Source of the DNA: Epithemia pelagica
Taxonomy: Eukaryota > Protista > Bacillariophyta
Assembly: GCA_946965045.2 (NCBI GenBank)
Contig: OX337238.1
Coordinates: 1 to 64,000, forward strand
Reading direction: 5' to 3'
Length of the DNA stretch: 64,000 bases
The position numbers were made by a program, and so were the translations under genes. Shown here one piece after another: positions 1 to 64,000 of this stretch (positions are counted from its first letter, which is position 1; each line of letters opens with the position of its first letter). Under the pieces are notes generated by a model, which ran no database searches, was not told where the DNA came from, and saw only the letters and a program-made list of their open reading frames with translations.

Positions 1-557
1 ACCCTAACCCTAACCTAACCCTAACCCTAACCCTAACCCTAACCCTAACCCTAACCCTAACCCTAACCCTAACCCTAACCCTAACCCTAACCCTAACCCT
101 AACCCTAACCCTAACCCTAACCCTAACCCTAACCCTAACCCTAACCCTAACCCTAACCCTAACCCTAACCCTAACCCTAACCCTAACCCTAACCCTAACC
201 CTAACCCTAACCCTAACCCTAACCCTAACCCTAACCCTAACCCTAACCCTAACCCTAACCCTAACCCTAACCCTAACCCTAACCCTAACCCTAACCCTAA
301 CCCTAACCCTAACCCTAACCCTAACCCTAACCCTAACCCTAACCCTAACCCTAACCCTAACCCTAACCCTAACCCTAACCCTAACCCTAACCCTAACCCT
401 AACCCTAACCCTAACCCTAACCCTAACCCTAACCCTAACCCTAACCCTAACCCTAACCCTAACCCTAACCCTAACCCTAACCCTAACCCTAACCCTAACC
501 CTAACCCTAACCAAACCCTAACCCTAACCCTAACCCTAATAACCCTAACCCTAACCT
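1..557 (+). repeat. Telomeric array (CCCTAA)n, i.e. TTAGGG on the minus strand; left chromosome end
   Basis: Near-perfect CCCTAA tandem from base 1; variant units (CCTAA near 13, CCAAA at 511, CCCTAATAA near 534-543) before unique sequence starts at about 558. Confidence 0.99.
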
Positions 558-704
558 CATTCCTCCACCATTGCAGAGTCTTATTTTTTTCATGGGCCTT
601 CTCCTTGAAGGAGATGGGGTCCCCGGCCCAACGGTAGAAATGGGAGCCATTGTCAACAAGAGTCTTTTCGATGTGACGGTTCACAAAAGAAATCAGGTAC
701 AACG

Positions 705-824
705 CAAGGTCATTCACTCACTATCTTCATGTGAAAGAGGCCCTAAGCAAGGTCATTCACTACAAAATCTGGCAACGAATGAGGCCCTTAGCACTAGAAA
801 GTCTGGCTGTGAAAAAGGCCCTAA
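705..824 (+). repeat. Subterminal repeat units GGTCATTCAC...GGCCCT(A/T)A
   Basis: GGTCATTCAC at 708 and 751; GGCCCTAA/GGCCCTTA three times; a related unit at 7632-7664. Confidence 0.8.
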
Positions 825-952
825 GGATTATCATTGAGACAAAACTCCTTTAGCGTTAGTCCCTGTCCTTGTTGTCATGTTACAATGGTCATATTGAATA
901 TAATCGCGCGGGAGAAAAATGGCGCACCAGAGCCCGGCTAAATTGGTTTTGG

Positions 953-1059
953 AGCTCAAGTGCAAAGTGGCATATCAAAACCAAAGCTCAAGTGCAAAAA
1001 GGGCCATACGTAGCTGTACCTATGGGAGCTCATATGCAAAATATGCAGCTCAAGTGCAA
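953..1059 (+). repeat. Three copies of AGCTCAAGTGCAA (probable transposon subterminal motif)
   Basis: Exact 13-mer at 953, 985 and 1047; degenerate copy near 1025. Confidence 0.75.
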
Positions 1060-1117
1060 CCTGTAGAAAGCTACGGGCTCTGGTACAAAAACTAGAATCT
1101 AGACCTAAATTTCCATA

Positions 1118-1174
1118 GGTTTACTATGGAGAGTTAATGTAGGTTTGCAAATCGACCTTCTTGTGGTCGAAATC
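1118..1174 (+). repeat. 57-bp exact direct repeat (second copy 7713-7769)
   Basis: GGTTTACTATGGAGAG...GGTCGAAATC is identical at both positions, on either side of the two transposon genes. Confidence 0.95.
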
Positions 1175-1519
1175 AATACCAGCAAACGCCTATAACGGTT
1201 TTTACCAAACACGTGCCCTGAGCCCCTTTTTCCCTTGCCAGCCCATTAGCAATACCACCCGGCGCGCTTAATACCAAAACCTCTCGACATTCCATGGATT
1301 AAACTCGAATTAAATAAAAAGTCATACCGACATCTCACCATCAATCAAATTCCTTCGTCATTTTCTTCCAATCTGGACTATTCGGAACCCCTCTCCCTCC
1401 AATCCACCGAGAACGACAACAAGCCAATGGATAGCAGCAGACAAATGACAACATCAAATCCAAGTCCATATCTCTCGCCAGCCTCCATTGAGCTACCAGA
1501 TTGATTTGTATCACGAACG

Positions 1520-3040
1520 ATGGCTTTTCGATACCCTCCTGATGTCAACGCTCCTCCTATATACGTCAAGAATATAGATGACCATCTACGTATTGGGAGT
1601 TTTGTTCACATCAAATTAAAAGGACAAAACGATGGAACGACGACCATTGCACGAATTCATTCCACCTTTGGAGCCACCGGCATCAGGTTTGTCATTTACC
1701 CGCCTCTATTTCCCTCAAAGAAACAACAACATCACACTCACCCTATTTTACCAAAGCACAATTTCCCCAAGATCCTTCTTGACATCGGTTCCCGAAATCA
1801 GGAATTGTACGAGTCTGAGGCTGAATACGACGTCGCCACGAACGCTGAATCCATCATTCTGTACCCTGCTTTCGTCTTTTCTCTTGAAGAATTCAAGCAA
1901 CCCAAAAACTCTTGGGCCCATGGTCTCAAAAATGTCTTTTTTGTTCGATTTCGGTGCCCTCAAGAACCGTCCACTGTTTCTGGAGATTCTAGACACCCTC
2001 AGCTGGTCCCCCTCAAGGCCTTTGACCAGAATCTTTGCTTCCCCAACGAGCACCTCAAAAGAGTTGTATCTGACGAAGCCATCCGTCCACCCAGATGTTT
2101 CCATCAATCAGCCTTTGTTGGGCTGTTTGTCATTCGGAGGAGTATCACCAAGATCCTTAACAAAAGCAGTGGACAAGCCGAAGAAGAAGAAGTTGTTGGT
2201 GTGCAAATAGGCTTAGTTCCAACCGAGACATGGACTTACATAGTCCATATGTCTCGGTCCGAGAACATCAAAGCCCATCTCACGAAGGGTAGCGCCTCGT
2301 ACCTCGATGTCGATCCGGATTTTACGCGTAGGAAGGTAAAAATCCAATACCCGACAGCTATAATCCGTTTCCAAAGCTCTTCCGAGCTGGCGTTTCTACG
2401 TGGTCTACTTGGTTTCTGTTCAACATACGGCTCTATAGAACGCAAACCTACACTCAAGGATGGTCCCCGTGGTTTGCCGCTCAAGCGCGAACACCGATTA
2501 ACACTGGTCAATGGAACTTCCGATGAAGAATGTGATCGAGATGCGCCCTTCAAGATCCGATCACGTAACCAACGAGTGGACTTATGTTGGTCAAATTTCC
2601 ACTTCAAGATCATTGTTGGCTACCAACAGTATCATTATTCTGTAAACCGTAGTGGGCAATTGAAGAATCCTCCGCCATCCGACCATATGACATCCGTACT
2701 CTCACCACCCCAACAGAACAAGGCCAAGGACACCTCTTCCTCTTCCAAGAATGATTCTCCTGATACCTTTAATAAGATCCTTCAGGCTAGCGACAGCAGT
2801 GATGATTCAGACCCCAAGGATCCATCAGAATTCCCAGATCTACACCTTGGAGATCAATTTACTGACAAGGACAATGTCTACGAAGTGATCTCCATCCAAA
2901 TCAAGACAGAGGAACCCTTTGTTCTTGCCCGTGTAGTTGCTGGAGATCTATTTGATCATTCACTCCCTCTGAAAAAGCAATATGTTCGCAAGTGGTGGGA
3001 CCTTGACGAAGTTTTCATGCTTGTACAAGATTTTAACTAA
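1520..3040 (+). CDS. 506-aa transposon accessory protein with N-terminal BAH-like domain
   Basis: LRIGSFVHI..TTIARI..IRFVIYPP..QELYESEAEYDV..IILYPAFVF..NVFFV follows the order of BAH consensus blocks (VGDxV, YIARI, VxWF, ELFxS, IxGKCxV, FFC). Uninterrupted ORF; stop codon 40 bp from the transposase stop. Confidence 0.7.
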   Translation: MAFRYPPDVNAPPIYVKNIDDHLRIGSFVHIKLKGQNDGTTTIARIHSTFGATGIRFVIYPPLFPSKKQQHHTHPILPKHNFPKILLDIGSRNQELYESEAEYDVATNAESIILYPAFVFSLEEFKQPKNSWAHGLKNVFFVRFRCPQEPSTVSGDSRHPQLVPLKAFDQNLCFPNEHLKRVVSDEAIRPPRCFHQSAFVGLFVIRRSITKILNKSSGQAEEEEVVGVQIGLVPTETWTYIVHMSRSENIKAHLTKGSASYLDVDPDFTRRKVKIQYPTAIIRFQSSSELAFLRGLLGFCSTYGSIERKPTLKDGPRGLPLKREHRLTLVNGTSDEECDRDAPFKIRSRNQRVDLCWSNFHFKIIVGYQQYHYSVNRSGQLKNPPPSDHMTSVLSPPQQNKAKDTSSSSKNDSPDTFNKILQASDSSDDSDPKDPSEFPDLHLGDQFTDKDNVYEVISIQIKTEEPFVLARVVAGDLFDHSLPLKKQYVRKWWDLDEVFMLVQDFN

Positions 3041-3080
3041 GAACCATTCATTCACAACCAATACAACTATTGTAGTATAA

Positions 3081-6000
3081 TTATTCTCTATCCGAATTCT
3101 CTTGTTCTTCATTATCAGAATGCACGAATTCATCATCCAAGTCCTCACTTAGCTCATCTTCGCTCTCAGGTTCCCAATCACTGTCACTGAAATCAGATCC
3201 CCAATCAGGGTCGTCTCCGTCTTCATTTGTTGATTCGCATTCGTCCCCACTGTCTTGTAACATGTCCAGGAGGCCGTCCCAACTATCAATGACTTCGGCA
3301 TCAGGCTCTTCTGTTTCTTTCCCCACATCCCAATCGTTCTCCAGCAATCCATGTTCTGACTGTGGTCCTAGTTTGCTCACTTCGTTGATTGGTTTTCCGT
3401 ATTGGATTGTCCCTCCATTCTCCTTCACCCATACATCAAATACCTCCACCTCGTCACTGCCTCGAGTCGCATACGACTCCCTGATTTGTTCGTCTGTTGT
3501 TCCGGTCATGAAGACCATACGCCGCTGCAACCATCGGGCAATCGATCTAAGGCGACTAGTAGATGATTTGCCTGCGTTAACAGCTCCTCCCCTTTGGGTT
3601 CTGTTGAAATAAAATGACTTAAACAAGTGATTAAACGCTGACCAAGCAACAACAACTTGAGAGGACGCCATGAACTCAGACAGTCACATCGCAGTCAATT
3701 AACTCACCTTCCCATCCCTGTTGGGAATGGGCCCATAAGTTTCTCCATCTATTAAGATATTCCATCAAGTGACCGCTACCCAACATGTGAGCGTAGTTTG
3801 TCACCCCCTCCTCACCATGTAGTGTGAGCCAGTCCCTAAAGAAGTAATCTACTTGTCTTTGGAACGAGAAGATTTCCCTCTGTTTCATGTCATGGCGCAC
3901 ATTGACCTTCTTCAGGGCAGAGCGGTAGTGCCCGATACAACGCTGCCACAACTCTCGTTTCGTCTCATCCAACACACAACACCCAAGGAGAACCTCGAAC
4001 TTCGTGACAACCTTCCTGATTCGGACGTTGTCCATGCAAATGGTTGCCACCTTCTTTTTCTTTTCGTCAAAGGGCATTTTCCAGTGAGAGGGGAGGAGCT
4101 CAGTCCCGAGTACATTCTCGCTCATAAGTCTATTGACTTCTCGTAGATAAGCCTGTATTCGCTTGTCTTGAGTGTCACACTGCTTTGTCATCCATGGGAA
4201 AGGTTCAGCACTTTTGGCGTTCTTGACAGCAGTAAGCCCTGTCTTTAGTACTAGCGTCAAAATCTTAAGACCCATCCGATTCTCAAGGTGTAATAAACAT
4301 GGAATTGAGTCTAGCATTAGCACCATTGCTGTACGCTTTCGAGATGTCTTGGCATCTTGTAGACTCTCATATGCCCTCCTGTACGACCATTCACGTTTAT
4401 GCTGTTGCTTCAAGCGTATCTGCCTCTCCTCCAGACGACCTGTTCCGGGGAGACGTCTGATCCTCAGATCATGAGTGACTGAACGAGAATACTGCAAGCG
4501 TTGCTCCTGAGTTGCAACGGAAAGATCAAAATGGATGGATCTTAAACTGGATTTTTCAGCACTTGTCGGAGCGACACGTGGATCGTTCTCCACATGTATT
4601 TCGGACGTTTCGCGTAACACCGATAAATCTGAACCGAGTTGGGGCATGGTCTTCTTGAATTTGTCTACTTCCTCCTGAAGTTCGGCTAAGTTCTCTTCTG
4701 TACACATACTTGTATGGTGGCATTTCCATTCGGGGTCAAGATCGTGGCCCAACTGGATACATACCTTACATTTTGTATGGTCAGTATTTGTTGGCAAGTG
4801 TAGGTTCCCACTGCGTATGGTACATTTTGCACAAGGGAACGTGCATACCTTTGTCGCTCCACCCCTACCCATCAATTTCCAGTCACACGACATATCACAA
4901 TTGGTTGTGCATGTCACCTTGTGTATGCCGAATTTGTTGGGCAGGACTGTCGTGCAGGCCTTCTGTATCTCCTTAAACATAGGCTCAAATGTATCTTCAA
5001 CAACCCCAAGACTTTCCGGCATTGCTACACATGTTATGGGAAAAACAGCATTTCTCGACTGCTGGTAAGGGTTACTTGGGTCGTTGAACTTGACCCCACC
5101 CAGTGTGTGGGAGAGGTTCTTGGTGAAAAGAGCCCCATCTAAGCTCTGCGATATCTTACAAGAACGGTACAATGCCTCTGTATCAAGAATTTTCCCCGAG
5201 CGTAGCAGGTTGGTGATAACATCTGCTGCGCGGAAGGAGAAACCCTCACTACCGTTTTTCTTGTTCTTTATCATAACAAATGGACAAAGGGTGCGTCCGT
5301 AAGCTTCCGTCATTGCGGCATATTCCTGAATGGAGCTTGAAGAGGGTATCAGTGTACGTTGGTTCGGAGTTCCATCTGTCTCCACATGTCGGAGCAACTC
5401 CAGGCCATGATAATTCAGTACCCCTCCATGTTCGTCCATTGTCTTGAGTATCTTGTACGGCGTGAAAACGTAGTCCCTTACGTACTGCCGGAAGGTATTG
5501 TAAGCACACTGTTTCAGTTGCCCTCCGTGTATGTTCTCGTCTAGCATGAGTAATGCCAGTTCGTTGAAGAAATGCTTCGAGGACTGGCTGGTACTACCTA
5601 AAGTTTTGGTTTTCTCGAGGATCAGACTCTTAATGTGGTCCACTAGTATATCTCCATTTGCGTCGGGAAAGCATGACTTGGGTAGGCCTTTGTCTTTGTC
5701 TTGGAGCTCTTGAATCTGCTTTCGAGCGGCATCCAACTCGTTTGTTGCATACCTGTGTTGCCTATTCTTTTGGTCGATGTCTGCCGACAACTTTTTGTTT
5801 CGATCTTTTGCTAAGAACAACTGACGTTGCAACACTTTGACTTCTTGTTGCAGTGCAATGATTGTATCACTGTCATTTGTGGAGGAGGCTTTGGGAATTC
5901 TTGATTCTACTGGGTGACTGGGTTCGTCACGAGTTGCTGTTGATGGTGGTGGAGATTGATTCGTATGATCCTGAGTACTGGTATTGCTAGAGGATCCATC

Positions 6001-6903
6001 TGTTGGGAGTGTTTGGGTGTTTGCACTTCTACTGCCTTGATTCTTGACTGTGATTGGGGACGAGGCTTGTGTCACTTGAATTGTCTTGGTGAAAACATTC
6101 ACTTCCTCGTGGTTCTTTGCGTCTTCCAGCGTGTCATCGAGAACTCTATTGTTCTTCTCCTCTTCATCTTCGTCTTCAGACATGTAAATATGGTCTGCAA
6201 TGAGCTCGGGTTCATAACGCGTCGACGGTTTGACATTCGGAAAGGCTTTTGCATGTTCATCAATTATGCTATTGAAAGTCCGATTTGGACTGTTCCTTGA
6301 TGGTGTGTTTTGCCGTTGCTTGGCAGGTTGAAGGCGGCGTCTTCTTCTCCTCTTCTTTTTCTGGTACTTGGGCGGGGGTGGAACCACCGTGCGAATGTCC
6401 ATGGGTTCGAGAAGGTTAGTGTGTTTTGCAATGCAAGTGAATGGTCCTCTGTGTCGTTTTCGATTCAACTTGCGATTGGGTTCGGATCGTTCTATGTCGT
6501 CTGCTCTTTTACATTGTCCACAGAAAAAAAACTCAATACCATACTCCTTTTGTCTTTCTATGCCGAACACAGAGCAGGGTTTGTATTTTCGATTGGCAAA
6601 CTGACGCGCAATACGAGACACTCGGTTGAGTTCTACCACGGAGTCTTCAATGGTTGTCTCGAGGTTTTGTCTTGTGGAACGTGTCCGTTTATTTGGAGAA
6701 GCAGCGGTCATGGGAGGGGGTTCTAGCAGACGCTTTGTCTTGGCAGATCTTGTGATTGCTTTTTGCTTTGTTATAATCACTGGTTGAATGGTCGAAGGTA
6801 AACACGGTTGGCAGATGTGGTTTTCATTCGGTGGGGTGGGAGGAGGCTTTCTCTGACCTCCTCGCTTGCTACGAGAACGGGTTGTGGGCATGGTGGAATC
6901 CAA
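3081..6903 (-). CDS. RAG1/Transib/CMC-like DDE transposase, 2 exons (6903-3708, 3637-3081), about 1250 aa
   Basis: SLDGA (D1), NCDMS (D2), CAKC, CLLH, YAHMLGSGH, SQQGWE. A GTGAGT..CAG intron at 3707-3638 joins in frame to give SQQGWEAFNHLFKSFYFNRTQRGG. N-terminal CxxC/CxxxH, basic NLS, coiled coil, acidic tail. Confidence 0.88.
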
Positions 6904-7489
6904 CTATAGTGTGAGGGGATGATGGTGTGATATAGATGCGAGTATGCAAATGATAAAAACAGATTCATCCAAAAGCATTGATGAAGGAGGACGTCCTCAT
7001 CAGGCATCGTTTGGTACTTCGTTCACTTTGGAAAGGAGAGGAAAGGAGACTAAAGTGCGAGCGTTGGTGAAAAACTGTACAGAGGTTAATAGCAGTGTTA
7101 GCGCGCCGAGCGAGTCGATGTGCGTGACCTATTTTGTGAACGACAATTTTTAGGGATGATAATGGGTCTCTGTCGATAAGTGCATTTGTGTGGGCATTAT
7201 GGATCCGGTAGCTCGAGACTAAGCATTGGCAACTCTTCTTGGATAGTCAACGGATGGGTGTCGACTCTTGGGCACGAGCCAACGGATGTATTGGATGCGT
7301 TGGAACCGATGCAATCCTATGTATTTGTTAGATTTCAGAAATTTGCTTCCGACAGGATCGGTGAGGATATTTTATTTAACAAAGGGGTTTCTCACAGTTT
7401 TTCCTATAGTGGATCCCCAGGTTTCTGAGGGAGGAACGCAGGTAATGAGGTGGGCTGGCGATGGCGGTTATGAGCGTTTGCTCGTATTG

Positions 7490-7911
7490 TCGACCTTTTT
7501 GTGGTCGCACTAAAATTTCGCACGCAACAATACAGTGATTCAAAATTGACCTTTTTGTGGTCGCGCATGTTATTCTACAGAATGAACTTAGTGCGCACGA
7601 CGAAAAGGTCGATTTCTAGCAAAACCCTTAGGGTCATTCACCTCAAAAACTGAAAAGGCCCTAACACCAGAGATCATTCACCTCAAAATCTTTGAGCGAC
7701 AAGAAGGAATATGGTTTACTATGGAGAGTTAATGTAGGTTTGCAAATCGACCTTCTTGTGGTCGAAATCGACCTTTTTGTGGTCGCACTAAAATTTCGCC
7801 CGCAACAATACAGTGATTCAAAATTGACCTTTTTGTGGTCGCGCATGTGATTCTACAGAATGAACTTAGTGCGCACGACAAAAAGGTCGATTTCTAGCAA
7901 AACCCTTAGGG
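7490..7911 (+). repeat. 144-bp direct repeat pair (7490-7633, 7768-7911) rich in CGACC-N7-GGTCG
   Basis: Three mismatches between copies; both end in GCAAAACCCTTAGGG. Confidence 0.92.
7631..7905. mobile_element. 275-bp non-autonomous derivative of E1 (E2)
   Basis: GGG...CCC, flanked by TTA on both sides; built from E1 left-arm motifs, the 57-bp block and the E1 right-end block. Confidence 0.55.
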
Positions 7912-8150
7912 CCAAATGACCTTGGCAGTCCCAAGGGAAAGGCAATAATGACTACTATAGGTTTTGATTGTACATTGTGCAATGAGGGGCTGTATGAAGG
8001 TGGGATGAGGGGCTGTGCGAAGGTGGGACAGGGCACTTCTGCATTGGGACAGAGGGCTGCTCTGCAGTGGGACAGGGCACTTCTGCAGTGGGACAGAGGG
8101 TGGTTCTGCACTGGGACAAGTGGGATGGGGGCTGCTCTGCAGTGGGACGC
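7909..8150 (+). repeat. Duplicated block beginning GGGCCAAATGACC plus G-rich minisatellite (copy 1)
   Basis: 7909-8030 matches 8784-8930; GAGGGGCTGTGCGAAGGTGGGAT and CTGCAGTGGGACAG units. Confidence 0.85.
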
Positions 8151-8783
8151 TAGAGTCTACGAAGGCCTACGGACAGGCACTTTCTCCTTAGGTACGTTTT
8201 CGTCCGTCATGGATGGGCACACCCAGAAAGAAAGCACTAGAGAAATCAGTAACACCTTTTCTGCGACAACTTAACACTATTTTTATTGCGAGGAAAAGTC
8301 GGCCGGGAATGCCGAGGTGACTGTTGTTACTTTCCTACTAGCAAAGGATTGGCGTCAAGCCACATCAATAATATAGTTCCTGAGTTTCATGAATTCATTA
8401 CAACTAGATATAGCATGCTTAAACATCAATCGCATAATCACACGGTGGCCATATATGGGGAACAATCCGAGGAGTCACTTAAAACCTTCTCATTTTAGGT
8501 ACGTTCATAAACAGCAACGAGATCCTCCAATCCCGCAGCAACAACAGTTTGTTCAAATGCCTTGACAAGGACGATGTCAAACAACCAATTGGCACTTTAT
8601 AGACCCAACAAAAAATCCCAAAATGAGACACCCTGATGCCATGCTGATTGTCAAAGGCATAGCCAGTCAATGGGTCAAACAAAGTGGACGAATCTGACAT
8701 GGTTGATGGAGGAAATGAGCAACGGGGGGAGGATGAGGCCGATCCAAAATAGAAAAGTCTTTGGGTATAATAGAAATTCTATG

Positions 8784-8955
8784 GGCCAAATGACCTTGGC
8801 AGTCCCAAGGGAAAGGCAATAATAACTACTATAGGTTTTGATTGTACCTTGTGCAATGAGGGGCTGTGCGAAGGTGGGATGAGGGGCTGTGCGAAGGTGG
8901 GATGAGGGATGAGGGCTGTGCGAAGGTGGGTATAGTGGGAGGGGAGGGTGGGAAG
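8784..8955 (+). repeat. Duplicated block plus G-rich minisatellite (copy 2)
   Basis: Same start as 7909; about 3 GAGGG(G)CTGTGCGAAGGTGGG units; GGGAGGGGAGGGTGGG at 8937-8952. Confidence 0.85.
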
Positions 8956-9269
8956 CCAGGATCTACAGAGCTCTACGTAGCAAACCTAATATATCCTTAG
9001 GGTTGTGGCAATCACACAGATGCTGATGGACCATGGTAACATAATCCAATCGGGGTAGAAAATTCTTCTGGGTCGGAATACGTGTTGCTCAATGTCGACA
9101 ACGTCCGTCCAGCCCGTGATCGACTGGGAGTCGTTTCGGGACCTGAAGACGGTGCCACCTGTGTCAATCCAGTAGCCACGCCCTAATGGTTCCTTCGGTT
9201 CCAAGTTCACCACCAGTGACGTTGGTGATGCACTTCAAGTCGAAGGAACCATACGAACGTTGTGCTGAA

Positions 9270-9830
9270 CTACGAAAAGCATTGGATATTGCTACGAAAG
9301 AACATCACCGGCAGGTCATCGGCCGAAAATCTGTAGGGCAAGTCCAGAACGGTTCCAGTCACACCTGCCTTGATAAGAATGACGAGAATTTTCAGAATGT
9401 CATCGTCGACAGTTTGTCCAGCTTGTCGAAAATCGACTGGAATCAGCGTTTCGTCGTACCCATCTTCTTTGTCACCCGACGTGTCGCGACCCCGACCTCC
9501 GTGATCAGAATAGTGAATGAACACCACATCTCCTGCTTTGCTATACTCGGCGATTTTCCTGAAAGCTTCCACAATGTTCTTCTTGGTTGGACTGTGATGA
9601 CGACCATCGTCCATCAAGATAAGCATTTCGGATTCCTTGAATCCCTTCTTTTCGACCAAGATTTTTTGATGTTGCCCACATCTGAAGGTTTGTCCCAGTT
9701 ACAATACAACAGGAAACGAGATGTCCATGAGAAGCGACTTTTGCGTACCATTATGGCAACCAGAAAGCTGTCCTTGTTGTCCAACAAAGTTGATGCCAAT
9801 CAACAAGGCCCTCTTGCGCCCTTGCCCTTG
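9270..9830 (-). pseudogene. Metacaspase pseudogene
   Basis: [20 protein letters not shown], intron 9748-9682, [17 protein letters not shown] (normally HYSGHG), [21 protein letters not shown]. There is a 1-nt frameshift after NIKK, and the catalytic DxCHSG segment is deleted. Confidence 0.88.
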
Positions 9831-9895
9831 TTAGAGATCCTTGAGGAAGAAGAGGTATAGTGTTCCGACCGACACTGGGATACAGTCGCGGACCG

Positions 9896-10742
9896 CAAGT
9901 TCCAATTCATATAGCCTTACACATTCCCGGATGGATTCCGAATCGATGGAGAGAAACGGCCTCGGTTCGACACAAGTTGTCGCAACGGTTCTTGACCTTG
10001 CAGTGTGTTGCCGAATCCATTCCAGAGGCCTACCAAACCATTTTATGTACAGGATGCTGGTAAAAGAACAACTCCAAGAGACGGCAGAGATGGGGACAAT
10101 CATGGACGCTACAAAGGCCATCTCCTCCAGGAGGAAGAATGAGTCGCTTTACTTGTTGGTCATGAAAATGTCCCAAACTAGTAGTATCGTCTTTCTATTC
10201 ATTCGTTCCCTGTACCAAATGGCAGTCGCGATGCTCTTCCTGTCCCAACAATAGTTGTAGTAGTGGTCACTCGTGTGTGTGTTTTGTGATCTTCATCACT
10301 TTGTCTGCTCTTTGTGATAGCCATAAGTTTTGCACCGGAAAACGAGAATCCGCCAGTCCACCTGCTCGAGCTCGTTCACCAAGAACATTGAGTACATTGA
10401 AAGTACATGGAATGGTGGACAGACCCAACCATGCTCTGTTATCCAAAGACTGCACCTCCCGATTCCAAGCCACGAATGCTTCTGGTCATGATCCGTGCTC
10501 GGAAGGAGAGGAATTTTTAACCAGGAAATGACACGTTCGTTCGGCATTACTCGTTTCTGTATTCAAAGACACCACTCGAGTATCGATCGCCAAACACACA
10601 GTATTAGATGCCATCCATACCCTGTGCCTCGGCATCATCGGTCAAAGTCATTGTAGAAAACAAATTCTCTTCGTGTCGCGACAGAAATGTTTGGTTGTTG
10701 CCACAAGGTGTTGGCGTTGTTGCAGTAGCATCCGATTCCTGT
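9896..10742 (-). pseudogene. Truncated copy of an unknown gene (repeat copy R1; R2 = 11808-12745)
   Basis: Diverged direct repeat with indels; shared peptide LKIPLL.STDHDQ.H.WL.IGR..SMYSMFLVNELE; stops and frameshifts. Confidence 0.65.
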
Positions 10743-10785
10743 GTGGTTCCTTAGCAAAAGACCTTTCTTTTATTATATTCCAAGT

Positions 10786-11612
10786 CTAGAACTCCACGGA
10801 GGTACCATCACCGAGCGTTATTGTCTTCCGCTTTCTCTTCTTGTTTTCAGGAATCGGCACTGTCTTGAAGAGGTTCAGATCGGGATCAAATGGGTTAAGA
10901 CGTCGATCCGCTAGCGCATTCCACTCGTTGTCAAAGGCTTCCACATCCTGATTGGTCGTGTCCAGAATATAAATTGATTCCCTGTTGTAGACTCGAGCTT
11001 GGTACGTTAGGTTGTAGCTTCCTACCACTGTATACTGGGGTGTTACAATCTTCTTTTCATGCATTGAGCTGAACGAGTGGCAGTGTGCAGCATTCTTCTG
11101 AAACGCTCGAAACTCGAACAAGTTTTGGAAGAGTGTTCTTGGTCTCGTGCCATCCGGAGCGAGAGAAAAGCTTTTGCAAAATTCTTGAATCGCATGAACG
11201 TTCCTCAAACTAGGCTCAATGATAATTTTGACTTTTGTCGATTTTGCAGAATGTAGCAGAATATCCAAGACGTATGGGTCATCGATGGCATAAACGTACA
11301 TACGGATGACAGCGTCATCGCCATGATCCAGGCACAAGGGTTGGCATCTCTTTGGCGTGGAGAACATACGAACCTTCCCCCCGTCACCACGTCATTGCCA
11401 CCATCAGTGTTGAGATAAGCCTGTAAGGCAGTGATAATGAAGCTAGATCCGATGTTCTTTTGGGCGAGCTTGTAAATTTCGCTGATTTCCTCTTCGCAAT
11501 CTTCGAAGTTTGACTCGTTGTCATGCTCGCATTCCCTAGTATCCTCAAGATCACGAACAGCCTTGTTGATCTGCGCTTCATCCATGGCTCGTAGTGCTTT
11601 TGTTCTTGTCAT
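10786..11612 (-). CDS. Single-domain PLD-superfamily nuclease (Nuc/Zucchini-like); 1-nt frameshift at a G6 run near 11377-11382
   Basis: IRMYVYAID..KVKIII, MHEKKIVTP..VVGSYNLT..A..NRE; C-terminal KKRKRK. One extra G joins the upstream frame (MTRTKALRAMDE..) to GKVRMFSTP. Confidence 0.75.
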
Positions 11613-11807
11613 TTTTTGTAATCCGCTCGTCGATCTCTGGGAGTGACATCGTAGATGCAACATGCAACTGCGAACTGAATGTGTGGACGACGGACAGACC
11701 AATCGGATCTGGATGGTCTGAGAGCTATGGTGCGAGTCAATCGAGTAGGAGTATATCCTTTCTAGTCGATCAGAAGCTCTGCAACTCAAGCTGCCTACCT
11801 AGAAACT

Positions 11808-13527
11808 GCAAGTTCCAAGGAATGGACCCTGATACTCCCCCCCCCCGGCTGGATTCCGGTTTGATGGAGGGGAACGGCCTCAGCTGGACACAATTTGTCG
11901 CAAAATTTGATCTTGCAGTGTGCTGCCGAATCCATTCCCGCAAAAGTAAGTTGCCTTGTCCTCCAGACAATCCGTGCTTTGTGCTGGTTCCTGTTTTTTG
12001 GAAACCAATGCCTACCAAACCATTTCATGTACAGTATGGTGACAGAACAACTCCAAGAGACGACAGAGATCGCGACAGCTAGGCCATCTCCTCCAGGACA
12101 AAGAATGAGTCGCTTTGCTAGTTGGTAAAGATAATGTCCCAAACTAGTAGTAGCGTCTGTAGAACAGTACGGTTGATACAAGTACTCCTCATTCCAAGTA
12201 CCAAATGGCAATCACGATGCTTTTCTGGTCCAAACAATAGTACTGGTAGTGGTCCCTCGTGGTGTGCGTTTTGTGATCATCATCACTTTTTGTCTGCTTC
12301 TTTGGGATACGAGTATACATGGGTAGCCATAAGTTTTGCACTGGAAAATGAGAATCCGCCAGTCCACCTCGAGCTCGTTCACCAAGAACATTGAGTACAT
12401 TGATTGACAGATCCAACCATACTCTGGTATCCAAACACTGCGCCTCCCGATTCTAAGCCACAAATGCCTTTGGTCATGATCCGTGCTCGTAAGGAGAGGA
12501 ATTTTCAAGCAGGTAATGACATGTTCGTTCGGTATTGCTCGTTTCTGTACATCCAACGACACCACTTGAGCATCGATTGCCAAACATACAGTATTAGATG
12601 CCATTCATATCCTGTTCCTCGGCATCATCGGTCAAAGTCATTGTGGAAAACAAATTCTCCTCGTGTCGCGACAGAAATTTTTCGTTGTTGCCACAAGGTG
12701 TTGGCGTTGTTGCGTTGGTCCGACCAAGAGCAGCATCCAGTTCCTCAGTGTCTTGGTCTTGGTCCTCGTCTTCTTCCTCCTCTTTGACATTTTCAAACGA
12801 TAAACTCCCCAACAATAAGCTAGGCATTCGCGTACTGGACCCATCTCGGTAGTTGCTGTTGGTGGTGTCCGAACAAGTGCGCTGATTCTGTTCCCACTCA
12901 ATCAAGGACGACATGCTTCCAAAGGAGGTCGTTGCGTCTTGGCTCCCGCTATTCATCCACCAGGACGTTGTGGAGAAGGACAGAGAGCTGTTGCGCGTCA
13001 TGGAGTCCATCCGTTTGTTGTTGGATGGTGTGGTTGTCTTGTGGTGTTGTTCGTCCAGGAAACTACTCGTGAAATGCCCAACGCCATGACAGAGAAGTGA
13101 TATGAATGAGTGAGTGAGTGAGAGATGCCTTTTCGTCGTTCCAGCGGATCGTCGAGTCACCAATCAACACTTACGATGGTGTTGACCTCGGCATGACAGT
13201 CGCAGTGAGAGCACCCAAATCAATGGAGCTCTCGGAGGAAAAGTTCATTCCTGGAGACGTCAACGGACCCCCAGTGTCATGGTCCACGTCGTCGTCGTCG
13301 TCGTTATCTTGAGGAAGAGAGAAGGTGACGGTTCTTGGTGCGGATACTTCGAGGTTGGTTCCCCAACGCACACTCTTGGTGGTGGTCGTCGTTGGTCGTT
13401 GTGGAGCAGTGACAATCATGGCTTGCGGATTTGGTGGCAGTTCTTGTCGAAGTGGTGTGCAAGTCGAAATGGAAATTATAGGAGATGACAAAGATGAAGG
13501 TGTTGATGTGTGGGTCTTTGTATTCAT
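11808..13527 (-). pseudogene. Degenerate spliced gene of unknown family (contains repeat copy R2)
   Basis: ATG 13527; a GTAAGT..TAG intron (13174-13063) joins ORF 13171-13650 to ORF 12594-13163 in frame; downstream portion is broken by stops and frameshifts. Confidence 0.45.
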
Positions 13528-15167
13528 CAACACAAGGATCCGAATAGATACGAGTAGGATGTTGATTAATTGTGTGCCTGAGATGAGATGATTGCTGAGC
13601 TGTGGTGGTGTCACCGCCAATGGTTGAAGACCTTTACGCTTTACGTGCATTTTACTGGAAACACACTGCCTTCATTGAGTACTATCTCGATGCTCACGAG
13701 TTGGTTGGTCGTTTTGGTGGGATCAAATTTCGGGACCGGGGCAATACCAAATGAGATTGTACTCCAATTCGCAACTTTCGTAGTAGAATACACCTTCAGC
13801 TCATCGGGAAAAGATACTCCGATGAGTGTCCCGCTGAGAATTTGGATCGTAGAATGTTATCTAAAACTTTCTTAAGTTTCAAGTTTCAATCAATTTCGTG
13901 AAGATTTAGCTTCACTTAGAAAGTACTTGCGAATGAAAAGTCGTTGTGGGCACATCCACATTGTTTTGTTGGAGTATTGAGTTTCACACTTTCAATAGCG
14001 TGGAATGTAATACTTTGAATATTGAATACGGCTTCATGTCAAACTTTGAGAGAGTCCAAAGTTGGTTGGAGGACACTCCCCATCCACATGAACTGTATCA
14101 TGATTCATGATGATAATACGAGTATATTGTAATCGGCATGAGAGGAGTAAACCTTCTCTGCCTACTCCCAGTGTCATGTATAGCTATAGTATAAGTCTTG
14201 TTCACGTATTGCTATTTCCGTTGCTTGGCAGTGGACAAATCTTGATCAATCAACATGGCTAGTTTACACCCAACTTGGAAGCATATAGTCGGGCTATCCG
14301 TAGAACAGTTTCAAATTGGACTGCACCATTGACCATTGCATTATTGGATACTCACCTGCACCAACTCCATGGATGGTTGTTCTTGCACTGGTGCATGGGT
14401 GGTGCTGAAAAGGTATCATTGGGCTGGCCGGATGTCCCTTTTTCGCTTGCATCCTCGACTCCAACTCCATACATGATAAAAGCTCTGCTCCTCATCGTTT
14501 GTCCTCTTCTTTGTTGTACAAACTGTAGTATTAATCCGAAGAGAGATCCCTATTATTCATGGTCGTATCTACTTCTATTGCAAATTGCTACACTCAAGTA
14601 GGTCCTCCTAGAGACTCTATGTATGATCTGTCGTAGCTACTCCTGACTACCATGATTCCATTGCCGCATCTGGTCTGTACGTAGTCAACCTACCAGAAAT
14701 TCTGATGGCCATTCGGCCAACATAACTTTCAAGACGCTGATCATTGCCAATTACTACGGAGCTACCCAGGTCGACTATTTCTATTGTCGGTCAAATGGCC
14801 ATCAGAAGGTGCGATTTTACCGCGACTTGGCCAACAAAACCGAGGTAATGATGATTCCGTACCGAAAATCAGAAATCAGACCCAAGACTGGATCACTATA
14901 TTATTTTCGAATATGGTACTGTTAAGTGGTCGGGACTGAGGTCATCAAGCAGGTCCGTGAACGAAAGGCGATCAATGTGAGGATCCTGTCGCAGATGTGT
15001 CGTGGATCCAAAAAGCACAAAAAGATTCTCTGTTTTCTTTCCTCTTTCCGTCATTGTCGTCGCCATTTCGCATTTCGCATATTACATGTTCTTGCGGAGA
15101 TCCGATCAGTCCATTGCACCAACCAACCAAAAGGGAAAGAAGCAGCAAAAGCAAGGTATTGTCCAAG

Positions 15168-18068
15168 ATGAATCCCTTTCAGACTCCACCTCGAACGGCC
15201 AACGGTTCGAGCAACCACACTAAGGACGATACGCCTTTCTTGGAACAACCACAAGCAGCTGCATTGTTGCGACAAGAACCAAGCCCTCCACTTGTATCAC
15301 AACCCCAATCGATCACCATGACGGCACAGGAATTGTTGGCACAATCTCCTTCTCCATTTCGCCGTCCTCCAAGTCCTCGTCAATGGTCGCCTGTTTCTCG
15401 ACAACCCGCCGAACGACAAGCACTCTTTGAATCGAGCGATTCGCCCATGCCACCGGGTCGCAAACGAATGGCGCTTGTTCTTCTTGTGGTGGCAATGTGT
15501 CTCTCGTATCGGCTTTTCGATGCCTTTCAAAGAGCTCAACAGAGACATCATTCCTCCTTGCCCTCTTCTTCTCGACGCAGCTACAGCCGAAATGGCTCCT
15601 TGTCGGTCCAACAGTTTTGGCAACAATGGCAAGAATGGACCGACAAACAACAACAACAACAACAGTCCAAGCAGCAACAAGATTCGACGTCATGGTTTCC
15701 CTTTTTCACTTCGTCCCGCAACCCCATGGCATCACTTTCGTCTTTTTCCTCCTCATCATCATCGGCCAATGCCAAAGAGGCCCATCGGCCAGGGTATCGG
15801 TTGGCGCAACAAGGAGCTCGTGCCAAACATTCGGTCGTGGTAATTCCAGGCTTTGTCACATCCGGATTGGAATTGTGGTCGACCCCCGAAGCGTGTGCCA
15901 AACCCTATTTTCGACAGCGTGTGTGGACGGCTCTGTCCAGTGTCCAATACTTTTTGCAAGACCGTTCTTGTTGGCAACGACACATGCAACTCCATCCTCG
16001 AACGGGAATGGACCCCGACGGCCCTCGTTCCTTGCGAGCCGCCACGGGCTGGTCCGCCGTCGATTACTTTGTTCCCGGCTATTGGATCTTTGCGCGATTG
16101 ATTCAAAATTTGGCCGACGTCGGATACACGTCGGCCAATCTTGTGGTGGAACCCTACGATTGGCGATTGGCTCCGCCTCTCTTGGAAGAGCGCGATGGCT
16201 ACTTTACGCAATTGCAACTCCGCATCCAAGCCTTGCATGCCATTTCGGGACAAAAAGTAGTGATTGCCTCGCACTCCATGGGGGCCTTGATTGTCCACTA
16301 TTTCATGTCCTGGGTCTCGCAACCGCGCCACGGAGGACCAAAATGGGTCCAGGACCATGTCCATGCCTACATCAACTTGGCGGGGGCCCATTTGGGCGTT
16401 CCCAAGGCCGTGACGGCCTTGTTGTCGGGGGAAATGAGTGACACCACCGTCTTGGCGGGGGCCATTCATCCCTTGGCTCAGGCCGCTGTGGAACAAGTGC
16501 TCACCAGGTCCTGGAGACGTGACTTGTTTGAAACCTGGGGCAGTTTATGGGCCATGTTTCCCAAGGGTGGCAATCGCGTATGGGGATCCAGTAGCGATCT
16601 GGAGCATTGTCATGCAACCGCAGTCACAACGACGACCAACGGCGAACCCTCCAACAACACCAATGCAAGTCGTTCGACCGATATGTGTCTCGATGCGGAC
16701 CAACCGTCCATGTCAGAGCCTACTACACTGTCCAATGATTCGTGGACACTTGTAGAGGATGAGACGAATGGGGCTTCGAACGATAGTCCCGTGAATGACC
16801 ATGCCAAGTGGACGGATCCCTTTTGTGCCGCCTCCTTACCCGAAAAAAACGAGGATTCCAACGACCATGAATCAGCAGCAGGGTACATGTTTGGATCACA
16901 ACGGGGAGTCCTATCGCCACTCTTGGCCATTGCCGATCACCGTACCCTCCAAATGATTGACGAATGGAAAAACGACTCGAGTGCCCAAACGGAAAATCAA
17001 GGCAACAAAAGAAAAGCCTTTTGGGCCAATCTATGGGATCAAGCTACGAAATCGATTGAGACCAACCAAACCTGTCCTGCCCCTAGTCTCGACAAAGAAC
17101 AAAAAGAAGGTGATACCGTATCAGTTCCTTGCGAAGCCACCACGAATCAAGAGGGGGAGGAGGATTTGGAGCACCATGCGGCCTTGCGATTCTTGGCGAA
17201 TCAAGATTTGAGTCTCACTGCCGTCATGGACCATGTTCAAAATCGTGGACGTCGAGACGGTTTGCGCAATACCCAGTTGTTTTCGCTGTACAATGGCGCT
17301 CAAGAAGAGAGGGATGGATTGACAGATCCTTCGACCAAGCGAACACGGAACCAGGAACAAAAACAACAGCGACAATGGTTGGAAGATGCGTCCTCGGCGG
17401 CGTGGCACGATGCCACGCAAACACCTTTACCAAATGCACCCGATTTGAACATTTATTGTCTCTATGGTATTGGAAAGCCCACGGAACGGGCGTATTACTA
17501 CAAACTGAACGACGAGACCAAGAATTACCTGGAAGAATTTGACAGCAAAAACAACAATGCGGGTCCCCCACCGTCACTGATTTTGGACACTTCGGTGAAT
17601 TTCCCTCAACACAATGTCCATTATGGTGTTCAGTACACCAATGGCGATGGATCGGTCCCACTACTCTCCTTGGGATATGTCTGTGCCGATGCGTGGACGC
17701 GGCACGAACGACGACGAACACCGGGTAGTGTGGATTTGAATCCCGGTCGTGCCAAGGTCTATACCCGCGAATATCCTCATTCCGAAGCGGGAGTGAATGC
17801 CAGTTCCTTGTTGGACGATCCCTTGCAACGCAGTGGCCCCCAGAGTGGTGAGCATGTGGACTTTTTGGGCAATGTGGACATGACCGAGGATGTGATTCGC
17901 ATCGTGACCGATTTTCAAGTCGATCGTGTTCAGGAGAATCAAATTCATTCCAACATTCGTGAAATTGCCCAACGCATCTACAATCGATTCGAGAATCCGA
18001 AAATCAAACACAAGAGGCCAAGACGGAAACCAAACATGAGAAACAACAACAAGGCAAAGAACACGTAG
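15168..18068 (+). CDS. PDAT: Phospholipid:diacylglycerol acyltransferase (LCAT family), about 966 aa
   Basis: N-terminal TM segment, VVVIPGFVTSGLELW, YDWRL, HSMG nucleophile motif, LPNAPDL.IYCLYG.GKPTERAY, GDGSVPLLSLGYVC, HVDFLGN. Confidence 0.95.
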   Translation: MNPFQTPPRTANGSSNHTKDDTPFLEQPQAAALLRQEPSPPLVSQPQSITMTAQELLAQSPSPFRRPPSPRQWSPVSRQPAERQALFESSDSPMPPGRKRMALVLLVVAMCLSYRLFDAFQRAQQRHHSSLPSSSRRSYSRNGSLSVQQFWQQWQEWTDKQQQQQQSKQQQDSTSWFPFFTSSRNPMASLSSFSSSSSSANAKEAHRPGYRLAQQGARAKHSVVVIPGFVTSGLELWSTPEACAKPYFRQRVWTALSSVQYFLQDRSCWQRHMQLHPRTGMDPDGPRSLRAATGWSAVDYFVPGYWIFARLIQNLADVGYTSANLVVEPYDWRLAPPLLEERDGYFTQLQLRIQALHAISGQKVVIASHSMGALIVHYFMSWVSQPRHGGPKWVQDHVHAYINLAGAHLGVPKAVTALLSGEMSDTTVLAGAIHPLAQAAVEQVLTRSWRRDLFETWGSLWAMFPKGGNRVWGSSSDLEHCHATAVTTTTNGEPSNNTNASRSTDMCLDADQPSMSEPTTLSNDSWTLVEDETNGASNDSPVNDHAKWTDPFCAASLPEKNEDSNDHESAAGYMFGSQRGVLSPLLAIADHRTLQMIDEWKNDSSAQTENQGNKRKAFWANLWDQATKSIETNQTCPAPSLDKEQKEGDTVSVPCEATTNQEGEEDLEHHAALRFLANQDLSLTAVMDHVQNRGRRDGLRNTQLFSLYNGAQEERDGLTDPSTKRTRNQEQKQQRQWLEDASSAAWHDATQTPLPNAPDLNIYCLYGIGKPTERAYYYKLNDETKNYLEEFDSKNNNAGPPPSLILDTSVNFPQHNVHYGVQYTNGDGSVPLLSLGYVCADAWTRHERRRTPGSVDLNPGRAKVYTREYPHSEAGVNASSLLDDPLQRSGPQSGEHVDFLGNVDMTEDVIRIVTDFQVDRVQENQIHSNIREIAQRIYNRFENPKIKHKRPRRKPNMRNNNKAKNT

Positions 18069-18666
18069 AGAGTGGAGTACGGGAAAAGTCATTCATTCCA
18101 ACACTCCATTAGGTGTTGCATCCATTCCCAAACTCTGTGTCAGACACGGGTTTTCCATTCGGTGTTTCATGGTGCGTGGCACAAACCATATTTCGCTGGT
18201 TCGAATCTGCCAATGCAACACAACGCACACCACGCCTACAATGTCTCTCTCATCACCTACAATCGACGGGCAGATTCACAGTTCATTGTTCTCTGATGAG
18301 GTGGACAGACATATCCGACTGCCACAAACGCCATGGCATGAGAAGGAAATTCCTGTTCACTCATACTAGAGCGCTTATAATATCTGGACCTCCTTTGTGA
18401 TTGGTGGTTGCGGCAAGAGTCTAGCTCCATCCCCGATTGCACTGTCCTACCGTACGCTTTCAATTTCAGTTTACCGAGTACAATGGGTTTTAGATGATAT
18501 CTCAATCTGTAGCAATACCATGCAAAAAACAATAAAACTACTTTTAGCACGTATTATAATTAGCTGAGCACTCACAATTTTTAAGTGGCAAACATGACAA
18601 CAAGTGCAACAGCTACATTGATATAATGTCGAGGTGATACGGCGGGAGAAATATATCAGCATCAAT

Positions 18667-19728
18667 CTAGGAACCCCATTCTTCCTTCCGAACATGATGG
18701 GTATAGTGCTCACAGAGTTGACGAAAGCACCACGAATTCTTGTCCATTAGTGAAAATGTCGCACAGGTAGGATTATGAATCCCACCAGTCACGGCCACTT
18801 GATTGGCAAGAGTTATCATACTGCAGCGAAGATGGCGATTTCCAAAGGGTGGGAGATTCCACAGGCAGTTGCAGTGCGTATCCAAGACATTTACGGTACG
18901 ACTGCGTCCTCCGACCACAACTAGACAGGATCCCACGGCTACCGCGGAACAAATACTTCGTGGGTGGGGAAGCACCAAATCCGAGTGAGTGGTCCAAGCG
19001 GAGGAGAAGGAAATGACTGTGTCGCCTTTGGAAAATTCCAAATACTCCACCGAGTCCAGTGCGTCGTCATTGTTGTCGCCTCCAACGACAAAGATGCGGT
19101 GACCAATGACCGCACTGGCACAAAATGTTCGAGCAATGTTCAAAGATGGACCTGTAGTGACAGAATGATTGGTGGTATCCAAAATATCCACCGACGACAA
19201 GTCTTTCCTTCCTTCGTTGTATCCACCCAATACGACAAGGTATCGGTTCTGCACTGCCACAGCGCAAAACCCATATCGCCTCGCTGATAATCGACAAGTT
19301 AATGTCGTCCAAGGGCTCTCATACAAAGGAGGATTACTGCTTGTTGTTGTTCTAGATGATTGTAGCATATCGTGGGCATCAATGCGTTCGATGCAATCCA
19401 GACTTGAAAATCCATTGTTTCCTCCCATCACATATACTCCACCATTGCACACAACAGCGGCATGTCCATAGCGTTTCTGGTTCATGGGTGGCCCTTCTCG
19501 CCACTGCTTGTTCGGTTCTGCTAGATTCAATGCAAGAACGGAGTTGGCAAAGTCAACTTGATGAAATCCTCCCAACACGACGACCGTATGATCCAGTACG
19601 ACCGCAGCATGTTCGTCACGCCATCCACCCGCAAAAGGAGGCCAATCGGTTTCATTCCATTCTGAATTATCGTCAAAAAGGACAAGGCCCGACTGCCAGG
19701 CTTGTTCTTTCAGTGCCCTGCTGCTCAT
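18667..19728 (-). CDS. Kelch-only beta-propeller protein (kelch 1, 353 aa)
   Basis: Six GG-containing kelch blades (VVLGG, VYVMGG, LVVLGG, IFVVGG, LVVVGG, VAVTGG); no BTB or F-box seen. Confidence 0.93.
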   Translation of the reverse strand: MSSRALKEQAWQSGLVLFDDNSEWNETDWPPFAGGWRDEHAAVVLDHTVVVLGGFHQVDFANSVLALNLAEPNKQWREGPPMNQKRYGHAAVVCNGGVYVMGGNNGFSSLDCIERIDAHDMLQSSRTTTSSNPPLYESPWTTLTCRLSARRYGFCAVAVQNRYLVVLGGYNEGRKDLSSVDILDTTNHSVTTGPSLNIARTFCASAVIGHRIFVVGGDNNDDALDSVEYLEFSKGDTVISFSSAWTTHSDLVLPHPRSICSAVAVGSCLVVVGGRSRTVNVLDTHCNCLWNLPPFGNRHLRCSMITLANQVAVTGGIHNPTCATFSLMDKNSWCFRQLCEHYTHHVRKEEWGS

Positions 19729-19824
19729 GGTTCATTCACTGTCTGTGCACGAAAGAAGAACGTGAACTTTTGTGGTCCAAAAGGGGGTGTCTGTCTGTCG
19801 TAGGTCACAAAACGATCGCACATA

Positions 19825-22800
19825 CACGTTCCGATGGCCCCCAGATTTATACTCAACGCACACATAGTATAGAATAAAGAGTAGTTTATGCGCGCCCGTC
19901 GGTATTCCGCTGAAAATAGTCAAGCTCCAAAGTGCGACTCAATCTCCTCCGTGGATCAACGCGTTTCGTTCCATCCACGTTCCGGATATTAGAGTGGCTT
20001 GACCATGAACAACATCCAATTTCTCATCTGAATCATCTCTGTTATCAATACAAAGCCAGTGTCACTGATAACACGGCCCAAGAGAGGTTCCTACAAAATT
20101 ATATTGGTGCTGTGCCATTTCTTCAGGAGATATAATGGATTTTTCACCGACCTCTATCGAGGAAGCTTTTGTGCTTCTACTCAAGGAAGCCAACAAGGGA
20201 TCCTGTTTCCACTATGGTTTGTTTCTCCCTGCCACCCACCCATGGAGTATTGCTTGTTTGTGTTGTCTTGATGACAAAGAAATGCAAATTGTATTTGAAG
20301 TGACTAAAATGAAAAAGAAGAAAGGCCCAAATTTGGTACGGAATGCAGCTGATGGATTTGATCGACTGTTGAACATGGCTGAACTGTTGTATACAAGTCG
20401 CCTGTTCACCTATTCCGAGTACCAAGACAAGGTGGAAACCAAAAAAAGGGACCAAAAGTGTATCTGGATTAAACTGGGAATTGGGCAAAGAGCCCTCCCA
20501 CTGTATGAAGAGCCTCGTCACCTATCGCAGCCACCAAGACGAATCAGCCTGAAACCATTTGTTGATCAACTCAAACAGGCCATTAAGCAAGAAATGCAGC
20601 CATCCCTGTCTCGCAGTACTCTTTCCTCAGCAGCTCCATTGCCTGAAGTTTGTTTTTCTCCAGACAATCCTGGTATGGATGAATCAGCAACAATAGAATA
20701 CCGACACAAAATGGAGGAGCATGAAATGATATTCCGAACAATCAATCAGTTTCTTCTTCCCAAGATATTCAAAAGGGAACAGCTTGCAAGTCGCTCATGG
20801 TGGAGAAAACCTGAAAGTTTTGACAAGGATGCAGCCGACATCATAATAAAACTTGGCCAAGTCCTTCGAAAGAAAAGAGAAGAACGCTCAGCAATGGCAG
20901 TCTCATCCACAATGATGTCGCCTCTTGCTGAGGCCAAATCCTTACATGCGCTCCAAAAGTTTGGCATTGACCCATCTAATACATGGTCAGTCTCGACAGT
21001 ACTTCGCAACCTAGTTGCTCTTGAACAGTCAAAGAGAAAGTATGATCTCTTCAACGTTCAGATGGGGAACTCTACTCGCATCCGTCTCTGTCGGATACCA
21101 AAGTCACGCAATATGAAGTGTTTACGAGAGAATGAACAAGATCATCCATTCCTTGACAATATTTTGAAGCAGTTTGTTCCTGACTCTTGTTCCATTGAAC
21201 GAGAGCAGGATCACATTGATGAAGAAGAAAATGAAGACGAAGTAGAGGCCGATGGTCTGTCATCAATGGAACACGCCGCTGCTATTCTCTTGGCTTTTGT
21301 TGGAAACAGATACCCCGAAGCAATGCTCAGTGCTGCAAGCTCTTGCAAAAAAATTGTTGTTGCCAAGCCGATGTCTGTCATTGAAACAACAGCAATGCTT
21401 TGCGAAGCTGGATTGAATACAACGCAAGCAGAGATCATTGCCAGTCATCTTCGCGTCCACTTTGGACGAACGGTCATGGCAGGAAGAGACAAAATTAGGA
21501 AGGAATTGCTTGTGTCTCGATCGCAAATTCCTCCACCGACAACATCGTCTCTCTCTTTATCGAGAAGTCGTTCCGTGGAATGGTTCTGCCGTGATACAGT
21601 CGAAACATTGAAGACCTACGTCATTTCTGTTGTGAAGCAGTCATCCAAAATACCACAATTTCATTCCATTGACTTATTATGGTCCTGTGATCATGGCCAA
21701 GGGGCTTCACGAGGTTGTCTCTGCATCATTACTCGTTGGATAGACGGAGACAAGCATTGCGAAAGATCTGAACCCTTCCTTGTTGCCCGGGCGAAGTGTC
21801 GGAAAGACACTTATGAAATCCTGTCAAAAACCTTTATGCCACACATAAATCAAGCAATTGCCAAGATAATTGAAGCTGGGTCCATAAGTGTGTGGCAGAG
21901 AAGAGCAACAGAGGGTCGTGAAAGGGCTGTGTTAGTTACATTGGGAGACGAAACCGTATCTAACGAATGGGATCCAGAGCTTAGACACGTTCCAATCCAA
22001 TGCATCAGCAGTGGAGATGGCTCTCAGATCATGACAAACTATGGTCGTGAAGGCTATTCTTCTTGCTGGTGTTGGTACTGTGACCTGAGCAAAGCAGAAT
22101 GGTCACGAGTACACAGGAGACATGGTCGTATGTGGACACTTCAAAGCATGGCGGCACATCGAAATGTGTTGAAAAGCAGCTCTGCGGCATATTTGAATAG
22201 TGCAAACAATGTACGAGGCTTCAAAACTGATCAGCAGCCATTGTTGTGTGTAGAGGTAAAGGACACTGCTCCACCAATTCTCCATTTACTCCTTGGATTG
22301 GGCAATAAGGTGCATGACAGTCTCATCTCGCAATTGCAAAGTGCTGCGGAACAGTACACTGAGCAGTACGTTGCTCTTGAAACAGCAACGTATCAACAAC
22401 AAGACACTGTGGCAAGTATTGCCGAAGCCAATCGCAGTACCCATCTTACTGGACCAGCGCAGCAACAAGCAAAGGACAAGCTGAAAGCAGCAAAAGAGAA
22501 ACTGAAGCTCATAAAACAGCAGTGGGAGAAAGAGGCACAACTACCAGCCAACAGCAAAGCCACTGGTCAGCCACTACGAGCGTGGATTGAAGATGTATTG
22601 AAGAAGCATGGCATAAAGCCAGCTATATACCATGGGGGAGACTTACAGGGAAATTCTTTACGAGCTCTTCTTCGGAACCGCCGCGAAATCTTTGCGTCAT
22701 TATGGAATGACTGTCTCTTGGTTTGGATTGGTATGGATGATAGCGATGTCGTTGCTTCTCAAGATACAATCAAGACAGTATTGGATGGCTATGAAAGGTT

Positions 22801-24054
22801 ACTTGGACACCTTGATGCTGTCTTTTCATTGTGTTCCATAAAGCGATACCACCCAACCAGCCTCGACTACGAGAGGCTCGCAAAACAAATTAAACAATCC
22901 TCATATATGTGGCGAGCTCTTGGTTTGAGTATCACACCAAAGTTTCATTTTGTGGAGGATCATCTGCTTGCTTCTGTTAGATACTACAAATGAGTAGGAG
23001 ACTTCACAGAAGAGCAAGGCGAGAGAGTTCATCAGACTGGTTTGCAAGCTGAGGCACGGACAAAATCTCTCAATCATCAGTCAGCAAGCCTCTCCCACAT
23101 TGTAGATGAAACCATTTCAAAGCTTCCGCAAGTGAGAGCCCAAGTGGCAAAGGTACAAGAAAGAAAGCGTCAGAATAGAAAGGAGGATATGCGGAGGGAT
23201 GAGAATAGTCGGCAAAAGAAATTGAAACGAGACGATGATCGCAATGATCTGCTCTCTTTACCTCTCCGAACTGACCCTTTTCCTTGCTTAAAATCAATCC
23301 GAATTGATACAATAAAAACCAGATAGTCATGAAAGATACTAATAAACCATCATTAATTGCTGCTTGTTTTTGCTTTGTACTTGTGTGTTGATTACGAGTC
23401 ACCACCAAAAATAAAGACAAAAGCATGTTGCTCTTCCAAAATACTCCTGGTTGTTGCTGTAATGTTCTCATACAGTCAATGGACCTCATTGATCCGGCAG
23501 TAGCCTGGTGGAGTGTCGGTCACTTTATACAGGCAAACGTTGTTTCGTTGGGTGACGGTCAATCGTATTGCTGCCAGAAAGATTCTTGGAGACCATTCAA
23601 GTGGAACAGAAACAATGGCTTCGTGGACTGGTTGGTCTGAATTTGCAGACCAAAATGACACTTTCATTGTACTTTCCATTGATCGATCGTCTTGATTTAC
23701 ATGGGCAGAGCAGTGAATTGCTCGAACAGAAATAGAAACAAAATGAGAGTGGACGGATGGAAAGAGGTTGCTCTCTGAGACAAGGAATAGACCAATTTCT
23801 GTCGGGAAACTCGTAACAGCACACTGGCGGGTAGCAGGAGGAGGCATGACAGAGGTATGATTGTGTAAAGGTTGATCAAACTGCTGCCATGGTCTTCTTG
23901 TTTTGTTTTCAATATGGCTATGAGGTTGGTGAATTGCTGGGATTGAGCGTAGGAGCTCAGTTTTCGAGGGGGATACGTGCTACTTAAAGGCTACTCGTAC
24001 TAAAGAGCAACTCCTATGTGAGACCACTCGTACACACGCAACGCTCGGAATGTG
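19825..24054 (+). mobile_element. 4,230-bp Chapaev/RAG1-like DNA transposon; 10-bp TIR CAC(G/A)TTCCGA; 3-bp TSD ATA
   Basis: Left ATA|CACGTTCCGA (19822-19834), right TCGGAATGTG|ATA (24045-24057); empty site GATCGCACATAGACT in the paralogous copy near 30908-30922. Confidence 0.93.
20135..23326 (+). pseudogene. Chapaev/Transib/RAG1-type DDE transposase with one in-frame TGA (22991-22993)
   Basis: SCDHGQG (D1), SGDGS..G....CWCWYC (D2 + CxxC), PPILHLLLGLGN, YHGGDLQGN, ITPKFHFVEDH, then *VGDFTEEQGERVHQ in the same frame to 23326. Confidence 0.9.
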
Positions 24055-24164
24055 ATAGACTATTCAATGACACATTACAAGTCTCTCCCAGAATCTTTGC
24101 CGTAGCACTCACAACTTTTAAGTGGCAAACATGACAACAAGTACAACAGCTACATTGATGTAAT

Positions 24165-24504
24165 GGATCCAGAAAAAGTCTCGTCTAATAGGACGCACGT
24201 CCTTTCATGCTTGGGTTCATGGACTCCGAAACCATGGGCTTTGGGAATCTCGAAACGACGATACTCTAGTAGAGAGAGTGGCGAGCCATTGGTGTCGTTG
24301 CAGTTTTGTGGCGGTGGTGTAATAGGATACGCATCGGAAGGACTGTCCCCCGCCCGCGGTCGTGGAGGGAGGGTTGGTGCGGACAAACCAATCGCGATCT
24401 CATGCGGCATATCCACGGTTCCCATGCCACATGTGGCACAGTTCCGGAATGGTCCTTGCCTTGAATACCACATTGCGAATTCGCGGTCGCACATTCCGAG
24501 TTCC
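24165..24504. mobile_element. 340-bp MITE-like insertion (copy 1), GGA..TCC ends, AT (or ATG) TSD
   Basis: Absent from the paralogous site at 18621-18635 (ATATAATGTCGAGG); filled site reads TAAT|GGATCC...GAGTTCC|ATGTCGAGG. Confidence 0.8.
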
Positions 24505-24539
24505 ATGTCGAGGTGATACGGCGGGAGACATATATATCA

Positions 24540-24660
24540 GCATCTAGTAGGAACCCCATTCTTCCTTTTGAAAGGGATTGGTATGCGGCTCACAGAGTCG
24601 ACCAAAGCACCACGAAAAAAGGACAAGGTCCGACTGCCAGGCTTGTTCTTTCAGTCATGC
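24540..24660 (-). pseudogene. Internally deleted kelch relic 1
   Basis: LKEQAWQSDLVLF is joined directly to SWCFGRLCE..KEEWGS; the propeller is gone and there is no in-frame ATG. Confidence 0.8.
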
Positions 24661-24724
24661 TCCTGGTTCCTTCACTGTCTGTAGGAACCAGAAGCATGAC
24701 ACTGAAAGAACAAGCAGGGCAGTC
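24632..24724. ncRNA. Fold-back hairpin of kelch 5' coding sequence (candidate small-RNA precursor, copy 1)
   Basis: Arms of about 40 bp (24632-24671 and 24683-24724) with an 11-nt loop; expression unknown. Confidence 0.4.
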
Positions 24725-25405
24725 CGAGACTCAAAGTCCAACAACATGATGACTGTGGGTTTCGTTCTGGCATCCAGTGTGGCAATGGTGCCATTCGGTC
24801 CTTGGCCTTTGTTTTCCTGATTCGGTCGTCTTGATCGTCTTGGTCTCTGGGGTTGAAAGTTGAAAGCGCGCATGTGATCACAAGAGGCCAGGAGCCAATA
24901 GCAAGCAAGAACAATGATATCGTACAGTGAACCAACAAGGTCATTGACCATGTTCTCACTCAAGTACCTTCTTTCTCTCCCTGCATGGATTGATATCACA
25001 CACACGTCACACTCTACGTTCCTCTTTTTCATCCTCCTTCATACGACGAGGCACACACATATCATAGTTCACCAAAATTTGGAACGCCCAACGTGTTGTA
25101 TTTTTGGCGACCAACGGTCCGTTGTGGCGCTGCCTCCTCATCGTTGTCTTGTCGATTGAGAGAGAGAATGTGGGAAAAAGGTATCTTGTGGTGTGTGCTC
25201 TGCCAGTGCCATTTGCCAGTGCCATCTGTTGAGTGTGCAACGTGTGTGCGGGGTGCTTTGGCATCTTAACAAGTTCAACGTGAGATATACGCCTCATCGT
25301 TGATAATCATAGAGTTTCAATGAGAATTTAGCTTCATCTTTTAGTATTTTCGCTTGGGAGTATCGGTGAGTTCGAAGAGTTGTTCCATGGACGTCCTGTC
25401 AGACA

Positions 25406-26152
25406 ATGTCATTTCCCTTTTTCCAAAAACGCATTGTTGGAATTGTTGGAATTGAACGACCGAGACTGCCGCAAAGTATTGTCCATTGTCAACCAAGAAA
25501 AGGCGCGTATTTTGGTTTTTTTGCTCCTACTGAAACTCGTAGAGTGGTACTCTTTTGTAGTACTGACAACGCCATACTCGTGGGTCCATTGTCCATGTCC
25601 TTTTTTGTGGTCTCTTCCTCCCCGTTGTTGGACCAGGACAAGGACAACGAGGAAGGTTCTGCTACTAGCAATACTACTACTGATAGAAGTGATAGCCACG
25701 GCGACTTGCTGCTTCCTTGCTCGTCCGCCGCCGACGTTTGGTTCATGAGGACGACGGAACAAGTGTTGTCCGCAGCCTCTTGTTGTGGCACCACCAATAC
25801 AACAACAATATCGGAAGTTCCTCCCACCACCACAAACAGCACCCAACGTCTCGTACCTGCTGCTGTCAGCCAAAAGACGGTTGGTGGTGGTGGTGTTTTC
25901 GTGGACGAGGACGACGACGCTTCGACAGCAACGAGTTACAGTCGTCGCAGTGTCACTTCCACGACATCGTCCCTGTCGGCCAGTACCAACCAAAGCAGCC
26001 ACCAGAACAAAAACAGTCGCCAAGGGTCGTTGAGTGGTGGCCCCAATAATCCCCAACGCCGCAACACAGAAATCGAATGCAAGGACGACACGGAGCTTGG
26101 TGGTGGTGGTTGTGAGATTGTGCCAACGCTGCTGCAAGAGAACAAACTATGA
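25406..26152 (+). pseudogene. Truncated duplicate of the RAB3GAP1 5' low-complexity region
   Basis: Near-identical to the first 220 or so codons of ORF 33443; homology stops at 26064 (GGPNNPQRR). Confidence 0.85.
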
Positions 26153-27432
26153 AAGCGAGTAGGATCCAAACGAGAAAGATCCTCCGCGTTGTTGGTGGCG
26201 CTCGCACCCCAAAGATGCGGATCAGGTTGCGGATCATCTCCGATACCGATTCCTTCCCGAAAATGATGCCATCTGTTAAGGTGCTGCTCACAAAGTCGGC
26301 GAAAACACCACGTATTCTTGTCCATTAGTGGTAATGTTACACAGGAAGACTCGTACCATCCGCCGATCACGGCAACTTGATTGAGAACAGTCACCATATT
26401 GCAGCCATTGTAGTCATTTCCGAATGGTGGGAGATTCCACACGCGGTTGTGGTGCGTATCCAAGACTTCCACCGTTGAATTGCTCCATCCTCCAGCCTCC
26501 ACCAGACAAGAACCCATGGCAACCACTGCACAAGAACTTCGTGCATTGGAAAGGACCAGATCAGAGTGAGTCATCCAAGGGGACGAGAAAGAACTCAATG
26601 TCAAGCCTATCTGCTTCTTTGTCTCTTCATTGTCACCAGGCTTTGAAAATTCCAAGTACTCCACCGACTTAAGATCGTTTTCGCCTCCAACAACAAAGAT
26701 GCGGTGGCCAATGACCACACTGGCACAGGATGCTCGTGGAAAAGTCATCGATGGTCCAGCAGTGACAATATGATTGCTTGTATCAATAATATCCACGGAC
26801 GACAAATAGCGACTGTTGAAGCCACCTATCACAACAATATATCGGTTGTGGACCGCAACAGCACAACATCGTGATCGTCTAGTTGATAATCGACATGTCA
26901 ATGTCGTCCAGTTCCTCTCATGTGCGGAGCTTGATGTCGAAGATGATTGTAGGATTTCATCGGCATCGATTCGTTCGATACAATCGAAAGATTCTGGTTC
27001 TTCATTGAATCCTCCCATCACATAGACGCCTCCGTTGCACCCAACAGCGGCATGTCCTCGACGACTCTTGTTCATTGATGGCCCTTCTCGCCAGTACTTG
27101 TCCGGCGCTGCCACGTTCAATACAAGAATGGAATCGAGACTGCCCTGACCTGCTTGATATCCACCCAACACGACGACGGTTTGTCTCTTGTTGTTGTTGT
27201 TGTTGTTGTCGTTGCCGTCCGTATCGGGGTGATCAAGTACGACCGAAGTATGACCTGCACGCCATCCACCCACAAGTGGAGGCCAGTCATTTAGATTCCA
27301 CTCTGGTGTCTCGTCCGATAAGACAAGGCCCGACTGCCATGCTTGTTCTTTCAGTAACGTTGTCATGGTACAGCGCTTTACTAATACGTTGACAAGAAAT
27401 GGCAGCACGAGAGAAAGTATTTTTGAGAGCAA
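25936..27432 (-). CDS. Kelch-only protein (kelch 2, 498 aa) with chimeric C-terminus
   Basis: Six kelch blades and the family N-terminus LKEQAWQSGLVL; likely start MTTLLKEQ; the last about 40 codons read antisense through the RAB3GAP1 duplicate. Confidence 0.85.
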   Translation of the reverse strand: MLSKILSLVLPFLVNVLVKRCTMTTLLKEQAWQSGLVLSDETPEWNLNDWPPLVGGWRAGHTSVVLDHPDTDGNDNNNNNNKRQTVVVLGGYQAGQGSLDSILVLNVAAPDKYWREGPSMNKSRRGHAAVGCNGGVYVMGGFNEEPESFDCIERIDADEILQSSSTSSSAHERNWTTLTCRLSTRRSRCCAVAVHNRYIVVIGGFNSRYLSSVDIIDTSNHIVTAGPSMTFPRASCASVVIGHRIFVVGGENDLKSVEYLEFSKPGDNEETKKQIGLTLSSFSSPWMTHSDLVLSNARSSCAVVAMGSCLVEAGGWSNSTVEVLDTHHNRVWNLPPFGNDYNGCNMVTVLNQVAVIGGWYESSCVTLPLMDKNTWCFRRLCEQHLNRWHHFREGIGIGDDPQPDPHLWGASATNNAEDLSRLDPTRFHSLFSCSSVGTISQPPPPSSVSSLHSISVLRRWGLLGPPLNDPWRLFLFWWLLWLVLADRDDVVEVTLRRL

Positions 27433-27990
27433 CGCGTGGAAGCGCTTTGCTTTTTTTGCGTGGAGACCGTAAGGTGTGCCTGTCCTGCGTACGATGGTGA
27501 AGGGAAATCAATCGCACATAGATTTCATGACATGCCCCAAAAAGTATCTTTTGGTCGACGACGAAAGGGAGAGAGTGACAGCATTTGTGATGAAGAGGTC
27601 CTTTTGTATGATGAATAGGTCCACAGATTGACAATCCCTAATTTCCACACAATTCTTCCCTTGGTCCTATACAGTCTGTTCACAACGACAACAACTTCAA
27701 CAGAGAGATGTTGCAAGAGAGTGGTCTTCTTGCCTTCTTGATCCAATGATTCGAATGGGCATCACTCATCGGGTATAGTGAAAGAAGCAAGGCCACAAGT
27801 ACAATCACACAGAGACGACAATCTGACGACCTGATTGACCAGAAGGAACATGCCATTCATCCCATTGTGACTCGCTTCCCGTGTTGCATTAGCTCGCACC
27901 AGACGCCTGCATTCGGCTTTCGAGAATGTCACGTGGATGTGGTTGGACCGCAAAGGTTGGTCTCCTATGTCAGTATTGATACCGACTCCA

Positions 27991-28263
27991 TCAATCATGG
28001 TCTTTTTGGGAGAGCCAAATCCGTCTCGTGCCGTCTGCGCCGGTTGTCAGTAATGCTCGCGCATGCGGTTCAATTATTGTGAAAGACGGCCGCATATCGC
28101 ACGGGCTCAAGGGCCTCCGTTCGCGACGGTGGGAGTCAGGACCGGTGCTACATTTGCCAATGGGTGAACTTGTCGTCTCGATTGAAAACCACAAGAGTTC
28201 AAGGAACAAAAGGTAGACCAGCGGAGTCGTCGTTTGGATCCACCTGGGGTCGAGAACGTACAA
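27991..28263 (-). pseudogene. Possible WD40 fragment
   Basis: ALLTTGADGTRRIW resembles a single WD40 blade; no intact gene seen. Confidence 0.25.
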
Positions 28264-29599
28264 GAGTTTTATGTGTCAGAGATTCCGGCAAAAGGACCTA
28301 CAGCCAAAATAGAGCCAAACTTGATGAGGATTTCACGACAAATAAGAGAAGCCAGACTTGACAATCAATCAACATTCCTGTCCTGCTCGTGGCAAGGTTT
28401 TGTTCGGGGAGTTTGTCATATAGCCCCTCTTGTGCTTGTTGTCGCTTCTTGCTGATTCTGCCGATTAGCTCGAGGTACAAAGATTGTCGTGGTGGAGTGG
28501 TGTAACCAATAACAAAACCAAAGTATAGAAGCAGCAACCATCCATGCTCGATTTCCACCACGAAGAACCATCAGAAGTGGACAACAGTGACAACAAGAAT
28601 CGCCTTGATCCATCCAAACAACACCAACTATACGAATCGTCTATCTCTTTCATCAAGGATGACGACAAGAAGTGAAAAATCACAATTCCTGATCCACCAA
28701 CAGCAGCCAAACACCAACAACAAGAACAATCGTCTCTTGCACAACAGGTCGATCGATGCATCACCATCAAATGACGACTTCCAAAACAGTTGCCTTGTTG
28801 GAACAAGGTTCGCCAGAAGCATAGTCTTGGGAATCCTAGCACCAGCAATATTTGTACCGCGTCGACGGATTGGTTGCTCCACAACGACAGTGACACCAAG
28901 ACAGGGGAATCGACGATGACCCACGATAAACCTGTCCTGCCTGCAACAGGGGAAGTACTTTGCACTGCTGCGTTCGCAATGGAAACTAAACGAAGACAAA
29001 CTGTGTTGGCTATCGAATCCAGCCATTTCTACCAATCCATGGCCCCACCGACTGCGTCCCACAACTATCAGGTCATGGTCAAAACGTCACTTGTTCTTTA
29101 TATGCCATCACTTGAAGAGACACATTTCAGGTTGCTCTTTTTTGTCCAAAAGATGCAACGAGGCCATGAAAGACCGCCATCTTCCGTTGAAAGATGATTC
29201 CTTCGGATCAAGGCCAGAGAGTTTTCAACAGTAGAGAGAGGGAACGGAACCATGGCCATCCACCCAAAAGTGGTTGCCAGATGTCCGCAGGTTTGCAGCG
29301 GACAGCAGTGCCATGGCCGACGCTGTAACATCTCATTATATAGTACACGGATAGCTGATCATGGTGCATGGATCCGACCAAACTAGGAGTTGCTCTTTGA
29401 AAGCGGTCTAGAGTTATGTCTTTGTCGACGGTACAAGCCACTCCGTATAGGTACAGTGATTAAAAGCTTTTCATTAACCTGTATGATTGACAACGTATCT
29501 AAGGATGGACACTAAGGATGGACACGATCTCCTTTTTTGTACGAGAGTATAATGGCCATGATATAGTTTTTGGCCGTACATTTCCAGTTCCATCCTCCA

Positions 29600-30820
29600 T
29601 CATGTATTGGTTTTCAATCGCTTAAGAATGGATGTCGAGATGGTCCAGGATGTTACATTGACATCTCCGTTACCCTTACCCGATCTTTCTTGACAATGAT
29701 ACGATCTGTTGGGCTGCTGCTCACAGAGTCGTCGGAAACACCACGAAATCCTATCCAGTAGTGGTAATGTTGCACATGAAGGATTGCGATATCCACCAAT
29801 CACGGCAACGTGATCGGCAACATTCACCATACTGCAACCAGTGCGGTGATTCACGAATGATGGGAGACTCCACACGCGGTTGCGGTGCGTATCCAAGACT
29901 TCCACAGTTGAATTGCGCCATCCACCCGCCACCACCAGACAAGATCCCACGGTAACCACTGCACAAGAACTTCGTGCATTGGAAAGCACCATATTAGAAT
30001 GAGCGGTCCAGTTCGACGAGAAAGAAATGAACGTCGAGCCAGTTTCCTTTTTTGTCTCATCACTGTCACATGGCCTTTCGAAGTCAAAATACTCCAGCGA
30101 GTCAAGATTGCCGTCCTCGTTACGGCCTCCAACGACAAAGATGCGGTGACCAATGACCGCACTGGTACAAAATTGTCGAGGAATAGTCATGCTTGGTCCT
30201 GCAGTGACAGAATGATTGGTGGTATCCAAAATATCCACCGACGACAAGTCTTTCCTTCCTTCGTTGTATCCACCGATTACGACAAGGTATCGGTTCTGCA
30301 CTGCCACAGCACAAAACCCATATCGCCTCGCTGATAATCGACAAGTTAATGTCGTCCAAGGGCTCTCATACAAAGGAGGATTACTGCTTGTTGTTGTTCT
30401 AGATGATTGTAGCATATCGTGGACATCAATGCGTTCGATGCAATCCAGACCTGAAAATCCATTGTTTCCTCCCATCACATATACTCCACCATTGCACACA
30501 ACAGCGGCATGTCCATAGCGTTTCTGGTTCATGGGTGGCCCTTCTCGCCACTGTTTGTTCGGTTCTGCTAGATTCAATGCAAGAACGGAGTTGACATAGC
30601 CTTGCCCTTGTTTGAATCCTCCCAACACGACGACCGTTTGTCGCCTGTTGTTGTGGTTGTGATGGTCGTCTTGATGGGGGTGATCCAGTACGACCGCAGC
30701 ATGTTCGTCACACCATCCACCCTCCAGAGGAGGCCAATCGGTTTCATTCCATTCTGAATTTTCGTCAAAAAGGACAAGGCCCGACTGCCAGGCTTGTTCT
30801 TTCAGTGTCCTGTTGCTCAT
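29600..30820 (-). CDS. Kelch-only protein (kelch 3, 406 aa)
   Basis: Six kelch blades; 5' half nearly identical to kelch 1. Confidence 0.93.
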   Translation of the reverse strand: MSNRTLKEQAWQSGLVLFDENSEWNETDWPPLEGGWCDEHAAVVLDHPHQDDHHNHNNRRQTVVVLGGFKQGQGYVNSVLALNLAEPNKQWREGPPMNQKRYGHAAVVCNGGVYVMGGNNGFSGLDCIERIDVHDMLQSSRTTTSSNPPLYESPWTTLTCRLSARRYGFCAVAVQNRYLVVIGGYNEGRKDLSSVDILDTTNHSVTAGPSMTIPRQFCTSAVIGHRIFVVGGRNEDGNLDSLEYFDFERPCDSDETKKETGSTFISFSSNWTAHSNMVLSNARSSCAVVTVGSCLVVAGGWRNSTVEVLDTHRNRVWSLPSFVNHRTGCSMVNVADHVAVIGGYRNPSCATLPLLDRISWCFRRLCEQQPNRSYHCQERSGKGNGDVNVTSWTISTSILKRLKTNT

Positions 30821-31025
30821 GGTTCATTCACTCTGTCTGTACACGAAAGAAGAACGTGAACTTTTGTGGTCCAAAAGGGGGTGTCTGTCTGTCGTAGGTC
30901 ACAAAACGATCGCACATAGACTATGCAATGACACATGACAAGTCTCTCCCAGAATCTTTGCCGTAGCACTCACAACTTCTAAGTGGCAAACATGAGAACA
31001 AGTACAACAGCTACATTGATGTAAT

Positions 31026-31364
31026 GGATCCAGAAAAAGTCTCGTCTAATAGGACGCACGTCCTTTCATGCTTGGGTTCATGGACTCCGAAACCATGGGC
31101 TTTGGGAATCTCGAAACGACGATACTCTAGTAGAGAGAGTGGCGAGCCATTGGTGTCGTTGCAGTTTTGTGGCGGTGGTGTAATAGGATACGCATCGGAA
31201 GGACTGTCCCCCGCCCGCGGTCGTGGAGGGAGGGTTGGTGCGGACAAACCAATCGCGATCTCATGCGGCATATCCACGGTTCCATGCCACATGTGGCACA
31301 GTTCCGGAATGGTCCTTCCCTTGAATACCACATGGCGAATTCGCGGTCGCACATTCCGAGTTCC
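31026..31364. mobile_element. MITE-like insertion (copy 2)
   Basis: Same position and nearly the same sequence as 24165-24504, so it was duplicated with the segment. Confidence 0.8.
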
Positions 31365-31399
31365 ATGTCGAGGTGATACGGCAGGAAAACTATATAGCA

Positions 31400-31520
31400 G
31401 CATCTAGTAGGAACCCCATTCTTCCTTCCGAACATTAGTGGTATGCGGGTCACAGAGTTTACCAAAGCGCCACGAAAAAAGGACAAGGCCCGACTGCCCT
31501 GCTTGTTCTTTCAGTCATGC
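31400..31520 (-). pseudogene. Internally deleted kelch relic 2
   Basis: Same N-terminus/C-terminus fusion as relic 1. Confidence 0.78.
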
Positions 31521-31584
31521 TCCTGGTTCCTTCACTATCTGTAGGAGCCAGAAGCATGACACTGAAAGAACAAGCAGGGCAGTC
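31492..31584. ncRNA. Fold-back hairpin of kelch 5' coding sequence (copy 2)
   Basis: 24-bp perfect stem GACTGCCCTGCTTGTTCTTTCAGT / ACTGAAAGAACAAGCAGGGCAGTC plus an inner imperfect stem and 11-nt loop. Confidence 0.4.
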
Positions 31585-32220
31585 CGAGACTCTGCCAAGT
31601 CCAACAACATGATGACTGTGGGTTTCGTTCTGGCATCCAGTGTGGCAATGGTGCCATTCGGTCCTTGGCCTTTGTTTTCCTGATCCGGTCGTCTTGATCG
31701 TCTTGGTCTCTGGGGTTGAGAAAGTTGAAAAGCGCGCATGTGATCACAGGAGGCCAGCAGCCAATAGCAAACAAGAACAATGATATCTTACAGTGAACCA
31801 ACAAGGTCATTGACCATGTTCTCACTCATGTACCTTCTTTCTCTCCCTTCATGGATTGATATCACTCACACGTCACACTCTACGTTCCTCTTTTTCATCC
31901 TCCTTCACACGACGAGGCACACACATATCATGGTTCACCAAAATTTGGAACGCCCAACGTGTTGTATTTTTGGCGAAGAACGGTCCGTTGTGGCGCTGCC
32001 TCCTCATCGTTGTCTTGTCGAGCATTGAGAGAGAGAATGTGGGAAAAAGGTATCTTGTGGTGTGTGCTCTGCCAGTGGCAGTTGCCAGTTGCCAGTGCCA
32101 GTGCCATCTGGTGAGTGTGCAACGTGTGCACAGTGCACAGTGCTTTGGCATCTTGACAAGTTCAACGTGAGATATAGGCCTCATCGGTAAGAGCCAAGTA
32201 GTTATTATTATATGTAACGT

Positions 32221-33382
32221 AAACCCTCCGACTAGGTGTCCGCTTCTTAGCCCCCCAGCCGCTCTCCGCGACCAACCATTTTAATTTTGGTTTTTTTGCA
32301 TTTTAGAAGAAAATTCCTGGTCAAAATGAAAATGATCACGCCGGCCTTCTGGATCACCCTTTTGAAATTTTGTGAGCAGGCGTGCGCACTTTGACCGTTG
32401 GTCTTCCCCATTCTTGATTGTCGTCCCAAATTGCGACCCACATTATTTTCACCACGCACCTTTTGACATGGACAATGGACATGCACCATCACAATGCATT
32501 CTCCATCATCTGCACACCATGGACATTTGACATATAGACCATAGATAGTGTTTTGCTTTACCCCCATCCTTTCTTTGTTTTTTCTAGGAGAAGTGTGGTT
32601 GTTTCTAGTGTTTGTGTCCGTTTAAAAGTGAACCCTCCTCCACAACACCGTGCCGTTGCCGTAGGCTTGTCTCTTTGCAACCACTTACAGTCCTATTTTA
32701 GAATACTTCTCTTTCTACTTGCGTTATGGAGCATGTAGAGTGTAGAGTCCCCTGCACTGCTGGGAAAGACAAGTCATGCTCATGGCAACAAAAAAAGAAC
32801 AACAAGAGCAGGTCGACATCACAATTCACAATCCACTAAAGACCCAAACTGAGCGACAGAGGAAAAATGGATGGCTTCCTCCACTTATCCTACCTACTCC
32901 TAATTGAGGTCTATAGCTCTATTTTGTCCTATAAGAATCCTACAAATGATGCCAGCAGCCCCCCATGGCATCGACAAAAAGGATGTTACATGGCACAAAC
33001 AAATGACACACTATGGCAACGTAGTGAGAGTCTAAAACTAAACATTGTCCATTCCAATGCAACTATTAGACATTCCAGCACTTACCATGCTGGATGTGCA
33101 GTGACAAAGATGAGATGAGATGCCCAGGGACGAAGCATGCCGTTTTTGGTGTTGGTTTGGTCATTGCCTCGTTTTGTTGCCTGCATAAATTTTGTGGCAT
33201 CTGGCTCACCGAACATAATTTTGAGTCTTGTTGAGCAGAACGCCTGCCATCTTCCAACTGTCACAGCACGCCAGCCTTTCCACCGATGGATTTGAAATTT
33301 CCATTCATTTTTTTGTCTGTGAGATTGGGTTTGTCTTGTCCGAACAGACGAGCTAAGAAGCGGACATCTAGTCGGAGGGTTT
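32221..33382. mobile_element. 1.16-kb non-autonomous or decayed TIR element, possibly piggyBac-like
   Basis: 31-bp TIRs AAACCCTCCGACTAG(G/A)TGTCCGCTTCTTAGC (1 mismatch); CCC..GGG core; no intact ORF; absent from duplication copy A; canonical TTAA TSD not seen. Confidence 0.82.
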
Positions 33383-33442
33383 TCACTCGCTCAAGTGTAC
33401 AGATGAGTTCGAAGAGTTGTTCCCTGGACGTCCTGTCAGACA

Positions 33443-36400
33443 ATGTCATTTTCTTTTTTCCAAAAACGCATTGTTGGAATTGTTGGCATTGAACGACCGA
33501 GACTGCCGCAAAGTATTGTCCATTGTCAACCAAGAAAAGGCGCGTATTTTGGTTTTTTTGCTCCTACTGGAAGTCGCAGAGTGGTACTCTTTTGTGGTAC
33601 TGACAACACCATACTCCAGGTCCACGGTCCATTGTCAATGTCCTTTTTTGTGGTCTCTTCCTCCCCGTTGTTGGACCAGGACAAGGACAACGAGGAAGGT
33701 TCTGCTACTAGCAATACTACTACTGATAGAAGTGATAGCCACGGCGACTTGCTTTCCGCCGACGTTTGGTTCATGAGGACGACCGAACAAGTGTTGTCTG
33801 CAGCCTCTTGTTGTGGCACCACCAATACAACCACAATATCGGAAGTTCCTCCCACAACAAACAATACAACAAACAGCACCCAACGTCTCGTACCTGCTGC
33901 TGTCATCCAAAAGACGGTTGGTGGTGGTGGTGTTTTGGTGGAGGAGGACGACGACGCTTCGACCGCAACCAGTTACAGTCGTCGCAGTGTCACTTCCACG
34001 ACATCGTCGCTGTCGGCCAGTACCAACCAAAGCAACCAAAGCAGCCACAAGAACAAAAGCAGTCGCCAAGGGTCGTTGAGTGGTGGCCCCAATAATCCCC
34101 AACGCCGCAAGAGTCGACGCCGCTTGCAACAAATTGCCGCCTCGTGGTTCTCTCCTTCTTCAGCCAATAAGAAGCAAGTCCACACAGGGCAGCATCGGAG
34201 AGGCAGTACCGGAAGTCGCAAGGATCCCAGTGTGTATCGGAAAAGCAACAGTCATTTGTCGTCCAGTTCCTCGGTTGCTTCGTCCAAGTCTCGTGCGGCC
34301 TCTTCTGCTTCTTCTGCGTCTTCCACCACAAGCAACGACAAACACAACCACAAGAACAACGACATGCCTCCCCAACCATCCACTTCTTCTTCTTCCATGG
34401 ACAATGACGACGATGTTCGCAGTGTGACGAGTCACAAGAGTTCCGCCAGTGCTCACTCGTTTCGTTCCTTGCCCACCAAAACCTTTCGACACAAGAAACC
34501 CTTGAGATCTCTGCGCAAATGGGCCGCCGCCCAGTCGTCCAACCACAACAATAACCATAACAACAATTACCATAACAATTCAGCACCACAAGCATCACGC
34601 CAACAATCACAGCAGCAACCACCAGCACCATTTCAACCCGCCTCCTTGTTGCAACCGAACAGTGCCGATTCCGAAGACAGTCCAGTCAATACCAGCCATG
34701 ACTCCAGTGGTCTCTATCCGCAACTACAACAACCACAACAGGCCGTTCCATCCACAACAAAGGCCGTAACCCTTGTCCAAGAGACCACGAAAACTTCTCA
34801 CTCTTCGGAATCCATATCATCGACCATTTCCTCCTCTCAGACGAGTAAGGAGCCAGCCTCGGTCACCAACAAGGCCTCCTCTTTGTCGTCCACAACACCA
34901 AATGTTGCTCCACCGCCCGAACCCTGTTTTGAGTTGATGCCAATGGCCAAACACGACGAATACATTGATTATTCCTCCTCCACCTCCCTCGAACGACTGA
35001 GTCAAACGGTCGAGTCCTACTTTCGACAATGGCATGTCGATCAAGGAGCGCAACAACACGTTTCCTATTACAATCACAACCATAATAATAATAAGAGAAC
35101 CCAGGAAGCAGGACTCGACGCATCCAATGAACCGGGCAGCAGCGCATTGGTACCAGCGACACCTGCCATTTTTGCCTCCATGCGAGATCCACGGACCATT
35201 CCGACACGGTCCACCCAACGATCCTTGCGCACCCATCAGTCGCATCCTCCACAAGAACAACAAGAAGAAGAACACGGATCCTCGTCCTGGACCTTGCCCC
35301 ATGTCGATCCGACTCCCTCCTTGCCGCGACAGCAACAGACACAACAGCAACCCGTGCGTCCCCTCCGACAAGCCACCTTTACGTGGACCTTGTCCTATTA
35401 TGTGCAGTCCACCAGGGTGTCGGTACCCATGGAATTGCAATTGGCCTTATGGGATGACTTGTCGTCGTCGTCGCCGTTTCCCAATGTCGTGCCACAACCA
35501 CAACAATCACCGCAGTCGCAACACCACGTGCCCGGGGCCCTCCATCCACGACACGACCCGTCTCAACCAGGACCGACAGCAGCAACACAGCAATGGTCTC
35601 CCTGGTCCAACTTGTCGGCCTTGTTTGGCATTGGACAACACATTACCTTGACACCCGTCGTCCCCAACAACGCGGCCTGGATCCACAATCCCTTTGCCCA
35701 CTTCGTCACACCAACACACCACGACACGAATTGGACGGATGGAACAAACGTCTTGCATGAATTTTTGCATCAGTCCCTGTTGCCCTCCCTCTACGAGCGT
35801 CAGGAACAAGACTCGCATACGGCCTCGGCCGCCTTGGCCCATGTCTTGTCCTCGTGGTTTCAAACCGCCTTGAATCTCGCTGCCGCCGAAACCTCGTGTC
35901 AAATTCCCACCTTTGGATGGTGGGGACACGGCTATCATCCCATGACCATGACAATGACAACCACCATGACATCATTGCCAACCCAAGCGTCGTCGTCCTT
36001 GGTTGTGGTGGAACCGACCGAAGGAGGAGAACAAGGACCAGCTGCGGAGGAATGGTCCGTCACCACGGGGAGTTCCAGTCTCACAGGTGGCACAGCCAGC
36101 GGAATAATGGTGCCGACGGAAAAGGAGGAATCTCTTGTCGTAGTGCCAGTAGCGCTACAACTCGATGTGGGATTTCCACCCTGGTTGCATCACACATGGC
36201 ATCGACAAGCTCATGTTCCACCCCAACCGTTGGAATCCACAAGCCGTCCTACGTCCCTCTTTCCCGATACGTCCAGGAATCGGCCCCAACGGAGACGTCG
36301 GAGACGCTCCTCCTTGAACAATCGCTCCTCCATTGACGCGTTTGGTTCCAACGAAAAGGAAGGCTGGTGCAACCTTCATCATTTTGCACCCCTCATGGCA

Positions 36401-39400
36401 GGAACGTGTTACTCCGACAGCAAAGAAAAAGAGAGTCCCAAACGAATCTCCTTTTGGATGGGGACCTTACCCCAAACCGCCGCGCCCTCCACGGCCAAGA
36501 CCCGTTTGGCCACGTGGGGCGATTTGCTCTTGCGATATTGTCCTCCGCCCAAGATGGACCAAGCGACGAATGCTTCTTCTTCGTCTCCCAATAGTGGAAG
36601 TACCACTGCCACAGGAACAGCCCCCGTTTCTCCGACTCGTTTGGATTCGTATTCGTCCTGTTTGTTACAACAACCACAAGGGGTGGTCCATTTGTGGTAT
36701 GCTCGACATGTCTATTGTTGGACCAAGCAACCGACATCGTCCGCTTCTTTGACGCGAACGCTCGATCGATCCTGGGAAAGTTCCGGAGGATCCACCTTGC
36801 ACTCTCCGCCCAATTCACCGCGGTCGAGTTCCATGGATGGGGCCCATGCTTCTTCTTCAGCTTCTGCTGCTGCTTGGAGATCACCACTGACGACAACACT
36901 GTTGGCACCACCCGCCAATTTGGAGCTCACACGACAAGAACAATTGCAACAGCAACAACAAGAAGCGCTGGAGCGGGATATGCGACAACTGCAGAGTCAT
37001 TTGTTGGATTTGGTAGCGACAGCAGCCGGTGCCTCCCAAGACGATCCATTGTGGGGTCCGGTTGAAGACCCGATTTATTCCTTGTGGGCTTTTGTCACGT
37101 GGAAACCCACCGTACCCGACAACTCTTTGAAGACCTCCTTTCAAACGTCTCCGGCACGGAATGCGTCCAGTCAAGTCTCGGGAATGGAGCCTCCGTCTCC
37201 CCGGCCACCTCCGCTCCATCCGGCATCTCCCATGCGGACAATCACCACCAAGACTGGCAACGAGACAAAGGAAGAGGAGGAGGAGCAACAACATCCCGTT
37301 CAGCCGCTGTTGCAACTGCCACTCAAAATTCGATCCAGTCAAGCCTTGTCTCAGGAGGATTGGGTCGAGGCGGAAGAGGCCATTGAAAGCAGTGTCTTGA
37401 ATCCACTCCGGGCATTGTCCTTTACCCTCCAAGTCCGACATGATGCATCTGTGGTTCGTACTCCCCTCGCCGCAATGCAGCATTGTTTGCTAGCCGCCTT
37501 GATTCGAACCAGTACCTTACCCGGTGAAACCTTGTTGTCCGATTTGACGGATGCGGCGATTTTGGAACACTGGGATACCGCTGCTGGAAATGTCATTGCT
37601 CGTGAACTGGCACAACAAGCGCCGGGTGTGGGATCTACCACCATGGCATTGGTCAATGCAATGGATTGGGCCTATGCGATGGAAGATTTGATTGAACCCT
37701 GGCAAACCATGGATATTGTCCGACAAGTTCTGGATACGACCGTACGAGAACAGTTTCTCATGCTGCATCACCAACATCACAACCAATTTTCTCTGTTGCA
37801 GCCGTCCAGTAGTAGCAAGGACGACACACAGGACAAGTCCTCGGTACACTCGTTGCTCAAACCGCTGCCCAAGGCGGCACCCTTTGGTCGCTTGTTTTCC
37901 ATACTGTGTGTCTATATATCTCGAGTCCGATCCCCTTCTTCCATGGTTCAAGTGTTTGGGACCTTTGTCCAAGAACTGCGACGACGTTGGGACTTTCGAG
38001 AACTCTTACCAAACATGCAAACGCCCTTGTGGGGGTTTGATTGGGACCAAGAACCGACCACCTCAGCGTCCTCGGCGTCGGCGGCTCCTTCCACAGCAAG
38101 GTATTTGGGCCTTGGTGGTGGAAAGTATGGACCACAGTCGCCGGTTTCTTCGTCTTTGGACCAACAGATGGAGCTTCCGACAGACTACCATTGTTTGATT
38201 GGACAAAAATTACAAGTCTTTCATTTGTGCTTGGAAAGCATTGTGGTGGAAGAGACTGGACTGTCGCCAGACGGTATGGAAGAACCGAAAGGTCGCCGCT
38301 TGGACTACGAGGCACTCCCTCCGGTCATTGAAGCCTCTCCTCGAAGCAGCAACCATAATTTGCCATTGCCATCGGAGGAAGCCGGAGATGGGAATGCTGG
38401 TGGTCCGTATGAGTCAGAAGTGGACGATGCATCTGTTTTGACCTTTTATACGAAGCCATTTGCCATCGGACAGCCCTTTGACGATCCCATGACCGAAGAC
38501 GAACACAATAATACGGAAGATCGATTTGATACGAGTTTGCCTCCGGGGGCAGGAGCAAAGAAATTCAAAACATTTCCACACGGAAGCAACCATGACGCGC
38601 AAAGTGTTGCAAGCCAGCAGTCTCGGTATTGGGATTCTCGAAGCGTGGCGAGTCAGGCGACGAGAAGAACCCGCAGAACGTTTGCAGATGACCCAAGTGT
38701 GGCGACTTTTCATACTGGGCAAATGACACAGTACTATGACGCGGACCAACCCAGCCAAACAGAGGCAAATGAGCCTGTCCCGACGTGGATGACCACCCGC
38801 AAGGGAGCCCGGTGTCCCGTCGAAGGTCAAAGCATCCGAAGCAACGGACATCAAGTCTTTGCACCCTATCTACAGCGCCCTTTGCCGCTGACAGACGATT
38901 TGATGGCCCAGCGAAGACAATGGTTGGGTACCTCTTCGAGTTCGGGAACGAAAGGGCATTCAAATCTTGGCATCGCCAAGCTTTCACCCATGTCGTCTCA
39001 GAGGGATATTCTAGAACGTGTTGAAGTGGCCAACATGATGCATCGGTCAAAATTATTGTCCGACATGAGTGCCTTCAAGGCGGCTAATCCTGGATGCGAC
39101 TTGGAAGACTTTATCGATTGGTACGGTGAACCACGCAGCCCTTTGACGGACGATCAGCAAGCTCAAGAACCTTTATCCTCCTTGTCGTCGTCCACCATGG
39201 ATGCTCCGAATCCTGAACCATGCCCATCACCACCAGCAGCATCGAGTCTAGCAGTCGAGCGCACACGGGAGTTTTGGTCCAAAACATGGAAGGAAGCACC
39301 TTCTGTCGCGGCGGAAGATCAAGAGCCCTTGTTCCGAGCTTCAGATACTGTGGAAATTGCCCTGGATTATCTAGAGACCCTTCATCCGGCCAACTTGATA

Positions 39401-40204
39401 AGCAGCGTTCTGGCAACCAACTTGAGCAATGCATACTTTTCGTTGGTGATTTCAGCCCAAGTCGGGGCAGATATTGGAGAAGATGCGACTCAACTTGCAA
39501 GTATACACGCATCCTTGACGCGACTTCGCGAAAAGGTTGCAACAGCCTTGAATCTCTTGTCGGCAGACACCATCACGCAACATGGCAAGGCACAGATGGC
39601 ACACAAGCAATCATCGCATCTGAAAAGCCAATCGATTCCATCTTCGGTATCAAGCTATACTTCGTTGGAGACGTTGTCGGCCTGTGAGACGGCCTGTCGC
39701 ACCATTGGAGAAAACGAAGTACTGTTGGCCAATGCGTTGTCACTTCTCCATAAATTTCCCAGCCAATATGATTTGGTGGAGCGTTTGCTCCGAGAATACT
39801 TACAACAACAACGCACGAATGGACGACGAGCAAACAGTACCAAGGTTACAGAGATTGTTTCGAATCTCGAGATCGATGACAAGGACGCATCCTTGCGTCA
39901 ACACGTGTTGGAAGCATTGGCCACAAAAGCTGGGACCAATTCTCATGGCCGCCTTTCAACCATGCACCAACAGCCATCTCTACTCTTTCCGAAACGACGG
40001 CAGGGCGGCGCTTCGGCTCCCCCTCCTCCACCCGTCCTACGGGAATACTTGTTTCGCAATACCGACGAAGCGCATCCATGTCAGCTAACGGTCCGATGCG
40101 CCGACGAGAAAAAGATGGATCCGGACAAGACTCGAAGACAACGGGAGAGTGTGTTTGGTGGTCTCATGGTTGCCATTACCAGAACCGAATCCATCGAGGA
40201 CTAA
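33443..40204 (+). CDS. RAB3GAP1: Rab3 GTPase-activating protein catalytic subunit (up to 2253 aa)
   Basis: DYSSSTSLERL..VE..W, KAAPFGRLF, QELRRRWD, LIGQKLQV, APYLQ..PLTDD, LLSDMSAFKAANPGCDLEDFIDWY, QEPLF..E.ALDYLE. Exact start uncertain. Confidence 0.9.
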   Translation: MSFSFFQKRIVGIVGIERPRLPQSIVHCQPRKGAYFGFFAPTGSRRVVLFCGTDNTILQVHGPLSMSFFVVSSSPLLDQDKDNEEGSATSNTTTDRSDSHGDLLSADVWFMRTTEQVLSAASCCGTTNTTTISEVPPTTNNTTNSTQRLVPAAVIQKTVGGGGVLVEEDDDASTATSYSRRSVTSTTSSLSASTNQSNQSSHKNKSSRQGSLSGGPNNPQRRKSRRRLQQIAASWFSPSSANKKQVHTGQHRRGSTGSRKDPSVYRKSNSHLSSSSSVASSKSRAASSASSASSTTSNDKHNHKNNDMPPQPSTSSSSMDNDDDVRSVTSHKSSASAHSFRSLPTKTFRHKKPLRSLRKWAAAQSSNHNNNHNNNYHNNSAPQASRQQSQQQPPAPFQPASLLQPNSADSEDSPVNTSHDSSGLYPQLQQPQQAVPSTTKAVTLVQETTKTSHSSESISSTISSSQTSKEPASVTNKASSLSSTTPNVAPPPEPCFELMPMAKHDEYIDYSSSTSLERLSQTVESYFRQWHVDQGAQQHVSYYNHNHNNNKRTQEAGLDASNEPGSSALVPATPAIFASMRDPRTIPTRSTQRSLRTHQSHPPQEQQEEEHGSSSWTLPHVDPTPSLPRQQQTQQQPVRPLRQATFTWTLSYYVQSTRVSVPMELQLALWDDLSSSSPFPNVVPQPQQSPQSQHHVPGALHPRHDPSQPGPTAATQQWSPWSNLSALFGIGQHITLTPVVPNNAAWIHNPFAHFVTPTHHDTNWTDGTNVLHEFLHQSLLPSLYERQEQDSHTASAALAHVLSSWFQTALNLAAAETSCQIPTFGWWGHGYHPMTMTMTTTMTSLPTQASSSLVVVEPTEGGEQGPAAEEWSVTTGSSSLTGGTASGIMVPTEKEESLVVVPVALQLDVGFPPWLHHTWHRQAHVPPQPLESTSRPTSLFPDTSRNRPQRRRRRRSSLNNRSSIDAFGSNEKEGWCNLHHFAPLMAGTCYSDSKEKESPKRISFWMGTLPQTAAPSTAKTRLATWGDLLLRYCPPPKMDQATNASSSSPNSGSTTATGTAPVSPTRLDSYSSCLLQQPQGVVHLWYARHVYCWTKQPTSSASLTRTLDRSWESSGGSTLHSPPNSPRSSSMDGAHASSSASAAAWRSPLTTTLLAPPANLELTRQEQLQQQQQEALERDMRQLQSHLLDLVATAAGASQDDPLWGPVEDPIYSLWAFVTWKPTVPDNSLKTSFQTSPARNASSQVSGMEPPSPRPPPLHPASPMRTITTKTGNETKEEEEEQQHPVQPLLQLPLKIRSSQALSQEDWVEAEEAIESSVLNPLRALSFTLQVRHDASVVRTPLAAMQHCLLAALIRTSTLPGETLLSDLTDAAILEHWDTAAGNVIARELAQQAPGVGSTTMALVNAMDWAYAMEDLIEPWQTMDIVRQVLDTTVREQFLMLHHQHHNQFSLLQPSSSSKDDTQDKSSVHSLLKPLPKAAPFGRLFSILCVYISRVRSPSSMVQVFGTFVQELRRRWDFRELLPNMQTPLWGFDWDQEPTTSASSASAAPSTARYLGLGGGKYGPQSPVSSSLDQQMELPTDYHCLIGQKLQVFHLCLESIVVEETGLSPDGMEEPKGRRLDYEALPPVIEASPRSSNHNLPLPSEEAGDGNAGGPYESEVDDASVLTFYTKPFAIGQPFDDPMTEDEHNNTEDRFDTSLPPGAGAKKFKTFPHGSNHDAQSVASQQSRYWDSRSVASQATRRTRRTFADDPSVATFHTGQMTQYYDADQPSQTEANEPVPTWMTTRKGARCPVEGQSIRSNGHQVFAPYLQRPLPLTDDLMAQRRQWLGTSSSSGTKGHSNLGIAKLSPMSSQRDILERVEVANMMHRSKLLSDMSAFKAANPGCDLEDFIDWYGEPRSPLTDDQQAQEPLSSLSSSTMDAPNPEPCPSPPAASSLAVERTREFWSKTWKEAPSVAAEDQEPLFRASDTVEIALDYLETLHPANLISSVLATNLSNAYFSLVISAQVGADIGEDATQLASIHASLTRLREKVATALNLLSADTITQHGKAQMAHKQSSHLKSQSIPSSVSSYTSLETLSACETACRTIGENEVLLANALSLLHKFPSQYDLVERLLREYLQQQRTNGRRANSTKVTEIVSNLEIDDKDASLRQHVLEALATKAGTNSHGRLSTMHQQPSLLFPKRRQGGASAPPPPPVLREYLFRNTDEAHPCQLTVRCADEKKMDPDKTRRQRESVFGGLMVAITRTESIED

Positions 40205-40799
40205 AAGAGTCATTCAATCTTGTTTGTTGTTGGGGAGACAGAAACGGAATGCGGATGACTACACGTGTACTGTAGTTCACAATAAAGCACGATATATTTA
40301 TAATAATAGATCTGGGGTTTTGTATCATATTCGAGTCAGGGTTCTGATTTACTTTTGTTCTCCACTGGCAACGACGACGAACTGTCCTCGGGATTTGCAC
40401 CCAAAATCCAATCATTCGAGGTATTTCGGACCGCGGCAGACTATCCAAGATGCTCACTGGCGGTTGTCCTCCCACAAATGATGGGAAACGATCAACTGCC
40501 GTCAACGTGCAAGCCACAGGGCATTTAATTCTCACCTTAGACCACAACAGCTCGACATAAAAGCGTTAGACAGTGGCCAAACAGTCAAGAACTAGAGAAG
40601 AAGGAGTATCGTTTGTGATGCTATTTCTTCGATGAATCACAATAGAGGTAGGAAATTTATGAACCGATTCAAACACGTCTTATCAGCGACCAATACATTT
40701 TGATTGACACACAGGAGCGAACAAAAAGATCCAAAAGAGATCCAACAAAGTACTTAGACGATGATGAGACAAATCGACATGATGAGGGCGATGTCGCCG

Positions 40800-42213
40800 C
40801 TCGCGTATACGGTCTTTTCCCCCGCAGAAACCTTTACGTTCCAACAATGTACTTCCTTATCATTATGTTCGATATCTAGTGGCAGAATCACCAGAAGATC
40901 CTGGACCTGAGGACGTTGCTCATCATCAATTCTGGAGACTGAGAGGCCAAATCAAAGCACTGACGTTGTCACGACTTCGGGAGGAATGTCAAAAACAGGC
41001 CCTCTTTCTGGGCCACATTTCCTGAAGAAACGAGTCGGTGAGGTTTTCCTGTGACCAAACCAACAGATGACCAACACGCTTGATCGAAGAGATGCTCCCT
41101 CATCACGCTTCCCTTACTACGAGTACTTTCGTGGAGGTCACAATGGCAAAGAAACGGATGCCTTATGTTCGCTGAAGGTCAACTTATGATATGGCAATTC
41201 CAGGGGTGGTTCTTCAATCGATAATGTGGAGTTTCCGAAAAAGAGACTGGCAAAGGATTCCCCCAAGGCTGCCGCTAGATCCTTTTTACCACTGGTTCGA
41301 ATTTCTTCGTTTAACCGCAAGGACAATCGAACGGTCCCACACAAGCGACAAAACAATTGATGGCCACATTTGAACCACCCGTACTCACTGATGAGACGGA
41401 TTTAGGAAGTGCCTGAGCACTGCTACTATTGGTTGCGTTGCTGGTGTTGTTGCTGCCATTGTTGTTTGTTGAAGCCCCTACTTTCAGCACTTGTTCCTTA
41501 AACCACGTGACAATTTCCAAAACGGCTGTCGTGAAAGAGAAGTTGGAGGAGGACATGAGAGAAGACTTTTTCTTCGCGCTGTCGCCCGCGTTGGCTCCTC
41601 CATTCCACTTGGTCGCATTGGTATCAGGTGTGTACACTTTGAACATCATGGGAATGGTCCACATGACATCATCTCGAATGAGACTGACGGAATCAAAGAG
41701 CAATTGTTGACAAATGGGCCACATATGGACATGAATCAATTCGGGTGGCAAGCGGCAAACTCCGGGCCAGGTAATCCCGTTCGCGCCAATTCAAGACCAT
41801 CGGATGGGTGGCCGATCGTTTCTTGGCTCCCAAACAATCTTCGCCATGCATGACACGGCTCCAGGCCAGAAACAAATCAGTCCGATGCTGCGTCGTAGGC
41901 AAAATGCCCAAAAAGGTGGGAAATCCTCGAATAATATTGAGTCGAACGGCTTCGTCGGAATCTCGCAAAAATAATCCGTAAACACGGGTCAGATATCCGC
42001 CACGGCAATTTCGGGTCCCAAAATGTGAGCCACGGTGTCGAACGAACTGGCCAAACACCGCTTGACGGGAAGGGGTGGATCCGAGGGGGCCGTCCTTGTC
42101 TTGGGAACGGCTCCACCATCCTCAATGGGGTTGCCATCTTCATCCACAGCGGGAGCTTCTTCCGGTTCAGGTTTACCAGCCGCCTTGGTCGAGTGGTTCG
42201 GACCTTTGCTCAT
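40800..42213 (-). pseudogene. HEAT-repeat PP4R1/PP2A-A-like fragment, frameshifted
   Basis: VKRCLASSFDTVAHILGPEIA, FLRDSDEAVRLNII, WRERDYLARSLP and LLFDSVSLIRDD lie in three different frames. Confidence 0.6.
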
Positions 42214-43529
42214 GATGGTCTCGGTTCCTGGGTGTCCAGGGTTCGAGTCTGCTGTGATTAGGTGGTTGGGAGGGCTCTAGATGTGGGGCCCGAAAAGCGG
42301 TTCGTCTATGTGGCCCCTTGTCACAAGCGGGCTGTCCCCCCGCTCCATGATTCCGAGTGTCATGGCGCCAGGGCAGTCAGTCGACCGTACCCTAGCGGGT
42401 AGGCGCGGCAGCTGGAAGAATAGACTATTCCCTTTTTTTCTTCAGGTTGAGGTTCAACAAGCTGCTCTGCAATAGAAGGCAAAGAAGCAAAGGAGCGGTA
42501 AGAAGCTTTGTACTTCTTCCTGACAGTACTGTATTTTAACAGTAGATCGAACGACACCGACACCGGGGATTGCCTCGGCGTCGGAACAGGCACAAAGCTG
42601 CAAGCATTGGTCTTGCGACGTTTGTTTTTGTTCACAAACTCGAAGCCGCGACCGCGCTTGCGCTTCATGCGACTACATTCACACACGAATGGTGGAGAAT
42701 TCACAAGGTCAGCACAACAAGTAAAGACAACAATACGCATGATACGATTTTCTTTTTTTGGTTTTTTGGTTTTGGTTTTGGTTTGGCAGCAATTTGATTT
42801 TCATACGAGGGTTTTTGGTTTTGTGTTTGGAGCGTGCGAGCGGACACTTTTGCTTCGCCTACGAGACCAGCCAAAAAGTAAAGTAGACGATGCCGGTTTG
42901 CGTGTGAAGGCCGTCGGCACGGCAATGGAGGTGCGGCGAGTCGGCGCTTGACGAAAGCAACCAACAATCCACCAAGACGAGGACCGAGGACCGAGGACCG
43001 AGGACCACGCACACAACCGTCCGTGGAACACAACCAAGAGAGAGAGAAAAAGAGGTGGAGAGAACGCCATTCGGAAAGCAAATCCACCATGAACACGGCC
43101 ATCCAGAAGGACCAGGAAGAAGAAGAAGAAGATCGTGTCGTGGGCCCGTCGTCATTCGTCCTCCAAGAGCAGCGATATTCGTCCCGAAAGTGGTGGTGTG
43201 CACAACTCAAGAAGGGACGAACGACAAAGACAATGACCACGACGGTTGCGCTCGTAGTGCCGAAGACGACAAGGACGGCAACAGGAACAATCCTAACAAG
43301 AAAGAGGAGGAGGATGAAGACACTTCTACCGCTGTGATTGCTGGCAAGGCAGGAGGATTGGGCAAATCCATTGTAGGGAGCACTGCAATACGTCCTTTCG
43401 GAGTATGAGTGGTAGCCTGCACAGTGGACCAGCCATCGATCATGGTTTGTTGCAGGAAGAACCTAACTTGGAGGGAGCCGCGATCAGAACCAAATTTCCA
43501 TAAGACCGTCCATAGCAGACCTCTGTTCG

Positions 43530-44712
43530 ATATCCCTTGATTGATGCCAATTGCGTCATTAGCGGGGGAAGCAACAACAACCACAGCAACCAGAGGCATG
43601 TTTTTTCCGTCGAGGTGGAGCCAAACCAAGGAGAAGAAGAACCCATGACACGACGACGAGAAACAACCTGAACAAGAGTTCCAAAGAAAAAGACTCCACC
43701 TCAACAACTCTCCACGACGATTCATTTATCGAGGGGCCATTTTCGACACGGCATCCTTCACCAATGAGGGCCTGTACCACAAACCACTTCTTCTTCTTCT
43801 TCTTCTTCTTCTGTCTCTACAACCAAGTCTGCGGTTGGAAAAGAGAAACCAGCATCCTCATCATCTCCAGTTGTTCCACTAGCGACCAAGACCGATGCGC
43901 ATACAGCAGCTAATGCCTGGAAGATAATGAGCGAGTCCTTTCATCCATCCAAACAAGCCGAATCATCTTTCTTGCCGACCAAAGACGAAACTACTACGAC
44001 GACGACAAGGCTCCAACAGCCATGGATACCACGCGGACAGGACGACAACCGAATCCGGAACAACAACAAGTGGCGGAAGAATTCGTATCGTCCCAGGCCA
44101 ATAGTGAATTGTTGCAACATGATTTGGCCCAGGCCAAAGAACTCTTGTTTCGAGAATATATTGTACCAAGAACGACGAGCCAGACCCGAATGAAAAACTG
44201 CCACAACCACGGATTGGGCGGCGCATGTTGTGCCCTTACTTTTTTCCGATACCAGAAGATACAACCAACTATCCAAAGATTCTTCAACTATTTCATCCCT
44301 GCTCGCACTACGACAAGGTCGAACATGTCTGGGATCGAACAACCTTTTGGGTCCAACGCATGTGGACCTTTTTGGGTATAGCCTGTATCCCAATCGTCTC
44401 GAAAAGGTGATGCAACAACAAACACGACGCAACATCATGACCGCCACGGCCTTTTCTCCCACTCGCCACAACAACAACAACGACAAGACAATGCCACTGT
44501 CGACCATGGAAGGCAACTGTTGGGATCCGGAAGGGCTGGTCCTGGCCGACATTGGTCGATGGTTGGGTTCGAAATTATTAGATGTCAGTATATTCAGAAT
44601 CCAGAATGGCTGTTCTCCACGTCGGAGCAACAGCCACAACCATCCGAACAAACCAGGAACGGGAGTCGAACGACCAACAACCCCAACCGCAACATGCCCC
44701 TCGTCCGTATAA
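43530..44712 (+). pseudogene. Probable decayed gene, family not recognised
   Basis: Protein-like segments (ELLFREYIVP; HVDLFGYSLYPNRL; EGNCWDPEGLVLAD) split over frames with a stop. Confidence 0.3.
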
Positions 44713-44975
44713 CCTCCAGTGGTTCTTCTTCGTGATGGCAACCAAATGTAAGCCTCTCTCTTTGGAACAATGGCTGTTCACTGCCAAGAAAGAACAATTC
44801 TATCTACTAGAGCATCAAGAAAAATGGAGTATTCCAAGGAGATCTATATCCTTTGACTATGGACTTGTCTATGCGTCGAGTGGGTTCAGGAAACGGTCTG
44901 TCATCCGTTCGGGTGTCACGTATTTGAACAGCGACTGAATGAGGCGATGTGGATCTTGGTTGGATCTGTTCCACC

Positions 44976-46393
44976 ATGATCCATGATGTCCTGCATTCTC
45001 CATGTCGAAGAAGCATCATGGCGACTGTAACGATTCCCAATCATCCGTCTACTAGTAGTCGAAACCTTGCGAGAAGACGACGATCCTCCACCAACGGCCT
45101 TGTGCGGCTGATCTGCCACGTGAAATGTCTCCTGGTGAGTTTGGGCATGATCTGGATCATGGTTGTGGGCCTATTGAGGGTCCAGGATAACGATTCCGAC
45201 AAGAACAAGCATACAACACGAGTGACACTGCGTCCCGAAAATGTAAAAATTGTCCAGCAAGCACTCACCGTCGACGTCACGTTCCGCAGCATCAAGACGT
45301 ATACCAGTTTGGCCCGAGACGAAGAGGGACGACCCGGCTACGTGCACGACGCACGCCAGTTACGGAACCATCCACCACCACCACTGAGTTCCATTCCTCG
45401 TCACGAATTGTGGAACCAGTGTGCGAAACGAGATGCCACGTACCAAATGCTGACCCAACGAGTCCAAGTCGTTGTTCCTGAAGAGGATCCGCCCATCCGG
45501 ACACGCATCTTGTGCGTGGTGTACACGAGACCCTATCACAGTCATTACGTCACGGCCATTCGCGAAACATGGGGCCCAGACTGTGACGGTTTTTTCGCGG
45601 CCAGTACTCAGACCAATCGGTCTCTCGACATGGTGGAGATTCCCCATGAGGGAGACGAAGACTATGACCATATTTGGCAAAAAGTCCGCAGTATCTGGAG
45701 GTACGAGTATCAATACTATTATCCAGAGTACGATTGGTTCTTGTTGGGACAAGATGATTCCTTTTTTATTCTGGACAATTTGCGATACTACTTGACGAGT
45801 CCCGAAATTCAAACGGCGTCCATGGGTGGATTCGACGACAAGAAGAATCAGGGGAATCGGCAAACACCCTTGTTCCTCGGCCGTCGGTTCGCCTACATGG
45901 GCAATCGCAATGATGTATTCAACTCGGCCGGCCCTGGATATTTGTTGAATAAAGCAGCAGTAAAACTATTGGTGACGGAGGGCCTTCCAAGCATGTTTCA
46001 GCATGACAAGAGTCATTTCAGTGATCCCATGGTTTCCACACTCTTTCGCGAACAGTTTGGGGTACTGCCGTACGATACCAAGGATGACACGGGGGGAGAA
46101 CGGTTCATGGTGAGTCGTATATCGTGATACGCATAGTTTCCTTGTGCAACTGTCTCATCATTCGTGTGTGTCGTGAACCGTGTATTCTATAGCCGTTTGC
46201 TCCCGGGCATCACTGGGGGTATCGGGTCCCTCATGCCCCCGCCATGAAGGATTGGTATACCACATATGCCATTGGTGAGTTGAAGGAAGGACCGGAGCAT
46301 TGTGCCGTGTACAGCATTGGCTTTCACTTTGAGAACGGGTGGAACTTGTATCGGTGGCACGCCTTGGTCCATGGGTTGTGTCCACCGGGTTGA
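44976..46393 (+). CDS. C1GALT1: Core-1 beta-1,3-galactosyltransferase-like (GT31), 2 exons (intron 46110-46192)
   Basis: Type II TM segment, RILCVVYT, AIRETWG..CDGF, IWQKVRSIW, YDWF..QDDSF.ILDNLRYYL, LFLGRRF, ERFM|PFAPG..CAVYSIGFHF..LYRWHAL..LC. Start approximate. Confidence 0.85.
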
Positions 46394-46806
46394 CCGCAGC
46401 ACGATTGGGGTCGGGTTGTGGATCAACGAACACAACACAACATTTACTATACGTACGCATCGAGAGGGTTTGGAATGCTCTGCCCCCGTCCGTTTGGATA
46501 TGCTGCATGACGTACATTATGAAACAGACCTCGGGTCCAGATACCATAATACCTGGTACAGGGATGATTGTCCTAACGGCAATGTAGGTACGGCCCGTGG
46601 GACCCAGCACCACACCAGTTCCCCATTGTCACGGGATATAGTAGTAGCACGACGACGACAACATCTGCTTTTGGTTGGTTCGTGACACTACACAATCTCC
46701 TCATGTCAATGCCGTCTTGACGCATCGTCATTGTCAAGAAGAACAACAACAAGAACAACCATCCCAAGAGCCCCAGGCGGTGAGTGTCACCACCACCACA
46801 ACCAAA

Positions 46807-46934
46807 GAACCATTAGTGGTGGTATGAAACACGGCTACGATTGAAACGATGGAACCAACCCTCACTACCACACGAACCATTAGTGGTGGTATGAAACACG
46901 GCTACGATTGAAACGATGGAAACCGATCCTCACT
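46807..46934 (+). repeat. 67-bp tandem duplication
   Basis: GAACCATTAGTGGTGGTATGAAACACGGCTACGATTGAAACGATGGA at 46807 and 46874. Confidence 0.85.
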
Positions 46935-48044
46935 GTAGTAGAGAGTGTGGCAGTGAGGATCGGTTCCATCGTTTCGATTGTTGCCGTGTTTCATACCACG
47001 AAGAAGCAAAATCTCTACAGTATGGCCACCGAGACGGCTCGATTGCAACACTTGACGCGACGTAACAGTTCCATTCAACAAGAACAAGAACCACAACCAC
47101 AACATGCTGCCAGCAGCCACCAAAAGACGGTGACGACAGTCGACACGGAACACAAGACTTTTGTTGGACAATATTCAATCGTCCGTCACCTTGCAAAAGA
47201 GGCAGAGTCAAATGACGGACGAGTCGTTGCGTTCTGCCATTGCGCAACTGGAATACGACCGCAAACCGGCAGCCTCCACGAGTACTACCGTACTACAACG
47301 AGTGCCATGAGCCCTCCTCACTCGTCGTACGAGCGCCCTTGGAGGAGGAGACGACTCCCTGTAATCTGGAGCAAGGCACAACAACAACAACATCAAGTCT
47401 CATGTTTTCTGTGTCCATCCTTGACCGAACAGTTTCAATGCCCTAATCCTGCTAGGAAGGGAAGAAACGACCTCATCGGTGCACAAACTGCTCTAGCAAT
47501 GACCTTTCCAGAGTCTTGTTTCCGCTACTAGGTAGTTTGTTGCAGGACGGATCGTCTTGTTTCCGCTACGAGTTTGTTGTAGGATGGATCGCGTTCATCA
47601 TTGGCGAATCGACTGGAACATGCGAGTATAGGTCGATCGTTGCCTTGGGATCATGGTGAACTAAGTTTTGTTGTTAGCTACTCCTATTAGAGGAGAGCTA
47701 TGTATCGGTATTATTAGAAGATCAAGAGTCGACGGCTTTGTTATACTCCCAAGTGTCGTATACAAGTCGCGAATGGATCGCCCACTGATTGAAATAAAAA
47801 AAGAGTCACTCCCCATTTCACTTTTTGATACATGTCGTTAAGGAGTACACATGAAAGTGAGACAGCCGAATCTTTTCGCACAATTCGCAACCCAAACAGA
47901 ACAACGACACAACGACAACGAGAGTGTGATTGGCTTCCGGTTCGTCGTGTCCACACACAGCGAACAACAATTGAAAGAAGACCACTCATTCTACTACTGG
48001 AAGGAGTGGCTTGTACCACGCATCTCCACAAGAGCCACTCCTTG

Positions 48045-48947
48045 ATGATGCCAACAACGACGACAAGGACCACCACTACAATGAGAAGAAGGCGGTCGAA
48101 CAGTTTCAGCAGCACGAGTGAAACAGCCGATACCACCATGGCAGGATCCATCACACCAAAAAGTACTACCATCCTTGCTCGAACAAAACGAAAACGAGAA
48201 ACACGTACAGTCTCGAGTAGTGTTTGGGAGAAACCCTTGTGGCTTTTGGTCGTACTACTCGTTCTGCTTCATCTTGTCGTCAATGTTGTTGTGGTTGTTG
48301 TGGACGCCAAATGCGTGGTCCGAGATGCGTACGAATCCAAAGTGCCCTTGTATCCAGAATCCATGCCCAGTGGCATTCAATACAATGCCGTATCCGACAC
48401 GTTGGTCTGTCTGTTGGACCACTCCTGTTGGGGCTATCGGTTGATTGGATGCACGAGTATTTATTGTCGCGGCCACCAATCTTGTCAAGATACGGAAATG
48501 ACGGGCAATGGTGCCGTGGCTTGTTGGGGCAGTGAAGCCTGTTTGAATGCCTACATTTCCAAGGGCAAGACCGTGGCCTGTGGCGCCGGTTATGGTGGAT
48601 CCTGTATCGATGCCACGATTGAAACGTCGGCCAGTGTCTTGTGTTATGGCGATTTTGCCTGTGTCACCCAAACCCAGGGCGGCTCGCTGTTGCCCAATAC
48701 CACGACCGTCACGGCCATGGATCGGGGTGGCATTTCCCTTCATGTCGGTCAGGGCGGTCATGTCGTGTGTTCCACCTCCACGGCCCAATTGGCCTGTCAA
48801 GACTTGTTGATTCATGTCCCCGATGTGTCGCGCGCCTGTTATGGTCCCGATACGGCCGAATCCAATCCCCACGTGACCGAATGTGCCATTATTTGTACCA
48901 GCGAAGAAGCCTGTGACAAGAGTCGCATTCAATTCATTCACGATTGA
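48045..48947 (+). CDS. 18-Cys repeat protein, paralog 1 (about 300 aa)
   Basis: Hydrophobic segment ending VDA|KC; 18 Cys in family register; C-terminal CAIIC..C..I.F. Confidence 0.85.
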   Translation: MMPTTTTRTTTTMRRRRSNSFSSTSETADTTMAGSITPKSTTILARTKRKRETRTVSSSVWEKPLWLLVVLLVLLHLVVNVVVVVVDAKCVVRDAYESKVPLYPESMPSGIQYNAVSDTLVCLLDHSCWGYRLIGCTSIYCRGHQSCQDTEMTGNGAVACWGSEACLNAYISKGKTVACGAGYGGSCIDATIETSASVLCYGDFACVTQTQGGSLLPNTTTVTAMDRGGISLHVGQGGHVVCSTSTAQLACQDLLIHVPDVSRACYGPDTAESNPHVTECAIICTSEEACDKSRIQFIHD

Positions 48948-50039
48948 TATTGCAAGAATACTATATGATTTGAGAGACAGACGACATGCAGGGAAATGGG
49001 CGTTCTGGTCGGTCCGGACAATGAAAACGAATCGAGCAGTGTCGAATCGGACATAACAACAACAACAACAAACAGACAAGAGAGAGTGACAACGCAGCGC
49101 CACCACCAGACACTGTTCTACCAGCAATCTACGCAACAACAACAACTACTACAAACAACTACACACAAATGAACTGGGGGAACACAGCACACGAACCATC
49201 ACTGGACAAACATACTAATCTGTGGCTTGTCCAACTCAAAATTACACACGTCTCATTGTCATCACCACCACCACAACTCTTGTGGAGCAGCGCACGCACT
49301 ACAACAATCTCACACTCCTCATCACAATATACTTTTATTATTAATATTATTCGTTGAAACCGAACCACCCAACCAGTGGCGTTCCTCGCTATTTTGTCTG
49401 TTTTCCAAGAAGTAGGAATGGAGACTGCCAAAGAGACTGCAGGAGGAATCTGGTTTTGCAAGTCTCTCTTTCGTAGAGGAAACGAATCCATGATTCCATT
49501 TCAAAGAAGAAAGAAAAAATGAATCATCCACTGACCGGCTCCGTTGCCAAACACCACCAAGTGGTGCGTGGTGCTGCATTCCCATTCTCTAGGGAACGCT
49601 ATTCATCGACAAGAGAGAGAGGGTGTATCTCTCTGACATTTAAACTTCTGTAAGCTTTCTATGCCAGCTATCTTTGCTACCCATTGCACGACCCCCTTTT
49701 TATCGCCCCAAGCCCCACCCCCACCCCATACAAGTACACGTACGTGGCGGCAGTAAAAACGCGACCAAAGAGCTGCTTCGCAGCTTGAAGAGGGATCCGC
49801 TACCCTTGCTATGTGAGACCCGAACTATCAAGAGCTATGGTCGCCGATATTTTCTCCAACGCTGTCCGAACTCCGAACCATCCATTGATCTCTTCTTTTC
49901 TTCTCGCCTGAATCAAAGCAACCACAACGTTTGGATCACCAAAAAATAATCGAGAGGCATCTCTCTCATTCTCTCTTCTTGCTTGTCTTCTCTTTCCGTG
50001 GAAGGCATCGGCCAGATTCATTCGGTCTTCTGTTGAATC

Positions 50040-50909
50040 ATGGCACGAGACGAACCACATGATGACCCGACGACGACGACAACCACAACAAGAAGGGATT
50101 CTCATTTCTGCCAGCGATTCTCCTTGAACAACCACAGACACAGGGCACCACGTCTGTGGTCGACGATTCTTGTGCTTTTTCTTCCATTGATTGTTGTTGC
50201 GCAACCGGCTCGAGAATGTCGTTTGGAGGACAATACTGGAATCCCCTTGCCTCTGTCCACGTATTCGGAAGAAACCTTGTTGGGTCGGGGCATTACGTAC
50301 GATTCGACGATTGACATTATTCGGTGTGTCACGGCACAAGCCTGTCAAAATTGGACCATTTCCGGCTGCACCGCCGTCTATTGTTTGGGTCGTCAAGCCT
50401 GTCAATATGCGACGCTGCGCGACAATTTGGGCATTGCCTGTTGGGCTCATGAAGCCTGTCACAATGCCACCTTGTTGCAAGTGCACGATGTGTCGTGTGG
50501 CGACGGTCACAGTCGGGCCTGTTTCAATACCGATATTACCACCAATCAACGCGTGCATTGTGTGGGACCGGGCGCCTGTGGTTTTCACAAGACGATTCGT
50601 GTGGGACGGGAAGGACAAGTCCAATGTTCCAGTGGACAAGGACAATATGCCTGTCATGATATGGTCATAACAATTTCTCATGGACAACGAGCCTGTTACT
50701 TTTCCCCGCCCCCGCCGCCCCCCACACCGGCACCCCAACAAGAATCGTGGCTCGACAAGGTTTGGAAAGGATCGTCCGATTCCGATTCCTCGTTGCGCAT
50801 TCAATCGCGAGGCGATGCCCCTCGCACCTCGTCCAATTGTGCCGTTGTCTGCGATGTCGAATCCGATTGCGACAAGGATTCCATTCGATTTGTCGTGGAA
50901 CAACATTAA
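50040..50909 (+). CDS. 18-Cys repeat protein, paralog 2 (289 aa)
   Basis: Hydrophobic segment, 18 Cys in register, Pro-rich insert after Cys15. Confidence 0.87.
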   Translation: MARDEPHDDPTTTTTTTRRDSHFCQRFSLNNHRHRAPRLWSTILVLFLPLIVVAQPARECRLEDNTGIPLPLSTYSEETLLGRGITYDSTIDIIRCVTAQACQNWTISGCTAVYCLGRQACQYATLRDNLGIACWAHEACHNATLLQVHDVSCGDGHSRACFNTDITTNQRVHCVGPGACGFHKTIRVGREGQVQCSSGQGQYACHDMVITISHGQRACYFSPPPPPPTPAPQQESWLDKVWKGSSDSDSSLRIQSRGDAPRTSSNCAVVCDVESDCDKDSIRFVVEQH

Positions 50910-51896
50910 GAAGAGAATTCCAACGATCGAGATATCGATGGATCGTTGCGGCGACACGGCCATGCACAGACACCAAGAACAACCACAAGAACAAGAACAA
51001 GTAGCTTGACAAACTACTTTGTACACAGCCCTATTTCCGTATATAGTAAAAACAGACGAACCACATCCCAACCACAACAAAAACAACGCTACGACTACTA
51101 CCAAAAATGACCCACCAAACCAAACCAACACTTCACCACCACAAACCAACTGCACCATGAGGGATGAAACCGTCCCCATTGTGTGTTTCTACAGATTGCA
51201 GTGTAGAACTGACAATCCAACAACCACAAAAACCACACAAAACGAGACATTGAACCACAAAACAAACATGCCAAAAACACCAAAACGCACACACACTCTC
51301 TATCTTGTGTATCCACACAAACCCCAAACCACTTTTTATTATTTCGACCCACCATCTTGTCCAAACTTGCGCGCGCACTTGAACAAGGAGAATACTAGAG
51401 ACTCCTTGGAATATAGCTAAACGATGATGATACACCAATTTCTACCTCTAGAGTAGTTATTTGTTGCGACAGAGTTTCGTAGGTCCAGCTGTTGGACGAT
51501 ATGTGCGAACCACAGCAAAGACTCAGCTACAACGCGCCATGGCCTCTTGTGTGTTCTCCTTGCTCACCACCAGGATACGAGTTTTTGCCCGTGACACACA
51601 TGTTGTTGGGTCTCGATCTACCGAATGGGCGCGAGCGTGGGTCTACACGAAACTGCCATACGCAGGACATTCCCAACAACTACAACAACACAACAACAAG
51701 ACAATGACCCGTATGGTGTGGGTTTGCGTGCTTGGTTTCCCAGAAATGGCTCCTAAACGCGATACTACCATCATAGCTACTGTGGCTAGAACTAACATCG
51801 CGAATATGCTCACGCGCCACCATGGATTGTACTCGTCCTTCTCTCACACGGGCCAACCCCTCTTAAGATACCAACCGTCTCTCTTTGTATTCTTCC

Positions 51897-51898
<2 letters not shown>

Positions 51899-51928
<30 letters not shown>
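51899..51928 (+). repeat. (GA)n microsatellite
   Basis: Perfect dinucleotide run. Confidence 0.95.
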
Positions 51929-51932
<4 letters not shown>

Positions 51933-52213
51933 GAGGGTAATGCACATTGTGCTACTCCTAGGAGTATATGACCGATGATATAGCTACCATGGCTACCCAG
52001 AAAAGACGGAAAAGAATTCTGTTGTCACGTGAAGTTTGCCGACGTGTCCCGATTTCCTTCAAGATTTGCCCTTGAAACGCGAATCGAAGAACACACAACA
52101 CAAGAAGAGAGAGTCATCTCTATGATCTCATGGAGTCCTATAGAGATCTCGTATCCTTTGGTACAGTGTTGGAAGAAAAAGCAACCAGAAAACTACCATA
52201 TTGTCCTTGCACG

Positions 52214-53356
52214 ATGAACAAGACTCTCAGCAGCATGTCTACAAGTTTTGGACTCCATCGTTCTTCTTCTTCCCTTGTTCTCCTTTTACTTGTCGTCCTC
52301 CTTTCTGGCACTCGTCGAGTCCTGGTTGTAGAGGCCCTGTGTCAAGTCCACGATGAACATGGCAAACCGGTGGCTCTCAAAACCACAACCTTGCCGGCCG
52401 GTGTCATGTACGGTGTCGTGACGGACAAGCTGGTGTGCGGAAGTCCAGGCGTGTGTCGCGAATGGACCATGGAAGGGTGTACGACCGTCTATTGTCAAGC
52501 CCCGTATGCGTGTCAAAATGCCACTTTAAAAAACAACTATGGGACGGCCTGTTGGGACGATCATGCCTGCGATTCGGCCAATTTGTTAACGACGCACGAT
52601 GTGTCGTGTGGCGATGGCTTTGATTATACCTGTCGCAAGGCTCGGATTGAAACCGATACCAATTTGTTGTGTTTTGGACGACGCGCCTGTATTGGCACGG
52701 TCATACCGCAACAATTTCGCTATGAATTGCCCGAGGACGAAGAAAATCTCGTGGGCAGTGGCGGCTATCAATATTCGCCCGACGATCCCAAAGTGCCACC
52801 CGAAGGATCGCAACCTCAACAACGACCGGATGATTGGAGCATGAATCCAAACCAAAAAAAAACTGCCAAGAATGATCCGGACGGTCCCATTCACATTTAC
52901 TTGTTGGGACCGAGCAGTCAAGTCCAATGTGCCAGTAGTGAAAGTGGTCGCGTCATTGGCAGTCGAGCGACCGGTGTGGCCTGTCAAGGCTTGCACATTT
53001 ACATTCCTCGGCAATTCAAGGAACGAGCCTGTGTGGGCGAATTGAGTTTTGATGAATCCAGCACCACGACAACGGATGAAGAACCACCACCATCGGATGG
53101 CGAACACATGGGATCCACCACCACCACAGAGGCGTGGAACGATGCTCCGAAAAATAAATTGCGCATCAAGCAAAAAAATCCCAAAAAACCCATCAAACCA
53201 GGCAAGTTTGAGAATCCCGAATTGGTTCCGGAAAAGCAAGAACATCATCATCGACATCACAATGCCGACGATTGGACCAATTCCGATTGTGCGGTCGTAT
53301 GTGCCACACCGCAAGCGTGTGATCGAGCCACGTTCGAATTCTTTTTCATTAATTAA
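52214..53356 (+). CDS. 18-Cys repeat protein, paralog 3 (about 380 aa)
   Basis: Signal-like segment ending VEA|LC; 18 Cys; long charged inserts after Cys12 and Cys15. Confidence 0.87.
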   Translation: MNKTLSSMSTSFGLHRSSSSLVLLLLVVLLSGTRRVLVVEALCQVHDEHGKPVALKTTTLPAGVMYGVVTDKLVCGSPGVCREWTMEGCTTVYCQAPYACQNATLKNNYGTACWDDHACDSANLLTTHDVSCGDGFDYTCRKARIETDTNLLCFGRRACIGTVIPQQFRYELPEDEENLVGSGGYQYSPDDPKVPPEGSQPQQRPDDWSMNPNQKKTAKNDPDGPIHIYLLGPSSQVQCASSESGRVIGSRATGVACQGLHIYIPRQFKERACVGELSFDESSTTTTDEEPPPSDGEHMGSTTTTEAWNDAPKNKLRIKQKNPKKPIKPGKFENPELVPEKQEHHHRHHNADDWTNSDCAVVCATPQACDRATFEFFFIN

Positions 53357-53800
53357 TGAACGAGCAAAAACGAAAGCAGCAGCAAGAAAATCAACATCAA
53401 CAAGGGCACGACGGCGATCGAGGCACAAGAAGGAATGACGAGTTGGTCACGAATCTCGGGACCTCCTTACCATAGCAGAGAAACCAAACAAGATGACAAA
53501 GAAGAAGGATTTCAGGAATCGAACCTCCGCACAGTCCAGTGGTTGCGTCGGAGCGTGGAGTAGGTACACTCCGAGTACAAGGAGAACCACAAGAAACACC
53601 AGTCTTTTTTGTATGGAACGGAGATACTACTAGGTACTCTACCGACACAAACTCACGAAAGGCTGCGCGGTTCCCGGATGGATTTGTCCATGATACTTAC
53701 TATACTATTCCCATAGAATGAGATGTCTCTCGATCCTAGTATGTAGATCGTACTCAGAGTGCGGCTGCTCTCGAGTGTGGGTGCTGGTTGCCCTTCGAAT

Positions 53801-53804
<4 letters not shown>

Positions 53805-53834
<30 letters not shown>
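53805..53834 (+). repeat. (CT)n microsatellite
   Basis: Perfect dinucleotide run. Confidence 0.95.
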
Positions 53835-53835
<1 letters not shown>

Positions 53836-54022
53836 GCTACTCCTAGTAGCTTTACAAGGTAGGGAAGTATGGGGGTCGCGTGTGGGGTCGCGCTTTGTAG
53901 GGAAAAGGATTCTCGCCACGTAGGACGTGCCAACCGAATGCCAACCGAAATAAGGTTGAATCGTTTGGGATGATGAATGGCGTTGGAATTGGGAACTGGG
54001 ACGGTTGGAATCCTCGTCGAGT

Positions 54023-54024
<2 letters not shown>

Positions 54025-54059
<35 letters not shown>
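54025..54059 (+). repeat. (AG)n microsatellite
   Basis: Perfect run just upstream of paralog 4. Confidence 0.95.
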
Positions 54060-54061
<2 letters not shown>

Positions 54062-54094
54062 ATCATTGACAAAAAAGAACCAGCACAAGCCGTG

Positions 54095-55027
54095 ATGTTA
54101 CTGCGGATTCTGCCTTTTCTCCTCCTTTTAGAAGCTGTTGTTTGGATGCCACGGATCGTGCAGGGTCGTTGTGTGATTCACGATGCCGACGGCGAATTGG
54201 TTCCCTTGGATTTGGACGGTCCCAATCCTCAATTTCCTCGTCCCGGTTTGGAATACGATCCGGAATTTGACATTTTTGAATGTACCGATGATTTTAGTTG
54301 TGAGGGATGGACGATTCAAGGCTGTCGGGCCTTGTATTGCGATGGCAAATCGTCCTGTCGGGCTGCCCACTTGCGCAACAATACCGGTGTGGCTTGTTTT
54401 GCCCATTCCGCCTGTCATTCGGCCACGATTGTCATGCACGCCTTGCCCTCGTCGCATCATGCCACGACGAGTACAACTGCATTGCAACCCCTCGGACAAG
54501 GTCCTTCGGTGTGGTGGGTCGATACACTTACCTGTGGCGCCGACTATTTGCACTCCTGTACCAATGTGACCGTCACCACACCCGGACAAGTCGTCTGCTT
54601 CGGTCCGCAGGCCTGTAGTAGTAGCAGCAGCAGTCTTCCCGTGTCGACCACAACCACAACAACCGCTACTCCCACTACTACTGCTACTCCTACGGAATTG
54701 CGCCTCGTTTTGCAAGGCCAAGTCAGTCATGTCCGGTGTGTCAGCGATGCCTCGTCGCAACAATTGTTTCGACCGCCCGAGGAGTTTCACATTCCCTCCA
54801 ACCACAACCAAAACAACCACAAGAACAAGCACCATTCGTTGCGAATTCAATCACCACCCACATGTTCGCATTTGCACGTGACGGTCCCCTCATCCGATCG
54901 AGCTTGTATTGCCACCAGCACGGCGTCGACCCAGAGCAAGTGCGGCGTGATTTGCGTGTCACCACACGATTGCAATGTCGGTACCATTCAATTTCACGTG
55001 GCGGAATCGACGAACAACCACACCTAA
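54095..55027 (+). CDS. 18-Cys repeat protein, paralog 4 (about 310 aa)
   Basis: Signal-like segment ending VQG|RC; 18 Cys; S/T-rich insert after Cys12. Confidence 0.87.
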   Translation: MLLRILPFLLLLEAVVWMPRIVQGRCVIHDADGELVPLDLDGPNPQFPRPGLEYDPEFDIFECTDDFSCEGWTIQGCRALYCDGKSSCRAAHLRNNTGVACFAHSACHSATIVMHALPSSHHATTSTTALQPLGQGPSVWWVDTLTCGADYLHSCTNVTVTTPGQVVCFGPQACSSSSSSLPVSTTTTTTATPTTTATPTELRLVLQGQVSHVRCVSDASSQQLFRPPEEFHIPSNHNQNNHKNKHHSLRIQSPPTCSHLHVTVPSSDRACIATSTASTQSKCGVICVSPHDCNVGTIQFHVAESTNNHT

Positions 55028-55321
55028 CCACCAACCAGGACGAGAGAGAGAGAGGAAAAAAAAACACACACACACAAGTGTAGTCTGCTTTTTTGGTTCG
55101 CTCTCTGGAAAATGCCAAATGGAGGAACCCAAACTCGACGCTCCACACCACCACAAGAATGAGGTCCCATACGATATGGATCAGTAGAGAAATGGTTCGT
55201 GTTGTTGGCCGTAGCTGATTGCAATGTCGGTACCATTCAATTTCACGTGGCGGAATCCTAGCGAAAAAACACAAAAAACCACCAACCAGGACGATAGAGA
55301 CAAGAGAGAGACAAGAGAGAG

Positions 55322-55324
<3 letters not shown>

Positions 55325-55371
<47 letters not shown>
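55325..55371 (+). repeat. (AG)n microsatellite
   Basis: Perfect run preceded by ACAAGAGAG variants. Confidence 0.95.
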
Positions 55372-55373
<2 letters not shown>

Positions 55374-57074
55374 ACCCACAAGTGTGTCTCCGCTGTTGCA
55401 AGGACTGGGATTGTACAGTCCATTCGAACAGCTCTGGAGCATCCTCCCAAGCAACACTCGACGACGACAACCCTGTGGTCGGGAACGGCCAAGGGAATCG
55501 TGTGACGGGTCGTCCCATATTGTACGACGAGAGTGTTCCAAGAAGCACGTCTCTCGGTCGCCAATCATCAAGTCATTTCACGCGAAAGCGACAAACCACA
55601 ATCCACACACACGTGTGGAAACTTGCGCACACACGTGTGGAATATCCCGCGCATCCACGTGCTCGGAGACGTTTGGTGGTGTGGTATACCACAGCTCTTG
55701 TTCCTGTTCCTCACGCACGCTCGGTTTGCAGCGTACTCCTATACAATCTGGATGTGCGTGGTTCCAGGCTCTGTGAACGACCGTCACGGATTCGGTTGGG
55801 TGGATGGATGGATCTATTATTGCTGGGGTTTGTAGATACGGTTCGTCAAATCTGGGAAAACGAGTCAAACTCGAAATCTAGCTACGCTCCTCTCTCCGCA
55901 TGGATCCAGGAGAGTCGACATCCGGCCCAATGCTGCAGAAAGAGCGAGCGAGAAAGAGCTCTGTGGAATGACTCTTTGTTTCAGGGTGCCGGTGAACAAG
56001 GGCACGATTGAAAAGACCAGAAATCGATAGAGAGGGTACAAAAAGTTCACGCAATGACGTAGGTTCGGTGTCGAGGAGTACTTGCTTTCTCTTGTATGTA
56101 CTGGCCGTCGTTCTTCTATGGACAGCACCTCGCTCCTCTAGCTAGTGTTGTGGACTCCTGGATCCATCCGTTGTGACTGTTTATGCGTCGAGTGGTTATT
56201 GTGGAGAGCCTCGTCAAGTTTGCAGGGTGCCAATCATCACTGTCTGTGGCTATTACGCGGACGTTGTCGTCCTTTGTGTTGTTCCCATGGATCATCATCA
56301 TCACACACACACACAATTGAAGGTGGACCGATGAGACCATGGAGATCCATATTCTATATAAATATTGGAGTATAGTAGCTATAGCATATGGATCGTCTTG
56401 GAGCAATGACGAAGCGGAATCCCCCCAACTCTTGGGAGCAATAGGAAACATGGTTTTTGTTTTTTTCTCTCTATAGTTTGAATACTAGCAAATATATATG
56501 TACAAGGTTGAGCGCACGCATAGTATATCTGTTCCTCTTGTTCTTGTCCTCCAGTTTGCAATGTTCAGTTCGTCGTTTTTGGTTCGTCTTTCTTTACTGG
56601 CGCAGTTCGTCGTCACCGCTCATCTCTACCATCATTCGTTGCGTTTGCCGTTTTGGTATACACCACTCTCTCTTTCTCTCTCCCTTTGACACGAGTCTTG
56701 AAGTTTACCTACGGTACTATATAGTAGGGGGATGATACTCACCCACACCGTCGTCTCGACCCCCGTTTCCTTTGGGCAAGCCTGGAAAAACAATCGTCGG
56801 TGGTAATAGGGATGATCTCACCAGCAATCTCCATCTGCGAGCGTGGTGAGAAATAGTTATCCTTTCTGTTCCTGGTGTGGGTGTTGTTAGCATTGTACAT
56901 TTGGCACGGACTGTCCTTGGAATTGTTTCCAATCATGCCGTGTCTCGTTTCTCATATGGTTTCCAATCCACATTCTGTTTTGTTTGTTTCCAATGTGATT
57001 CGTTCCTTTTCATATTGTGTTCTTATTTTGGTTCTGGTTCTTGTGGTAGTTGTGGTGGTTGCAGATTAGTATTC

Positions 57075-57791
57075 TTATTTGGGTCCACCAACTGCCTTGG
57101 TGCGGACTTGAAAGTGAATGGTCTCGGCATCGCAATCCTTATCCGTGGCACAGACAACGGCACAGGGCGAAATGGTATCATGACCATTGCCGCGATGCAT
57201 ATCATCGACCAAACAGGCGCGAGAGGAATCGGGCACGTGCACGACCAAATTTTCACAGGCTGGTCCATCGTCGCCATTGGCACACCGGACATGACCCTTG
57301 TACCCGACAATGTGAATGACCATAAAATCATTCTTATTGTTGGATGACCCATGCACACAGGCATCTTGTCCATAACAGAGCAATTGGGCATCTGTTTCAA
57401 TGACCGCCTCGGCACAGGATCGATCAAAGCCGGCGCCACAGGAAATATCGTGCGCGGCAGAAATGCGAGCGCCTTGACAAGCGGCCAATTCCCAACAGGC
57501 GACCCCGCCATGATCCGTCAAGGTCGCTTGTTCGCACGAGGCCGGACCGGTACAATACAAGGCATCACAGCCGACAATCTTCCAGCCTTGACAAGCGCGG
57601 GTCGATAAACATTCCAAAATGTCCCGTTGTCGATCGTAGGCAATGCCGCGTGGTAAATTCACGGCTGTCAAGGCCACGCGATTGCCCTTGTCGTCGTGCA
57701 CCGAACACAAGGCTTTCACGGTCGTTGTCCTTGTCGACCAAAAGAAGACGGAATAAGAATAATAGAAAGAGAGGATCCATGGAATCTTCAT
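57075..57791 (-). CDS. 18-Cys repeat protein, paralog 5 (238 aa, minimal form)
   Basis: MKIPWILSF..VKA|LC; 18 Cys; shortest loops; inverted relative to paralogs 1-4. Confidence 0.85.
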   Translation of the reverse strand: MKIPWILSFYYSYSVFFWSTRTTTVKALCSVHDDKGNRVALTAVNLPRGIAYDRQRDILECLSTRACQGWKIVGCDALYCTGPASCEQATLTDHGGVACWELAACQGARISAAHDISCGAGFDRSCAEAVIETDAQLLCYGQDACVHGSSNNKNDFMVIHIVGYKGHVRCANGDDGPACENLVVHVPDSSRACLVDDMHRGNGHDTISPCAVVCATDKDCDAETIHFQVRTKAVGGPK

Positions 57792-58605
57792 GCTGGTTCT
57801 GTTTGTCTGCTTGCTTGTTTCTCTCGGGGCTTGCCTTTTTGCTTTCGCTTCTTTTAACGAATACCTAATATAGAATGGATTCTTTTGATCGATCTTCCTA
57901 TCACAGCAATAGCCGCAAAGCCTTTGGACACAACCACACACAATCACACACACAGAATGTCCAAACTCCAAACGCCAACGAAACAGAATCTTTGAGGATC
58001 TCTGTGGTGGCTTTTTCGGATTCGGGTTCTTGTTTGGGTGAGTTTGTTGTGGTTGTGGATTGTGGATGTGTTGATGGCGCGTGTCTGGGTGTGTGGAGTT
58101 TGAAGTACCCAAGCCTGCAAAGATGTCATGGATAGCGAGGATAAGTCGCGCTTATTCCTCATGGAAGAGCTACTCGAATATAGGTAGAGGGTAGCAACAA
58201 GCAAAATGACTATATAGGTGTAGCAAAAACTGGAGTACTCCTATTAGTAGAAGCAAACAACGGATCTATGGTGTATCCGTTGATGAATTGAAACAAGAAT
58301 CATGTCTCCCCTGTAGTAGATCCACATCAAACCAACGGCTTTGGAGATGATGGACTTTTGCACCTCTACTAAGCTGAGGAACGTGGAAACGGCCCGTCTC
58401 TACTATAGTCCTTCCGACAATGGAGAATTGTGTCCCATTGCTTAAAACTACTCCTACTTCTAGGATATAGCAACCAAAGGAGGAGTGGATCGAAACACTC
58501 CATGTTACACGTGGAAGGACACACTTGGTGGGTGGGTGTTTCTCCGAGGTAATAGACCACAGAGAATGGACCACCTCTATTACTAGAGGTAGCTCGAGAG
58601 TCAAC

Positions 58606-61467
58606 CTATGAATCTCTAGAGGGTGGTTGGTTGGGAGGAAGAGGAGGTTGTTTCTTGGTTTCGTTCCCGACAACTGGTAGTGGTGATGGATCGTCTTTCT
58701 TCTTCTTCTTCTTCTTGTCGTCGTGAGAGCTCGCCGTCGTTGCTGTGGTGCTGCTGGTTGGCGACGCGGCGGCTTGGTGGTCCACCACGCAAGATGGTTC
58801 GCCAGTAGTAGTAGTAGTGGCCAAACCTGCAGTTGTGGCAAGTGATGGTGGTGCCGACGACTGAGCTTGTGGCTGCTGTGCTTGCTGCTGCTGCTGAAGC
58901 ATGCATGGTTGGAGCAACAATTGCAAAATCAAGGGACTAATCAACGAGGCCGTCGTCGTCGCCGAGGACGACGACAAGGCTCCTCCTGGCACCAAAGGAG
59001 GAGGAGAAGGAGGAATAGGATGGGACGGTGTGGTACTGGTCGTGCCGATACTACTTGGCCTGGGCGGATGCTGCTGGGTCCATCCCGTCCCAGTGCTGGT
59101 TGCAGCAGCAGTACGAGAGGAGGGCGGAGCCGTATTCGTAGTGGAAGCGGCCGCAGCGGTCTCCAGCAACTGCAAACTGGTCGAAATACTCTCCAATTGT
59201 TGTTGCTGCTGCTGTTGTTGCTGTTGCTGTTGTGAGTCTGACAATGGCGGTTCTTGTGGTGTGGGTCTTGGTGTTGGTTGTGAGGACGAGGTAACTCCTG
59301 CTCCCGACAAGGAGGGCCATGCCGAGAATGGGTTGCTGCTGTGAAGATTGGTGTTCACTTGTTGTGACTGTGATTGTGGTATAGCGATTGGGGCTGCGGC
59401 CGTTATGGTATTAGAGGTAGAGGAGGAAGCGGCGAATGGCAAGGCTGCTGGATTCGTGCCGTCTTGTGGTGGTAAAGTTTGTGGTGGTGTGGTGGCAAAC
59501 GTACTCGTGCTGGTCAGACTGCTAGGAGGAGGAACAAAGGAGCGCAAAATCAAGAGAATGGTCTCGAGGGAACTCAATAGTTGTGCAGCAGCATGGTGGG
59601 ATTCTTGAGTGGAAGTAGTGAGGGACGGGGCGGTCGATGTGGTTGTTGGGTTGGAGATCATGGAGCCTCTATTACTATCAACAGTGTTGGGAGGTGCAGT
59701 AACTGTGGAAGGAAGAATACTCGGAGCTGATGGGTTGGTGTGTGTAGTGGACGGGGAAGAAAAGGCTGTGGAAGCAATGGTAGCAGGAGACGGGAGTGTG
59801 CTGGTCGGGAAGACTGCTGGTGGTGGTGGTTGCGGAAGGAGCGGAGCCTGCATTCCCACAGCAGGGGCCGTTGTTGTTATTGGATTCGTTGGATTGGTCG
59901 TTGGGAAGAGGAGATTCCAGAATGGAGAGGACATGGACGTTGTTGCTGGTGACGTCGTGGTACTGGTATTAGTCGAAGCTCCTGTCACGGCTGCTCTCCA
60001 AAACGCAGGGTCCGAAGGCGGCGGAAACGTCGGAAGAACCTCTTGTTGCAGAGTGGCCATGGGTGCGGCCACACCTGAAGAGCTACCCAGTAGCGCTGAT
60101 GCAGTACTACTACCCGGATCAGCCGTCAGGATGGCATCCTCTCGAGTCGTACTACCGGTAGTTGGGTTTGCCGGAGGTGGCAATAGCAATCCTAACAAGG
60201 ACTGCATGGCGGCCAGTGTTTCCGGTTGCATCGTCGACAAGGCAGAGGACGAAGAAGAAGAGGGCGGTTCTTGTACTGGTGCAGTGCTGACGGCAGCAGT
60301 CCCAGCCGGGTGTTGACTCATGACTGCTGGTGGAAGAACTTGGGGTGCTGATGAAGATTGTTGAAGTGTCGAAGTGACAGCCTGCTGTAATTGCTGTCTG
60401 GTCTGTATCGGTGATGCTGAAGGAGGACCTACCAAGGCATTGCTTGCTTGGGATGATTCCTTAGGTGTGGACGGCTCGATTGGTCCCTGTTCCTCTTGCG
60501 GTGATTGTAACGACTCTTGGACCAGACTTTGCTTGAAGAGATCGAGCATTTGAACTTTTTGTTTGAGAAACATGAACGTCACCAGCAGGGGGTTCTGTTG
60601 CTGATCTGGGTTACTAGCTGCAGGAGTAGCTGCAGCAGTCGCCAGAGTAGCTGAAGCCGTACCAGGAGCCACTGGTGGTACACTGGGTGTCGAAGACGAC
60701 GATGAGGAGGATTGTGGAGGGTTCCACTGTTCCAAAAGTTGAGACGGTTGCACCGATGCCATGCAGGTTAAAAGGGCGGCACGCAGAAGCTCAATAACAT
60801 TGAGTTTGGTGGCCAAACTGAGAGCAGGTGGCCGAGTAGTCGCACTGGCCAATGGCGGTCGTCCTTGCCGGGCAGCAGCAGTCGCAGCGGATTGCTCCTC
60901 TTGTTCTTGTCTCAGAGAAGCCAAGAGTGTGTTCAATGCTGCCTCAAGTCGTTCCAAACGATCATTGTCAATTAACAATATCGAATTAAGTTTATCATAA
61001 AGTTCCAGTTGCTCATTCAAGGCTTCGACTTGCTCCCGTTCGCGTTGCCGCGTACGACGAGCACTGATGCGATTAATCGCACGTTTGCGTTCGCGCTGGG
61101 CTTGCGTCATTTGTCGCACCACAAAGCCATTGCGAGAAAACCGACGATCACGCAAATGCCGTTTCAAGGCTTCCTCTCGTTTGTCTTCCGAGCCATCCTT
61201 TTCCTCTAGGTCCTGTTGTGGTTGTTGTGGTTCTCGTGAAGCTGACGATGACTGTGGTTGTGTCATTGTGGCACTGTCTACTACTTCCATCTCGGCTTCT
61301 TCTCCAGCAATGTTGGTCTCATCCTCATCAGCTTCATCATCTGCTTCGGCTCCCTTGTCCTCATCATCGTCCTTTTCGTCATTGTGAAAGTGGACCGACC
61401 TACGGCTGCTCGGCTTGCCATCGTCGTCGCTTTTTCGTTTTCGTCGTCGACCTCCTGGCTCGTTCAT
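58606..61467 (-). CDS. bZIP transcription factor with long S/T/P/Q-rich disordered C-terminus (about 953 aa)
   Basis: QRERKRAINRISARRTRQRE (N-x7-R basic region) followed by Leu heptads VEALNEQLELYDKLNSILL; basic clusters at both ends. Confidence 0.8.
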   Translation of the reverse strand: MNEPGGRRRKRKSDDDGKPSSRRSVHFHNDEKDDDEDKGAEADDEADEDETNIAGEEAEMEVVDSATMTQPQSSSASREPQQPQQDLEEKDGSEDKREEALKRHLRDRRFSRNGFVVRQMTQAQRERKRAINRISARRTRQREREQVEALNEQLELYDKLNSILLIDNDRLERLEAALNTLLASLRQEQEEQSAATAAARQGRPPLASATTRPPALSLATKLNVIELLRAALLTCMASVQPSQLLEQWNPPQSSSSSSSTPSVPPVAPGTASATLATAAATPAASNPDQQQNPLLVTFMFLKQKVQMLDLFKQSLVQESLQSPQEEQGPIEPSTPKESSQASNALVGPPSASPIQTRQQLQQAVTSTLQQSSSAPQVLPPAVMSQHPAGTAAVSTAPVQEPPSSSSSSALSTMQPETLAAMQSLLGLLLPPPANPTTGSTTREDAILTADPGSSTASALLGSSSGVAAPMATLQQEVLPTFPPPSDPAFWRAAVTGASTNTSTTTSPATTSMSSPFWNLLFPTTNPTNPITTTAPAVGMQAPLLPQPPPPAVFPTSTLPSPATIASTAFSSPSTTHTNPSAPSILPSTVTAPPNTVDSNRGSMISNPTTTSTAPSLTTSTQESHHAAAQLLSSLETILLILRSFVPPPSSLTSTSTFATTPPQTLPPQDGTNPAALPFAASSSTSNTITAAAPIAIPQSQSQQVNTNLHSSNPFSAWPSLSGAGVTSSSQPTPRPTPQEPPLSDSQQQQQQQQQQQQLESISTSLQLLETAAAASTTNTAPPSSRTAAATSTGTGWTQQHPPRPSSIGTTSTTPSHPIPPSPPPLVPGGALSSSSATTTASLISPLILQLLLQPCMLQQQQQAQQPQAQSSAPPSLATTAGLATTTTTGEPSCVVDHQAAASPTSSTTATTASSHDDKKKKKKKDDPSPLPVVGNETKKQPPLPPNQPPSRDS

Positions 61468-62475
61468 GGTGCAAAATTGCCCTGGATAGGTGCTTTTAGT
61501 TTTGCTGTTCGGACTTTGGACCCTACTACCCACTTATTTGATTCTGTTCAGGGTTCAGGACCCCGTCATCATCGCCACCAAAGTTGACTCTTCGAATCCT
61601 TTGTGAGTCAGAATGCGTTCCATTTCCCAGTCACGCTTGAAGCGGGAGTGATACTCGGAAGAAAAATATTCTTCTGGAGGATTCCTGAGGAGTCGAGAAG
61701 ATCCTAATTTTTCATTTAGTTGAAGTTTTGGAATGCGTAGTGCACTTCCGAATTCCGAATGACGCACAGAAGGTCCTGGTGACACACGCAGAACAGCCCT
61801 CTTGTTGTGCACCCTCTGCATTGGATATAAACTGGAAACGGCAATCGGTCCGGGTCACATTCATGAACCTACGCACAAGGAAACCAAAGTACGTTGATCT
61901 CTCTGTGGTCTCAGTTGTTTCTGGGTTCTCCCCTGTTTCGGACAGCTACACAATATAGACACATCGCCGACTGACAAACGCCACAGTCTCGCAATTCGCA
62001 ATGACTGTGCGAGACAGGAAGAACTGAGAACTTATTGTTTGTGGCGATATGTCTGCAAGAACACGAAGGAGAGAGACGCAAAACATCGAGGGACCAGAAA
62101 AAGAGAAAGGGGTAGGTGGTTTCAAGTTCCTTTTTAGGTAGTTGATCTCGATCAACGTGCGTTCTTGTATTTGGTTCTTTTACTCGCGTGCTTGCATTTG
62201 GTTCTTTCTGTTTCGCGTCCTTGAAACACTCAGTGTGGACGAAAGTCTAGATCCGTTTCGAGTCATCCACCGACGCACTACAAAGAGATGAATCATGTAT
62301 GTATAGGTAGTCACTGAACTGTTCCAGTGGGTACCATCGTTCTCACCATGCGCAATTCTTTCTGTTTGGGGTAGACTTGTTAGGTCTACCTAGTAGGAGT
62401 AAATGGGTAGACTATGATTTGCGCTTTGCTCTCTGTTGATAATCAATCGTTTCATTCTAAACCAAATCAATCTCT

Positions 62476-64000
62476 CTATCGACCATCATCATCATCATCA
62501 TGAAACTGCCCAAACCACGTCAAATCTTGTGCCGTTCCTGCTCTTGGTGTTTGGACGACGATACGTCCAAATCCACGGGGTTGTTCGTCCTTTTGAATCA
62601 TGGCAAAGTGTGGAAAGAACTGAGCAAATAGTTGCTCCACCACTTTGGACGACGACAGCGCGGTACTACTACTGCTGCTGCTGCTGCTGGACTCTTGTTG
62701 GACATGTTCCAGATGAACATGAAGATTGATATCCATATGACTGCGTCCATCCCACGTAACAATTACGTGACCACCCGCAAAGTCTGCAGTCACGAGACAC
62801 CCATTCCCAATTTCTGCTGTATCTGTGGTTGTTTCCCTGGTGTCGTTGTGTTTGGTGCTTTCCAACACTTGATCCATGAACTGCTCGATATCCGAACATG
62901 ACACGCCGGGTGTTTGTGGACCCTTGCTCTCGTCGTCTTCTTGTAGAGATGATGATGATGATGATGATGATCCCTTGCGACCCACAATGTCACGTCGCGG
63001 AACCACCAAAATAGAGCTATCAAAGCAACGAACCTTGTACAGTCCATCCGACCGACTGGCGTCTTGAATGTAGCCTTGCACCCATGTGACTTCTCCAGTC
63101 TCCTCCGGTTCATTGTCGTTGTCGTCGTCATGGTCCGAATCTCGAACAATCACCTGCTCTCCATACGTGAGCGGTGCAGCAGAAGATGTCGTCGTGTCGT
63201 CCGCGAGTAACAGTTGTGAGCGAGACACGGTATGCCTGGAGACTCCACGATTGCGTTTGCGCATCACATGATATTTGTCAGTCGTCTCGTCCGATGGTTG
63301 TTCCAGCACAGTACCCAGAAACCATGTCCCATCCCAGGGATGGACATGGTCATTCACAAAAACTTGGGTTCCTACGGCAATCGTTCCTCCAGACGTTTGT
63401 TGCCATTCGTATTGCCATATTGTTTGCTGTGCGACACCCTTTTGGCTGAGCCATTGAGCACGACCGGCATCCACGTTGTAGTCCAGATCGGTAACCGTTT
63501 TCCGTTGATCAAAATTCGGTACATGCTGTTGAAGACCCACCTTGCTGAGTGCAAGATGAGGGACTAAACCCGGGTTGGCTTCTTGAATGGATGAAAACAC
63601 TTGATTCAAATGCTTGTAAAAGTGCTCGTCTCCCACGGATAGTAGGCCCACCTTCATCTCCGAAGCACCATGATGACTCGTGGTGTCATGAGTTTGTCGT
63701 ACCACCACGTGAGCATCCACAACGGGGTTGAAGGATACCAAGTCGGATCGGATTCGGTCCAGTAAGGCACGGCGCCATGACGACGACGTTGCCGGGGACC
63801 TTGGCATGGGCACAACCACCATCCAGTTCGGATTGGTAATCGACATGCCTCGCCATTGCACACTGTGAAGCATGATGCGATACAACACTTGTCCCATAGC
63901 ACGGGGCACAGCCGGATCAATGACAATGGCATGCAATCCCTGGGACTGCCAGAAGACTTGTTCTTGGAGCGTTGTGCGTAACTTCCGCTCACAAACAAGT
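62476..64000 (-). CDS. 3' part of a diatom aminopropyltransferase/AdoMetDC-like fusion with two Tudor-like domains (runs off the window)
   Basis: Frame is open to 64000 (LVCERKLRTTLQ..HAIVIDPAVP..MGQV). C-terminal GCLVTADFAGGHVIVTWDGRSHMDINL..DEQPRGFGRIV. Tudor-like AVGTQVFV..WFLGTV..YHV and YGEQVIV..WVQGYI..YKV. Confidence 0.65.
   Translation of the reverse strand, partial: LVCERKLRTTLQEQVFWQSQGLHAIVIDPAVPRAMGQVLYRIMLHSVQWRGMSITNPNWMVVVPMPRSPATSSSWRRALLDRIRSDLVSFNPVVDAHVVVRQTHDTTSHHGASEMKVGLLSVGDEHFYKHLNQVFSSIQEANPGLVPHLALSKVGLQQHVPNFDQRKTVTDLDYNVDAGRAQWLSQKGVAQQTIWQYEWQQTSGGTIAVGTQVFVNDHVHPWDGTWFLGTVLEQPSDETTDKYHVMRKRNRGVSRHTVSRSQLLLADDTTTSSAAPLTYGEQVIVRDSDHDDDNDNEPEETGEVTWVQGYIQDASRSDGLYKVRCFDSSILVVPRRDIVGRKGSSSSSSSSLQEDDESKGPQTPGVSCSDIEQFMDQVLESTKHNDTRETTTDTAEIGNGCLVTADFAGGHVIVTWDGRSHMDINLHVHLEHVQQESSSSSSSSSTALSSSKVVEQLFAQFFPHFAMIQKDEQPRGFGRIVVQTPRAGTAQDLTWFGQFHDDDDDGR

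Follow-up and report, generated by a model that had tools for sequence, protein, structure and literature searches.

The antifreeze proteins of Tenebrio molitor and Dendroides are built from a 12-residue repeat, T-C-T-x-S-x-x-C-x-x-A-x, which folds into a disulfide-laddered β-helix. Generic right-handed solenoids, that is, bactofilin (2n3d), the pectate/alginate lyase fold and the adhesins of the autotransporter and two-partner-secretion kinds, are of bacterial or phage origin and have no such ladder. DUF7640 (PF24646) is a further domain rich in cysteine and so far uncharacterised, in which a C-x-G-x-x-(A/S)-C unit recurs about every 19–20 residues. Finally, the NCR peptides of legumes, the BCR peptides of aphids and the sCTP peptides of Paulinella comprise 35–108 residues with 4–8 cysteines, and many of them are antimicrobial (PMC12176269). 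The gene family described here, from the diatom Epithemia pelagica, can be compared with each of these systems, and we put the probability that it is a secretory family folded as a disulfide-locked β-solenoid at about 85%.

The window, i.e., the whole stretch of 64,000 nucleotides that was analysed, opens with a telomere repeat, so that the array under study lies 48–58 kb from the chromosome end. Between 48.1 and 57.8 kb the five single-exon genes of an earlier note on this DNA were found as intact open reading frames, four on the plus and one on the minus strand:

1..556, no strand: telomere repeat (CCCTAA)n, opening the window
48138..48947, plus strand: paralog A; signal or anchor segment predicted at 48138-48308 with cleavage behind V-D-A; mature 18-Cys domain at 48309-48944, followed by the stop codon; match to the family profile at E 1.8e-85
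50040..50909, plus strand: paralog B; long N-terminal segment and hydrophobic core at 50040-50210 with cleavage behind Q-P-A; mature domain at 50211-50906; profile E 4.5e-78
52214..53356, plus strand: paralog C; signal peptide predicted at 52214-52336 with cleavage behind V-E-A; mature domain at 52337-53353; profile E 1.7e-80
54095..55027, plus strand: paralog D; signal peptide predicted at 54095-54166 with cleavage behind V-Q-G; mature domain at 54167-55024; profile E 1.0e-83
57075..57791, minus strand: paralog E, the most compact copy; signal peptide predicted at 57711-57791 with cleavage behind V-K-A; mature domain at 57078-57710; profile E 2.2e-87

Where translation of A and B begins is uncertain, since the nearest upstream Met leaves 36–42 residues before the hydrophobic core; position 48045, given earlier as the start of A, is an earlier in-frame Met. 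Paralog B carries a Pro-rich insert in the Cys15–Cys16 interval, C two long charged low-complexity inserts (one with a Lys-rich stretch, 53150-53206), and D a Ser/Thr/Pro mucin-like insert (54617-54694) along with two further inserts. Such long inserts are confined to single paralogs and are not conserved in an alignment of 15 sequences. A polyamine-synthase-type gene (Spermine_synth match) adjoins the array.

Paralogs A–E share 33–40% identity (33–37% in a five-way alignment), and the profile matches of E 1e-78 to 1e-87 per gene identify their likeness as homology and not chance. Just as the earlier note had described, each protein has exactly 18 cysteines in register after the hydrophobic segment; their spacing is identical in all five save for three variable loops. 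All 18 Cys columns are invariant both in A–E and across 15 sequences, and 17 of the 18 are 100% conserved across 59 sequences. The raw long reading frames of A, B, C and E contain extra cysteines upstream of the hydrophobic segment, outside the mature protein. The ending C-A-V-V-C-x5-C-x4-(I/F)-x-F was likewise recovered in the five-way and 15-sequence alignments. The proposed recurrence of C-x5-C-x2-A about every 19 residues stands in part: autocorrelation of the Cys positions peaks at 19, 6, 13, 38 and 57 residues and thus yields a 19-residue period, but the full motif is present only one to four times per protein (in three coils at the level of the consensus), with C-x5-C itself occurring five times, and each coil holds a C-x5-8-C pair. 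Conserved positions other than cysteine (59 sequences) are mostly small or hydrophobic; the few polar ones are Y27, R166, D8, D32, N69, D196, T46 and H163, and none of the residues conserved over these sequences is of a catalytic type. Conserved Ala, Val, Ile and Leu form, together with the 18 cysteines, the predicted core, while the surface and two to three loop insertion sites vary freely. Mature domains span 198–341 residues (n = 14), with about 210 being typical, and have a pI of 4.5–6.1 in 11 of 14 copies.

AlphaFold models of paralogs A and E, obtained in independent runs from different alignments, both reach a pLDDT of 90.3 and a pTM of 0.86 and exhibit the same strand pattern, with strands recurring every 19–21 residues. 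In a wide structural search the best 50 matches were all β-solenoids (Z-scores 7.1–9.1; values of 7–9 are typical of shared general architecture), with bactofilin 2n3d ranking first (Z-score 9.1; r.m.s.d. 2.2 Å over 103 residues); a second search returned the same kind of match (Z-scores 5.6–8.8). The neighbours include (i) the bacterial adhesins Ag43, TibA, EtpA and HMW1, (ii) numerous lyases and esterases, e.g., 6kfn (Z-score 8.8), 4u49 and 1ee6, and (iii) the bacterial β-helical antifreeze protein 3p4g (Z-score 8.8). The generic right-handed solenoids resemble the family in coil geometry but lack the disulfide ladder proposed for it and share only 4–15% sequence identity. The predictions assign to the mature domain, with high confidence, a right-handed β-solenoid of about seven coils with a 19-residue period, and the solenoid that the earlier note had proposed is thus what the models and structural matches indicate. 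A parity argument favours pairing of cysteines within coils. As modelled, the family is a clean new group of eukaryotic, putatively disulfide-laddered β-solenoids with a 19-residue coil.

Signal peptides were read by rules (charge of the n-region, a Kyte-Doolittle window, and the residues at −3 and −1) in 14 genome copies. The best 12-residue hydrophobic window has a mean Kyte-Doolittle value of 1.2–3.4, a net positive charge precedes it in 13 of 14 copies, and V-x-A/G is found just before Cys1 likewise in 13 of 14. By these rules all 14 exhibit the tripartite features of a signal, namely a positively charged start, a hydrophobic stretch and small amino acids at both −3 and −1, which agrees with the secretory character and the cleavage motif suggested earlier. 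No hydrophobic C-terminal tail was found among the 14 copies, and neither a membrane nor a lipid anchor was found in the family. In five copies n-segments of 28–49 residues precede the hydrophobic core, and these copies could instead carry signal anchors.

No Pfam family reaches its cut-off for A–E, and searching PDB sequences with the profile yielded nothing at E ≤ 10, in keeping with the earlier statement that the family was not recognised. The nearest approach is DUF7640, which matches paralog B at 15.1 bits (E 0.028), below its gathering cut-off of 28.1 bits, and for which the Pfam search yielded no match in A, C, D or E. Two tandem genes of the same genome carry this domain at C4:3.81 Mb, and an hhalign comparison of the family with the domain at C4:3811694 gave a probability of 33.5% (E 4.4e-4) over only 57 columns. 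Foraminiferal multi-repeat proteins score 17–28.5 bits against DUF7640, one just over the cut-off, and the family profile hits them at E 1e-17 along four to five stretches. The family shares with DUF7640 the 19–20-residue recurrence of its unit and a C-x5-(A/S)-C-(E/Q)-G-W start, but has a single-domain 18-Cys format, its own N-cap, the C-A-V-V-C...F C-cap and an occurrence limited to Epithemia. These resemblances in sequence hint at a weak kinship to DUF7640-type repeats.

Within the genome there are at least 14 copies, every one on the chromosome of the array (probably chromosome 11), and 12 of 14 lie less than 115 kb from the telomere that opens the window. Segmental duplicates occur, with one near-identical pair differing at 4 of 258 residues. 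Comparison of the window genes with a close second assembly gave a pN/pS of 0.12 overall (0.04–0.23 per gene; pS 0.12), and all five genes are thus constrained. When 1.84 billion representatives were searched with the profile, 57 full-length relatives emerged, and all that could be traced belong to Epithemia, i.e., to E. clementina, E. adnata or ENA assemblies close to the present genome. At least 14 members were traced in E. clementina. The family forms tandem arrays, and the 1.44-Mb contig JBGMNV010000076.1 carries at least 11 of its members; NCBI locus tags of E. clementina do not track contig order. The family tree exhibits long terminal branches (median 0.93 changes per site) and lineage-specific expansions, including a clade of 36 representatives without a member from the present genome. 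That the 18-Cys genes form old tandem arrays beside the telomere and evolve under purifying selection is strongly supported where it is not directly shown.

The tracing of full-length relatives solely to Epithemia indicates that the family is not diatom-wide, and opens a reading tied to the endosymbiont of these diatoms. Among the host proteins enriched in purified diazoplasts of E. clementina, three of six belong to orthogroup OG0000250, which is common only to E. clementina and E. pelagica (Frail et al. 2025, PMC12377750). The gene numbers of two members, Ec_g12982 and Ec_g13000, differ by 18; a third (Ec_g24166/03819) lies in a short duplication whose duplicate pair is described as identical (PMC12377750); the pair of near-identical genes noted above does not match this description. 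The authors of that study could not exclude non-specific enrichment (PMC12377750). The 18-Cys family has the Epithemia-only distribution of OG0000250, which is necessary for identity with it and insufficient to establish it; as many as 1,109 orthogroups are Epithemia-only, so that lineage restriction alone is weak evidence. Judged from the distribution of the family, its size, its tandem arrangement and its segmental duplicates, the identity of the two is conceivable, and we hold it with less than even confidence.

Our preferred reading, somewhat less doubtful albeit still tentative, is that the family acts in the diazoplast compartment, which is bounded by a host membrane, and that its members bind the envelope of the endosymbiont. 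The precursor, with its positively charged start, hydrophobic core and V-x-A/G cut one residue before Cys1, would enter the ER, where the signal would be removed and nine disulfides would form, six of them as C-x5-8-C staples within coils and the other three locking the N- and C-terminal caps. The product would be a rigid, protease-resistant binding scaffold acting outside the cytosol via its variable faces, and the secretory pathway would deliver it to the space around the nitrogen-fixing endosymbiont, where it would bind the envelope. A minimum demand on proteins of such a kind is passage across the host membrane surrounding the endosymbiont (PMC12176269). Like the NCR, BCR and Paulinella sCTP peptides, the family combines a signal peptide and a mature part that is hypervariable around an invariant framework of cysteines with a large lineage-specific expansion in a host that harbours a nitrogen-fixing or nutritional endosymbiont; unlike them, it has long mature domains with 18 cysteines, is mostly acidic and is predicted to form a solenoid. 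Against a destination at the endosymbiont it may be held that dense fragments of the wall could sediment together with the diazoplasts.

Alternatively, the family would be a matrix protein of the cell surface, the frustule coat or the adhesive mucilage, as the earlier note supposed. In this reading the solenoid would be exported and incorporated into the organic casing or the raphe mucilage, its variable inserts serving as glycosylated or silica-binding spacers. Inserts that are Ser/Thr/Pro mucin-like or Lys-rich, as in D and C, respectively, also occur in diatom wall proteins, and the secretory features, the acidic mature domain, the adhesins among the structural neighbours and the polyamine-synthase-type gene beside the array all fit this function. 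However, the Pfam search identified no known wall-protein domain, neither an anchor nor a silaffin-type processing motif was found, and the inserts are restricted to single paralogs. Moreover, frustules and mucilage are made by all raphid diatoms, so that the restriction to Epithemia would go unexplained, and we regard a matrix role as rather unlikely. Less probable still is a secreted, rapidly evolving binder for recognition or defence (lectin-like, directed against microbes or grazers, or serving gamete recognition) that was diversified by birth and death in a subtelomeric array. A hypervariable surface on a conserved scaffold, the long terminal branches and lineage-specific expansions, and the clustering of copies near the telomere would be expected of such a protein, but the pN/pS value indicates that recent evolution was strongly purifying and not diversifying, and no known lectin or defence domain was found in the Pfam search.

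The abundance of lyases and esterases among the structural neighbours might suggest an enzyme that acts on polysaccharides and is of the β-helix kind known from pectate and alginate lyases, yet their Z-scores reflect common architecture at 4–10% sequence identity, the roughly seven short coils present no conserved acidic/basic cluster for an active site, and no Pfam lyase family was matched, which makes an enzyme very improbable. The beetle proteins, finally, are likewise secreted solenoids with a Cys-heavy core and a C-x5-C pair followed by x2-A, so that the link to Tenebrio drawn in the earlier note survives at the level of this motif, and 3p4g is a structural neighbour; an ice-binding protein of the Tenebrio type is nonetheless hardly credible for a host living in warm, subtropical water, given that the coil comprises 19 instead of 12 residues, that the T-C-T motif of the ice-binding ladder occurs in 0 of 14 genome copies, that the profile retrieves no antifreeze or other PDB sequence at E ≤ 10, and that the 50 best structural matches are generic right-handed β-helices with no beetle antifreeze protein among them.

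Epithemia is a leading model for the conversion of a nitrogen-fixing bacterium into a permanent cell compartment. Even if the link of the 18-Cys family to the endosymbiont fails, the family informs the design of Cys-rich solenoids as well as our view of the wider C-x-G-x-x-A-C (DUF7640-like) repeat of diatoms and Foraminifera. In published work host proteins on the Epithemia endosymbiont are all but absent, and the few that were found have been called functionless unknowns. If the family is OG0000250, these unknowns would gain a fold, namely the rigid disulfide-locked solenoid, a path through the ER and the secretory pathway, and a genomic logic of old, expanding subtelomeric arrays in which the scaffold is fixed and the surface is free. 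No earlier host protein with a known sequence pattern and a predicted fold would then have been shown to be routed via the secretory pathway to the nitrogen-fixing endosymbiont of a diatom, and the family would represent a large-format analogue of the legume NCR peptides, acting at the surface of an endosymbiont whose partnership with the host otherwise exhibits almost no genetic integration. Host control of the endosymbiont would thereby become testable.

Paralogs A to E, the five members of the 18-cysteine family in the window, are complete open reading frames located as follows.

Paralogs of the 18-cysteine family in the window
48138-48947, + strand: paralog A, complete open reading frame
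50040-50909, + strand: paralog B, complete open reading frame
52214-53356, + strand: paralog C, complete open reading frame
54095-55027, + strand: paralog D, complete open reading frame
57075-57791, - strand: paralog E, complete open reading frame

Past the N-terminal hydrophobic segment, each of A-E contains exactly 18 cysteines with the common spacing C-x31-36-C-x5-C-x7-C-x4-C-x5-C-x12-C-x5-C-x12-C-x7-C-x12-C-x5-C, three variable gaps, and C-x3-C-x5-C. Pairwise identities are 33-37%, with 18 of 18 cysteine columns invariant in the five-way alignment, and the family profile matches each gene at E 1e-78 to 1e-87, which reflects homology and not chance. The register of 18 cysteines described in the earlier note is thus confirmed, and it extends to all 14 copies found in the genome. 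Likewise, the 19-residue repeat is evident from cysteine autocorrelation, which peaks at 19, 6, 13 and 38 residues. The motif C-x5-C-x2-A read from the sequence at that time stands in part: C-x5-C occurs five times per protein, but the full motif just one to four times, Ala at +3 being the consensus after three coil cysteines.

Contig 11, whose bases 1-64000 form the window, is 3,409,954 bases long and is one of the 23 contigs that make up the 60.5-Mb genome. A (CCCTAA)n telomere repeat occupies positions 1-556 (~550 bases), so that the start of the window is a true chromosome end. No fewer than 14 family members are encoded in the genome, and contig 11 carries every one: the window accounts for five, a further copy is at 68.8 kb, six are at 103-115 kb, and another two at 2.32 and 2.35 Mb. 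Hence, 12 of the 14 are no farther than 115 kb from the chromosome end. Within the array, the intergenic spacers hold perfect (GA)n/(CT)n microsatellites of 15-35 copies (51899-51929, 53805-53834, 54025-54059 and 55303-55371), one just upstream of C and one reaching into the 5' end of the D reading frame, which could be promoter or recombination elements.

The same five genes are found in unchanged order on contig ctg1333l of ENA assembly ERZ21939226 (locus L016), which is collinear with the window from 47 to 64 kb and exhibits 3-10% base differences within genes. Comparison of A-E between the two assemblies yields a synonymous difference of 0.12, a non-synonymous difference of 0.015 and a pN/pS of 0.12 (0.04-0.23 per gene). 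In the frames listed, purifying selection acts on all five genes, and these ratios, together with five intact frames, rule out chance reading frames or pseudogenes. Two haplotypes of a single strain would be expected to differ less than this synonymous 0.12, and ctg1333l may therefore come from a sister lineage or from a subtelomeric haplotype that has diverged strongly. Also kept in the second assembly is an open reading frame of 975 residues directly adjoining paralog E (58606-61533, - strand), which is rich in Ser, Thr, Pro and Gln and has a borderline bZIP_1 match (residues 144-198; 27.3 bits versus a cut-off of 27.6).

The signal segments of the 14 copies were judged by rule-based reading. 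A hydrophobic core precedes Cys1 in every copy (best 12-residue window with a mean Kyte-Doolittle value of 1.2-3.4), net positive charge lies ahead of the core in 13 of 14, and 13 of 14 have a small residue at the second position ahead of Cys1 and Val or a similar one at -3 (for example, V-K-A, V-D-A, V-E-A and V-Q-G), in agreement with the V-x-A/G ending noted earlier. As judged from sequence, these features amount to the classical signal-peptidase pattern, by which Cys1 would become residue 2 of the mature protein. Paralogs C, D and E have ordinary short predicted signal peptides. In A and B, 36-42 residues separate the closest upstream Met from the core; either their start codons lie elsewhere, or the segment is a signal anchor. 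None of the 14 copies has a C-terminal hydrophobic tail, and thus nothing in the sequences points to anchoring in a membrane or by lipid.

AlphaFold2 modeling of mature E (15-sequence alignment) and of mature A (59-sequence alignment) resulted in both cases in a mean pLDDT of 90.3 and a pTM of 0.86. The two models share a like all-β pattern with short strands every 19-21 residues, and low confidence is confined to variable loops. Foldseek identified no match in the PDB at E≤0.001. In an exhaustive structural comparison the best 50 matches are all β-solenoids (Z-scores 7.1-9.1), headed by bactofilin 2n3d (Z-score 9.1; r.m.s.d. 2.2 Å, 103 residues) and including alginate lyase 6kfn, bacterial antifreeze protein 3p4g, two-partner-secretion domains, pentapeptide-repeat proteins, Ag43 and pectate lyases; re-comparison of the Foldseek candidates gave similar solenoid matches (Z-scores 5.6-8.8). 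Z-scores of 5.6-9.1 indicate a general arrangement in common and not kinship, so that the structural search yields the fold class alone. The fold is predicted with high confidence to be a right-handed solenoid of ~7 coils. Coil cysteines are located at the end of one strand per coil, with the next one 6-9 residues on. A parity argument favors disulfide pairs within coils, because pairing between coils would strand Cys50 without a nearby partner; pairing within coils would leave Cys4-Cys50 for an N-cap bridge and four cysteines for two C-cap bridges, so that six coil and three cap pairs are predicted. The β-solenoid proposed in the earlier note is therefore supported by the models and the structural matches, while the Tenebrio-type link drawn there holds for the motif alone: the beetle antifreeze solenoids are alike in having one C-x5-C pair per coil, but the 18-cysteine family is not a member of theirs, as its coil length differs and the T-C-T ladder is missing.

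None of A-E reaches a Pfam cut-off (the best match being DUF7640 in B, 15.1 bits versus 28.1), which agrees with the initial view that no known family is represented, and a profile search of PDB sequences gave no match even at E≤10. Scanning all 1.84 billion representatives with the HMM returned 178 matches at E≤0.001, among them 57 full-length ones (E 1e-26 to 1e-88), 13 of which are the E. pelagica genome's own copies (≥97.5% identity). The word-index protein search found 2 and 4 matches, since the family diverges too fast for 5-residue words to be held in common, and the protein atlas offered weak leads to foraminiferal clusters (score 0.83). Full-length relatives were traced to E. clementina (14 representatives, whose clusters include close copies; at least 11 of these representatives on JBGMNV010000076.1, ACA910_011187-011232, and others at ACA910_000094-000105, 006922 and 018575), to E. 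adnata 19Bon2 (two contigs from genomic reads SRR25945676, with five more Logan contigs assumed to be E. adnata) and to two further assemblies. The search across diatoms and other protists suggested in the earlier note led to Epithemia wherever a full-length match could be traced: no other diatom is among the full-length matches from a library including NCBI, MMETSP and EukProt proteins. The named members are all annotated 'hypothetical protein', and a literature search (DUF7640, accessions, Epithemia cysteine-rich or solenoid proteins) revealed no description of the family in the searchable literature. We rate it as a new family of putative disulfide-laddered β-solenoids.

The weaker matches are limited to the coil region, which they cover in 2-5 stretches. 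Leading them, at E 1e-17, are proteins of 700 aa that carry a Foraminifera label (Nonionella, Bolivina, Ammonia); their DUF7640 scores come close to the cut-off and in one case slightly exceed it. Such foraminifers eat diatoms or retain diatom plastids, so that the matching transcripts may be of diatom origin. On contig 4 of E. pelagica (3811694-3813265; loci L017 and L018), a tandem pair of genes encodes proteins that begin with several Cys-containing repeats, continue through a P-T-rich linker and end in a DUF7640 domain scoring above the cut-off. These DUF7640 proteins have a C-x-G-x-x-A-C unit every 19-20 residues, as does the 18-cysteine family, with which they align weakly (probability 33%, 57 columns); in this genome they appear to be the coil unit's closest recognised relatives. 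By score the family is not a member of DUF7640, and the two probably share a distant repeat ancestor. It thus seems that the coil unit occurs widely across protists, while the single-domain 18-cysteine format and its dedicated caps are known from Epithemia alone. Separately, the N-cap motif L-P-x-G-V-x-Y-D-x-x-x-D-x-L (profile positions 7-39; ~57600-57695 in E) draws He_PIG putative Ig domains. Bacterial He_PIG surface proteins in the match list (P0048, P0059, P0070, P0080) were rejected as relatives: their repeated matches are confined to positions 7-39, and no Cys occurs in P0048, a Gram-positive surface protein with 17 matching stretches. Their similarity is probably that of the short L-P-x-G-V motif and not solenoid homology.

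A maximum-likelihood tree of 59 sequences falls into two well-supported halves. One contains all 14 E. pelagica copies, alongside part of the E. clementina set and further sequences; the second holds 36 representatives, none from the E. pelagica genome. Terminal branches are long (median 0.93 changes per site) and the window paralogs form no recent clade, which argues for an old array, as first surmised, in a birth-and-death family. In E. clementina, an ~11-kb duplicated segment with 92-97% DNA identity (L027 3350-14340 versus L028 5297-15080; JBGMNV010000272.1 and JBGMNV010000097.1) carries ACA910_000105 and ACA910_018575, whose products agree at 254 of 258 residues. A member on a 3.34-Mb contig (L026; ENA ERZ25042306 ctg3482l) with 37-43% identity to any E. 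pelagica copy adjoins a retrotransposon reverse-transcriptase reading frame and several reading frames of 219-230 residues, perhaps further members.

Across the 59 diverged sequences 17 cysteines are 100% conserved, and Cys1 occurs in 54 of the 55 reaching that position. Other conserved positions are chiefly Ala, Gly, Val, Ile and Leu, complemented by a few polar ones, listed as Y27, W45, T46, R166, F202, D8, D32, N69, H163 and D196; no catalytic-looking cluster is conserved across the 59. Three loop sites take long inserts that differ from paralog to paralog: a Ser/Thr/Pro mucin-like one in D (54617-54694), a Lys-rich one in C alone (53150-53206; six Lys in 13 residues, K-Q-K-N-P-K-K-P-I-K-P-G-K) and poly-Pro in the 68.8-kb copy. 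The insert of C is reminiscent of the Lys clusters in silica-associated proteins of diatoms. The conservation pattern would fit a rigid scaffold binding through variable surfaces.

A wall, mucilage or surface matrix protein is possible, if doubtful: secretion signals, acidity (pI 4.5-6.1 for the mature domains of 11 of 14 copies) and the mucin-like or Lys-rich inserts fit, but the restriction to Epithemia is left unexplained. Outward recognition, defence or mating appears unlikely, since recent evolution has been purifying, although variable surfaces and subtelomeric arrays would suit such a role. A lyase-type enzyme, a class represented among the solenoid matches, is very improbable given the lack of conserved active-site residues, and an antifreeze function is scarcely credible considering coil length, the missing ladder and the warm-water habitat.

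We favor, with a probability of roughly 0.4, that the 18-cysteine proteins act in the space around the diazoplast, the nitrogen-fixing endosymbiont of Epithemia. In purified E. clementina diazoplasts six host proteins and no more were enriched, three of which (Ec_g12982, Ec_g13000, and Ec_g24166, identical to Ec_g03819) belong to orthogroup OG0000250, which is without domains and shared with E. pelagica alone (PMC12377750). As a review points out, the six have to traverse, at the very least, the host membrane that is lost on purification (PMC12176269). The Ec_g numbers imply a tandem cluster plus a short duplication, and by description, as opposed to sequence comparison, the 18-cysteine family is alike: Epithemia-only, with tandem arrays and segmental duplicates. 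By rough reckoning, its size would place it ~250th among orthogroups. Mapping of Ec_g numbers to NCBI locus tags by order was abandoned, as the tags ignore contig order (contig 272 at ~000100, contig 76 at ~0112xx). ACA910_000105 and ACA910_018575 differ at 4 of 258 residues, whereas the published pair is described as identical; Epithemia-only orthogroups number 1,109, which counts against the assignment; and non-specific enrichment was not ruled out by the authors (PMC12377750).

Likeness to OG0000250, combined with a predicted signal peptide that would lead by default to a host-derived compartment, is what suggests this location. On the strength of the sequence or of high-confidence prediction, the precursor enters the ER via its signal peptide, is cleaved just ahead of Cys1 and folds into a ~7-coil solenoid with a Cys-and-Ala core; nine putative disulfides would lock it. 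The product may serve as a stable binding module outside the cytosol, tentatively in the host-membrane-bound space around the diazoplast.
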